From an uncultured Gammaproteobacteria bacterium (lineage in GTDB: Bacteria; Pseudomonadota; Gammaproteobacteria; GCA-002705445; GCA-002716945): a stretch of 47,780 nt of DNA. Location of the stretch: NCBI GenBank assembly GCA_913041905.1, contig CAJWJQ010000003.1, positions 1 through 47,780 on the forward strand, given 5' to 3'. The notes beneath the pieces were generated by a model, which saw only the letters and a list, made by a program, of their open reading frames with translations, was not told the origin of the DNA and made no database searches. Below, one piece after another: positions 1-47,780 of this stretch. A program made the position numbers and the translations under genes. Positions within the stretch are counted from its first letter, which is position 1. Each line of letters starts with the position of its first letter.

Positions 1-1061
1 ATGCATTATGTGGACTTGCCGTAACTAGTCTTGGACATTCTAATCCAGAAATATCTAATATTATTAAAACTCAATCTGAAACTTTAATACATAGTTCAAA
101 TGCTTTTAACATAAAGCCTCAAGAAGAACTTGCTGAAAAACTATGTTTATTATCAGGTATGGACAAAGCCTTCTTTTGTAATTCTGGAGCAGAAGCTGTT
201 GAAACCTCTATTAAAATTGCAAAGAAATATGGAAATGATAAAAATATAAAAAATCCTAAAATTATTGTTATGGAAAACAGCTTTCATGGTAGAACAATGG
301 CAGCTTTATCAGCAACTGATGGAACAAAAGCACACAAAGGATTCACCCCTTTATTAGATGGATTTATAAGAGCTCCATATAACAATGTTGAATATATAGA
401 AAAACTAGTTTTAGAGCATAATGATATAGTTGCTATTTTACTTGAGCCAATTCAGGGAGAAGGTGGAGTAATTATTCCTGATAAGGGATACCTGAAAAAT
501 TTAAAAAGAATATGTAATAGTAATAAATTATTTCTAATGGTTGATGAAGTACAGTCAGGTTTTTGTAGAACCGGAAAATGGTTTGCTTTTCAACATGATG
601 AAATTACACCTGATGTTATTATGGTTGCAAAAGCTTTAGGTAATGGAGTGCCAATTGGAGCATGTTTGGCTAAAAATATTGCCTCTGATATTTTAACCCC
701 AGGAACTCATGGATCTACGTTTGGCGGAAATTTTTTATCCACAACTGTTGGATTAAAAGTAGTAGATATTATGCAAACACTATCTATTAATGATAATGCC
801 AAAGAAATGGGTGATTATTTTCAAAAAGAATTAAAAGAAAAAATAGCTAGCAAAAAAACTGTTAAGGGTATTAGAAGTAAAGGTTTAATGATAGGCATAG
901 AATTGGTTAACGAATGTGTAAATCTAGCAGAAACTGCTCTCAAGTCTGGACTAATTATAAATGTAACACAAGATAATATAATCAGAATGCTGCCGCCTTT
1001 AATAATAAATAGAACTCAGATAGATGATATAATTTCAATATTAAATAAAATTATAGATTAA
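1..1061 (+). CDS. argD: Acetylornithine aminotransferase (5' end outside window)
   Basis: Frame is open from position 3 (ALCGLAVTSLGHSNP); class III aminotransferase motifs NSGAEAVE, SFHGRT, EPIQGEGG, DEVQSG, AKALG, HGSTFGGN; next to argF. Confidence 0.93.
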   Translation, partial: ALCGLAVTSLGHSNPEISNIIKTQSETLIHSSNAFNIKPQEELAEKLCLLSGMDKAFFCNSGAEAVETSIKIAKKYGNDKNIKNPKIIVMENSFHGRTMAALSATDGTKAHKGFTPLLDGFIRAPYNNVEYIEKLVLEHNDIVAILLEPIQGEGGVIIPDKGYLKNLKRICNSNKLFLMVDEVQSGFCRTGKWFAFQHDEITPDVIMVAKALGNGVPIGACLAKNIASDILTPGTHGSTFGGNFLSTTVGLKVVDIMQTLSINDNAKEMGDYFQKELKEKIASKKTVKGIRSKGLMIGIELVNECVNLAETALKSGLIINVTQDNIIRMLPPLIINRTQIDDIISILNKIID

Positions 1062-1064
1062 GTT

Positions 1065-1979
1065 ATGAAAATAGTAAGACATTTTAAATCCTTGTTAGAT
1101 ATAAATAGAAAAGAGTTTTTGAGAATAATTGAAAGAGCAATAACCATTAAAAATGACTCAAAAAATAATGTTACTAACAATATATTTAATAATAAAACCA
1201 TGGCCATGATATTTAAAAAAAATTCTACTAGAACAAGAGTTGCATTTGAAACAGCAATGAGCAAAATGGGTGGTCATGCAATTTTTCTATCGTCTGATAC
1301 AACACAGATGAGCCGTGGAGAGATTATTAGCGATACCGGAAAAGTTTTATCGGGTATGGTAGATATTATATTAATTAGAACTCATAACCATAATGAGGTA
1401 GTTGAATTAGCAAAGCATTCATCTGTCCCAGTAGTTAATGGATTAACAGAAAAATTTCATCCATGTCAACTTTTAGCAGACATGCAAACTTTTTATGAAG
1501 AAAAAGGAACTTTTGAAGATAAAAAAATTGCATGGGTAGGGGATGGATGCAATATGTGTAATTCATATATTAATGCAGCAAAATTATTAAACTTTCAATT
1601 AAAGATATCTACACCATCAGGATGTGAGCCAGATAAAAAAACATTATCACTTGCGCCAGATAATGTTGAATTATGTGATTTGCCAGGTAAAGCTGTGGAA
1701 GATTGTGATTTAGTTACAACAGATGTTTGGACAAGTATGGGCGATGAAAGTGATGTTGAAAAAAGAAAACAATTATTTAGAGGATTTCAAATAAACCAAC
1801 ACCTTTTTGATAAAGCTAAACATGATGCTATATTTATGCACTGTTTGCCAGCATATCGTGGAGAAGAAGTAGAATCAGACGTTATAGATGGGAAAAGAAG
1901 CCGAGTATGGCAACAAGCTCAGAATAGGTTATTTACGAGCCAGGCATTAATTGAATTTTTGCTAAACGAATCAGAATAA
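1065..1979 (+). CDS. argF: Ornithine carbamoyltransferase
   Basis: STRTR, HPCQ and FMHCLP motifs. Confidence 0.96.
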   Translation: MKIVRHFKSLLDINRKEFLRIIERAITIKNDSKNNVTNNIFNNKTMAMIFKKNSTRTRVAFETAMSKMGGHAIFLSSDTTQMSRGEIISDTGKVLSGMVDIILIRTHNHNEVVELAKHSSVPVVNGLTEKFHPCQLLADMQTFYEEKGTFEDKKIAWVGDGCNMCNSYINAAKLLNFQLKISTPSGCEPDKKTLSLAPDNVELCDLPGKAVEDCDLVTTDVWTSMGDESDVEKRKQLFRGFQINQHLFDKAKHDAIFMHCLPAYRGEEVESDVIDGKRSRVWQQAQNRLFTSQALIEFLLNESE

Positions 1980-1984
1980 TTACC

Positions 1985-3748
1985 TTAATGAGTATTATTT
2001 AGCCTTTGTACTAACCGTATCTTTTCATTAGTATCATCATTATCAATAATTTTTTTTACAGCTATTTTAAGATCTGGTAAGTTTGAATTAATAATTATAT
2101 TTTTTATTTCTGGTATAGCGCTTGGATGCATGCTAAATGATTTAAGACCTAGTCCTAATAAAAGCTTAGTATAATTTATATCACCAGCCATTTCTCCACA
2201 TAATGCTACAGGTATATTGTTTTTTATACCTGCATCTATCACAGTTTTAATAAGGTTTAATACGGCTGAGTTTAATGGGTTATATAGGTAATTAACTTCA
2301 TCATCTACCCTATCTATTGCCAAGGTATACTGCACTAAATCATTGGTTCCTATAGAAAAAAAATCTACGTGACTTGCAAATTTATTTGCCAAAATAGCAC
2401 ACGATGGAACTTCTACCATAATTCCAATTTCAACATTTTTGTTAAACTTAATTTTTTTTTCTAAAAGTTCGTTTTTTGCTTTATTTATTACATCAAAAGA
2501 TTTTTTTACCTCTGAAAAAGTTGTAATCATTGGTAACATTATTTTTACATTGCCAAAAACACCAGATCTAAGAATAGCTTTTATTTGATTTATAAAAATT
2601 GATTTATTATTAAGGCTATACCTTATGCCTCTTAATCCTAAAGCTGGGTTTCTTGCAATTGCACCAGTTTTAATATTTTCTGGTATTTCTTTATCAGAAC
2701 CAATATCTAATGTCCTAAAGATTACTGGTTTTCCATCCATTTTTTCAACAATTTTTTTATATGCAGAATATTGTTCCGACTCTGATGGGAAATCTTTTCT
2801 ATCAGTGTATAAATATTCTGTCCTAAATAGACCAATGCCATCAATATTTTTTTTACTAATAATTTTTAATTCTTGAGGTAATTCTAGATTAGCCATTATT
2901 TCTATTTTTTCTTTATCAAGAGTCATATTTTCCTTTTTTAGAACATTAGATAATATTTTTTTATTTTGAATAAATTTTGCTTGTAATTGTACATAGTGAT
3001 TTTTACATTGTTTGTCAGGGTTTATAATAATTAATCCCTCATTGCCATCTACAATTAATAAATCATCATTTTTAAATAAAGATAACGCATGTTTTACACT
3101 AACAATAGATGGAAGTTCTAGACTTCTTGTTAGAATTGAACTATGAGACGATCTTCCACCAAATTCTGATATTAATCCTATGCACTTAGATTCATGCGCC
3201 AATAAAACATCTGCAGGACTTAAATCATCAGTAACAACGATATAATTATGCATATTTGAAAATGCTTGTTTTGACTCATCCTTTTTATTATGTAGATTTT
3301 TCAAAATCATTTTTACGACATGACTTACATCTTCTATTCTTTGTTTAATATAATCATCTTCCATGTCATCAAATGAAGATTTTATTGATAAATATTCATC
3401 ATATAGCGACCATTCGGATGAATATAATTTGGATGATATTTTACCTTTGATATTTAAAATAAATTCATCATCCTTAATTAAAAGAATATGAGTATCAAGG
3501 AATAGACCTATATTTTTTTTTATAGAAGGGCTAATATTTAGTTTAATTTTTTTTAAATCTGCCAAGGTAGTTTTCAATGCTTTTTCTAGCCTTCTAAGTT
3601 CTTTAGGTATATCTTTTTTTTCAATTTGTTGTTTTTTGATAATGTTTTGACCATGCTCTAGTACGCGACATTGACCTATAGCTATCCCTTTTGATACAGG
3701 TAGCCCTCGTATAATTATTGGAGAATTATTCTTCATCAAATTTCTCAT
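1985..3748 (-). CDS. ptsI: PTS enzyme I, no GAF domain; start may be ATG at 3736
   Basis: GGRSSHSSIL phospho-His motif, GIGLFRTE, RTLDIG, NPALGLRGIR, SIGTNDLVQY, CGEMAGD. Confidence 0.94.
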   Translation of the reverse strand: MRNLMKNNSPIIIRGLPVSKGIAIGQCRVLEHGQNIIKKQQIEKKDIPKELRRLEKALKTTLADLKKIKLNISPSIKKNIGLFLDTHILLIKDDEFILNIKGKISSKLYSSEWSLYDEYLSIKSSFDDMEDDYIKQRIEDVSHVVKMILKNLHNKKDESKQAFSNMHNYIVVTDDLSPADVLLAHESKCIGLISEFGGRSSHSSILTRSLELPSIVSVKHALSLFKNDDLLIVDGNEGLIIINPDKQCKNHYVQLQAKFIQNKKILSNVLKKENMTLDKEKIEIMANLELPQELKIISKKNIDGIGLFRTEYLYTDRKDFPSESEQYSAYKKIVEKMDGKPVIFRTLDIGSDKEIPENIKTGAIARNPALGLRGIRYSLNNKSIFINQIKAILRSGVFGNVKIMLPMITTFSEVKKSFDVINKAKNELLEKKIKFNKNVEIGIMVEVPSCAILANKFASHVDFFSIGTNDLVQYTLAIDRVDDEVNYLYNPLNSAVLNLIKTVIDAGIKNNIPVALCGEMAGDINYTKLLLGLGLKSFSMHPSAIPEIKNIIINSNLPDLKIAVKKIIDNDDTNEKIRLVQRLNNTH

Positions 3749-3992
3749 TAAATAATTTTTCTAAGTTTTTTATAGCTAAACTCTCATCTTTACCAGATGC
3801 TGAAATTAGTATTTCTGTTCCTTTTGGAGCTGCTAACATAAGAATTTTCATAATACTTTTTGCATCAGCAATTTTAGCTCCATTAACTATTTTTATTTTA
3901 GAGTTATATTTATTAGTTAGAGTCACAATTTTTGCAGCTGCGCGAGCATGCAACCCAAGTTTATTTTTTATAATTATTTTTTTTTCTTTCAT
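3726..3992 (-). CDS. ptsH: HPr/NPr phosphocarrier
   Basis: GLHARAAA (His15) and AKSIM (Ser46-type) motifs; 88 aa. Confidence 0.9.
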   Translation of the reverse strand: MKEKKIIIKNKLGLHARAAAKIVTLTNKYNSKIKIVNGAKIADAKSIMKILMLAAPKGTEILISASGKDESLAIKNLEKLFNEKFDEE

Positions 3993-4377
3993 AATCTATT
4001 TTCATTACACCATCCTTGCCACCTTCTATAGCTTTTTCGGTAAGCTTTTTTAGAGGTAAGCTAGGATAATTAAAGATATGCAATAACATTGATAAATTTA
4101 TCCCAGATACAACATTTACATTTTTGTCATTACAAAAATCCTTAGCAATATTGCTAGGCGTTGAACCAAACATATCTGTTAAAATTAAAACACCTTTTCC
4201 TTTGTTCAATACCTTTACATATTGTTTTGCTAAATTACTTATATCTATTGGCTTATCATAATGATCAATTGACAATAACTCTGTCCTCATTGGCACAGAA
4301 CCATAGGTGGATTTTGCAGCAAGTAATAACTGAGAACCTATGTCATTATGAGTTAAAAGTAGTAATCCTACGTTCAT
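3961..4377 (-). CDS. Stand-alone PTS EIIA, mannose family (ManX-like)
   Basis: LLTH phospho-His, GVLILTDMFGSTPSN, SGINLSML. Confidence 0.88.
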   Translation of the reverse strand: MNVGLLLLTHNDIGSQLLLAAKSTYGSVPMRTELLSIDHYDKPIDISNLAKQYVKVLNKGKGVLILTDMFGSTPSNIAKDFCNDKNVNVVSGINLSMLLHIFNYPSLPLKKLTEKAIEGGKDGVMKIDYERKKNNYKK

Positions 4378-5258
4378 TTAATATCTCTATGTTTTATTAG
4401 GATATTATTATACTTTTGCATAAGTTGTCTATATACCTTTTCAACCATATAAACTGACCTATGCTGCCCTCCCGTACAACCTATAGATATAGTCATATAG
4501 TGTCTATCATTTTTAATAAATTCTGGAATCCATTTACTTAAAAATGAGATTATACTTTTTTCCATCGTTATAGCAGATTCATCAGATTCTATAAATTTTA
4601 TAACATCCATATTTTTACCAGATAATATCCTTAATTTTTTTTGCCAAAAAGGATTTTTTAAACATCTTACATCAAATACAAAGTCACTATTATGAGGGAT
4701 ATTATTTTTATATCCAAAAGACTGCAATTGAATTAGTATATCGTTTTTATTTTTAATAAATTTAATGCTATTAACTATTTCTTTTTTTAATTCATTAGGC
4801 AATAGGTTATCAGTATCTATTATTAAACTTGAATTTTCTTTTAAGTCTTGCATAATTTCAGCTTCTTTATCTAAAGCAGATTGTAAGTCTAGTTTATTAT
4901 TTGAAAGAGGATGCAATCTTCTTGTAGCATTGAATCTTGATATAAGAGTTTTTGATGAAGAATGTAAGAATATTGTAGAATTTCTTATTTTTATTTTTTT
5001 TAGACTTTCATACAATTTTTCAATTGAGTATTTCGGATTTTTATCCATTTTTATAGATCTAATATCTATGCTGATTGCAATTTTATTATAAATACTTTCT
5101 TTTGATTTACATATTGAAGATATTAAATCAATTATCATAATAGGAGACAAATTATCAATACAGAAAAAACCTAAATCTTCTAGTGCTTTAATAGCAACAC
5201 TTTTCCCAGATCCGGATAAACCAGATAATAATACTATATTGTTATCACTTTCTTCCAC
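4374..5258 (-). CDS. rapZ: RNase adapter RapZ / P-loop protein
   Basis: SGLSGSGKS, SFGYK, DVRCL, IGCTGGQHRSV; usual position after ptsN. Confidence 0.93.
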   Translation of the reverse strand: MEESDNNIVLLSGLSGSGKSVAIKALEDLGFFCIDNLSPIMIIDLISSICKSKESIYNKIAISIDIRSIKMDKNPKYSIEKLYESLKKIKIRNSTIFLHSSSKTLISRFNATRRLHPLSNNKLDLQSALDKEAEIMQDLKENSSLIIDTDNLLPNELKKEIVNSIKFIKNKNDILIQLQSFGYKNNIPHNSDFVFDVRCLKNPFWQKKLRILSGKNMDVIKFIESDESAITMEKSIISFLSKWIPEFIKNDRHYMTISIGCTGGQHRSVYMVEKVYRQLMQKYNNILIKHRDIK

Positions 5259-5269
5259 AAATAAATCTA

Positions 5270-5719
5270 TTACTTAAAATTTTTCACAATCGATAATATA
5301 TCTTTTACATTTGCTGCTTCTCTAATTCTAAGCCTAAATGTTTTATTTTCAAGAAGCTCTGCAATTTTAGCCAATAATTTAACATGAAGATCATTTTTTT
5401 TATCTGGCACTATTAAAGAAATAATTAAATCAACTTTTTCTCCATCTATAGCTTCAAAGTTTATAGCATCTAAAAGTTTAATAATAATTACTTTTGGTTC
5501 TTTTAAATCAGGTATTCTAGCATGTGGTATTGCAATACCATTCCCAAATGCTGTAGTTCCCAGTTTTTCTCTTTCATATAATTTTTCAAAAATTAAATCT
5601 TTTTCTTTAATATTTCCATTGGACATTTCATGACTTATATTTTCTAAAACATTTTTTTTACTTTTAGATTCAAAATCTATAAAAATAGAGTTTTCATTAA
5701 TAAATTTGGTTATATCCAT
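5270..5719 (-). CDS. ptsN: PTS EIIA(Ntr)
   Basis: REKLGTTAFGNGIAIPHAR; downstream of rpoN. Confidence 0.92.
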   Translation of the reverse strand: MDITKFINENSIFIDFESKSKKNVLENISHEMSNGNIKEKDLIFEKLYEREKLGTTAFGNGIAIPHARIPDLKEPKVIIIKLLDAINFEAIDGEKVDLIISLIVPDKKNDLHVKLLAKIAELLENKTFRLRIREAANVKDILSIVKNFK

Positions 5720-5721
5720 TA

Positions 5722-7086
5722 TTATTTTTTCCTTCTATCTTTCGATGAAGGAATAGATAATGTTTCTCTGTATTTAGCAACTGTTCTTCTAGCTACTTTT
5801 ATTCCATTATTTGATAAATTATTTGCTATTTGTAAATCACTTAGCGGGTCTTTTGTATCTTCATTAGATATTATTTTCTTTAACATAGATTTAATTGTTG
5901 TTGATGAAATCATTTGCCCAAAATCAGTTTTTAATTCCGAAGAAAAGAAATATTTCATTTCAAATACTCCTCTAGGAGTTTGAACATATTTATTATTAGT
6001 GCATCTAGAAACAGTAGATTCATGGACATTTATTTCTTTAGCTATATCTTTTAAGGCTAGAGGAACCATTGCAATTTCTCCTTGACCTAAAAAATTAATT
6101 TGTTTACCAAATATTGTTTTTGCCACTTTTAAAATTGTTATATTTCTATTTTGTAATGCTTTAAGAAAAAACTTAGCATCTTGCAAATTAGTTTTAACGT
6201 ACTCTACATCTTTTTTGTTCGATATATCTTTCATTAGGTTTTGATAAATTTTATTTATTCTAATTTTTGGATTTATTTCAGGGTTAAGCTCAGTTACCCA
6301 TTTACCATTTTTTTTTGTAATGATTACGTCTGGAACTATATGCTCTTGTTGTAATGAGCCAGATCTAATGTTTCCAGGCCTAGGATTAAGTGATTTTATT
6401 AATTCTGTAACATCTCTATTTTTTTCATCTGTCCTTTCAAATATTGAAATAAACTCATGGAAGCTGGATAAAGTAGGGCTTATATCATCCTCTAATTTAT
6501 TAATTATGTTTTTAGCTTTTAGATATGAGGGATTTTTTTGATGATAGTGCTCAAGTTGAATTAACAAACAATTTTTTAAAGAAGTTGCACCTATTCCAAT
6601 TGGATCCAAATGTTGTATTTTATGTAATACAGCAAATATTTCTTGAAATGTTATTTCTAAATTTTTTCTTAATAGGAGGAATAAATCTTCTATATTTTCA
6701 GTAAAAAAACCAGCATCATTTATATAGTCTATTATATTATATGCAATAAACTGATCATTTGAATTCAATGAAGACAATCTTATTTGCCACATGAGGTAAT
6801 CTCGCAATGACTGTGGTTTACTGGATAGTTGTTCAAAAGCATCAAGTTTTTTAATATCACTCCCTTCATTATTATAAATAGAAGATAAAGTTGGCGCTTC
6901 AGATGTAATTTCTGTTAACTCGGAAGAATTTTCATTTTCAAGGAATGGGTTTGTAAGTATTTGTTCATCTATTTCTTTTTGTAGCTCTAATGAATTTAAT
7001 TGTAGTAATTTTATTGCTAGTTGGATTTGAAGGGTCATAGCTAATTTATTATTTAGAGAGAGGTTTTGTTTGAATTTAATATTCAT
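5722..7086 (-). CDS. rpoN: RNA polymerase sigma-54
   Basis: LQIQLAIKLLQL region I, HESTVSR HTH, ARRTVAKYRE RpoN box. Confidence 0.96.
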   Translation of the reverse strand: MNIKFKQNLSLNNKLAMTLQIQLAIKLLQLNSLELQKEIDEQILTNPFLENENSSELTEITSEAPTLSSIYNNEGSDIKKLDAFEQLSSKPQSLRDYLMWQIRLSSLNSNDQFIAYNIIDYINDAGFFTENIEDLFLLLRKNLEITFQEIFAVLHKIQHLDPIGIGATSLKNCLLIQLEHYHQKNPSYLKAKNIINKLEDDISPTLSSFHEFISIFERTDEKNRDVTELIKSLNPRPGNIRSGSLQQEHIVPDVIITKKNGKWVTELNPEINPKIRINKIYQNLMKDISNKKDVEYVKTNLQDAKFFLKALQNRNITILKVAKTIFGKQINFLGQGEIAMVPLALKDIAKEINVHESTVSRCTNNKYVQTPRGVFEMKYFFSSELKTDFGQMISSTTIKSMLKKIISNEDTKDPLSDLQIANNLSNNGIKVARRTVAKYRETLSIPSSKDRRKK

Positions 7087-7808
7087 AATTTAAAACTATC
7101 ACCTAGATATACATTTTGAACAAGTTTGTTTTTAATAATTGAAGATGGTTTTCCAAAAGCTATAGGTTTTCCATCACTTAAAATATATGCCTCATTACAT
7201 ACTTTAAGTGTTTCTCTTACATTATGATCAGTAATAAGTACCCCAATATCTGAACTTATTAATGTTTTTATTATTTTTTGTATTTCTATAACTGACAATG
7301 GATCAATTCCCGCAAAAGGTTCATCTAATAGTAGAAATTTTGGTTCTATTGCAAGTGCTCTAGCTATTTCAACACGTCTTCTTTCTCCGCCAGATAGGCT
7401 TGCTCCCACACTATTTAATATATTTTCAATTTGTAGTGTTTGTACTAATTCATCAAATTTTTTTACCCTAGCATTGTTGTTAGTTTGTTTTCGTGTTTCT
7501 AATATTGCCATTATATTTTCTCGAACTGTTAAGTTTCTAAAAATTGATGCTTCTTGTGGCAGATAGCTTATTCCTAGATCAGATCTCATGTGCATTGGAA
7601 TATTGGTTATTTCTTCATCATCAATCATAATTATACCGCCATTACATCTAATTAAACCAACAAGCATATAAAACGTTGTTGTTTTCCCAGCTCCATTTGG
7701 CCCTAATAAACCAAGTACTCTTTTGGTTGTTAAAGTTATGTTCACAGCATCAACAACAACTTTATCACCATATTTTTTTGATAAGTTTTGACAGATTAAT
7801 TTTGACAT
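7083..7808 (-). CDS. lptB: LPS export ABC ATPase
   Basis: GPNGAGKTT, YLPQEASIF, LSGGERRR, DEPFAG, TDHNVRE. Confidence 0.96.
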   Translation of the reverse strand: MSKLICQNLSKKYGDKVVVDAVNITLTTKRVLGLLGPNGAGKTTTFYMLVGLIRCNGGIIMIDDEEITNIPMHMRSDLGISYLPQEASIFRNLTVRENIMAILETRKQTNNNARVKKFDELVQTLQIENILNSVGASLSGGERRRVEIARALAIEPKFLLLDEPFAGIDPLSVIEIQKIIKTLISSDIGVLITDHNVRETLKVCNEAYILSDGKPIAFGKPSSIIKNKLVQNVYLGDSFKL

Positions 7809-7815
7809 TATATTT

Positions 7816-8589
7816 TTAGTTGGCTTTTTTGGTTTTAAGTATCGTTTTAACTCTTTCTTTTATATTTGATTTATCATTGGTTTCTTTCATTAATAAAACC
7901 CATGTTTTTTTTTCAAGATTATATATCATTTTTTCGCCTTGCAGATGTTCACTTCCTTTATCAGTATAAGATATTCTTTTAGCTTTTGATAAAATTTTAA
8001 TATGGCCATTTTTTAAATCAGCAATTACCCCTTCTCCCGTTGTTGTCGAATCAGGAGTAACTATTGTAGCAAATTTTTCTGTTTCTATTATTTCTTTATT
8101 TGGATATATTATTGCGGTAGATGTTTTAATTTGCGCCTCATTATTATTGTTATTATCAAACTTATCAAATACTACATTACCAGTTAGATAAATAGATTTG
8201 AAGAATGAATCTGGATCTAATGCATGCTCTGCGGTAATAGTCCAAGACTCTGTTTCTGTTGATTGTATTCTCATTTCAGGTTTCCAAACTTCAGATCTTG
8301 GGTTATTAGGAAATTTCTCTAGTCTAACTCCATTAAGAGTCCAATATAATTGCCCATTTTTATCTGTTTTTGTCATGACAAAATTATTTAAATAATGATT
8401 AGAAACAGTAGAATTCTTGTCGAAAACATTATGATCAAGTGCGCTGGATAATATATATTCAATAACAATTAACACAAAAAAAACCAACACTATTGATAAG
8501 ATATTTTTATCTATCATTGGCTTAATTTTATCTATTATGGGTTTAATTTTATCTATTATGGGCTTGATTTTGGAATTATTTTTTAACAT
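7816..8589 (-). CDS. lptC: LptC with an LptA-like C-terminal extension (putative LptC-LptA fusion)
   Basis: N-terminal TM helix; LptC-like strands (WTITAEHA, LTGNV, TTGEGVIADLKNGHIKILS); extra tail GEKMIY...RVKTIL; lies between kdsC and lptB. Confidence 0.82.
   Translation of the reverse strand: MLKNNSKIKPIIDKIKPIIDKIKPMIDKNILSIVLVFFVLIVIEYILSSALDHNVFDKNSTVSNHYLNNFVMTKTDKNGQLYWTLNGVRLEKFPNNPRSEVWKPEMRIQSTETESWTITAEHALDPDSFFKSIYLTGNVVFDKFDNNNNNEAQIKTSTAIIYPNKEIIETEKFATIVTPDSTTTGEGVIADLKNGHIKILSKAKRISYTDKGSEHLQGEKMIYNLEKKTWVLLMKETNDKSNIKERVKTILKTKKAN
8505..8571. repeat. Three 21-bp imperfect tandem repeats at the lptC 5' end, encoding (KIKPIID)n
   Basis: ttttatctatcattggcttaa / ttttatctattatgggtttaa / ttttatctattatgggcttga. 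Confidence 0.9.
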
Positions 8590-8590
8590 T

Positions 8591-9121
8591 TTATTCTTTT
8601 GCTAAAATAATTAGATCACATACATCTCTAACTGCACCATACCCACCTTTTCTTGGTGTTACCCAATGAGCATGACTAGATAAATTATTATAATTGGCAT
8701 TTGGAACAGTTATAGCTAACCCAACTTCTTTCATCAATGGTATGTCTACGATATCGTCCCCTACAAAACATACATCTTTTAGATTAAATTTTTGTGCAAA
8801 AGTATTATGGAATTCCTTAAGTTTATCTTTTGAGTTTTGAATAATTCTTTTACAGCCTAAGTCATTTCCCCTATGGTCTACAGCTTTTGAGTATCTCCCA
8901 CTAATTATAGCTATTTCAATACCAATATTTTTAAGTAACATCATACCATGGCCGTCTTGAGCATAAAATTTTTTTGACTCAATATTATCTTCGGAGATAT
9001 AAATACCTCCATCACTTAATACTCCGTCAACGTCTAAAATTAATAATTTTATATTTTTAGCTTTTTTTATAATTTCTTCGTCAATTGAATTCATATAATT
9101 TACATAATCCTTATATATCAT
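8591..9121 (-). CDS. kdsC: KDO 8-phosphate phosphatase
   Basis: LDVDGVLSDG, ISGR, VGDDIVD, GGYGAVRDVCD. Confidence 0.93.
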   Translation of the reverse strand: MIYKDYVNYMNSIDEEIIKKAKNIKLLILDVDGVLSDGGIYISEDNIESKKFYAQDGHGMMLLKNIGIEIAIISGRYSKAVDHRGNDLGCKRIIQNSKDKLKEFHNTFAQKFNLKDVCFVGDDIVDIPLMKEVGLAITVPNANYNNLSSHAHWVTPRKGGYGAVRDVCDLIILAKE

Positions 9122-10089
9122 TATTCTATACCCGCCTTAAGTATTTGATTGAGGGTTAAAAGACCAGATAATGTTTTGTTTTTATTTTTAACTATCAAGC
9201 ATGTTATTTCTCTTTCCTCCATAATATTAAGTGCTTCTGCAGCAAGAATATCAGTTGTTACAGTAATTGGATTTTTACTCATAACATTTTTAAGAATTAA
9301 ACTCCTTACGTCTCCAAATTTTTTTAGTGTTCTTCTTAAATCCCCATCAGTAAATATGCCAGTAACTTTTTTATCTTTATTGAGTGCTATTACAACTCCA
9401 TAATTATATTTACCAATCACATTGATTGCTTTAGTTAGTTTTGACATCTCATCAATAACTGGCATTTTTGTTTTAAACATTATATCAACAGATTTTTTTA
9501 ACAACCTTTTACCTATCTCTCCCTGAGGGTGAGATTTTGCAAAATCTTTCGAAGTAAATCCCCGGCATTCTAATAAAGTTATAGCGAGTGCGTCAGATAT
9601 ACCTATAGCAGTTATAACACTAGATGTAGGAGTAAGATTTAAAGGACATGCTTCAACATTCACCCCAGAATCTATCACAATGTCTGATGATTTAGATAGG
9701 GTTGATAATTTAGAGCCTGTTATTGTGATGATAGTAATCTTTAACAATTTTAACAGAGGAAGCATAAACATTAATTCTTTAGTTTCTCCTGAATTTGAAT
9801 AAAAAATTACTATATCATTTTTAGTTATTGCCCCCATATCCCCATGAAGTGCATCGGCCGCATGCATAAATATTGACGGAGTTCCGGTACTTGATAGGGT
9901 GGCAGCTGCTTTAGCAGCTATATGACCAGATTTACCCAGCCCTATTGTTACAACTTTTCCTTTGCAGAATAATATAGAGTCACATGCCTTTATAAATTCT
10001 TTATTTATTTTATCTGCAATTCTTATTAGAGACTTACCTTCAGATTTTATAACTTTTTTTGCTATTAGAATTTTATTTATTTTTTTCAT
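9121..10089 (-). CDS. kdsD: Arabinose-5-phosphate isomerase (SIS + CBS domains)
   Basis: GLGKSGHI, STGTP, HGDMG, EACPLNLTPTSS, TDGDLRR. Confidence 0.95.
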   Translation of the reverse strand: MKKINKILIAKKVIKSEGKSLIRIADKINKEFIKACDSILFCKGKVVTIGLGKSGHIAAKAAATLSSTGTPSIFMHAADALHGDMGAITKNDIVIFYSNSGETKELMFMLPLLKLLKITIITITGSKLSTLSKSSDIVIDSGVNVEACPLNLTPTSSVITAIGISDALAITLLECRGFTSKDFAKSHPQGEIGKRLLKKSVDIMFKTKMPVIDEMSKLTKAINVIGKYNYGVVIALNKDKKVTGIFTDGDLRRTLKKFGDVRSLILKNVMSKNPITVTTDILAAEALNIMEEREITCLIVKNKNKTLSGLLTLNQILKAGIE

Positions 10090-11063
10090 ATACTAAACCC
10101 ATATAAATTCATTTGATAAATTATAAAAGAGGTCAGAAGTATTATGCCCATACTTTTAACAAAGTAGCTATTATAATTTTTAGCAACAATAACTAACGCT
10201 AGTGTTGTCGTAGATATCATAATGATGTCTCTTATGACATCTTTTCTTGTTAAAAGTTCTAATGAGGAAGTATTTAACAAAGTTTCTATTAACCCAATTA
10301 ATCCCATTACGATTGCAATATTAAATATATTTGATCCTAAAATATTGCCAATCACAAAGTCTACATTTTTTTTCCTTATTGATTCCATGCTTGCCGCTAA
10401 TTCAGGTAAACTTGAACCAATGGCAGTTATAGATAAACCCAATACATAATTTGATATACCTATATAGCTTGCAAAGCCACGAGCACCCATTAGAAATAAT
10501 TCAGTACCTGCTAATAGTACGCTAAGACTAAGTGTTAATAGAAATAAAAGATAATAAATATTATCTTTATTTGTCCACACATCTTTCCTTTCTCTTTTCT
10601 TTAAAGATTTTTTATACCATATTACAAATAATAGTAATGACATTAACAAAACCATTGACTCATAAAAATCTATTTTACTATCCCAAAGAATAGGAATAAG
10701 TAGAATTATATAAAAAACTAGATATTTAAAAAAAATTATAGTTTCATGGTTAACGGTATTTTTGACATCATCTTTATTTATTTTTACAAACAGTAAACTT
10801 AACGCAAACACAAATGCTATATTCGATATATTTGAACCTAACGCATTACCTATAGCAATATTTGATGCAGATTTTATTGTTGATAATATTGTGATAAATA
10901 TTTCAGGGCTTGATGTAGCTAGACCTATAAATATAAAGCTTGATATAAAATGAGAAATATTCAGATTGGCTGATAAGCGCCCCGTATAAGAGACCAATAA
11001 ATTTGCGCCTAAACCTATTAATACAATACCAAGAAAAAACTGCAAAAAGATAATGCTAGACAT
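10086..11063 (-). CDS. yrbG: Calcium/sodium antiporter (CaCA, YrbG-like)
   Basis: Two alpha repeats ATSSPE...GNALGSN and GSSLPE...GNILGSN; upstream of kdsD. Confidence 0.9.
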   Translation of the reverse strand: MSSIIFLQFFLGIVLIGLGANLLVSYTGRLSANLNISHFISSFIFIGLATSSPEIFITILSTIKSASNIAIGNALGSNISNIAFVFALSLLFVKINKDDVKNTVNHETIIFFKYLVFYIILLIPILWDSKIDFYESMVLLMSLLLFVIWYKKSLKKRERKDVWTNKDNIYYLLFLLTLSLSVLLAGTELFLMGARGFASYIGISNYVLGLSITAIGSSLPELAASMESIRKKNVDFVIGNILGSNIFNIAIVMGLIGLIETLLNTSSLELLTRKDVIRDIIMISTTTLALVIVAKNYNSYFVKSMGIILLTSFIIYQMNLYGFSI

Positions 11064-11083
11064 AAAAGAAACTTATATGAAGT

Positions 11084-11830
11084 TTAATAGTCCACCTCTT
11101 GAACGTCTATCTCAAATTCTTCGGCATTTTCACCATCCCTAACTAGAGACTCTCTCCTTTGTAGATACGACTCTCTTATAAATATATATTTATCTTTAGC
11201 AGCAGCATCCAAAATTTTTGTCGCTCTAAGTAGTTTTGCACGTGCATCTACAGCATCTATTGCTTGCAAACCCTGTCTTTCCTCATGATGAAGTTGTTCA
11301 ACTGGAGACATCTCATAGTCTACAAGAAGGCTAGGACCATCCCTAAAAGATGAAGGACCTAAAAATGGTAAAACTAAATAGGGACCATTCGGTATTCCCC
11401 AAAAGCCTAAAGTTTGACCAAAATCCTCTTTATTTTTTTTAAGACCCATAGGAGTTGCTACATCAAATATACCAAAAATACCCAGCGTACTATTTATGGC
11501 AAATCTTGCCGTATCATGGGTTGCTTGACCAAATTTTAATTGCAATACATCGTTAGCAATTGTACTAATTTCACCAATATTGCTGAAAAAATTTGAAACA
11601 CCCGTTTCAACTGGATCTGGAGTGATATATTTATAACCTTCAGCAACAGGTTTAAAAATATTTTCATCAACTACCTCGTTAAATTCAAATATTGCTCTAT
11701 TTATAGGCTCTAATGGGTCATTTTCTTCTGCTCGTATATCTGCAGAGGCAAATAAAAATGCTAGGGTAATAATAACCGAAAATATAACGTTTACCTTATT
11801 TAGCGAGTATTTTGTCCCAGTATTTGACAT
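11084..11830 (-). CDS. mlaA: MlaA/VacJ-family protein without a lipobox cysteine
   Basis: DPLEPINR, GVSNFFSN, INSTLGIFG, EDFGQTLGFWG, GPYLVLPFLGPS. Confidence 0.93.
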   Translation of the reverse strand: MSNTGTKYSLNKVNVIFSVIITLAFLFASADIRAEENDPLEPINRAIFEFNEVVDENIFKPVAEGYKYITPDPVETGVSNFFSNIGEISTIANDVLQLKFGQATHDTARFAINSTLGIFGIFDVATPMGLKKNKEDFGQTLGFWGIPNGPYLVLPFLGPSSFRDGPSLLVDYEMSPVEQLHHEERQGLQAIDAVDARAKLLRATKILDAAAKDKYIFIRESYLQRRESLVRDGENAEEFEIDVQEVDY

Positions 11831-11884
11831 AATAGTATTTTGTTTAGTGGATAATTTTAATATAATTTATATTAACATAAAATA

Positions 11885-12481
11885 ATGAAAATTTTTAAAC
11901 ACATAATTGGCTTTTTGTTAATCATACCACTGTTAACATTTGGCTCTACAGATACAACGCCAGATGGTTTTTTAAGGGATAGCGTTAAAGAAGTATCATT
12001 GTTTATCAACGAGAATAAAGAACAATTAGATAAAGACGATACTTTTCTTAGAGATAAGATGAATCAAATAGTAATACCTAAACTAAATATTTTATTAATG
12101 TCTAAGATTGTTCTAGGAAAAAAGAATTGGGTGTCAAGTAGCAGCGATCAGAAGAAACAATTTCAAGAAGCATTTAAAGGGTTAATGGTGAGAACGTATA
12201 TGAAGTCTTTGACTACATTTGATGGAGAAAAAATGCAATTTTTGCCATACAAGCCAGGAAAAAGAGCAGATGTAGCAAAAGTAAAATCTGTTTATTTGCT
12301 TTCAGAAGGAGAGTTGCCGGTAAACTACAGGCTAAAATTAAACGATGCCAAGGAATGGAGGGTTTTCGATATTATAATTGACGGAGTTAGTTTGTTAAAG
12401 AACTATAGATCGGATTTTAGAGACCACATTGAAAGAGATGGTATTGATTCACTTATCAGCGAATTAAAAGCAAAAAAATAA
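11885..12481 (+). CDS. mlaC: MlaC/Ttg2D-family periplasmic lipid-binding protein
   Basis: Signal peptide; MSKIVLGK, F..LMVRTY, WRVFDIIIDGVSLLKNYRSDF. Confidence 0.9.
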   Translation: MKIFKHIIGFLLIIPLLTFGSTDTTPDGFLRDSVKEVSLFINENKEQLDKDDTFLRDKMNQIVIPKLNILLMSKIVLGKKNWVSSSSDQKKQFQEAFKGLMVRTYMKSLTTFDGEKMQFLPYKPGKRADVAKVKSVYLLSEGELPVNYRLKLNDAKEWRVFDIIIDGVSLLKNYRSDFRDHIERDGIDSLISELKAKK

Positions 12482-12488
12482 ATTCTAA

Positions 12489-14954
12489 TCAAAAAGGTCT
12501 AAAGCTTAAGATAAGCTTTGGAAGCAACGTCAATACTGCAAGTAAAGCTATCATCATTGCAAGACCAATTAGTAAACCAAATATAATAGTTGGAATAAAG
12601 TTAGATAAAACTAAAATTGAAAAACCAAATATAATAGTAATGCTTGTAAAAAATATTGCTCTTCCAATGCTATCATGTGAATTATATAATGCTGTTTCAT
12701 AATTTTTGGTTAAGTAAAATTCTTCACGAAATCTATATATATAATGTATGCTATTGTCAACCGCTATACCGATTGTAATTGCAGCAATTGTAATTGTCAT
12801 CATATCTAATGGTAATTTAATTAAGCCCATTAAACCTAATACAAAAGTTGCTGCGAGTAAATTTGGAATGATTCCAATAAATGACAGTAAAGCTGATTTA
12901 AATAAAATCATAAACATAATAGTTATACCCAACATTACAAACCCTAAAGATAATATTTGTGACTCAAATAAACTTTGAAGCATATTGTTATACAATATAA
13001 GTATACCAGTTAAAAAATATGATTCTTTTTTAAAACCTAGTTGATGCTCTATATCATAATTGATTTTTTTGATTAACTCATTTCTTCTTAAATCGTCTTT
13101 TGAATCTAAAACTCTAACACTTATTCTTGCCTCATTGTTTTCAATTGAAACATACGGGTTTACAGCCATTTCTTTAATTTCATCAGGAGCTCTTTTATAT
13201 AATAAAGCCATTTCTAAACTATCAAGCTTATTGTCATCATTAATTTTTTCAGCAACACGAATAGTAGAAACTAGCGATAGTACTTTTCCAATTTCAGGCA
13301 AACCATCCAAATAGTCATGTATCAACTTTATCTTGTCTACCTTCCTTACTTTAAACCATTCAGAGTCTGATGGCTCTTCATCATCAAGCAGGTCATTTCC
13401 AAAATCATCTTCCTCAATTAAATATTTTGATTTTTCTTCAAATTTTATTATTATATCTAAAGGAGTTGTGCCACCTAATTTGTCATCAATTTGTTTCATC
13501 CCTTTATAGATCTCTGTATTACTCTTAAAATAATTTATAAAACTATTTTCAACTCTTAATTGTGAAACACCAAAAAGCGTTATTAGCAAAAGAGATAAAC
13601 TAAGACCAATAACATAGCGACCATTATTAATAGTAAAGTTGGCAAGGCTTTTTGTAAATTTAAATTCTTTATTTTCGTTGTTATTTTGTGTTACTTCCTT
13701 TTTTAATAAACATAAAATACAAGGCAGAAGTAAAAAAGAAGTGAGAAAAGTAACACTTAAACCTAATATCATCATATATCCAAAATCTATCACAGGTTTA
13801 ATATCGCTAAAAACTAATGACGCAAAAGCAACTATGGTTGTTAAAGCTGTGTAAAGACAAGGCCACACCATTTTTTCAGTTGTAAGACAAACTAATTTAT
13901 ATTGAGTAACAGATGAAAGTTGACACAATTGTTTATAGCGCACTATGAGATGTATATTCATTGAAAGAGTTAAAATCAACATTAAGGATATAAAATTAGA
14001 AGATATTACAGTAACCTGCCAATTCATTAATCCTAATAAACCTATCATAATAATGACCGCGTAAGCGCAACTTAGCAAAGGAAGGATAACCCATTTTAAA
14101 TTTCTAAAAATTATTATTAAGGTCGTAACAATAAATATAAAAACACCAACACCAAAATTAATTAAATCACTCTTTACATATCCAATCATATCATCCGCAA
14201 TCATTGGGATTCCTCCCATTCTAATTTCTACATCATGATCATTCTCAAAATTAGTTTTAATTAATCGGATGTTTATTAACATGTTATGCATATTTTCATC
14301 ATGCATATATTTTAGTTGTTCATATTCTTTTTTAACCTTTTCAAGATACACTGATTCTTCTTCAGACATTTCATCTTGTAATTCTTTAGTAATAAGACTT
14401 GTCTTTATCTTACTTAACTCTGTTAATTCTTTATTATTTTTAAATGTGACTTGTAAAGCAGTTGTTTCCCCATCTTCGCTAATAATTAAATTTTTATAAA
14501 TAGGACTGCTAAGAATCTCTTCCTCAGCTTTTTCAACATCAACTTCTTTTGACAATATATTTGGTACATTATTAACTAATTCAACGATAGGAATATCAGA
14601 GCTCTCAACCAAAGGAACATCTACAAGTGATATAATTGAATTTACCCCATTAATTTTAAGTAGTTTAGATTTTAATTTTTTTATTAAACTTAAATTTTTA
14701 TCATCAAATACTGACCCAGTTTTAGGCGTGTAAGTTAAAACTATAAATTCTTTTGTTTCATATCTTTCGACAGTATCTCTATACAACATTAAGTCTTTAT
14801 CATTTTCGAGTATCAGAGAATCTGCTGATGCATCAAGTTTAAAGTTGGTTATAAATAATGACATTACAGCTAGCACTATCATTAAAGATACTATGACTTT
14901 TTTTGGATTATTTAATATTTGATTGAAATATAACTTTGAAATAATTTTATTCAT
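12489..14954 (-). CDS. MMPL/RND-superfamily transporter, probable lipid transporter
   Basis: Two-repeat topology with large periplasmic loops; LDASADSL, GGIPMIADD, LGGTTPLDI, GIAVDNSIHYIYRF, F.PT..FG. Confidence 0.88.
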   Translation of the reverse strand: MNKIISKLYFNQILNNPKKVIVSLMIVLAVMSLFITNFKLDASADSLILENDKDLMLYRDTVERYETKEFIVLTYTPKTGSVFDDKNLSLIKKLKSKLLKINGVNSIISLVDVPLVESSDIPIVELVNNVPNILSKEVDVEKAEEEILSSPIYKNLIISEDGETTALQVTFKNNKELTELSKIKTSLITKELQDEMSEEESVYLEKVKKEYEQLKYMHDENMHNMLINIRLIKTNFENDHDVEIRMGGIPMIADDMIGYVKSDLINFGVGVFIFIVTTLIIIFRNLKWVILPLLSCAYAVIIMIGLLGLMNWQVTVISSNFISLMLILTLSMNIHLIVRYKQLCQLSSVTQYKLVCLTTEKMVWPCLYTALTTIVAFASLVFSDIKPVIDFGYMMILGLSVTFLTSFLLLPCILCLLKKEVTQNNNENKEFKFTKSLANFTINNGRYVIGLSLSLLLITLFGVSQLRVENSFINYFKSNTEIYKGMKQIDDKLGGTTPLDIIIKFEEKSKYLIEEDDFGNDLLDDEEPSDSEWFKVRKVDKIKLIHDYLDGLPEIGKVLSLVSTIRVAEKINDDNKLDSLEMALLYKRAPDEIKEMAVNPYVSIENNEARISVRVLDSKDDLRRNELIKKINYDIEHQLGFKKESYFLTGILILYNNMLQSLFESQILSLGFVMLGITIMFMILFKSALLSFIGIIPNLLAATFVLGLMGLIKLPLDMMTITIAAITIGIAVDNSIHYIYRFREEFYLTKNYETALYNSHDSIGRAIFFTSITIIFGFSILVLSNFIPTIIFGLLIGLAMMIALLAVLTLLPKLILSFRPF

Positions 14955-15013
14955 GGCATTATTCTCTATAAGATTTTAGAATATCGAATCAAAGAAGTAT
15001 TTAAAAGACAAAT

Positions 15014-16276
15014 ATGGATAAATTAATAATTAAGGGTATGAAACCCATAAAAGGCGAGGTATCAGTTTCAGGCGCAAAGAATGCTGTCTTGCCAATGCTG
15101 TGCGCCTCTGTAATGGTATCAGAGGGCTGCGTTACTATAAAAAATGTCCCACATCTTCATGATGTTACCACTACTGTCAGATTACTTAACCAAATGGGAG
15201 TAACTATAACCATGGATGAAGAAATGAATATAGAGCTTGATACATCCACAATGGATAATTTTTATGCGCCGTATGATTTAGTCAAAACCATGAGAGCATC
15301 TATATTGGTCTTAGGTCCGCTTCTTGCTAAATTTGGTTCTGCTAAGGTGTCTTTGCCTGGAGGTTGTGCGATTGGAACTAGGCCAGTTGAGATGCATCTT
15401 AATGCTCTTGCTAAGATGGGTGCAAAAATTGATATAAACAATGGATATATAAGCGCCAGCTGCAACCAACTAATTGGATCGGATATTACTTTCCCCCAAA
15501 TCACGGTTACGGGTACTGAAAATTTATTAATGGCATCAAGTCTTGCAAAGGGGAAAACTGTTATATCTAATGCGGCAAAAGAACCTGAAGTTGTAGATTT
15601 GGCTAACTTTTTAAACCTTATGGGAGCATCAATCAAGGGAGCGGGTACAGATGTTATTGAAGTTGAAGGCGTTGATACATTAAAAGGCATAGCATATAGT
15701 GCTTTGCCTGATAGAATTGAAGCAGGCACTTTTCTTGTAGCGGCAGCTATTACCAGAGGGAAAATAACTATTAAAAATGCAATTCCATCTCATGTTGAAA
15801 TAGTTATAGAAAAGTTAAAAGAAGCAGGAGCTGAAATTACCACAACTGAATCTACAATATCTTTAGATATGAAAGGAAATAGACCGAGGTCTGTAAATAT
15901 TGAGACAGGACCTTATCCTTTATTTCCAACTGATATGCAAGCACAATTAACAGCTTTAAATTCAATAGCATCCGGAATGAGCACTATAAAAGAAAATATT
16001 TTTGAAAATCGCTTTATGCACGTTCAGGAAATGTCTAGAATGGGGGCAGATATTAAACTGAATAACAATTGCGCTATAGTGACAGGGAGGACAGAATTAG
16101 TAGGAGCCTCAGTTATGGCCACAGATTTGAGAGCATCTGCTAGTTTAATTTTAGCAGGCCTTGCTGCCAAAGGAGTAACCGAAGTTGAAAGAATATACCA
16201 TATCGATAGAGGGTATGATTGTATAGAAGAAAAGCTGAGACAATTAGGCGCAGACATATTAAGAATGCCAATGTAA
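15014..16276 (+). CDS. murA: UDP-N-acetylglucosamine 1-carboxyvinyltransferase
   Basis: [33 protein letters not shown]. Confidence 0.97.
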
Positions 16277-16282
16277 AAATAT

Positions 16283-16894
16283 ATGAAAAAATTATTATTA
16301 GCTATATCAAAAGGAAGAATACTTGAAGAGGCACTTGAGTTATTAGAAAAATTTAATATTAAGTGTTTAGAATCACCTCACGCTTCGAGAAAATTAATTA
16401 TTGAAACCAATTTAAAATTTTTAGACATTATGATTGTTAGAGCTAGTGACGTACCTGTTTATATAGAATCTGGAAAAGTTGATCTTGGCATAGTAGGAAA
16501 AGATACTTTATTAGAAACAAGCGCAAACAGTCATTTAAGATTAAAGGATTTAAATATTGCAGCATGCAAGCTTGTTATAGCGGGAAAAAAAGGAAAAATA
16601 CTAGCAAGTAATATGAAAGTTGCAACAAAATACCCCATGATAACGAAAAAATTTTTTCAGGATAAAGGTTTGCCATGTTCAGTATTAAAATTATATGGAT
16701 CTATTGAATTAGCTGCAGTATTAGGTTTATCAGATGTGATTGTAGATTTAGTAGAAACGGGCCAAACACTCAAAGACAATGGATTGGTAGAGTTGCAATT
16801 AATTGAGAAAATTACATCATTGCTAATTGTTAATAAAACTTCATATAAAATAAATAGACAACATATTGATCATTTCTTGAACAAAATAAATTAA
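16283..16894 (+). CDS. hisG: ATP phosphoribosyltransferase, short form (HisZ-dependent type)
   Basis: KGRI, VATKYP, GSIELA, DLVETGQTLKDNGL; 203 aa with no C-terminal regulatory domain. Confidence 0.95.
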   Translation: MKKLLLAISKGRILEEALELLEKFNIKCLESPHASRKLIIETNLKFLDIMIVRASDVPVYIESGKVDLGIVGKDTLLETSANSHLRLKDLNIAACKLVIAGKKGKILASNMKVATKYPMITKKFFQDKGLPCSVLKLYGSIELAAVLGLSDVIVDLVETGQTLKDNGLVELQLIEKITSLLIVNKTSYKINRQHIDHFLNKIN

Positions 16895-16901
16895 ATATAA
16901 A

Positions 16902-17957
16902 ATGACTATAAACAAGAAAACAGATGATCTAAAAATTTCTTCAATGAAGGAATTAGTATCTCCTATTGATATAATTAATGAAATACCAATGACTGAGAAA
17001 GCTACAGAGACGGTTGTAGAATCTAGAAGGCAGATTATTGATATAATTAATAAAAAAGATAATAGATTATTAATGGTGGTAGGACCATGCTCCATTCATG
17101 ATGTTGATGCTGCCACGGAATATGCAAATAGATTATTGTCCATAAAGAATAAAGTATCAAAAAATATATTAATTGTTATGCGAGTTTATTTTGAAAAACC
17201 AAGAACTGTTGTTGGTTGGAAAGGACTTATAAATGACCCTGACTTAGATAATAGTTTTAATATAAATAAAGGAATTAAAATAGCACGTAGTTTATTGTTG
17301 GATTTAGCAGAAAAGGGTATGCCGGCAGGACACGAATATTTGGATTTAATTAGTCCACAATATATTTCAGACTTAATTTGTTGGGGAGCTATTGGCGCTA
17401 GAACTACAGAAAGTCAAAGTCATAGAGAGTTAGCATCAGGATTATCTTGTCCCGTAGGTTTTAAAAATGGAACAGATGGAGGTATACAAATTGCAATTGA
17501 TGCTATAAAAGCTGCCAGTAAACCACATAATTTTTTATCTGTTACGAAAGAAGGAAAGTCAGCAATATTTTCAACTAAAGGTAATCTTGATTGCCATGTA
17601 ATTTTAAGAGGTGGCAAGAATGCTAATTATAAATTTGAAGATGTAGAGAATGTTTCAAAGACACTTGTTAAGAATTCTTTAAATAACAGTATTATGGTAG
17701 ACGCTAGCCATGCAAACAGTCAAAAAGACTATAAGAAGCAAAGAATAGTTATTCAAGATATAGTTAATCAAATCTTAAATGGAAACACTTCTATTTGTGG
17801 TGTTATGTTAGAAAGTAATATTGTTGAAGGAAGACAAGATGTAAACAAGAAAGAAAATCTTGTTTATGGACAAAGCATTACTGATGCATGTATTGGATGG
17901 GATGAAACAGAGTTATTAATTAATAAAATTTCGGAAGCAATTGATAAAAGAACATAG
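16902..17957 (+). CDS. aroG: DAHP synthase class I-alpha (AroG/AroF type; isozyme uncertain)
   Basis: GPCSIHD, RVYFEKPRT, GARTTESQ.HRELASG, GFKNGT, SITDACIGW. Confidence 0.9.
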   Translation: MTINKKTDDLKISSMKELVSPIDIINEIPMTEKATETVVESRRQIIDIINKKDNRLLMVVGPCSIHDVDAATEYANRLLSIKNKVSKNILIVMRVYFEKPRTVVGWKGLINDPDLDNSFNINKGIKIARSLLLDLAEKGMPAGHEYLDLISPQYISDLICWGAIGARTTESQSHRELASGLSCPVGFKNGTDGGIQIAIDAIKAASKPHNFLSVTKEGKSAIFSTKGNLDCHVILRGGKNANYKFEDVENVSKTLVKNSLNNSIMVDASHANSQKDYKKQRIVIQDIVNQILNGNTSICGVMLESNIVEGRQDVNKKENLVYGQSITDACIGWDETELLINKISEAIDKRT

Positions 17958-17959
17958 AC

Positions 17960-19258
17960 ATGCGATTTAATACTTTAAAATTAAATACAAAAGAAAAGGA
18001 TTTTGAAAAAAAATTTCTAAATAGAATTAGAATTAAAAATACTATTAATACAAAAGCTCAAAATGAAGTTTCTAGGATCATCTCAAATATTCAAAAGAAA
18101 GGAGATAAATCTTTAGTTTCATATATTTCCAAACTCGATAATTTTAAAATCAAAAATATAAAAGAAATTATAGTTTCTAAAAAGGATATAGCGCAAGCTT
18201 ACAAACATGTATCAAAAATCCAAATAAATAATTTAAAGAAAGCTGTAAAGAGAATTACTAATTTTTCAAAAAAACAACTAAGTTCAAGTTGGTCATTTTC
18301 AAAAGACAATACTGTGTTAGGAGAAAAAATAACCCCAATTAACTCTGTTGGTATTTATGTTCCGGGTGGAAAAGCTTCTTATCCATCAACAGTATTAATG
18401 AATACACTTCCCGCTAAAGTAGCTGGAGTAAGAAAAATTTTTATGGCTAGCCCAATAAATAATATTGAAGATCATGCTCTTGCTATTGTTGCAGCTGATT
18501 TATGTGGTGTTGATAAGATTTTTCGCATGGGAGGAGCTCATGCCATTGCATCTTTAACATATGGAACTAAAAATATTCCTGCTGTAGATAAAATAGTTGG
18601 ACCTGGAAATATTTATGTATCATTAGCAAAAAAAAATGTATATGGAGATGTTGGAATAGATAATATTGCAGGACCTTCAGAAGTTGTGATCATAGCAGAT
18701 AAATACAATAATCCTGATTGGGTTGCATTAGACTTGTTTTCTCAGGCAGAGCATGATGAGCTTGCTCAACCAATATTAATATCAAATAATCAAAAATTTA
18801 TTGATGATGTTGAGCTATCAATTAAAAAATTATTGCCATTACTTTTGAGAAAAAAAATTATTACTAAATCTTTTAAATCAAGAGGAATGTTTATTAAAGC
18901 AAATAGTAATAGTGAAATTTCTGACATTGTTAACAAAATTTCCCCAGAGCATCTAGAAATAATGACAAAAAATTATAAAAGTTTTTTAAAAACGATTAAT
19001 AATGCAGGAGCTATATTTCTTGGTCAATATAGCCCCGAAGTTTTTGGAGATTATTGTGCAGGACCTAATCATGTATTGCCAACATCTGGTTCAGCAAAAT
19101 TTTCATCTCCTTTAGGCGTATATGATTTTCAAAAAAGATCTAGCATTATAAATATTTCAAAGAAAACAGCTAAAGAACTCAGCAAGATTTCTGTTTCTCT
19201 AGCATTAGCAGAAGGTCTTCAGGCACATGCGCTAGCTGCAAAATTAAGAGAAGATTAA
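17960..19258 (+). CDS. hisD: Histidinol dehydrogenase
   Basis: YVPGG..SYPST, KIVGPGN, IAGPSE, QAEHD, PEHLE, GDYCAGPNHVLPT. Confidence 0.96.
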   Translation: MRFNTLKLNTKEKDFEKKFLNRIRIKNTINTKAQNEVSRIISNIQKKGDKSLVSYISKLDNFKIKNIKEIIVSKKDIAQAYKHVSKIQINNLKKAVKRITNFSKKQLSSSWSFSKDNTVLGEKITPINSVGIYVPGGKASYPSTVLMNTLPAKVAGVRKIFMASPINNIEDHALAIVAADLCGVDKIFRMGGAHAIASLTYGTKNIPAVDKIVGPGNIYVSLAKKNVYGDVGIDNIAGPSEVVIIADKYNNPDWVALDLFSQAEHDELAQPILISNNQKFIDDVELSIKKLLPLLLRKKIITKSFKSRGMFIKANSNSEISDIVNKISPEHLEIMTKNYKSFLKTINNAGAIFLGQYSPEVFGDYCAGPNHVLPTSGSAKFSSPLGVYDFQKRSSIINISKKTAKELSKISVSLALAEGLQAHALAAKLRED

Positions 19259-19262
19259 TTTA

Positions 19263-20336
19263 CTATTCTCTCAATCCATAATTCATTTTTTCAATTACAA
19301 TGTTTGCTGTTAAAACATCACCCCCTCTTTGTAATTCTATGGAAACTATGTCTCCAGGCTTAGATTTACCAATTATTTTTTGTATATCTTTTACTTCTTG
19401 AACTTTGGTGCCATTAATTTTATTTATAATATCGTTTGGTTTAACGCCAGCATTCTCCCCAGGGCCATTTTTATACACTCCTCTTATTAAAATACCATTA
19501 CCCCTGTAATAAGGATCTGCAGCTATACCCACAAAACCTCTAATAACTTCACCATTTTTTATTATTTCTGTGAAAACATATTTTGCCGTATCTACTGGTA
19601 TTGCAAAACCAATTCCATCAGAACCACCACCTTGGGTTATTATAGAGGTGTTAATTCCAATAAGTTCTCCGTTTGTATTTACTAATGCTCCGCCAGAATT
19701 TCCTGGATTTATAGCAGCATCCGTTTGAACGTATCTTTGATAAGAATATGTACCAGGTCCAATTTCTTTGTCTGTCGCAGAAACAATACCAAGCGTGATT
19801 GTTTGACCGATACCCAAAGGATTGCCTATGGCTAAAGAAACATCTCCAATTCTAACTTGATCAATTTTACCAAAAGTAATTGGAACAGTATTATGATTAA
19901 TTTTTAAGACAGCAAGATCAGTTAATGGGTCAACCCCAATAACTGCAGTACCATAATCTTTGCCCAAATAATCTCTAACCAATATTTCATCAGAATTAGC
20001 TATTACATGAAAATTTGTAATAATATGTCCTTGGGAACTTACGACTACACCTGAGCCTTGCCCTGTGGGAATTATTGCTTTTTTTCTAAGTATTTTATCT
20101 TTTGGGTCTACATAAAAAGTATTTTTTTGAATAGATTTTTTTGTATAAATTGATACAACTGACTTATTTACCTTATCCACCGTATCATGGTAGCTAATAT
20201 ATTTCTCAGCAACAGTTGATTTAACTGGAGTTGCTTCAATTATTTCTATACGGTTTCCAAACATCCCGGGACTTATAAAATAAATAACAAGCCCAGTTAA
20301 TACGCCAACAAATATGTAATTCCTTAATTCCTTCAT
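19263..20336 (-). CDS. degS: DegS/AlgW-like membrane-anchored serine protease with one PDZ domain
   Basis: N-terminal TM; catalytic triad TNFH / DLAV / GNSGG; single PDZ; usual position between hisD and petA. Confidence 0.85.
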   Translation of the reverse strand: MKELRNYIFVGVLTGLVIYFISPGMFGNRIEIIEATPVKSTVAEKYISYHDTVDKVNKSVVSIYTKKSIQKNTFYVDPKDKILRKKAIIPTGQGSGVVVSSQGHIITNFHVIANSDEILVRDYLGKDYGTAVIGVDPLTDLAVLKINHNTVPITFGKIDQVRIGDVSLAIGNPLGIGQTITLGIVSATDKEIGPGTYSYQRYVQTDAAINPGNSGGALVNTNGELIGINTSIITQGGGSDGIGFAIPVDTAKYVFTEIIKNGEVIRGFVGIAADPYYRGNGILIRGVYKNGPGENAGVKPNDIINKINGTKVQEVKDIQKIIGKSKPGDIVSIELQRGGDVLTANIVIEKMNYGLRE

Positions 20337-20442
20337 TTATCCCTACCAATTAATATATACAATTATATTATATATTATTTAACCTTTTTTTATAAAAATA
20401 TGTTAGGATATACGCGATTGAGAATGGCAAGTTTACTTACGA

Positions 20443-21036
20443 ATGACTGAATCAAAAAAACCATCTAACAGAAGAAAATTTTTAACTCACCTTACTCAAG
20501 TATTAGGTGGAGTAGGCGGGGTTTTTTCCATTATACCGTTTCTTAAAACAATGTCTCCAAGCTCTAGAGCGAAGGCAGCAGGAGCTCCAATAGAGATAGA
20601 TATATCTAATCTGCAACCTGGCTCATATAAAGTAGTAGAGTGGAGAGGAAAACCAGTTTGGATTGTTAGAAGAACACAAAATATGATTGATAAAACTTTA
20701 GAGGATAATAATCAATTAAGTGATCCAAAATCATTAGAAGAACACCAACCTAACTATACTAAAAACAAATTCAGATCTATTAATCCTGAATATCTTGTAT
20801 TACTTGGAGTTTGTACGCATTTAGGCTGTTCACCTTTATATAAACCAAACGCAAAATCAAAAGAACTAGGACTTGATTGGAAGGGAGGATTTTTTTGCCC
20901 ATGCCACGGATCAAAATTTGATTTGTCAGGGCGAGTGCACAAAGGAATGCCTGCCCCATACAATTTAGAAGTACCACCTTATTATTTTGTTAGCGAAACT
21001 AAAATCATTGTTGGTGAAAATGGGGATAATGTGTAA
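20443..21036 (+). CDS. petA: Cytochrome bc1 Rieske Fe-S subunit
   Basis: Tat RRKFL, CTHLGC, CPCHGS. Confidence 0.97.
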   Translation: MTESKKPSNRRKFLTHLTQVLGGVGGVFSIIPFLKTMSPSSRAKAAGAPIEIDISNLQPGSYKVVEWRGKPVWIVRRTQNMIDKTLEDNNQLSDPKSLEEHQPNYTKNKFRSINPEYLVLLGVCTHLGCSPLYKPNAKSKELGLDWKGGFFCPCHGSKFDLSGRVHKGMPAPYNLEVPPYYFVSETKIIVGENGDNV

Positions 21037-22253
21037 TGAATAGGTTAATGGCATGGATAGATGAAAGATTGCCAGTCAGTAATTTTGTCAAAAACCATTT
21101 ATCACAATACTACGCACCTAAAAATTTTAATTTTTTTTATTATTTCGGAGCTTTAGCAATATTTATTTTTATACTTCAGATTGTTACTGGGATATTTTTA
21201 ACTATAAACTATAAGCCCGATGCCGCCCAAGCATTTGCCTCAGTAGAATATATTATGAGAGATGTAGAATGGGGTTGGTTAATTAGATATATGCACTCTA
21301 CAGGAGCATCTTTCTTTTTCATAATAATATATTTACACATGTTTAGAGCAATGATGTATGGCTCTTATAAAAACCCAAGAGAACTGCTTTGGATTTTTGG
21401 GATGCTTATTTTCGTATTATTGATGGCAGAAGCTTTTATGGGATATCTATTACCTTGGGGACAAATGTCATATTGGGGAGCTCAAGTAATCATATCCTTG
21501 TTTGGAGCAATTCCATTTATTGGAGAATCGCTAGCGTTATGGATAAGAGGTGATTATGTAATATCTGACGCCACTCTTAACAGATTCTTTGCCTTCCATG
21601 TTATAGCGCTACCTTTATTATTGTTTGCGTTAATTTATTTGCATTTAGCTGCACTGCATACTACAGGCTCTAATAATCCAGATGGTATAGAAATTAAAGA
21701 ACATAAAGATGAAAATGGAATTCCTCTAGATGGCATACCATTTCATCCTTATTACACAGTTAAAGATGTTTTTGGATTATCATTTTTTTTAATTATTTTT
21801 GCATTTATTGTTTTTTTTCTGCCAGAATTAGGAGGATATTTTCTTGAGAAGGATAACTTTGTTCCCGCTAATCCTTTAAAAACACCAGAACATATTGTGC
21901 CAGTATGGTACTTCACTCCATTTTATGCAATTTTAAGAGCTATTCCAGATAAATTTGGAGGGGTGCTTGCAATGGGATTAGCAATTTTTGTATTATTTCT
22001 ACTTCCTTGGATTGATAGATGTTCTGTAAAATCAATGAGATATAGATCAAGAATTTACAAAATCTTATTAACTTTTTTTGCTATAAGTTTTGTTGGTTTG
22101 GGTTATATTGGAATGAATCCTGTAACGCCAATTCTTACTTGGATAGGACGATTATTTACATTAATATATTTTGGTTTTTTTATAGCCTTATATTTTATTA
22201 GTCCTAAAGAAAAAACTAAAAAGGTACCTGATAGAGTTACAACGCATGAATAA
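21036..22253 (+). CDS. petB: Cytochrome b
   Basis: RYMHSTGAS, PWGQMSYWG, PVWY variant of the PEWY motif. Confidence 0.97.
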   Translation: MNRLMAWIDERLPVSNFVKNHLSQYYAPKNFNFFYYFGALAIFIFILQIVTGIFLTINYKPDAAQAFASVEYIMRDVEWGWLIRYMHSTGASFFFIIIYLHMFRAMMYGSYKNPRELLWIFGMLIFVLLMAEAFMGYLLPWGQMSYWGAQVIISLFGAIPFIGESLALWIRGDYVISDATLNRFFAFHVIALPLLLFALIYLHLAALHTTGSNNPDGIEIKEHKDENGIPLDGIPFHPYYTVKDVFGLSFFLIIFAFIVFFLPELGGYFLEKDNFVPANPLKTPEHIVPVWYFTPFYAILRAIPDKFGGVLAMGLAIFVLFLLPWIDRCSVKSMRYRSRIYKILLTFFAISFVGLGYIGMNPVTPILTWIGRLFTLIYFGFFIALYFISPKEKTKKVPDRVTTHE

Positions 22254-22968
22254 ATATATTCTTATATTACCTTTTATTTTTTACTCATCTTTAGTTGGAG
22301 CATCTGCTAACCCTGAATTACAGACGGTTTTAATTGATTTGAATAATAAGGCGTCATTACAAAGAGGAGCGAAAATATTTATGAATAATTGTTTTGGCTG
22401 CCATAGTCTTAAATATCAAAGATATGTAAAATTTATAGATCACTTATCTCTTGATCAAGAAACAATAGAAACAAATTTAATTTTTACTACTGATAGAAAT
22501 GGTAAACCAACTAAAATAGGCTCTCTTATGTTAAACGCTGTTAACCCAGACCATTCAAAAGAATCTTTTGGTATTACACCACCTGATTTAACATTAATTG
22601 CTCGCTCCAGAGGACCAGACTGGCTTTACACTTTTTTAATGTCATTTTATCAAGATGAAAGTAGACCGTTTGGAGTTAATAATAAATTATATCCAAATAT
22701 TAGCATGCCACATGTTCTTTGGTGGATGGAAGGAATAAAAAAACCAATTAATAGCGATTTGTCTGAGTTTGAATACGTGAAAAAAGGCAATATGACTGAG
22801 ATAGAATATAAACAATCAACAACAGATTTGGTAAATTTTTTGACCTATGTATCTGAACCTGCTCAATTAGATAGATATAGGATAGGTTTTTGGGTTATGA
22901 TATTCCTCGTAATATTCTCATTTGTAGCATTTTTATTAAAAATTGAATATTGGAAGGACATAGATTAA
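22246..22968 (+). CDS. petC: Cytochrome c1
   Basis: CFGCH heme motif, PPDLTL, SMPHVL, C-terminal TM then EYWKD. Confidence 0.95.
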   Translation: MNKYILILPFIFYSSLVGASANPELQTVLIDLNNKASLQRGAKIFMNNCFGCHSLKYQRYVKFIDHLSLDQETIETNLIFTTDRNGKPTKIGSLMLNAVNPDHSKESFGITPPDLTLIARSRGPDWLYTFLMSFYQDESRPFGVNNKLYPNISMPHVLWWMEGIKKPINSDLSEFEYVKKGNMTEIEYKQSTTDLVNFLTYVSEPAQLDRYRIGFWVMIFLVIFSFVAFLLKIEYWKDID

Positions 22969-22969
22969 T

Positions 22970-23584
22970 ATGACATCATTAGCAAACCGCAGATCTGCAA
23001 TTTTATTATTTTCTTTACCGGATTGTTTACACAGTCATCGAACAAGATTGGTTATCAAAGAGAAAGAAATATCGGCAGAATTGCATGAAATTGATATAAA
23101 CAACATCTCTGAAGAAATAAAAGCTATAAGCCCTTACGATGATTTCCCAACACTAGTTGACAGAGATTTAATTTTACAAAACTCAAGAGTAATTATTGAA
23201 TATTTAGATGAAAGATTTCCTCATCCCCCTTTATTACCAGTTGATCCTGTTGCAAGAGCTAAATTTAGGTTAGCGCTTGATAGGATTGAGAATGATTGGT
23301 ATCCAGAATTTGATAAAGCATATAATAATGGAATGCTTGATAATTCTTTTCAGGATAAAATTAAATCCTATTTTTTAGAAATAGTCCCTTTGCTTAATAA
23401 TAACTTTTTTATGAGTACAGATTTTGGTTTAGTAGACTGTAGTTTAGCTCCATTATTATGGAGAATTAAATGTCTAGGCATGGAAATAAAAGAGAACAAA
23501 GAAATTATTGACGCATACTCAGAAAGAATTTTTAATCGAGAATCTTTTCAGGCTAGTTTAAGTGAAACTGAAAAAGACATGTAA
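22970..23584 (+). CDS. sspA: Stringent starvation protein A
   Basis: SHRTRLV, PTLVDRDL, EYLDERFPHPPL. Confidence 0.94.
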   Translation: MTSLANRRSAILLFSLPDCLHSHRTRLVIKEKEISAELHEIDINNISEEIKAISPYDDFPTLVDRDLILQNSRVIIEYLDERFPHPPLLPVDPVARAKFRLALDRIENDWYPEFDKAYNNGMLDNSFQDKIKSYFLEIVPLLNNNFFMSTDFGLVDCSLAPLLWRIKCLGMEIKENKEIIDAYSERIFNRESFQASLSETEKDM

Positions 23585-23586
23585 TT

Positions 23587-24171
23587 TTAGTTGTTTGCAT
23601 ACTTATCTATACATTCACATATAGCATGAATTATAATTAAATGCATTTCTTGTATTCTACTAGTTCTTGTATGCGGAACAATAATATCAATATCATGAGT
23701 ATCAAGAAGTTTTTTAGATTCACCGCCATCATTACCAGAAATTAGTATAGTAATCATTTTTTTCTTTTTAGCTGATTTAATAGCTTCAAGAATATTTGTA
23801 GAATTCCCGCTAGTAGTAAAAGCCATTAAAACATCATTTTGTTTGCCAAAAGCATTAATTTGTTTTGAAAAAATATATTCGTAGCCATAATCATTAGCGA
23901 TCGAAGTCATAGCTGCCGTATCTGAGTTTAGTGATATCGCTGGCAATTCTTTTCTTTCAATTTCAAATCTATTAATAAACTCCGATGATATATGTTGAGC
24001 ATCACCAGAAGAACCTCCATTGCCACAGGTTAACAATTTTCCAGAATTATTAATCATATCAATGAGAGTAGACGTAGCTTTTTCAATTGATGGAAGTATT
24101 TTTTCAACTGTTAAAGAATTTATTTCTTGATTCTCTAAAAAGTTTGATTTTATTATTTCTAACTTGTTCAT
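23587..24171 (-). CDS. gmhA: Phosphoheptose isomerase GmhA / DiaA-like SIS protein
   Basis: CGNGGS..DAQH, SIANDY, TSGNS, RIQEMH; GmhA versus DiaA cannot be resolved by eye. Confidence 0.8.
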   Translation of the reverse strand: MNKLEIIKSNFLENQEINSLTVEKILPSIEKATSTLIDMINNSGKLLTCGNGGSSGDAQHISSEFINRFEIERKELPAISLNSDTAAMTSIANDYGYEYIFSKQINAFGKQNDVLMAFTTSGNSTNILEAIKSAKKKKMITILISGNDGGESKKLLDTHDIDIIVPHTRTSRIQEMHLIIIHAICECIDKYANN

Positions 24172-24242
24172 GTTTAATTTATGGACATTGTTTATAGTAC
24201 ATTATAATCTAGCAAGAATAAACATTATACATATGCAATCTT

Positions 24243-25070
24243 ATGAAAGGCAATCTTTATATAGTGGCAACACCAATTGGTAATCTCAAAGATATAACAA
24301 TTAGAGCATTAGAGATTCTAAAAAAAAGTGATTATATTTTAGCTGAGAGTTCTGCTAGAACCTCAAAGCTATTAAATGAATATAATATTAAAAAAAAAAT
24401 TATCACTTTTAATAAAGACAATGAAAAAAGAAAGAAAAACTCGATAATTAAGAATCTTTGCGAAGGATTAGAAATATCATTAGTTTCTGATGCTGGGACA
24501 CCTTCAATATCAGATCCTGGTTTTGAGCTAATAAAGAATAATCAAGGTAGATTCCACGTAATACCTATACCCGGCCCCAGCTCCTTAACTAGTGCTTTAT
24601 CTGTTTCAGAAATACCCATTAATAATTTTGTTTTTTTAGGATTTCTTTCAAAAAAAATAGGTGAGTTAAAACAACAAATTATTTCTCTTAAAAATACGGG
24701 TAAACCAGGAGTTATATTTGAGAGTAAATATAGAGTTATTAGAGTTATAAAAGAAATAATACGTATTATGGGTGGAGATACTAAAATAGGAGTTTTTCGT
24801 GAAATAACAAAATTACATGAAGAAATATTTTTTGACTCAGCTGACAAAGTATTATTATCATTACAAAATAATGTGGTATCTGGTGAAATTACTCTAATTA
24901 TAGGAACGCCTATAAAAACAACCAATAACCCTGATGAATTACGAGAACAGGTTTTAAAACTCTTGCAAAATTACACTCAGAAAGAAACTGTTGATATATT
25001 GATGCTATTCACAGATATAAACAAGAAAGATTTATACAAATATGTATTAAGTGTTAGACAGGAGGAGTAG
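24243..25070 (+). CDS. rsmI: 16S rRNA C1402 2'-O-methyltransferase
   Basis: LYIVATPIGNL.DIT.RA, VSDAGTPSISDPG, PIPGPS, REITKLHEE. Confidence 0.94.
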   Translation: MKGNLYIVATPIGNLKDITIRALEILKKSDYILAESSARTSKLLNEYNIKKKIITFNKDNEKRKKNSIIKNLCEGLEISLVSDAGTPSISDPGFELIKNNQGRFHVIPIPGPSSLTSALSVSEIPINNFVFLGFLSKKIGELKQQIISLKNTGKPGVIFESKYRVIRVIKEIIRIMGGDTKIGVFREITKLHEEIFFDSADKVLLSLQNNVVSGEITLIIGTPIKTTNNPDELREQVLKLLQNYTQKETVDILMLFTDINKKDLYKYVLSVRQEE

Positions 25071-25083
25071 ACTGCCGTATTAT
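25055..25083 (+). promoter_or_regulatory. Putative sigma-70 promoter for carAB
   Basis: TAGACA (25055-60), 17-nt spacer, TATTAT (25078-83). Confidence 0.5.
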
Positions 25084-25115
25084 ATAGTTTTAGTGAAACT
25101 AAAAAAATTACAATT

Positions 25116-25148
25116 AAAGATGACTCACATAGAGCCATCTTTTTTTTT
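25116..25148 (+). terminator. Intrinsic terminator-like hairpin in the carA leader (possible attenuator)
   Basis: aaagatgactc-acata-gagccatcttt with one mismatch, followed by a T run to 25148. Confidence 0.6.
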
Positions 25149-25165
25149 ATATAAAGAATTAAGAT

Positions 25166-26302
25166 TTGAATACACGTGATGCATTACTATTACTGGCTGA
25201 TGGGACTTCTTTTTATGGAAAATCCATAGGTATTAAGGGTATTTCTGTAGGAGAAGTAGTTTTCAATACATCGATGACTGGTTATCAAGAAATAATTACC
25301 GACCCTTCATATCATAGTCAAATTATAACTTTCACAAACCCTCACATTGGTAACACAGGAATCAATCCAGAAGATTTAGAATCAAAAAAAATCCATGCAT
25401 CCGGAATTATTATCAGGGATCAGGAAATACTCGCAAATAACTGGAGGAAAACTGATTTATTAGATAACTTTCTAAAGGAAAATAAAATTGTTGGAATTTC
25501 TGGCATTGATACAAGAAAGCTAACAAAAGTATTGCGAAACAATGGTTCACAAAACGGGTGTATTTTATGTGGAAATAATCCTGACATAAAGACAGCAAAG
25601 AAATCTTTAGATGAATTTCCAGGATTAGAGAATCAAGATTTAGCAATTGAAGTTACTACTAATAAAAATTATAAATGGTCTGAAGTAGTCCATAATATAT
25701 ATGACAAAAATATCCCTAACATAAAAGAAAGTTTTAACGTAGTAGCCTATGATTTTGGTATAAAACATAATATTTTAAGGATCTTAAAAAGTTTTGGTTA
25801 CAATTTAACGGTTGTACCAGCAGATTTACCAGCAAAAGAAGTGCTTAATTTAAAACCAGACGGAGTTTTTTTATCTAATGGTCCAGGAGACCCAAAAGCT
25901 TGTGAATATGCAATTGAAAATATAAAATTATTACTTGAAAATAAAATTCCTTTGTTTGGTATTTGTTTAGGTTTTCAATTATTAGCTCTTGCTTCAGGAG
26001 CAAAAACTAAAAAAATGAAATTTGGTCATCATGGAGCAAATCATCCAGTATTGGATATCGAAAATAAAAAAGTATTGATAACTAGTCAGAACCATGGGTT
26101 TATGGTCGACAATGAAAGTCTGCCTAAACATATAATACCTACACACAAATCATTGTTTGATGATTCTTTACAAGGTTTTGTGGTTGAAAACAGAAAGGCG
26201 TTTGGTTTTCAAGGTCACCCTGAAGCTAGTCCTGGGCCCCATGATATTCATTACATTTTTGAAAAGTTTTTTACATTTATGACACAGAGTAAAAATGCCT
26301 AA
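25166..26302 (+). CDS. carA: Carbamoyl-phosphate synthase small subunit (TTG start)
   Basis: [36 protein letters not shown]. Confidence 0.97.
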
Positions 26303-29300
26303 AAATAAAGATATAAAGAGCGTTTTAATAATAGGAGCTGGCCCGATTATTATCGGACAAGCTTGTGAGTTTGATTATTCTGGAGTTCAAGCCTGTAAAG
26401 CTTTAAAAGAAGAAGGAATAAAGGTTATTTTAGTTAATTCTAATCCTGCCACTATTATGACTGACCCAGATATGGCAGATAAAATTTATATTGAACCAAT
26501 TCACTGGAGAAATATTGAGAAAATTATTATTAAAGAAAAACCTGATGCAATTTTACCAACAATGGGCGGCCAAACTGCTTTGAATACAACCCTCGATTTG
26601 AATCGTCACAAAATTTTAGAAAAAAATAACGTTGAAATCATCGGAGCAAGCATAAATTCTATAGACATGGCTGAAGATAGAGAATTATTTAAAAACGCGA
26701 TGACAGAAATTGGACTAGAAACACCTCTAGCTTATATTGCACATACATATGATGAGGCGTTAGAACATCAAAAAAAGATTGGTTTTCCAATTTTAATTAG
26801 ACCATCTTTCACACTAGGAGGAACAGGCGGAGGTATAGCATACAATATACAAGATTTTGAAACTATAGTTAAAAGAGGCCTTGATTTGTCTCCTACAACA
26901 GAAGTATTAATAGAGGAGTCGGTTATTGGCTGGAAAGAATTTGAAATGGAGGTTGTAAGAGATAAGAATGATAATTGTATTATTGTGTGTTCAATTGAAA
27001 ATATTGATCCAATGGGCATACACACAGGAGACTCTATAACTGTTGCGCCAGCACAAACATTAACTGACAAAGAATATCAAAACCTAAGAAATGCATCAAT
27101 ACAGGTTTTAAGAAAAATTGGGGTAGATACTGGAGGATCTAATGTGCAGTTTGCAATATCACCCGAGAATGGAAGAATATTTGTTATTGAGATGAATCCA
27201 CGTGTTTCAAGATCATCAGCACTAGCATCAAAAGCTACTGGTTTTCCAATTGCTAAAATTGCTGCAAAACTTGCAATTGGTTATTCATTAGATGAATTGA
27301 GAAATGAAATAACAGGCAATGTAATACCTGCATCTTTTGAGCCAAGCATAGATTATGTTGTTACTAAAATGCCAAGATTTGCTTTTGAAAAATTTAAAGA
27401 AGCAAACAATAAATTAACAACTCAAATGAAATCTGTTGGCGAAGTTATGGCTATTGGTAGAAATTTCCAAGAATCATTTCAAAAGGCACTTAGAGGCCTA
27501 GAAATCGGAATTGATGGTTTGGCAAAACCTAAGTTTTCTGGTTTATCTAAAAAAGAAGATTTTGATATAATAAAAAACAAACTTATATCAGCAACTCCTC
27601 AAAGAATACTCTATGTTGCAGAAGCATTTAGGTTAGGTCAAAGCATATCTGATATATATGAATTAACTAAAATAGACCAATGGTTTTTATCACAAATAAA
27701 AGATCTAGTAGAGGAAGAATATAATCTATCAAACCAAAATGTTGCAGATTTAAATAAAGATTGTCTTCTTAATTTAAAACGTAAAGGTTTTTCTGATTCT
27801 TTTATTGCAAACTGTATAAATACCAAGGAAAAGGATGTAAGAAATTTAAGAAAATCATTTAATATTAGCCCAGTCTATAAAAGAGTTGATACCTGCGCTG
27901 CTGAATTTGAAGCTACAACAGCTTATCTGTATTCAACTTATGATCTAGAATGTGAATCTAATCCATCAAATAATAAAAAAATAATGATTCTAGGAGGAGG
28001 ACCAAATAGAATTGGGCAAGGCATTGAATTTGATTATTGTTGTGTTCATGCATCCTTAGCGCTCAGAGACGAAGGTTTTGAAACAATAATGGTTAATTGT
28101 AACCCTGAAACAGTTTCTACAGATTTTGATATCTCAGATAGACTATATTTTGAGCCATTAACATTTGAGGATGTAATGTCGATTATAGATGTAGAAAAAC
28201 CTGATGGAGTGATTGTTCAATATGGTGGGCAAACACCCCTAAAGTTAGCAAATTTACTTAAATCTAATAATGTAAACATTATTGGTACTTCACCAGAAGC
28301 TATAGACACGGCAGAAGATAGAGAGAAATTTAAATTATTGGTCGAAAAGCTAAATCTAACTCAACCAAATAATTCCACAGCAACCAACACAGAAGAAGCT
28401 CTTAAAGTTGCAGCAAAAATTGGTTACCCGCTTGTTGTACGTCCGTCTTATGTGTTGGGAGGACGAGCTATGGAGATAGTGGCAACTAATGATGATTTAA
28501 AAAAATATATGGATGAAGCAGTATCTGTTTCAAATGATTCGCCAGTTTTATTGGATAAATTTTTAAATGATGCTATTGAAGTAGACATAGATATTATATC
28601 TGATGGCAAAAATGTTTTTATAGGTGCAATTATGGAACATATAGAAGAAGCTGGAATCCATTCTGGTGATTCTGGTTGTTCAATTCCTCCGTATACATTA
28701 TCTAGTAAAATACTAGCAAACCTTAGAGAACAAGTAACCAAGCTAGCTTTAGAGTTAAAAGTTATTGGCTTAATGAACGCTCAGTTTGCTATTAAGGACC
28801 AAGAGATATTTTTATTAGAAGTAAATCCTAGGGCATCTAGAACAGCCCCATTTGTATCTAAAGCGATTGGAATACAACTTGCAAAAATCGGAGCTTTAGT
28901 AATGGCAGGAAAAACTCTTAAAGATCTTAAGACAACTAAAGAGATAGTTCCAAAATATTATTCGGTTAAAGAAGCAGTTTTACCATTTTCAAAATTCCCT
29001 GAAGTTGATGTGTTATTAGGGCCAGAAATGAAATCAACAGGTGAAGTTATGGGTATAGGAGACAGTTTTGGAGAAGCATATTTCAAAGCTCAAAGAGCAG
29101 CAAGCGTAATCCTGCCAAAGAAAGGAAATGTATTTTTAAGCGTCAGGGATAAAGATAAACCAGCAATTTGTGATATAGCAAAAGATCTTAAAAATATTGG
29201 TTTTAATTTATATGCAACAAAAGGTACCCAAGCTTATTTAGAGAGTCATAATATTGAATGTTCAAAAATAAACAAAGTTAAAGAAGGCCAGCCTCATATT

Positions 29301-29519
29301 GTAGATATGATAAAAAACGGAGATGTTGACCTAATTATAAATACAACAGAAGGAGCGATATCAATTAAAGACTCATTTTCAATAAGAAAGGAAGCAAATA
29401 ACAATAATGTTTGTTTGACTACTACAATCTCTGGAGCAAAAGCATTTTGTAAAGCTATATTATTTATAGATAATTTTAATGTTACAGATATTCAATCTAG
29501 GCATAATACATTAAATTAG
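26295..29519 (+). CDS. carB: Carbamoyl-phosphate synthase large subunit
   Basis: [44 protein letters not shown] domain. Confidence 0.98.
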
Positions 29520-30754
29520 TAATCACAATTATTATATTTTTTTAAATCAATTAATTTTTCATTATTGGCAACTATACAAGTTATACAAGTATCGCCACAA
29601 ACATTAATGCTAGTTCTTAGCATATCAAGTAATCTGTCTACTCCTAATAACAAACCAATTCCTTCTAAAGGTATTCCAACCTCTGTTAAAATAAGAGATA
29701 ACATAATTATGCCTGCTCCAGGCACTCCTGCTGTACCAATTGACGCCATAGTAGCGGTAAGAATTATTGTTACAAAATCTCCAAATTCTAAATTAATACC
29801 ATAGTAAGATGCTAGAAAAAAAGTAGCGCAACCTTGCATTATTGCGGTACCATCCATATTTATGGTAGCCCCTAAAGGTATAGAAAAAGACGATACAGAC
29901 TTGTCAACTCCAAAATCATTATTAACAGTTTTTAGAGTAAATGGAATAGATGCATTGCTACTAGATGTGCTGAATGTAAAAATTATGAGTGACTTAAGTT
30001 TAGTATAAAATGTTTTGTTATTTAGATTTGAAAATATAGTTAATAAAAGCGAATATGTAGCAAAAAAATGTATTAATAAAACTAAAATAACAACTAGAAA
30101 ATATTTAAGTATAGGCATGAAAACACCTATGCCTTGAATTGAAAATGTTTCTGCAAGAAGGCAAAATACTGCAATTGGTGTTAATTTTATAATTATTAAA
30201 ACCATTTTGTTAAAAATTTTGTTAAGATTTTCAATCAAATTAATAAATTGAGGAATATCATTTTTTATTAAAGATGATGCAATACCAAGAAAAATTGCGA
30301 AAAAGAGAACTTGAATAACATTACCTTCAGATAATGCTTGAAAAAAATTTTCAGGAATAAAAACTGACAACACGCTTCCTTGTGTATTTTCAATATTGTC
30401 AATATTTATATTATTTACTAATGAAATATTTGAAGCATCATAATTAATAAAACTAGACACAAGTAATGCTAAACTGATAGCAATTATTGTTGTTAATATA
30501 TAAAGTGACAAAGTTTTTATTCCAATCCTGCCTAACATAGAGATATCACTTATTGAGACAATACCAGCTAACACTGATACAAAAATTAATGGTAGAACAA
30601 TCATCTTTAAAAGAATTAAAAATATAGAAGATATGGTATTAAAGATAATATTTATGTTTAGTAAAATATTTTCATTTAAAAATAGGTTATTAAGTAATAG
30701 TCCAACAAAAATGCCAAATAACATTGCAAATAAGACTTTATTTGTGAAGCTCAT
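29516..30754 (-). CDS. Dicarboxylate/amino acid:cation symporter (DAACS)
   Basis: [38 protein letters not shown]. Confidence 0.93.
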
Positions 30755-30761
30755 AAAATTG

Positions 30762-31259
30762 TTAAATACACTTCATTGCATTTTCATAATTAGGCTCATT
30801 TGCAATTTCATTTACTAATTCTGTATGGATAATATTATCATCTTTATCTATAACAACTATTGCTCTTGCCGTAATGCCTTTAAGAGGCCCATCAGTAATC
30901 AATACACCATAGTCTTTAGCAAAATTTCTTGAGCGCATCATTGATAGTGATTTTATTAAAGTTAATGATTCTGATGAACAAAACCTTTCCATTGCAAAAG
31001 GTAAGTCAGCAGAAATTGTTAAAACCACTGCATCTTTAATAGAATTTATTTTTTCATTAAAAACTTTTGTTGATTTTTGACAAACAGGAGTATCTAAACT
31101 CGGAACTATATTTAGTACCTTGTACATATTTTTAAAAGTAGATAGTGAAATATCATTTAATTGAGAATCGACTAATATAAAATCAGGTGCTTTGTCTCCA
31201 ACTTGTGGTAATTCACCGCTAGTATTAATTGGATTACCTTGAAATGTTATTTGAGCCAT
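30762..31259 (-). CDS. tpx: Thiol peroxidase
   Basis: PSLDTPVC, SADLPFAMERFC, EIANEPNY. Confidence 0.95.
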   Translation of the reverse strand: MAQITFQGNPINTSGELPQVGDKAPDFILVDSQLNDISLSTFKNMYKVLNIVPSLDTPVCQKSTKVFNEKINSIKDAVVLTISADLPFAMERFCSSESLTLIKSLSMMRSRNFAKDYGVLITDGPLKGITARAIVVIDKDDNIIHTELVNEIANEPNYENAMKCI

Positions 31260-31293
31260 ACATAATCATAACAATCTAAATATTTGAATTCAA

Positions 31294-31302
31294 TGATATA
31301 AT
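31294..31302 (+). promoter_or_regulatory. Extended -10 element upstream of rlmE
   Basis: TGaTATAAT ending 6-9 nt before the GTG/ATG start. Confidence 0.45.
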
Positions 31303-31307
31303 ATTTT

Positions 31308-31931
31308 GTGATGGTTAAGAATAATAAAAAAGCTGAATGGGTAAAAAAACATATTAGCGATACATATGTTAAAAAATCTAAACAAAGTAATTATCGATCT
31401 AGAGCAGCATTTAAACTTAAAAACATAGATCAAAAGTATAATTTTTTATCTAATACTAGAAATGTTATTGATCTAGGGTGCGCGCCAGGGTCTTGGTTGC
31501 AAGTTCTTAAAGAATATAAAAATATTAAACTTATTGTAGGAGTTGATTTATTAGATTTTAAACCCTTAGAAAAAGTAGAGTTTTACAAGTGCGATATAAG
31601 AAATAGAGAATTAATATCAGAGATATCATCTAAATATAATTGTAAATTTGACCTTGTATTATCTGATATTGCCCCCAATATTACAGGTATAAGCGATATA
31701 GATCAGGCAAATTTTTATGAATTAGCTGAGAATATCTCAAATTTTTGTGAATTTTTACTTATACCTGGCGGTATGCTTATTATGAAATATTTTTTAGGAA
31801 CCAACTATAATGATGTAAATAATCTTCTTAGAGATCATTTTAATAAAATTTCTGTTTTTAAACCTGATGCATCTAAAAGAAAAAGTAGCGAAATATACCT
31901 AATTTGCAATGATTATAAGGATATATGTTAG
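31308..31931 (+). CDS. rlmE: 23S rRNA Um2552 methyltransferase (start 31308 or 31311)
   Basis: YRSRAAFKL, DLGCAPGSWLQ, SDIAPN, KPDASKRKSSE. Confidence 0.95.
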   Translation: MMVKNNKKAEWVKKHISDTYVKKSKQSNYRSRAAFKLKNIDQKYNFLSNTRNVIDLGCAPGSWLQVLKEYKNIKLIVGVDLLDFKPLEKVEFYKCDIRNRELISEISSKYNCKFDLVLSDIAPNITGISDIDQANFYELAENISNFCEFLLIPGGMLIMKYFLGTNYNDVNNLLRDHFNKISVFKPDASKRKSSEIYLICNDYKDIC

Positions 31932-31947
31932 ATTATGAGTGATAAAA

Positions 31948-31976
31948 TTGACAATAAAGATAGTAGAAACTAGACT
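31948..31976 (+). promoter_or_regulatory. Putative sigma-70 promoter for ftsH
   Basis: TTGACA (31948-53), 17-nt spacer, TAGACT (31971-76). Confidence 0.6.
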
Positions 31977-31991
31977 TAGAGTAAATAAGCT

Positions 31992-33902
31992 ATGAGCGAT
32001 TTAATAAAAAACTTACTTATTTGGACTGTGATTGCTGTTGTAATCATGTCTTTGTTTAGTGGAATAGGTGGAAAAAACCAAGCTATAGAAAAGTACAACT
32101 ATTCTGAATTTATGCAACAAGTGCAAACAGGACAGGTTGAAGAAGTAACAATATCAGGCAGAGAAATATCAGGCTCTCTTAAATCTGGGCAAACATTTCA
32201 AACTTTTAGTCCAGAAACAGATAATTCTGCTCTTGTTGGAGAGTTATTAAATAGCAAGGTACAAATTTCTGGCAAAGCTCCTGAAAAACAATCTTTTTTA
32301 GCTCAGATATTTATACATTGGTTTCCATTCTTGTTACTTATTGGTGTTTGGATATTCTTTATGAGACAAATGCAAGGAGGTTCTGGCGGTGGTCGAGGCG
32401 CAATGTCATTTGGAAAAAGTAAAGCTAAAATGCAAACAGAGGACCAAGTTAAAGTTACTTTTAATGATGTAGCAGGAGTAGAAGAGGCTAAAGAAGAAGT
32501 AAAAGAATTAGTAGATTTTTTAAAAGACCCAGCTAAATTTCAAAACCTTGGGGGGCAAATTCCTAGAGGTGTTTTAATGGTTGGATCACCTGGAACAGGT
32601 AAAACTCTACTTGCAAGAGCAATTGCTGGAGAAGCAAAAGTCCCTTTTTTTACAATATCTGGCTCTGACTTTGTAGAGATGTTTGTTGGTGTAGGCGCCT
32701 CAAGAGTTAGAGATATGTTTGAGCAAGCAAAAAAACACGCGCCGTGTATTATCTTTATTGATGAAATAGATGCAGTTGGTAGACATAGAGGAGCTGGATT
32801 AGGTGGAGGGCATGATGAGAGAGAACAAACATTAAACCAACTTTTAGTAGAAATGGATGGTTTTGAAGGTAACGAGGGAGTAATAGTTATAGCAGCCACA
32901 AATAGACCAGACGTTTTAGACCCTGCTCTTTTAAGGCCTGGTAGATTTGATAGACAGGTTACAGTCCCATTACCTGATATTAGAGGTAGAGAACAAATTC
33001 TAAAAGTGCATATGAAAAAAACGCCATTAGCAAATGATGTTAAACCTAAAATTTTAGCAAGAGGGACACCTGGGTTCTCAGGAGCAGACCTTGCAAATCT
33101 AGTTAATGAAGCTGCTTTGTTTGCAGCAAGAGCTAGTAAAAAAATTGTAGAAATGTCAGATTTTGAAAAAGCAAAAGATAAAATACTAATGGGTGGCGAG
33201 AGAAAATCCATGGTTATGAGTGATGATGAGAAAAAATTAACTGCTTATCATGAGGCGGGACATGCTATTGTTGGAAGATTAGTTCCTGATCATGACCCAG
33301 TTTATAAAGTAAGCATTATCCCGAGAGGAAGAGCGTTAGGAGTAACAATGTTCTTACCAGAAGAGGATAGATATAGTAATAGCAAACAAAGAATTAATAG
33401 TATGATTGCCGCTTTATTTGGCGGACGAGTTGCTGAAGAAGAAATTTTTGGAAAAGATGCAGTTACAACTGGCGCTTCTAATGATATAGAAAGGGCTACT
33501 GCTTTAGCAAGAAATATGGTGACTAAATGGGGACTATCAAACAAAATGGGTCCATTAACTTATGCTGAAGAAGAAGGTGAGGTATTCTTGGGTAAAACTG
33601 TATCAAAACAAAAAACAGTTTCTAACGAAACAGCATCTACTATTGATTCTGAAATAAGAAAAATTGTTGATGAGCAATACAATAGAGCTAAAAAACTTGT
33701 TAAAGACAATATAGACAAGATGCATACTATGGCTGAAGCCCTTATGAAATGGGAAACTATTGATAGCAAACAAATTGATGATATTATGAGCGGAAAAAAA
33801 CCATCTCCACCTGAAAGTTGGTCAGATGATGATAGCTCAGACTCTGACGGTGGTGTAAAAACATCAACAAAAACTAGTCCTGTCTCAACACCAGTTTCAT
33901 AA
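31992..33902 (+). CDS. ftsH: ATP-dependent zinc metalloprotease FtsH
   Basis: Two TM helices, [24 protein letters not shown]. Confidence 0.98.
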
Positions 33903-33976
33903 AATAATTTTGATAAACAACTAATCGAAGCTTACATTTTCATTTTTACTCAATAACATCTAAAATACTTATTAGT

Positions 33977-34669
33977 ATGAAATGGAATAAGCAATTTAAA
34001 TATCCAATAAGTAAGCGCATTAATCAATTAGGCGTTAGATGTTATGAAATTAATGGTCAGAAACTACCATCAGTCACAACTGTTTTAAAAGGAACAGAAT
34101 CTGAAGAAAAAAAGAAGTCATTAGAAGAGTGGAGACGCAAAGTAGGCGAGCATGAAGCAGAAAGAATTGTGTCTGAATCATCTAGAAGAGGAACTCAAAT
34201 GCACCAACATTTAGAAGAGTTTTTGATTGGTCAAACCAAGCTAGATTTTGAAGGTTTTGACAATGCCCCTTATCAAATGTCAAAAAAAATTATTGAAGAA
34301 AGTTTAAGCACAAAATTTAATGAAATATGGGGTGCTGAAGTAAACGTCCATTTCCCTGATTTATATGCAGGTACAGCAGATGCTTGTGGTATATATAATG
34401 GAGCTGAAAGTATTCTTGATTTTAAACAATCAAATAAACCTAAACAAAGAAATTGGCTTGATGATTATTTCCTACAGGTAGCAGCATATTCTTTGGCTCA
34501 TGACAAAACTTATAATACTCAAATAACACAGGGAGTTATTTTAATATGTACACCACCACCGACAATCCAATTCCAAGAATTTATAATAAAAGATGAAGAG
34601 TTAAAAAACTTTCAGATGATTTTCCTCCAAAAGGTTGAAGAATATAAACGTATGCAAAAATTAATATGA
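33977..34669 (+). CDS. Phage-like PD-(D/E)XK exonuclease (MGME1/RecB-nuclease-like)
   Basis: LPSVTTVL..W...VG, RGT.MH..LE, E..V, YAGTAD, ILDFK, LQ.AAY motifs. Confidence 0.8.
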   Translation: MKWNKQFKYPISKRINQLGVRCYEINGQKLPSVTTVLKGTESEEKKKSLEEWRRKVGEHEAERIVSESSRRGTQMHQHLEEFLIGQTKLDFEGFDNAPYQMSKKIIEESLSTKFNEIWGAEVNVHFPDLYAGTADACGIYNGAESILDFKQSNKPKQRNWLDDYFLQVAAYSLAHDKTYNTQITQGVILICTPPPTIQFQEFIIKDEELKNFQMIFLQKVEEYKRMQKLI

Positions 34670-35475
34670 ATTATAAATTAAATACTACTTCGTGCCAAAT
34701 AATGGGAGTTTTGAATATCACACCTGATTCATTTTATGATGGAGGAAAATATAACAATATAAAAAAAATTATGCTACGCGTTAAAGAAATGATTGAACAA
34801 GGTGTTGATATAATAGACATAGGGGCAGAATCATCTAGGCCTGGATCAAAAAGTATATCAACAGAAGAGGAAATTAAAAGACTTCTACCTGTAGTATCAA
34901 AAATTAGAGAATCATATAACATACCTTTATCAATAGATTCAACTAAATCTGAAGTCATTAGTAAGTTGATAGAATATGACATACAGATTATAAATGATAT
35001 TTCAGCTATTTCTGATTTTAATCTATTAAACATTATTAAAAACCAAAACACTTATATTTGTTTAATGCATATGCAACATTCTCCTGAAAATATGCAGGAA
35101 AATCCTACATATGATAATGTTATGAATGATATTCTTTTATATCTTCAGGATCGACAAGAATATTGTATAAATAATGGAATTAATAAAGAAAAAATTATTA
35201 TAGACCCAGGATTTGGATTTGGAAAGACTTTAAACCATAACTATACAGTGTTAAATAACCTTGAAAAATTAACCTCTATAAATAAAAATGTGTTAGTTGG
35301 TATATCGCGTAAGAGTATGATTGGAAATTTATTGAATAAAGATGTAGGAAAAAGATTACATGGATCATTAGCTGCCGCTACATTAGCTATGATAAACAAA
35401 GCTAGTATAGTTAGAACCCATGATATTCATGAAACGAAAATTGCAAAAAACATAATCGAATCTATAAGTTATTAA
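34666..35475 (+). CDS. folP: Dihydropteroate synthase
   Basis: MGVLNITPDSFYDGG, DIGAESSRPG, IDPGFGF, SRKS, RTHD. Confidence 0.96.
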   Translation: MNYKLNTTSCQIMGVLNITPDSFYDGGKYNNIKKIMLRVKEMIEQGVDIIDIGAESSRPGSKSISTEEEIKRLLPVVSKIRESYNIPLSIDSTKSEVISKLIEYDIQIINDISAISDFNLLNIIKNQNTYICLMHMQHSPENMQENPTYDNVMNDILLYLQDRQEYCINNGINKEKIIIDPGFGFGKTLNHNYTVLNNLEKLTSINKNVLVGISRKSMIGNLLNKDVGKRLHGSLAAATLAMINKASIVRTHDIHETKIAKNIIESISY

Positions 35476-35476
35476 T

Positions 35477-37006
35477 ATGAAAATATTTGGAACAGATGGA
35501 ATAAGAGGTAAATATGGATCATTTCCAATAACCAAAGAAGATATTTTTTATTTAGGGCAATCATTAGTTGAAGTACTTAGAATTAAGGATGACGCGATAT
35601 TTTTTATTATTTCAAATGATGGAAGAGAGTCAGGCATATTTCTTCAGGATGCTCTATCATCAGGTATTAGAAAAGTAGGTGGCGAAGTAACTCTAGTTGG
35701 CATTAATCCAACTCCTATAGTTGGCTATGCTACAAAGTGTATTAATGAAATGTTGATCGTAGAGCATTGTCCTACGGTTGGTCCTAAAATGATATCTTGC
35801 TTTGGTGTTCAAATTACAGCTTCACATAATCCATTTTCCGATAATGGCATAAAAATATTTAATTCTAACGGACAGAAAATATCTGCTGAACTTGAGAGCA
35901 AAATAGAAGCATGTTTTTCCAAGCTCAAAAATCTGGACCAGCCAAAATATGTTAGAAAATTTAGATCACCTGAAATGAAATCAACTGGAGAGGTCATGGG
36001 ATTAGAGCGCCCATGGAATGAAATCTTTGATAATGCAATGAGCCCATCAAGGATGTATAAAAACATGTTATTACACATCTTTGATAATGAGCTAAATATT
36101 TCCAGTCAGGAAAAAAAGATAAAAATCATGATTGATTGTGCCAATGGTGCTTATTCTCCATATATTGAAAGCATGTTTAATCTTTTCCCAAATTATATTG
36201 TCGTACCTATTTATAACAAGCCTAATGGAGTTAATATCAACTTAAGCTGTGGCGCTACTAAACCAGAAGTCTTGAAAGAAGAGCTAATTCAGTACAATAA
36301 ATCTAACAAAGATCAAGTTGATTTTGGAGCATCCTATGATGGCGATGGAGATAGAGTTATATTTATTACGAAAAAGGGAAATATTGTAAATGGAGATCAA
36401 ATACTATTTATTTTTTCTAAATATCTTAAAGAGGTTGAAAATTATAATGGCGCAGTTGTAGGCACATCTATGACAAACTTTGGCATACAAAAAGCATATG
36501 ATGAAATTGGCATCAATCTCATTAAAACTGATGTTGGAGATAAATATGTTTTAGAAAAAATGAAAGAAATACATTCAATAATTGGCGGGGAATCATCAGG
36601 CCATATTATATTTAATCATCTTGATTATTATCTTTATACAGAGGAAGCAATTCATGGAAAAGAAGATCCTTATCCAATAGGAGACTCTCTTCTTACAACA
36701 CTGTATTTATTGAAAATTATGAATTATTATAAAAATAATATTTCATTAGATGACATGATAGAATCTATACCTATTACACCCAGCAGGCTATTTAATCAGA
36801 AAGTAATTAATAAAACTGAATTTTTATCAGACAAGCATAATAAAAAAGTTTTTGCTACATTAGTAAATGAGATTGAAGGTAATGGTAGAATTCTTATAAG
36901 ACCTTCTGGCACAGAAAACTTAATCAGAGTCTTAATAGAACATAGAGATGTTAATAAAATAGACGAACTTGAAATGTATTTCTATGATAATATAAAACAA
37001 AAATAA
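35477..37006 (+). CDS. glmM: Phosphoglucosamine mutase, enlarged by in-frame insertions (509 aa)
   Basis: FGTDGIRG, TASHNP, DCANGA, DGDGDR, VGDKYV, GGESSGH, RPSGTE; folP-glmM-tpiA order. Confidence 0.9.
   Translation: MKIFGTDGIRGKYGSFPITKEDIFYLGQSLVEVLRIKDDAIFFIISNDGRESGIFLQDALSSGIRKVGGEVTLVGINPTPIVGYATKCINEMLIVEHCPTVGPKMISCFGVQITASHNPFSDNGIKIFNSNGQKISAELESKIEACFSKLKNLDQPKYVRKFRSPEMKSTGEVMGLERPWNEIFDNAMSPSRMYKNMLLHIFDNELNISSQEKKIKIMIDCANGAYSPYIESMFNLFPNYIVVPIYNKPNGVNINLSCGATKPEVLKEELIQYNKSNKDQVDFGASYDGDGDRVIFITKKGNIVNGDQILFIFSKYLKEVENYNGAVVGTSMTNFGIQKAYDEIGINLIKTDVGDKYVLEKMKEIHSIIGGESSGHIIFNHLDYYLYTEEAIHGKEDPYPIGDSLLTTLYLLKIMNYYKNNISLDDMIESIPITPSRLFNQKVINKTEFLSDKHNKKVFATLVNEIEGNGRILIRPSGTENLIRVLIEHRDVNKIDELEMYFYDNIKQK
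36023..36089 (+). repeat. 13-bp direct repeat inside glmM, 54 nt apart (IFDN twice)
   Basis: atctttgataatg at 36023-36035 and 36077-36089. Confidence 0.75.
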
Positions 37007-37018
37007 ATAGGACTGTAA

Positions 37019-37774
37019 ATGGCTAAATACTTAATTGTTGCAAATTGGAAACAGAATGGCTCTAAAAAAATCCTTGAAAATCTAACAAAATCTTTTCTGA
37101 AAGCCCGAAAGATTAAAAATTCTGTCGTATTACTTCCTCCGTCAATTTATTTGTCATCAATTTCTTCAATAATAGGTAAGGATAAAAAATTTTCAGTTGG
37201 TATTCAAAACATATCGCCCCATAAAGAAGGAGCTTTTACAGGTGAAATTTCCGCGAGTATGATTAAAGATTTTGGTGCGAGATATATTCTTATTGGTCAT
37301 TCTGAAAGAAGACATATATTTCAAGAATCAAACAATGAAATTTCCAATAAACTTATATTGTCTATGGAGAATAAATTTTCTACTATTCTTTGCGTAGGAG
37401 AAACTATTATTGAGCGTAATAAGAAAATTACTAAAAAAGTAATTGCTAATCAATTAAAAACAGCTTTATTTAAATCTAAGCAATTAATTAAACAAAATTC
37501 TTCTAAATTAATAATAGCCTACGAACCAGTGTGGGCTATTGGTACAGGTAAAACTGCTCAAATTCAAGATATAGAGGATGTCCATGCATATATTAGACTG
37601 TCATTGTCTAGGATTATTGGGCCTAAGCATAAAAGTATAAAAATACTTTATGGGGGGAGTGTAAATAATAAAAATGCATCCACAATATTGTCATTAGATG
37701 ATGTTGATGGTGCATTAGTTGGAGGCGCTTCATTAAATTCAAAAAAATTCATTGAAATTTGTTCGTCAATTTGA
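37019..37774 (+). CDS. tpiA: Triosephosphate isomerase
   Basis: [32 protein letters not shown]. Confidence 0.97.
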
Positions 37775-37787
37775 GATAAATAACATC

Positions 37788-38114
37788 ATGCAAACAATAA
37801 TACTAGCCATACATATAATTCTTGCGGTTTCCCTAGTTGTTCTCATACTTGTTCAACACGGAAAAGGTGCTGATGCTGGAGCAGCATTTGGCAGTGGCGC
37901 CTCCTCAACAGTTTTTGGTGCAAAAGGTAGTGCGACTTTTTTAACAAAGCTAACAACTTTTATAGCCTTAATTTTTTTTATTACAAGTTTATCTTTAGCT
38001 TATTTTGCATCAAATATACAACTAGATAATAAAAGTTTATTAGAAAAAGAAATAACAACTCAACAAGAATCAGTTAATCCCCCTAATACTGATAATCAAA
38101 ACAACCTTCCTTAG
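37788..38114 (+). CDS. secG: Preprotein translocase SecG
   Basis: [24 protein letters not shown]; ATG at 37788 preferred over the upstream TTG. Confidence 0.94.
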
Positions 38115-38118
38115 TTTA

Positions 38119-38200
38119 GCCGATGTGGTGGAACTGGTAGACACGCTGTCTTGAGGGGGCAGTGACGAAAGTCGTGCCGGTTCGAGTCCGGCCATCGGCA
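38119..38200 (+). tRNA. tRNA-Leu(GAG), CCA not encoded
   Basis: GCCGATG/CATCGGC acceptor stem, CTGTC-TTGAGGG-GGCAG anticodon arm, long variable arm, GGTTCGAGTCC T-loop; usual position after secG. Confidence 0.95.
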
Positions 38201-38290
38201 GACCTATGTATGGAACAACCCATTGACCTTTAAAATTATAATGAAATTAATAAAACTATTTCTTTTCATACAAATAATTTATATGTCTAA

Positions 38291-38329
38291 GTTTTATAGG
38301 ATATAATGTCTGTTTTATAGGATATAATG
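38291..38329 (+). repeat. 18-bp direct repeat with 21-bp period, each copy containing TATAAT, upstream of nuoA
   Basis: gttttataggatataatg at 38291-38308 and 38312-38329. Confidence 0.9.
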
Positions 38330-38344
38330 GAGTTGGAGTAATAT

Positions 38345-38701
38345 ATGCTATTAGAGTACCTGCCAGTATTAATATTCTTAGTTTTTGCAATAATTTTTGC
38401 TGCTATAATGCTGAGCATCGGTTTTACGCTTGGCAAAAATAATCCTAACACAGAAAAGAATTCACCATATGAATGTGGCTTTGAAGCTTTTGAAGATTCT
38501 AGAATGAAATTTGATGTCCGATATTATTTGGTTGCAATTTTATTTATAATTTTTGATTTAGAAATAGCTTTTTTGTTTCCATGGGCTGTAGTTGTACATG
38601 AAATAGGCTTTATTGGAATTATATCTATGGCATTATTTTTATTAATTTTAGTTGTTGGATTTATTTATGAGTGGAAAAAAGGGGCGCTAGAATGGGATTA
38701 G
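38345..38701 (+). CDS. nuoA: NADH-quinone oxidoreductase subunit A
   Basis: [20 protein letters not shown]. Confidence 0.96.
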
Positions 38702-39180
38702 AAAATATACATAAGGATGGTTTTGTTTTAACAAAATCCTCAAATCTTTTTGATTGGGCAAGAACCGGTTCTTTATGGCCAATGACTTTTGGGTTAGCTT
38801 GTTGCGCTGTAGAAATGATGCATGCAGGCGCTTCAAGATATGACTTGGATCGTTTTGGCGTGTTATTTAGACCAAGCCCAAGACAATCTGACGTAATGAT
38901 TGTTGCTGGTACGCTTGTAAATAAAATGGCACCAGCTTTAAGAAAAGTTTATGATCAGATGGCAGAGCCTAAATGGGTTATTTCTATGGGTTCATGTGCA
39001 AATGGAGGTGGTTACTATCATTATTCTTACGCAGTAGTTAGGGGTTGCGATAGAATTGTTCCGGTTGATATATACGTACCAGGATGTCCGCCAACAGCCG
39101 AAGCTTTATTATATGGAATATTACAATTACAAAATAAAATTAAAAGACAAAACACATTAGTAGCAAATAGTCCTGTGTAA
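38692..39180 (+). CDS. nuoB: NADH-quinone oxidoreductase subunit B
   Basis: [20 protein letters not shown]; ATG at 38692 preferred. Confidence 0.96.
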
Positions 39181-39189
39181 ATTATTTCA

Positions 39190-39846
39190 ATGCAAGATAT
39201 TATTTCTAAATATATAACTGAACCCTATAATCTTATTTTAGATTCAGATATCGTGACGCTTAAAATAAATAAAAATTCACTATTAAAAGTTATGACAACT
39301 TTAAAACATAATAATGAATTTCTATTTACTCAATTATCAGATTTATGTGCAATTGATTATAGCATGTATGGAGAATCAGAATGGGAAACAAGTGAAGCAA
39401 CATCAACGGGATATAATAGAGGTATAAAGCCAAAATCACACGGAAGAATTAAATTTGGAGATAGTATAAAAAATAAAAATAACGAAAGTAGATTTTGTGT
39501 TGTTTATCATCTATTGTCTATAAAAAAAAATTGTAGAATTAGAGTGAAAGTTTATTTAGATGATAATGAAATAATAATCCCGTCTGTAGTTAATTTATGG
39601 TCTGCTGCAAATTGGTACGAAAGAGAAGCTTTTGATTTATTTGGCATTTTGTTTGAAGGCCACCCAGACCTAAGGCGTATACTGACAGATTATGGATTTA
39701 TTGGACATCCTTTTAGAAAAGATTTTCCATTAATTGGTAATACTCAAATTAGATATGATCCTACTTTAAAAAAAATTATACATGAACCTGTTGATATAGA
39801 ACCAAGGGTTCTAGTTCCAAAAGTAATTAGAGAAAATAAAGAATGA
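39190..39846 (+). CDS. nuoC: NADH-quinone oxidoreductase subunit C (not fused to D)
   Basis: [33 protein letters not shown]. Confidence 0.95.
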
Positions 39847-41096
39847 AGGAATTTAAAAATTTTACAATGAATTTTGGACCACAGCATCCAGCAGCGCATG
39901 GAGTCTTACGATTAGTTTTACAGATGGATGGAGAAATAATCAAGGATGCTGACCCACATATTGGTCTTTTGCATCGTGCTACCGAAAAATTAGCCGAATC
40001 AAAACCATACAACCAGTCTATTGGTTATATGGATAGATTAGATTATGTTTCCATGATGTGCAATGAACATGCTTATGTTCTAGCAATAGAAAAATTACTA
40101 AATATAGATATTCCTGATAGAGCTAAATACATAAGGGTAATGTTTGATGAAATTACAAGAATACTTAATCATTTGCTTTGGCTTGGAGCGCACGCGCTTG
40201 ATATTGGAGCTATGTCAGTATTTTTATATTCTTTCAGAGAACGTGAAGATTTAATGGATTGTTATGAAGCCGTTTCAGGAACTAGGATGCATGCAACATA
40301 TTACAGACCAGGAGGTGTTTTTAGAGATTTACCTGAAAGTATGCCTAAATATGAAAAGTCCATTCTTAAAAATAAAGATGAGTTAAAAGATTTAAATTAT
40401 AACAGAGAAGGAACTTTGCTAGATTTTTTAGAAGATTTCGTTTCTAGATTTCCTGAGTGTATTAATGAATATGAGAATCTGCTAACAGACAATAGGATAT
40501 GGAAGCAAAGAACGGTTGGTATAGGAGTTGTTAATCCTGAAAGAGCGATTGAATTAGGATTTACTGGACCAATGTTGAGGGGCTCTGGCATTCCATGGGA
40601 TTTAAGAAAGAAACAACCTTACGAGGTTTATAATAAACTTAAATTCGATATACCAATTGGCAAAACAGGGGATTCTTATGATAGATATTTAGTAAGAATT
40701 GAAGAACTAAGGCAATCCAATAAAATTATTAAACAATGTATTGATTGGTTAAAGAATAATCCAGGACCAATAATGATAGATGATGCGAAGGTTGCTACTC
40801 CAAACAGAAAAAATATGAAAGAGGATATGGAATCACTAATACATCATTTTAAAATATTTACTGAAGGCTATTGTATACCCGAAGGTGAAACTTATACAGC
40901 AATTGAAGCACCGAAAGGGGAATTTGGAATTTATCTAATATCTGATGGAGCAAATAAACCATATAGGCTTAAAATTAGGGCTCCTGGTTTTTCACATCTT
41001 TCAGCTTTAAATGAAATGTGTAAAAATCACATGTTGTCAGATGTAGTAACTATTATAGGTACGCAAGATATTGTTTTTGGGGAAATAGATAGATGA
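39843..41096 (+). CDS. nuoD: NADH-quinone oxidoreductase subunit D
   Basis: [28 protein letters not shown]. Confidence 0.97.
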
Positions 41097-41584
41097 GTCA
41101 AAAATATGTTATTAACGATGAAATTATAAATCAGATAGATAGGGTTAAGAGAAAATTTCCTGTCATGGAATCGAAATCCCCAATCATTGAAAGTTTATTA
41201 ATACTACAACATCATAACCAAGGTTTTGTTACTAAAGAAATAATTCAAGCCCTAGCAAAATATTTAGAGGTAAAAGATATTGATGTATTTGAGGTAGCTA
41301 CATTTTATACAATGATCAACATAAAACCTGTGGGAAGAAATGTAATTGCTGTTTGTAATAATATTTCGTGCATGCTTAGAGGTTCAGATAATATACTCAA
41401 TCATATTGAAAAAAAACTAAATATAAAAGTTGGAGAATCCACACCAGATAAAAAATTTTATTTAAAAGATGAAATAGAATGTTTAGCTGCTTGCAATGGG
41501 GGACCAATGATGCAAGTAAATCATAAAAACTATGAAAATTTAACTCTAGAGAAAGTAGATAATATTTTAGAGGGAATAAAATGA
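41093..41584 (+). CDS. nuoE: NADH-quinone oxidoreductase subunit E
   Basis: EVATFY, CNNISC, ECLAAC. Confidence 0.95.
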
Positions 41585-42849
41585 ACATAAAAGTTTGTAC
41601 GGAAACTTTTAATCTTAATAATCCAGCATCTATGGAAACATATATAAGTCTAGGTGGTTATGGGGCATGGAAAAAAATAGTAGAAAGAAAATCATCTAAG
41701 ATAGAAATAATAAATAAAATTAAAGAATCAGGATTAAGAGGTAAAGGCGGAGCAGGTTTTTTAACAGGACTAAAGTGGTCATTTATACCGCAACAAGCAA
41801 AACAAAAATATTTAGTATGCAACTCAGATGAAAGCGAGCCTGGAACTTGCAAAGATAGGGATATTTTAAGATATAACCCACATGCAATTATTGAAGGAAT
41901 GTTAATAGCCTCTTATGCAATTGGAGCTTCAGTAGCTTATAATTATCTTCGCGGTGAGTTTTTAGATGAACAATGGAAGGTTTTCAATAATGCGTTAGAA
42001 GAAGCGTATAAAAATAATTTTATAGGTAAAAATATATTATCTACTAATATTTGCATAGAAATTTATTCTTTAATTGGAGCAGGTGCATATATTGTTGGAG
42101 AAGAAACCGCAATGCTTGAATCTATTGAAGGAAAGAGGGGAATGCCTAGAATTAAACCTCCATTTCCAGCAATAAAAGGACTGTTTGGAAAACCAACCAT
42201 AATTAATAATACAGAGACTTTAGCTAGCATTCCTAAAATTATGGTAAATAACGAAGATTGGTATAAAGATATTGGTATAGGAAGCTCTGAAGGAATTAAG
42301 ATTTTTTCCATGAGCGGACACATAAATAAACCAAATAATTATGAAATACCTTTAGGCACGCCGTTTTCAGAATTATTAAAACTGTCTGGTGGAGTATTAA
42401 ATGGAAATAAATTAAAAGCAGTTATCCCAGGAGGTTCCTCTGTGCCTGTAATTAAGGGAGAAGATATGATGATGACAACAATGGATTATCCATCGATTGC
42501 AAGAGCTGGATCAATGTTAGGGTCTGGTGGAGTTATTGTTATGGATGAAACCACTTGCATGGTTTCAGTTCTTCATCGCATTTCAAGATTTTATTATTCC
42601 GAATCATGTGGACAATGCACACCATGTAGAGAAGGAACTGGTTGGCTACATAAGATTTTATCAAATATATTAAATGGAAAGGGAACATTAAACAATCTTG
42701 ATCAGCTTAATAAAATTGCAAATCAAATCGAAGGACATTGTATTTGCGCATTGGGAGATGCAGCAGCTATGCCTGTTAGAAGTTTTTTAAAACATTTTTG
42801 GCATGAATTTGAATATTATGTAGAAAAAAAAGAGTCTATGGTTTCCTAA
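41581..42849 (+). CDS. nuoF: NADH-quinone oxidoreductase subunit F
   Basis: SGLRGKGGAGF, NSDESEPGT, ESCGQCTPCREG. Confidence 0.96.
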   Translation: MNIKVCTETFNLNNPASMETYISLGGYGAWKKIVERKSSKIEIINKIKESGLRGKGGAGFLTGLKWSFIPQQAKQKYLVCNSDESEPGTCKDRDILRYNPHAIIEGMLIASYAIGASVAYNYLRGEFLDEQWKVFNNALEEAYKNNFIGKNILSTNICIEIYSLIGAGAYIVGEETAMLESIEGKRGMPRIKPPFPAIKGLFGKPTIINNTETLASIPKIMVNNEDWYKDIGIGSSEGIKIFSMSGHINKPNNYEIPLGTPFSELLKLSGGVLNGNKLKAVIPGGSSVPVIKGEDMMMTTMDYPSIARAGSMLGSGGVIVMDETTCMVSVLHRISRFYYSESCGQCTPCREGTGWLHKILSNILNGKGTLNNLDQLNKIANQIEGHCICALGDAAAMPVRSFLKHFWHEFEYYVEKKESMVS

Positions 42850-42850
42850 T

Positions 42851-45109
42851 ATGAAAGTTTTTATTAATAACAAAGAGTATAAAGCGCGAGAAAATGAGAC
42901 AATTATTGAACTTGCAGATAGAAATGGAATTAAGATTCCAAGATTTTGTTATCATAAGCATTTATCAGTTGTTGCTAGTTGTCGGATGTGCTTAGTTGAA
43001 ATTGAAAATATAAAATATGCACAGCCAGCATGCTCTACACTAGTACAAGAAAATATGAAAATATTTACTCATTCTAATAAAACTAAAAATGCTCAAAAAA
43101 ACACAATGGAATTTTTATTAATAAATCATCCGCTAGATTGCCCTATTTGCGATCAAGGTGGAGAATGTGAGTTACAAGATGTCTCTATACAGCATGGAGA
43201 AGGGCACTCAAATTATTTAGAATTTAAAAGAGTTGTTGTTGACAAAGATGTTGGTCCCTTAATTTCAACAGAGATGACTAGATGCATACATTGCTCAAGA
43301 TGTGTAAGATTTGGCGAAGAAGTCTCAAATAATAAAGAGCTGGGCTTAGTAAGTCGTGGCGAACATATGGAAATTAGAGCTTTTATAGAAGAGGGAATAT
43401 CTTCAGAACTATCAGGCAATATGATTGATTTGTGTCCTGTGGGAGCTCTAAATAATAAACCATATAGATATAGAGCTAGAACATGGGATCTGCAACAACA
43501 TAGTGCTATTTCCCCACATGATTGTATAGGTTCTAATATTTATTATCATACTTACAACAATGAGATAGTTAGAGCAGTCCCTAAAGAAAACCATAATATT
43601 AATCAGACTTGGTTATCAGATAGAGATAGATTTGGGTATGAAGGTATTTACTCAGAAGATAGGGCTATAAAACCTATGATTCGTAACAATAAGAAGCTTG
43701 TAGAGTGTGAAAAAGAAATATTGTTAAATAAAACAAATGAAATAATAAAATCAACCATTAATGATTTTGGGTTAGATCAGATTGGGTGCTTAATCTCTGC
43801 GCAATCTACAAGTGAAGAATTATTTTTATTCCAACATTTATTTAAACACATGAATATCCAAAATATTGACCATAGAACAAACGAGAGTGATTTTAATTAT
43901 CAAGAAAATTATCCATTAATGCCATCGCTAGGTTGCAATATAAATGACTTAGATAAATTTGATAATATATTATTAGTTGGCGTAAATATAAAAACAGAAT
44001 TCCCTATTCTAACAATTAGATTTAACGAGGCATCTAAAAAGAATACAAAGATATTTTCTATTCATTTCGATTCGTTAGACGAAGATTTTAAGCTGGCTGG
44101 AAAAATTGTTTTAAACAACAGTGATTTAAGTAAGTTTTTTGATAAAAATAAACCCACAATCAATACTAATAATAAAACATTAATAATTATTGGTCCAAAT
44201 ATAAATTATCTTGTGAATCAATCTCAAATTTTAGATTCAATTACAAAATATTCAAAATCCATTAACGCTCAACAGGGATATTTAACAGATTTCTGCAACT
44301 CAACATCTGCTTGGTTATTTGGAAATATACCGCATAGAAATTTTGGCGGTCAAACAGCCAACAAACCAGGACTAAACATATATGATATGATTAAATCTAG
44401 TTTATCTACATATGTGTTCTTTAACTTAGAGCCTGAACACGATTTTTGGAATACATCAGCGGTTACTGAAGCATTAAATAAATCTAAATATAATATTTTT
44501 TTTACATCTTATATTACACCGTTAATTGAAAGATATGCAGATGTAATAATACCAATTTCAACATTTGCAGAAACAGATGGTAGCTTCATTAATATAGAAG
44601 GAACATATCAAACTTATAATAAAATCGTTAATCCGAACAAAAATATTTTTGAGGGTTGGTCAATATTAAATAGTCTTATAAAAATGAATAATCTAGGAGA
44701 TTATAATATTTCTTCTATCCGAAGTTTTCTTTTAAAATCATTGCAGAACATAGATTTCAACTATTCAAAAAATAAAAAACTTAAAAATATTAATTCTAAA
44801 GCCATAACAAATAATTATATATATAAGAATACCCTTCGACATATTTATGCTTCAGATCAAATTGTGCGTAGATCAAAATCATTAAACTCAACAGAGCAGT
44901 CACATAACAAGTTTATTTATATTTCATCAGATTTAGGTAAAATTCTTAACAACAAAGATACTTTAGAAATTAGAGAAAATAATAAAAATTATAAAATAAA
45001 AAATTTTATTATAAAAAAAGAATTACCAATCAATACAATTGTGTATACTTCTAGTTTTAATAATACACTCAACGAATCTAAATCAGATCGCATAACTATA
45101 AAATCATGA
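42851..45109 (+). CDS. nuoG: NADH-quinone oxidoreductase subunit G
   Basis: [41 protein letters not shown]. Confidence 0.96.
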
Positions 45110-46128
45110 ATATTATTTTTATTATACTTAATTCATTAATAGACATTCTTTTGGTTGTAGTACCATTATTTTTAATAGTTGCATACACAACATACTCAGA
45201 AAGAAAAATTATTGGTTTTATGCAATCTAGAATGGGGCCAACAAGGGTTGGACCTTATGGGATGTTACAGCCGATAGCAGATGTAATTAAATTATTAACT
45301 AAAGAAATCATTATTCCATCAAATGCAAACAAAGGTTTATTTTTAACAGCGCCAATGATTATGTTGGTACCATCATTATTGGTATGGTCGGTTATTCCAT
45401 TGTCTGAATATTTTGTAATTGCCAATATCAATGCAGGATTACTTTTTATATTAGCCTTAACTTCGTTAAGTGTTTATGGTGTAATTTTAGCAGGATGGGC
45501 TTCTAATTCTAAATATGCATTTTTGGGTTCCATGAGGTCTGCCGCTCAAATCATAGCTTATGAAATTGCAATGGGTTTTGCTTTAGTAGGAGTACTCATG
45601 GCTGCCGGTAGTCTTAATCTGCAGGAAATTATTATTTCCCAAAAAGGAGGGATTGTTAATTGGTATTGGCTACCGTTATTTCCACTATTTATTATTTATT
45701 TAATATCAGGAATAGCAGAAACAAATAGAGCTCCATTTGATGTTTCTGAAGGAGAATCTGAAATTGTTGCCGGCTTTCATGTTGAATATTCTGGAATTAC
45801 TTTTGCTATGTTTTTCTTAGCAGAATACATGAACCTTATTCTTATAAGTATATTGGTAAGCATAATGTTTTTTGGTGGCTGGTTATCACCATTTGAGTCA
45901 ACTTTTCTAGAACATTATTTTAATTGGATGCCTGGTTTTATTTGGTTATCTATAAAAACATTATTTTTTATTTTTTTATTTTTATGGTTAAGAGCTACTT
46001 TACCAAGATATAGATATGATCAAATAATGAGATTAGGTTGGAAAGTATTTTTACCAATTACTTTAGTATGGATTTTTTTAGAAGGCTTTATGATATATTA
46101 CAAAATTCAACCATGGTTCTCAGGATGA
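45106..46128 (+). CDS. nuoH: NADH-quinone oxidoreductase subunit H
   Basis: [30 protein letters not shown]. Confidence 0.97.
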
Positions 46129-46607
46129 TAAATAAAATTTCAACAATATTTAAAAGTTTCTTTCTTCTAGAAATATTGAAAGGACTATCAATCACAGGTA
46201 AAAAACTTTTTAAAAAACCTATTACAGTTCAATATCCAGATGAAAAAACACCTCAATCAGCTAGATTTAGAGGATTACATGCATTAAGACGCTATCCAAA
46301 TGGCGAGGAAAGATGTATTGGATGTAAATTATGCGAAGCTGTTTGCCCAGCATTGGCAATATCAATAGATACAGAAATGAGAACAGATGGAACAAGAAGA
46401 ACTACAAAATATGACATAGATTTATTTAAATGTGTTTACTGTGGCTTCTGCGAGGAAGCGTGTCCTGTAGACGCTATAGTTGAAACTAAAATTTTTGAAT
46501 TCCATTTTGAAAATAGAAATGAAAAAATTGTTCATAAGCTTGATCTCCTTAAAATTGGGGATATTTATGAACAAGAAGAACTTAAAGATAGAAAAAATCT
46601 AGGATAA
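46125..46607 (+). CDS. nuoI: NADH-quinone oxidoreductase subunit I
   Basis: Two CxxCxxCxxxCP motifs; ATG at 46125 overlaps the nuoH stop. Confidence 0.96.
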
Positions 46608-46611
46608 GAAA

Positions 46612-47211
46612 ATGAATGCAGAACTTATAATATTTTATCTATTTTCTATCTTTTTAATCATTTCTTCAATGCGTGTGGTTATAAGTAATAATCCAGTTAA
46701 GTCTGCTATATATTTAGTTTCCTCTTTTTTCTGTTCAGCCGTATTGTGGCTGCTATTAGGCGCAGAATTTTTATCCGTCATTCTTATATTAGTATATGTT
46801 GGGGCAGTTATGGTTTTATTTCTTTTTGTTGTGATGATGCTTGATATAAATTTATCAGAGGCTACAGGCGGGTTTGTTAAATATTTAAATGAAGGCATAT
46901 TTGTTTTTATAATTATGTCTGCCTTATTAATTTTATTTTTTCAAAATCAGTTTGCAGATACAGATAAAAATATTATTACAGAAATAAATATAATAAGTGA
47001 TAGCAATACTAAAAATCTAGGATATATTTTGTATACAGAATATATATTGGCGTTTGAAATAGCTGCTGTTATTTTATTATTAGGTATTATTTCTGCAATA
47101 ACTTTAACCCATAAAAAGAAATCAGATAATAAATTCCAAGACCCTGATATACAGGTTAATGTTAAAAAAGAAGATAGAGTATTTATAGTAAAAGACGAGG
47201 ATTTAAAATGA
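46612..47211 (+). CDS. nuoJ: NADH-quinone oxidoreductase subunit J
   Basis: [27 protein letters not shown]. Confidence 0.95.
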
Positions 47212-47513
47212 TACCTATGTCACATTATTTATTCCTTAGTTCAATACTTTTTAGTATTTCCTTGGCAGGTATTTTTTTGAATAGAAAAAATATATTAATC
47301 ATGCTTATGTCTCTGGAGTTAATGTTTTTATCTATAAATTTTAATTTTATAATTTTTGGTAATTACCTCGGTGATTTAACAGGTCAAATATTTGTTTTTT
47401 TTATTCTTACTGTAATAGCGGCGGAATCAGCTATTGGACTAGCTATAATTGTCGTGCTTTATAGGAATAGACACAGTATCAACGTAGACGATATAGGAAA
47501 TTTAAAAGGATGA
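47208..47513 (+). CDS. nuoK: NADH-quinone oxidoreductase subunit K
   Basis: [21 protein letters not shown]. Confidence 0.96.
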
Positions 47514-47780
47514 TGTACTTTTTGATTACTATAATTATCTTTTCCCCTCTTCTTGGGTCATTAATTCTTTTATTTAAAAATGATAAAAGTAACTTAAGCA
47601 CTGCCATAATTGGTAATATTTCAATAGGGATATCAATGATATTATCTTTGTTTTTATTAATATCTTATTTATTTGACCCTACACCCATTGAAAATTTTAC
47701 TCTTTTTAAATGGTTTTCTTCTAATAAATTTACATTTGAATTTGGATTACTTGTAGATAGTTTATCTGTAGTAATGTCCT
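47510..47780 (+). CDS. nuoL: NADH-quinone oxidoreductase subunit L (3' end outside window)
   Basis: Open frame [17 protein letters not shown]...FKW...[12 protein letters not shown] directly after nuoK. Confidence 0.9.

Follow-up and report, generated by a model that had tools for sequence, protein, structure and literature searches.

LptC (YrbK) of E. coli and other Proteobacteria is encoded after kdsC and combines an N-terminal anchor with a full beta-jellyroll, and in canonical loci of the class lptC and lptA often overlap or abut. LptA (YhbN; PF03968, TIGR03002; structures 2r19 and 2r1a) is a soluble protein with a cleavable signal peptide, forming one complete jellyroll of about 16 strands, and it is essential in E. 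coli. The LptA copy number in the bridge and a direct hand-over of LPS from LptC to LptD are both still debated. Deletion of lptC in E. coli together with LptF R212 suppressors gives a six-component machine, in which the bridge tolerates the loss of one jellyroll, and Lpt modules can pair with non-cognate neighbours (PMC4986956). A natural system without LptA is notable because the same authors could not obtain clones deleted for lptA (PMC4986956). Another family of the class contains a natural full-length LptC-LptA fusion, a 307-aa ORF between kdsC and lptB (locus L035).

We analyzed a 47,780-nucleotide stretch of DNA (referred to as the window; contig CAJWJQ010000003.1 of assembly GCA_913041905.1) from uncultured marine Gammaproteobacteria, an order-level clade whose genomes measure about 1 Mb. 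The GC content of the window was about 30%, slightly under the range of 31-40% reported for SAR86 (PMC11582366). It encodes an LptC, here named LptC*, which resembles canonical LptC in its post-kdsC locus, N-terminal anchor and full beta-jellyroll, and differs from it by about 50 extra conserved C-terminal residues and by the lack of an lptA gene after it. The last ~36 positions of the LptA profile match this tail (a G-x-x-I-x-Y-D hairpin and an R-V-x-x-x-I strand), and the matched C-terminal region of LptA is the one that contacts LptD (PMC3944529). In comparison with LptA, the tail has no signal peptide, lacks a counterpart of the N-terminal ~125 LptA residues, and is joined covalently to an LptC with a membrane anchor. 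As in the full-length fusion, a single ORF fills the lptC-lptA slot and the bridge module is membrane-tethered. However, the full-length fusion keeps a nearly complete LptA module (PF03968 E 2.1e-23, 310-aa frame), whereas LptC* has only its last ~40 residues; the bridge would be merely tethered in the former and shortened in the latter. The E. coli six-component machine is a laboratory suppressor without LptC, while that of the clade would be a natural machine without LptA. We consider it probable that lptC and lptA fused in ancient times, that of LptA only the end docking on LptD was kept, and that a six-protein Lpt machine resulted.

Gene order and domain architecture of lptC*

The genes around lptC* and the features within it were as follows (positions in the window, all on the minus strand).

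4374..5258, minus strand, rapZ (Pfam/NCBIfam)
5270..5719, minus strand, ptsN, PTS EIIA-2 (Pfam/NCBIfam)
5722..7086, minus strand, rpoN (Pfam/NCBIfam)
7083..7808, minus strand, lptB (TIGR04406, E 5.1e-103), starting 7 nt past the lptC* stop
7816..8589, minus strand, lptC*, a 257-aa ORF with anchor, full LptC jellyroll and LptA-like tail (ORF listing, profiles)
8591..9121, minus strand, kdsC, directly upstream of lptC* (NF007019, E 1.2e-50; TIGR01670, E 1.2e-42)
9121..10089, minus strand, kdsD, with SIS and CBS domains (PF01380, PF00571)
8505..8571, minus strand, 21-nt tandem repeat, 3.2 copies in lptC*, translated as KIKPIID repeats in the cytoplasmic part at the N-terminus (scored 106 by Tandem Repeats Finder)
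8434..8505, minus strand, predicted transmembrane anchor, about residues 29-52 (AlphaFold2 helix 8-52; hydrophobic stretch ILSIVLVFFVLIVIEYILSS)
7978..8499, minus strand, LptC beta-jellyroll, residues 31-204 by profile, with strands on to about residue 209 (TIGR04409, PDB, Foldseek)
7819..7977, minus strand, conserved C-terminal tail, residues 205-257, missing from canonical LptC (identity, profile search)
7822..7950, minus strand, segment resembling the LptA C-terminus, residues 214-256, a G-x-x-M/I-x-Y-N/D hairpin followed by R-V-K-T-I-L (hhalign, LptA HMM)

The original prediction, made from the sequence without database searches, described an order kdsD-kdsC-[257 aa ORF]-lptB with no room for lptA, and Pfam/NCBIfam verified both the ORF and its neighbors. 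The full order, kdsD-kdsC-lptC*-lptB-rpoN-ptsN-rapZ, lies on one strand and leaves no space for lptA, and lptC* occupies the usual lptC position between kdsC and lptA/lptB. The ORF is intact: its ATG is 1 base past the kdsC stop, and 7 nt separate its TAA from the lptB ATG at 7808.

The front part of the lptC* protein is a complete LptC. PF06835 matched residues 36-204 (103.9 bits, cut-off 21, E 9.5e-30) and TIGR04409 matched residues 31-204, corresponding to model positions 3-177 of 180 (105.4 bits, cut-off 38, E 2.5e-30). Both profiles stop at residue 204 and 53 residues remain, in line with the proposal that the LptC-like part ends near residues 205-210; the strings quoted for this region, ADLKNGHIKILSKAK and LQGEKMIYNLEKK...ERVKTIL, are both present in the translation. 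The KIKPIID repeat near the N-terminus was confined in the alignment to the closest relatives (the window, P0002, L003 and, partly, P0006).

The AlphaFold2 model of LptC*, built from a 19-sequence alignment, had a mean pLDDT of 78.1, with a long N-terminal helix (residues 8-52) and 13 strands between residues 64 and 233, and thus displays the single predicted N-terminal anchor and the periplasmic beta-jellyroll of an LptC. Tail strands at residues 212-218, 220-224 and 229-233 prolong the jellyroll sheet in the model (block pLDDT 80-89), and the conserved last segment RVKTILKT was modeled as a helix (239-252) and not as a strand, at a pLDDT of ~69. The best Foldseek matches were LptC structures (6mit_C, E 5.2e-8; 3my2, TMt 0.82), followed by LptA and the LptD N-domain. 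The PDB LptC chain 9doq_C aligns with LptC* up to its residue 186 of 193.

Sequence affinity of the C-terminal tail

The C-terminal consensus of 10 gammaproteobacterial LptA proteins was FxGxxIxYDxK...RVxxxIxP with an invariant Tyr, and the ending of E. coli LptA (IKGDKITY...KRVTTVL) agrees with it. Canonical LptC ends differently, with G-M/L-x-A...L-L-S-x-V-R-G-x-Y. The window protein has this LptC-type pattern (GVIADLKNGHIKILSKAKRISY) and then runs on through LQGEKMIYNLEKKTW...ERVKTILKT. Alignment of a 72-sequence tail profile with hhalign gave the following results.

Tail against 29 LptA: P 2.7e-4, score 25.4, probability 42%, tail 9-52 on LptA 131-166 of 180
Tail against 13 LptA: P 0.0012, score 23.1, LptA positions 132-171 of 196
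Tail against 135 canonical LptC: P 0.076, score 13.0, unrelated internal position
Tail against 13 canonical LptC: P 0.14, score 12.5, unrelated internal position
Tail against the family's own LptC body: P 0.13, score 13.3, unrelated internal position
Tail against the family's LptD N-region: P 0.54, score 11.1

The score of 25.4 was above all 200 column shuffles of the tail alignment, which averaged 10.0 (sd 1.9) and peaked at 15.5, and the reversed tail scored 12.0. A custom LptA HMM placed two domains on lptC*, with HMM positions 74-156 on the end of the body (residues ~125-205) and 128-166 on the tail (residues ~211-256). Based on the hhalign comparisons and this two-domain placement, the tail appears to be a second jellyroll end of the LptA type. 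Y223, invariant in the tail, aligned with the Tyr that is invariant in the LptA hairpin (Y151 in alignment A2).

The curated profiles did not report this likeness. With E values up to 10, PF03968 and TIGR03002 matched neither the whole ORF nor the tail alone, Pfam searches of tail pieces of 68 aa and 53 aa gave chance matches to SRP14 and Fer4_19 and no OstA family, and a PDB search with the family profile gave LptC chains and a chance phosphoglycerate mutase but no LptA. A tail HMM was too weak to decide when run against single sequences, reaching at most 7.3 bits among 29 LptA and 5.7 bits among 135 LptC, and the rank difference between the two groups (Mann-Whitney p 1.5e-8) is inflated by relatedness. 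The tail is also internal to a longer protein and covers ~36 of 180 LptA profile positions, in place of a complete jellyroll with a signal peptide; the N-terminal 70-125 positions of the LptA HMM have no counterpart past the LptC domain, which sets LptC* apart from a full-length LptC-LptA fusion. Because Pfam and NCBIfam do not call LptA, homology between the tail and LptA rests on a moderate profile-profile score. The expectation that residues 55-210 would be recognized as LptC was borne out, and the corresponding expectation of LptA/OstA for the tail held in hhalign (P 2.7e-4) and failed in Pfam/NCBIfam. Overall, the sequence comparisons provide moderate evidence that the likeness of the tail is specific to the LptA C-terminus.

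The tail might instead be a lineage-specific extension of LptC, either a duplicated hairpin or new convergent sequence, which would still replace LptA by reaching LptD. We regard this as unlikely, although several observations fit it. The end of the LptC body aligns to the same LptA columns as the tail, so jellyroll ends are alike in general, and the C-terminal part of the LptA HMM matches both. A few canonical LptC match the tail HMM through their own C-terminal hairpin, at up to 5.7 bits, and the hhalign probability of the tail for LptA was just 42%. LptC modules also duplicate in tandem in nature: a 320-aa protein (P0169) considered as a possible LptC-LptA intermediate proved to contain two LptC domains. 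However, the tail gave nothing above noise against either set of canonical LptC or its own body, so that self-duplication of the LptC end is not supported as its source, whereas its score on the LptA C-terminus was matched by none of the 200 shuffles. The alignment of the invariant LptA Tyr with Y223, and a coding site at the exact usual place of lptA, likewise speak for descent from LptA over an extension of LptC.

Conservation of the tail and the search for lptA

The same architecture was present in the relatives. In 21/21 related genome loci, from independent MAGs and single-cell genomes, the order was kdsD-kdsC-lptC(222-264 aa)-lptB-rpoN, with lptB starting at most a few bases past the end of lptC and the tail present, which answers the earlier suggestion that relatives be checked for it. 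Across 20 related loci the mean identity to the window protein was 0.56 for the tail and 0.58 for the LptC body. G218, Y223, W230, R246, T249, I250, L251 and T253 were invariant in the tail (19-sequence alignment A1), and the tail is retained, at 27-29% identity, in loci L020-L022 (222 aa), which belong to the genus that diverges most. A word-indexed search returned 110 homologues (protein clusters) of 153-264 aa, mostly from marine metagenomes, with PF06835 as the sole family. Hence, the tail is not a chance sequence.

A profile search of 1.84 billion representatives gave 1911 matches at E ≤0.001, of which the best 150 were inspected. Canonical LptC among the best 150 of 1911 were ~175-210 aa long and ended at profile positions ~184-199, and beyond position ~200 only members or fragments of the lptC* family matched. 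The tail is specific to the clade, because among these best 150 of 1911 matches only family members extend past ~200.

The genome that contains the window is 1.15 Mb in 101 contigs and 94% complete, and lptB, lptF, lptG, lptD and lptE are all present in it. Across this genome PF03968 and TIGR03002 matched only the 917-aa LptD frame, where TIGR03002 scored 19.9 bits (cut-off 71.7). We also built a custom LptA HMM from 29 sequences, of which a database search supplied 16, while the other 13 belong to canonical lptC-lptA-lptB loci in other families of the class; a search for further LptA sequences with alignment A2 yielded 20 proteins only. When all 4567 open frames of 50 aa or longer were scanned with filters off, the custom HMM ranked the lptC* ORF first (E 1.3e-5, two domains) and LptD second (E 0.003), with nothing else below E 0.1. 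HMMs of the clade's LptD jellyroll, LptC and tail found no third jellyroll protein in the genome, the next best match having E 0.048.

The 24 sister genomes (~0.7-1.1 Mb), among them a 3-contig assembly at 99% completeness and a 6-contig assembly at 100%, contained no LptA-type match (0/24): the large LptD frame alone matched in 20/24, and nothing matched in 4/24. A sample of the order, comprising 23 genomes with a completeness of 85% or more and all of one family, was likewise without an LptA-type match. In comparison, LptA was matched in 16/16 genomes that each represent a different one of 16 other families of the class; the matching frames were 155-310 aa long and the E values ran from 3.5e-9 to 6.5e-30. 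Three weak small-frame candidates were rejected. A weak second PF03968 match in one genome (G002, E 0.027), considered as the tail, sits in the LptC body at residues ~133-189; a small-frame match at a contig end beside adk lies where LptD is found in the window's genome; and a match at E 0.18 was to an unrelated 299-aa ORF. The separate lptA whose existence would have spoken against a chimera was thus found neither in the window's genome nor in its relatives by Pfam, NCBIfam or custom HMMs, and the clade is without detectable lptA.

A separate and highly divergent LptA-like carrier might nevertheless be encoded elsewhere, with the tail serving in LptC stabilization, regulation of LptB2FG or cell-wall binding. 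A very divergent LptA could escape sequence profiles, because the clade's own jellyrolls score so low: its OstA-type domains lie near the Pfam threshold, with the LptD N-domain reaching only 14.5-28.7 bits on PF03968. Most of the genomes are also MAGs, that of the window being incomplete and in many contigs, and suppressors of an lptA deletion were not obtained in E. coli (PMC4986956). However, no candidate carrier emerged from Pfam, NCBIfam, the unfiltered custom LptA HMM or the clade jellyroll HMMs, nor from the sister genomes, near-closed ones included. The canonical lptA slot is closed in all 21 loci, and the tail is conserved like the essential LptC body, and we consider such a carrier improbable, more so than an extension of LptC unrelated to LptA.

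The original prediction had also named assembly collapse at the junction as a possible refutation, and none was seen. Contigs from separate public runs cross the LptC/tail junction (X1 at 7000-9300; X2 at 7644-7929 and 7900-8091; X4, a strain variant with 18 substitutions, at 7900-8091), with no insertions or deletions listed across it in these three, which excludes assembly collapse. One contig from a metatranscriptome, X14 (8301-8560), falls within lptC* and shows no differences; DNA carry-over is possible for it, and other RNA runs contained few words. Despite the draft state of the assembly and an A9 run in the tail at ~7903-7911, an artefact in which collapse, frameshift or pseudogene decay joined lptC to an lptA remnant has a negligible chance of being correct, given the recurrence of this frame and tail across 110 protein clusters and across 21 loci of independent MAGs and single-cell genomes, the indel-free junction contigs, and a tail as conserved as the body.

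Proposed origin of the tail and its possible coupling to LptD

We infer that the tail descends from LptA, docks directly on LptD and shortens the bridge. Under an origin by fusion, adjacent or overlapping lptC and lptA genes would have been joined in frame in an ancient event, with an in-frame loss of ~390 nt that removed the signal peptide of LptA and its first strands, about 125 N-terminal residues. LptC* would take LPS from LptB2FG as usual and its groove would hand the LPS straight to the LptD jellyroll, on which the LptA-type C-terminal edge would dock by strand pairing. The resulting machine would be LptB2FG-C*-DE, with a periplasmic bridge one module shorter, which might, as the original prediction proposed, suit a narrow periplasm. 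The chimera created by in-frame deletion in the original prediction is retained here as an LptA-like end on a membrane-anchored LptC; it is not a local deletion, being an old trait of an order-level clade.

The LptD of the clade carries, in the same polypeptide, the only BamE domain of the cell. Its N-terminal model (mean pLDDT 59.6) displays a BamE-like domain, a low-confidence linker (~135-190) and then a jellyroll before the barrel, the jellyroll consisting of nine strands between residues 208 and 320, the first at about 208-216, with block pLDDT mostly 73-88. Complex prediction of LptD 180-340 with LptC* 60-257, using custom alignments, gave 0.34 (runs 0.36, 0.34 and 0.34) compared with 0.00 for the best of 3 controls, a pass that may reflect memory, as similar complexes have been solved already. 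The mark reached by the 0.34 complex was reached by 116/157 solved complexes and 2/215 mismatched pairs; at scores ≤0.60 it was reached by only 18/157 solved complexes, and by both of the passing mismatches. The runs agreed in at least 95% of contacts with partner pLDDT of at least 78, and no interface is given. The complex model gives weak support to the proposed direct contact between LptC* and LptD.

A full-text literature search, covering journals outside subscription, found no natural LptA-less Lpt system, no LptC with an LptA tail and no BamE-LptD fusion. New here are the absence of lptA from the genome and across the clade, the likeness of the tail to the C-terminus of LptA in particular, the read-level check of the junction and the BamE-LptD fusion. 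More tentatively, and at somewhat less than even chances, an entire order-level clade of abundant, streamlined marine Gammaproteobacteria may export LPS without LptA over a two-jellyroll bridge in which an LptC that has only the docking edge of LptA plugs into an LptD fused to the only BamE domain, so that outer-membrane biogenesis would be rewired into fewer coupled parts.

If the descent of the tail from LptA and its docking on LptD are correct, they would define the minimal element that couples the inner-membrane transporter to LptD. The clade would then possess a natural minimal Lpt machine with the bridge fixed at zero LptA subunits, a fixed length that would suit structural work. The finding would bear on antibiotics aimed at LptA or at the LptC-LptA interface, such as thanatin-type compounds, because a bridge of this kind lacks LptA and has no LptC-LptA interface. 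It would also show genome streamlining trimming an essential machine of the cell envelope.

Variation at the N-terminus of LptC* and gene order downstream

The cytoplasmic N-terminus of LptC*, the 257-aa ORF between kdsC and lptB, contains KIKPIID repeats, which are the product of a short tandem repeat in the DNA:

Window 8505-8571: tandem repeat with a 21-nt unit, present in 3.2 copies (89% matches)

The copy number of this repeat varies between the closest relatives, with the homologous protein P0002 and the LptC* of locus L003 both reaching 264 aa, and the repeat is absent from other genera. An alternative start of LptC* could lie at an internal ATG (M25).

The family's most divergent genus (loci L020-L022) has a different N-terminus:

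L020:3989-4657: lptC of the most divergent genus

Here LptC* measures 222 aa and retains the conserved tail, and its N-terminus (MLSKIKVRLIFFIYLLSSTTVFGNSS...) resembles a cleavable signal peptide rather than a long membrane anchor. Because of this, the protein may be soluble in the periplasm in this genus.

Elsewhere in the window, rpoN, ptsN and rapZ follow each other directly (window 5270-7086), and no hpf-like ORF was found between rpoN and ptsN in this interval, in contrast to E. coli, where hpf lies between these two genes.

Fused, tandem and extended bridge modules

A full-length natural LptC-LptA fusion was present in another gammaproteobacterial family, also between kdsC and lptB:

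L035:994-1917, (+) strand, genome G037: 307-aa ORF, LptC-LptA fusion

In this protein, the LptC anchor and body continue directly into an LptA module that lacks a signal peptide, and the module matches the LptA/OstA profile (PF03968) with an E-value of 2.1e-23 in a 310-aa frame. The representative search also returned a tandem LptC-LptC protein (P0169, 320 aa), in which the LptC profile matches two domains of a single chain (residues 11-188 and 186-313); this is a further route to multiplied bridge jellyroll modules. An extended LptA was observed in a complete 1.5-Mb genome of the same class (G028), with approximately 75 additional C-terminal residues beyond the usual LptA end:

L031:1202-1996, (-) strand, genome G028: LptA, 264 aa

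A BamE domain on the clade LptD

The LptD of the clade is encoded outside the window:

L024:1592-4327 (genome G000, contig C13), (-) strand: clade LptD, 911 aa

Residues 58-124 of this protein form an N-terminal BamE domain (PF04355, E-value 3.9e-19), placed between a signal peptide without cysteine and a low-confidence linker that leads into the jellyroll. In other families, the frame length of LptD ranges from 689 to 857 aa, compared with 911 aa here. The start of the BamE domain, PKPYKIPIxQG, is kept in all 15 aligned LptD N-termini of the family (15/15). No second BamE domain was found in the genome, where the remaining match had an E-value of 0.03 and lay in a broken 49-aa frame. A full-text literature search, with subscription journals outside its coverage, found no published description of a BamE-LptD fusion. 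These findings suggest that members of this clade have their BamE tethered to LptD.

What the first reader, a model, noticed from the sequence alone, without database searches (positions are those of the whole stretch)
35969..36001. An 11-residue CarB signature peptide sits inside GlmM, differing only at synonymous sites
Seen: GlmM aa 165-175 [11 protein letters not shown] is identical to CarB aa 910-920 (29022-29054). DNA is cct gaa atg aaa tca act gga gag gtc atg gga versus cca gaa atg aaa tca aca ggt gaa gtt atg ggt: 27/33 identical, all six differences at third positions. Known: this is a highly conserved CarB motif and not part of GlmM; it lies in the variable linker after GlmM domain 1. 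Inference: chance is very unlikely. Either a 30-45 bp piece of another organism's carB was captured in frame (micro-scale transfer, as in short-patch illegitimate recombination), or an old internal copy has been kept by selection on the peptide, for example as a mimic or interaction motif linking carbamoyl-phosphate and UDP-GlcNAc metabolism.
Basis: partly seen in the sequence, partly recalled or inferred. Interest (0 to 1): 0.82.

Follow-up and report, generated by a model that had tools for sequence, protein, structure and literature searches.

The report
CarB signature peptide inside GlmM loop
An essential cell-wall enzyme of a tiny marine bacterium carries, in a floppy surface loop, eleven residues identical to the hallmark motif of an unrelated enzyme, most likely a scrap of another organism's gene pasted in by a rare copying accident and probably without function.

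Summary
GlmM aa 165-175 and CarB aa 910-920 are both [11 protein letters not shown], 27/33 nt identical, with all six differences at third positions. The peptide opens a 19-codon insertion (35969-36025) that the nearest known GlmM (80% identical, L033) and 28 family or class relatives lack. It lies between Pfam domains I and II, in a loop that AlphaFold2 models as coil with pLDDT about 50.

It is not an assembly artefact. Nine protein variants of 509 aa carry it, and contigs from four runs bridge it without indel or joint.

Chance is unlikely: about 2.6e-7 for such an insert against this proteome.

The resident carB is not the visible template. Six of 9 degenerate codons differ, where at most 2.6 are expected since the split from the sister (P about 0.013). 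In addition, 27 of 32 relatives' carB genes are nearer to the patch than the resident one.

No carB shares the flanks. One 394-nt marine contig matches 38/39 nt.

Best reading (about 0.5): a short patch templated on a non-resident carB, now neutral loop filler. Selection for a mimic finds no support.

The parts
35477..37006 (+). glmM (phosphoglucosamine mutase), 509 aa, with three lineage-specific loop insertions
   Evidence: All four PGM_PMM Pfam domains are present. TIGR01455 scores 320 bits, below its 447.55 cut-off. The columns invariant across 59 GlmM sequences are kept, including T114-A-S-H-N118, D288-G-D-G-D-R293, G370-G-E-S-S-G-H376 and R475-x-S-G-T-E480. The best solved relative is 3pdk. 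The gene sits in an rlmE/ftsJ - ftsH - ORF - folP - glmM - tpiA - secG cluster.
35969..36001 (+). 11 codons coding [11 protein letters not shown], identical in peptide to the CarB motif
35969..36025 (+). 19-codon insertion ([19 protein letters not shown]) relative to the nearest known glmM (L033:2473-3897)
   Evidence: Codon alignment and protein alignments. The gap placement is MAFFT's, in a poorly alignable region.
35968..36006 (+). Stretch on which short contigs with carB-like flanks, from other organisms in marine metagenomes, lie (3-7 mismatches; one contig with 1)
   Evidence: summed contig depth is 110-270 here against 6-8 over the rest of the gene. Loose ends read as CarB flanks (KFPNVDVLLG before, IDKDFG... 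behind; my translation of the printed consensus).
35933..36013 (+). Coil between domains I and II (aa 153-179), low model confidence
   Evidence: no secondary structure over aa 153-179; block pLDDT 68, 50, 51; segments 166-168 and 173-177 are below 50.
26295..29519 (+). carB (carbamoyl-phosphate synthase large subunit), 1074 aa
   Evidence: NF003671 scores 1726.7 bits and TIGR01369 scores 1558.1 bits. carA lies just upstream at 25166-26302.
29022..29054 (+). Resident CarB motif [11 protein letters not shown]
35750..35791 (+). GlmM loop insertion 1 (about aa 92-105). The sister has one of similar length but with a different sequence.
   Evidence: block pLDDT 71-78.
36623..36664 (+). GlmM loop insertion 3 (aa 383-396, DYYLYTEEAIHGKE), absent from the sister
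   Evidence: block pLDDT 58-62.
36023..36089 (+). 13-nt exact direct repeat ATCTTTGATAATG (36023-36035 and 36077-36089, 54 nt apart, in frame, IFDN twice) in the same loop region
   Evidence: 1.5% of 281-nt windows of this genome hold an exact repeat of 13 nt or more.

Best explanation
A short stretch of a carB gene was written in frame into the unconstrained loop between domains I and II of glmM. The stretch covers at least the 33 nt coding [11 protein letters not shown] and perhaps 39 nt (35968-36006). The event was an illegitimate, template-directed one of the microindel kind, in which an ectopic single strand is built into a replicating gene.

The template was not the resident carB as it now stands. 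Most likely it was DNA of another AT-rich marine bacterium.

The patch then went to fixation in this species as tolerated loop filler. GlmM keeps all its catalytic loops, and the peptide probably does nothing.

Shown: the identity, the insertion, its fixation, its place in a low-confidence coil, and the lack of any special likeness to the resident carB DNA. Inferred: the carB origin, the foreign source, the mechanism and the neutrality.
For: 1. The peptide match is far beyond chance. One 11-mer was seen against 0.0054 expected genome-wide, and 2.6e-7 is expected for a 19-aa insert. Only 0.24% of expected chance matches are this improbable in composition.
2. It sits wholly inside a 19-codon insertion. 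That insertion is absent from the sister at 80% identity (P0004, P0005, L033) and from 28 of 28 full-length relatives aligned.
3. The peptide is coded once per genome in 280 of the 282 class genomes that code it at all, out of 401 searched. Only G000 and one other genome show two matches. All 66 proteins retrieved by word search with the GlmM loop are CarB. The direction is therefore carB to glmM.
4. The surrounding loop evolves about neutrally. Between the two lineages 60-78% of residues differ there, while 96 of 369 conserved codons differ synonymously. Eleven unchanged residues therefore imply a fairly recent arrival.
5. A recent arrival from the resident carB predicts at most 2.6 synonymous differences in 9 degenerate codons. 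Six are seen (P = 0.012-0.014).
6. By hand count of the rows, 27 of 32 family carB genes are nearer to the patch (3-5 differences) than the resident one (6). The resident and same-genus carB differ from each other at only 2 of 9.
7. A 394-nt contig in run X3 lies on 35968-36006 with 1 other letter in 39, with the same limits as the carB-type contigs.
8. Microindels of 3 to about 100 bp, templated by intra- or extragenomic single strands, are described for Acinetobacter baylyi. They are suppressed there by RecA, DprA, RecFOR, RecJ and ExoX (passages read). In this 94%-complete assembly dprA and recJ were not found.
9. The same loop holds a 13-nt exact in-frame direct repeat. This is a weak hint of other templated patches.
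Against: - No donor is identified. The exact 33-mer is in none of the genome contigs species representatives.
- The exact 23-mer occurs in 7 scattered taxa, with 32/33 identity in a Bacillus (L047). Near-identity can therefore arise from codon coincidence alone.
- From the family codon frequencies (hand calculation), a carB of similar codon usage matches all 9 degenerate codons with probability about 8e-4, and 8 or more with about 1.2e-2. Among the hundreds of carB variants in four metagenomes, one 38/39 match is only suggestive. Which letter differs is not shown, and the contig was not seen to be carB.
- Similarity does not run into the flanks at the DNA or protein level. The remaining 8 codons of the insertion (LERPWNEI) are unexplained.
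- The junctions cannot be examined for microhomology, because the pre-insertion sequence is unknown.
- GC3 of the insert does not stand out from its neighbourhood or from the sister, so composition gives no sign of foreign origin.
- comEC was not found, so uptake of foreign DNA by transformation has no support in this assembly.
Confidence: 0.5

Rival explanations
1. Old copy of the resident carB, kept by purifying selection on the peptide (for example as a mimic or interaction motif).
For: Eleven of 11 residues are identical, with differences only at synonymous sites. The insert is invariant in 9 protein variants except R178H in one, outside the 11-mer. The suppressors of intragenomic microindels dprA and recJ were not found.
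Against: - It is absent from the 80%-identical sister and from 28 of 28 other relatives, so an old origin needs repeated loss.
- The patch DNA is farther from the resident carB (6 of 9 codons) than from 27 of 32 relatives' carB genes (hand count).
- The region is modelled as coil with pLDDT about 50.
- From recall, in CarB this motif is buried and lines the carbamate tunnel. It is not a surface contact (not tested here).
- The population is at least 99% identical throughout, with only 3 variable positions in 1530 nt over four runs. Invariance of the insert therefore says nothing.
Confidence: 0.08
2. Chance: a fast-drifting loop happened to spell the CarB motif.
For: - At the DNA level the two copies are as different as independent back-translations. 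Six of 9 codons differ, against a mean of 4.5 for 32 relatives' carB genes (hand count).
- The longest exact DNA match to carB is 14 nt, no better than chance hits elsewhere in the genome.
- The flanks show nothing.
- The scan looked at very many windows.
Against: The expectation is 2.6e-7 for this insert against the proteome, and 0.0054 for all pairs in the genome. Of that, 0.24% is as improbable in composition, giving about 1.3e-5 per genome. By my rough arithmetic (no call), about 10,000 genome equivalents compared only within windows give about 0.005 expected. The match also falls exactly in a lineage-specific insertion.
Confidence: 0.1
3. Recent neutral copy of the resident carB, which lies 7 kb upstream on the same strand.
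For: The two genes are close and on the same strand. dprA and recJ were not found.
Against: Six of 9 degenerate codons differ, where at most 2.6 are expected for the whole time since the split from the sister (P = 0.012-0.014). No DNA similarity beyond a 14-mer.
Confidence: 0.03
4. Assembly or binning chimera.
For: The bin is imperfect. recA occurs twice, and several contig pairs code near-duplicate proteins.
Against: - The exact 509-aa protein is on record from 8 contigs, and its cluster has 9 members, all 509 aa.
- 17 runs of 13 studies hold at least half of the gene's sampled words.
- Contigs of 2645, 1234, 1234 and 819 nt in four runs cross the insert with no indel and no joint. X4 and X5 give near-identical figures and may be one data set.
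Confidence: 0.01

Closest known systems
[quoted passage not shown] Source: Liljegren et al., bioRxiv 10.1101/2023.11.22.568220, passages read, citing Harms et al. 2016, which I did not read.
   Same: A heterologous patch in the stated size range (3 to about 100 bp). The template can be intragenomic or foreign. The result is a small insertion-deletion of unrelated sequence.
   Different: Here the case is a fixed natural variant, not a laboratory revertant. No donor is in hand. Microhomologies at the two crossovers cannot be read. The patch is in frame and in sense, and preserves a recognisable 11-residue motif. Uptake genes (comEC, dprA) were not found.
Phosphoglucosamine mutase GlmM (TIGR01455; solved structures 3pdk, 7ojr, 6gyz)
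   Same: Four PGM_PMM domains, the catalytic loops and the folP-glmM neighbourhood.
   Different: 509 aa, against 440-483 aa for most relatives seen here. There are three loop insertions. The score falls below the NCBIfam cut-off. The alignment to 3pdk breaks over aa 150-214.
CarB carbamoyl-phosphate domain motif [11 protein letters not shown]
   Same: Identical peptide. It is coded in 282 of 401 class genomes.
   Different: In GlmM it has none of the CarB context and is modelled as disordered. Its role in CarB, lining the carbamate tunnel, is recalled and was not checked: the paper sought was not held.

Membership tests
GlmM (phosphoglucosamine mutase) | Four PGM/PMM domains I-IV in order | tested here: met
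   PF02878 aa 2-151, PF02879 aa 194-301, PF02880 aa 305-428, PF00408 aa 440-502.
GlmM (phosphoglucosamine mutase) | Catalytic serine loop, metal loop, sugar loop and phosphate loop conserved | tested here: met
   A115 S116 H117 N118; D288 G289 D290 D292 R293; G370 E372 S374 G375 H376; R475 S477 G478 T479 are invariant across 59 sequences. The functional names of the loops are from recall.
GlmM (phosphoglucosamine mutase) | Score above the NCBIfam equivalog cut-off (TIGR01455, 447.55 bits) | tested here: not met
   320 bits. GlmM is still the best family by far, and the shortfall fits the three insertions and the fast divergence of this family.
GlmM (phosphoglucosamine mutase) | Enzyme activity | not testable with these tools
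   Needs an assay or complementation.
SPDIR-type templated microindel | Patch of 3 to about 100 bp of heterologous sequence | tested here: met
   33-39 nt are carB-like, within a 57-nt insertion.
SPDIR-type templated microindel | An identifiable donor with the same DNA | tested here: inconclusive
   Resident carB: 27/33. No exact 33-mer in genome contigs. One metagenome contig at 38/39 whose sequence I could not read.
SPDIR-type templated microindel | Microhomology between donor and recipient at both crossovers | not testable with these tools
   The pre-insertion loop is unknown, and the sister is too diverged here. An 11/12 repeat, TGAAATGAAATC / TGGAATGAAATC at 35971 and 36014, is at chance level for the region by my estimate.
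CarB | Homology beyond the motif | tested here: not met
   GlmM against CarB by BLASTP gives only E = 0.35 and 0.60. The flanks are unlike at protein and DNA level.

The most novel reading that the evidence does not exclude
The CarB tunnel peptide is kept in GlmM because it works. For example, a displayed copy of a CarB segment could bind a partner of CarB, or CarB itself, and couple carbamoyl-phosphate supply to UDP-GlcNAc synthesis in a genome too small for ordinary regulators.
Probability: 0.05. Interest if true: 0.8.

Novelty: new member of a known kind. Interest (0 to 1): 0.4.

Why it matters
If the reading holds, this is a natural, fixed example of a heterologous gene scrap written in frame into an essential enzyme. 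The assembly shows no dprA or recJ, two of the functions that hold such events down in the laboratory model. It would show that microindels leave recognisable traces in wild genomes, and that conserved motifs can serve as tracers for them.

It also carries a practical warning. The 39-nt stretch pulls in short contigs with carB-like flanks from many other organisms, so read mapping and variant calling over this part of glmM will mislead.

Tried and rejected
- **Composition as a sign of foreign origin.** The insert has rare codons (GTC 7%, CGC 3%, ATC 7% of their families) and 8 of 20 G/C-ending codons, which puts it in the top 3.5% of genome windows. With Met and Trp left out, GC3 of 0.23-0.35 is like the neighbourhood and like the sister. 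Dropped.
- **A DNA template elsewhere in the genome.** I searched with the insert, the whole variable region and the other two insertions. Only chance-level hits of 12-21 nt came back.
- **CarB proteins sharing the flank.** 66 scored of 270 candidates. The best has 16 of 52 positions identical, or 14 of 20 over the insert (P0177). The word index may not have passed all CarBs.
- **Viral contigs.** The 23-mer was not found.
- **Earlier findings of this scan.** Nothing by place, words or sequence.
- **The 12-nt near-repeat at 35971/36014 as a junction signature.** Spacing is 43 nt, not a multiple of three, and the repeat is not at the patch end. At chance level. Dropped.
- **Codon arguments from the class sample**. 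Most of those genomes are G+C-rich and so are poor controls. The family sample was used instead.
- 22, 40 and 44. Each was corrected and repeated.
- **Paper PMC2847351** on the carbamate tunnel was not held. The passages I read of the CPS1 structure paper PMC4655335 (the 11 places holding the term 'carbamate tunnel') do not name the motif residues.
- **Rows dropped.** L023, a 220-aa fragment covering only aa 275-507, was left out of the alignment. In one search, L049 gave no motif by my regular expression and was not compared. Supplements were not consulted.

Full report
**What is there**

The window carries carA-carB (25166-29519). After two genes on the other strand comes the cluster rlmE/ftsJ, ftsH, an unassigned 230-aa ORF, folP, glmM, tpiA and secG.

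- glmM (35477-37006) codes 509 aa with all four PGM/PMM domains.
- Its TIGR01455 score is 320 bits, below the 447.55 cut-off.
- The columns invariant across 59 GlmM sequences are all kept.
- The best solved relative is 3pdk.
- carB is a full-length, high-scoring CarB.
- The assembly has 1.15 Mb in 101 contigs and 30% G+C, and is estimated 94% complete.

**The observation**

It is exact. [11 protein letters not shown] is at GlmM aa 165-175 (35969-36001) and at CarB aa 910-920 (29022-29054). The DNA is 27/33 identical, and all six differences are at third positions. In six frames of the whole assembly the 11-mer occurs nowhere else.

**Is it chance?**

I took 1180 crude ORFs and kept pairs without a BLASTP hit at E <= 1e-3, leaving out matches that touch an ORF end.

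- Exact shared peptides were 405 of 7 aa, 32 of 8, 4 of 9, none of 10, and this one of 11.
- The expectation for 11 aa is 0.0054.
- Only 0.24% of that expectation comes from 11-mers as improbable in composition as this one.
- A 19-aa insert has 2.6e-7 expected matches against the proteome.
- Allowing roughly for the size of the whole scan (my arithmetic, no call), I get an expectation of the order of 0.005.

Chance is unlikely but not excluded.

**Where it sits**

The peptide opens a 19-codon insertion (35969-36025, [19 protein letters not shown]).

- The insertion is missing from the nearest GlmM proteins known. These are P0004 and P0005 (475 aa), 80% identical in the alignment and 74-75% by BLASTP. 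The DNA of P0005 is L033:2473-3897.
- It is also missing from 28 of 28 full-length relatives from the family and class. One 220-aa fragment, L023, was left out of that alignment.
- Among the best 120 of 8000 scored database proteins, only the query's own cluster is 509 aa long.

This GlmM has two further lineage-specific loop insertions, at about aa 92-105 and at aa 383-396. In an AlphaFold2 model (mean pLDDT 89, pTM 0.90) all three are low-confidence. Residues 153-179 are coil with pLDDT about 50. The alignment to 3pdk breaks over aa 150-214.

Between this lineage and the sister, the stretches aa 81-105 and aa 151-214 differ at 60-78% of residues. The rest differs at 0-25%. These loops therefore drift at about the neutral rate.

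**Not an artefact**

- The exact protein is on record from 8 contigs. Its 90% cluster has 9 members, all 509 aa and all carrying the insert. One has R178H, outside the 11-mer.
- Seventeen runs of 13 studies, marine or seawater metagenomes, hold at least half of the gene's sampled words.
- Four of those 17 runs, from four studies, were laid on the gene. Contigs of 2645, 1234, 1234 and 819 nt cross the insert with no indel and no joint. X4 and X5 give near-identical figures and may be one data set. These are contigs, not reads.

**Where did it come from?**

The resident carB shows no special likeness.

- The longest exact DNA match is 14 nt, no better than chance hits elsewhere in the genome.
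- The two glmM lineages differ synonymously at 96 of 369 conserved degenerate codons (26%). A copy made from the resident carB after their split should therefore differ at no more than about 2.6 of the 9 degenerate codons. It differs at 6 (P = 0.012-0.014).
- I counted the rows by hand. The 32 other family carB genes differ from the patch at 3 codons (7 genomes), 4 (11), 5 (9), 6 (2) or 7 (3).
- The resident carB, at 6, is farther from the patch than 27 of those 32.
- It differs from the same-genus carB at only 2 of 9 codons. The codons of this lineage's motif have therefore been stable, and they are not those of the patch.

An own-copy origin would then have to be old, lost repeatedly and held by selection. 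Nothing supports that. The loop is modelled as disordered. From recall only, the motif in CarB is buried in the carbamate tunnel rather than exposed. The population is too uniform to test selection: 3 variable positions in 1530 nt over four runs.

**A foreign carB?**

- All 66 longer proteins retrieved with the loop are CarB, but none shares anything beyond the 11-mer. The best has 14 of 20 positions over the insert.
- At the DNA level, 18 carB loci from relatives and from the 23-mer hits show 16-20 of 45 identities upstream, 9 of them in the motif's own first three codons. Downstream they show 17-27 of 60. That is background for this composition.
- The exact 33-mer is in none of the species representatives of genome contigs.
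- The 23-mer occurs in 7 scattered taxa, one of them a Bacillus at 32/33. Codon coincidence alone can therefore come that close.
- In a class sample, 282 of 401 genomes code the peptide. Six besides G000 lie within 3 mismatches of the 33-mer, and none within 2. These tallies include the unpublished genomes G075, G177, G331 and G343.

One positive lead remains. In the metagenomes, 35968-36006 draws many short contigs of other organisms, and their loose ends read as CarB flanks. Summed depth there is 110-270, against 6-8 over the rest of the gene. Most of these contigs have 3-7 mismatches.

One 394-nt contig in X3 has a single mismatch in 39 nt, with the same limits as the carB-type contigs. I could not read its sequence. 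From the family codon frequencies (hand calculation), a similar carB would match all nine degenerate codons with probability about 8e-4. Among some hundreds of variants, one such contig is suggestive, perhaps tenfold in favour of capture, but it is not proof.

Composition gives no help.

**Mechanism**

The known process that fits is the templated microindel (SPDIR). An ectopic single strand, intragenomic or taken up, anneals at microhomologies and is built into the nascent strand, giving patches of 3 to about 100 bp. In Acinetobacter baylyi it is held below about 1e-12 by RecA, DprA, RecFOR, RecJ and ExoX (passages read; Harms et al. 2016 is cited there and was not read).

- In this assembly recA and recR are present. 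dprA, recJ and comEC were not found (the assembly is 94% complete, so absence is not shown).
- Lack of dprA and recJ would make microindels more likely.
- Lack of comEC speaks against transformation as the route for foreign DNA. This is a real weakness of the foreign-donor version.
- The loop also holds a 13-nt exact in-frame repeat 54 nt apart. 1.5% of genome windows of that size have one as long. This is a weak hint of other templated patches.
- The crossovers cannot be read, because the sister is too diverged in the loop.

**Verdict**

The finding is real and non-random. It is most likely a carB-templated patch from a template other than the resident gene, fixed as neutral filler in a tolerant loop (about 0.5). 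The rivals, with my odds:

- Chance: about 0.1.
- An old own copy kept by selection: about 0.08.
- A recent own copy: about 0.03.
- An artefact: about 0.01.
- The remainder is a carB origin whose source cannot be named.

It is a new natural instance of a known kind of mutation, of moderate interest.

Noticed in passing
window 35750-35791 and 36623-36664: GlmM has two more lineage-specific loop insertions (about aa 92-105 and aa 383-396). The second lies a few residues after the GGESSGH loop. Neither has a detectable template in the genome, and both are low-confidence in the model.
   Followed up: partly
window 33977-34669 (+): A 230-aa ORF between ftsH and folP has no Pfam family at E <= 1e-5.
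   Followed up: no
G000 contigs C7:11337-12125 and C40:2069-2857: Two full-length recA genes are present in a 1.15-Mb assembly. Several contig pairs (C70/C79, C54/C64) also code proteins that share exact runs of 20-99 aa. The bin probably holds strain variants or a second organism.
   Followed up: no
G000 whole assembly: comEC (PF03772), dprA (PF02481) and recJ (TIGR00644) were not found. recR and recA were found. The assembly is 94% complete, so absence is not shown.
   Followed up: partly
window 36023-36089 and 36046-36085: There is a 13-nt exact in-frame direct repeat (IFDN coded twice, 54 nt apart) and an overlapping 87% palindrome inside the hypervariable glmM linker.
   Followed up: partly
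window 35968-36006: In marine metagenomes this 39-nt stretch recruits short contigs with carB-like flanks from many other organisms. Summed depth is 110-270, against 6-8 for the rest of the gene. This is a trap for read mapping and variant calling.
   Followed up: yes
family relatives G001-G052: GlmM is only 40-50% identical even between genera of this one family of roughly 1-Mb genomes, and 43% to the same-genus representative. That is unusually fast divergence for a housekeeping enzyme.
   Followed up: no
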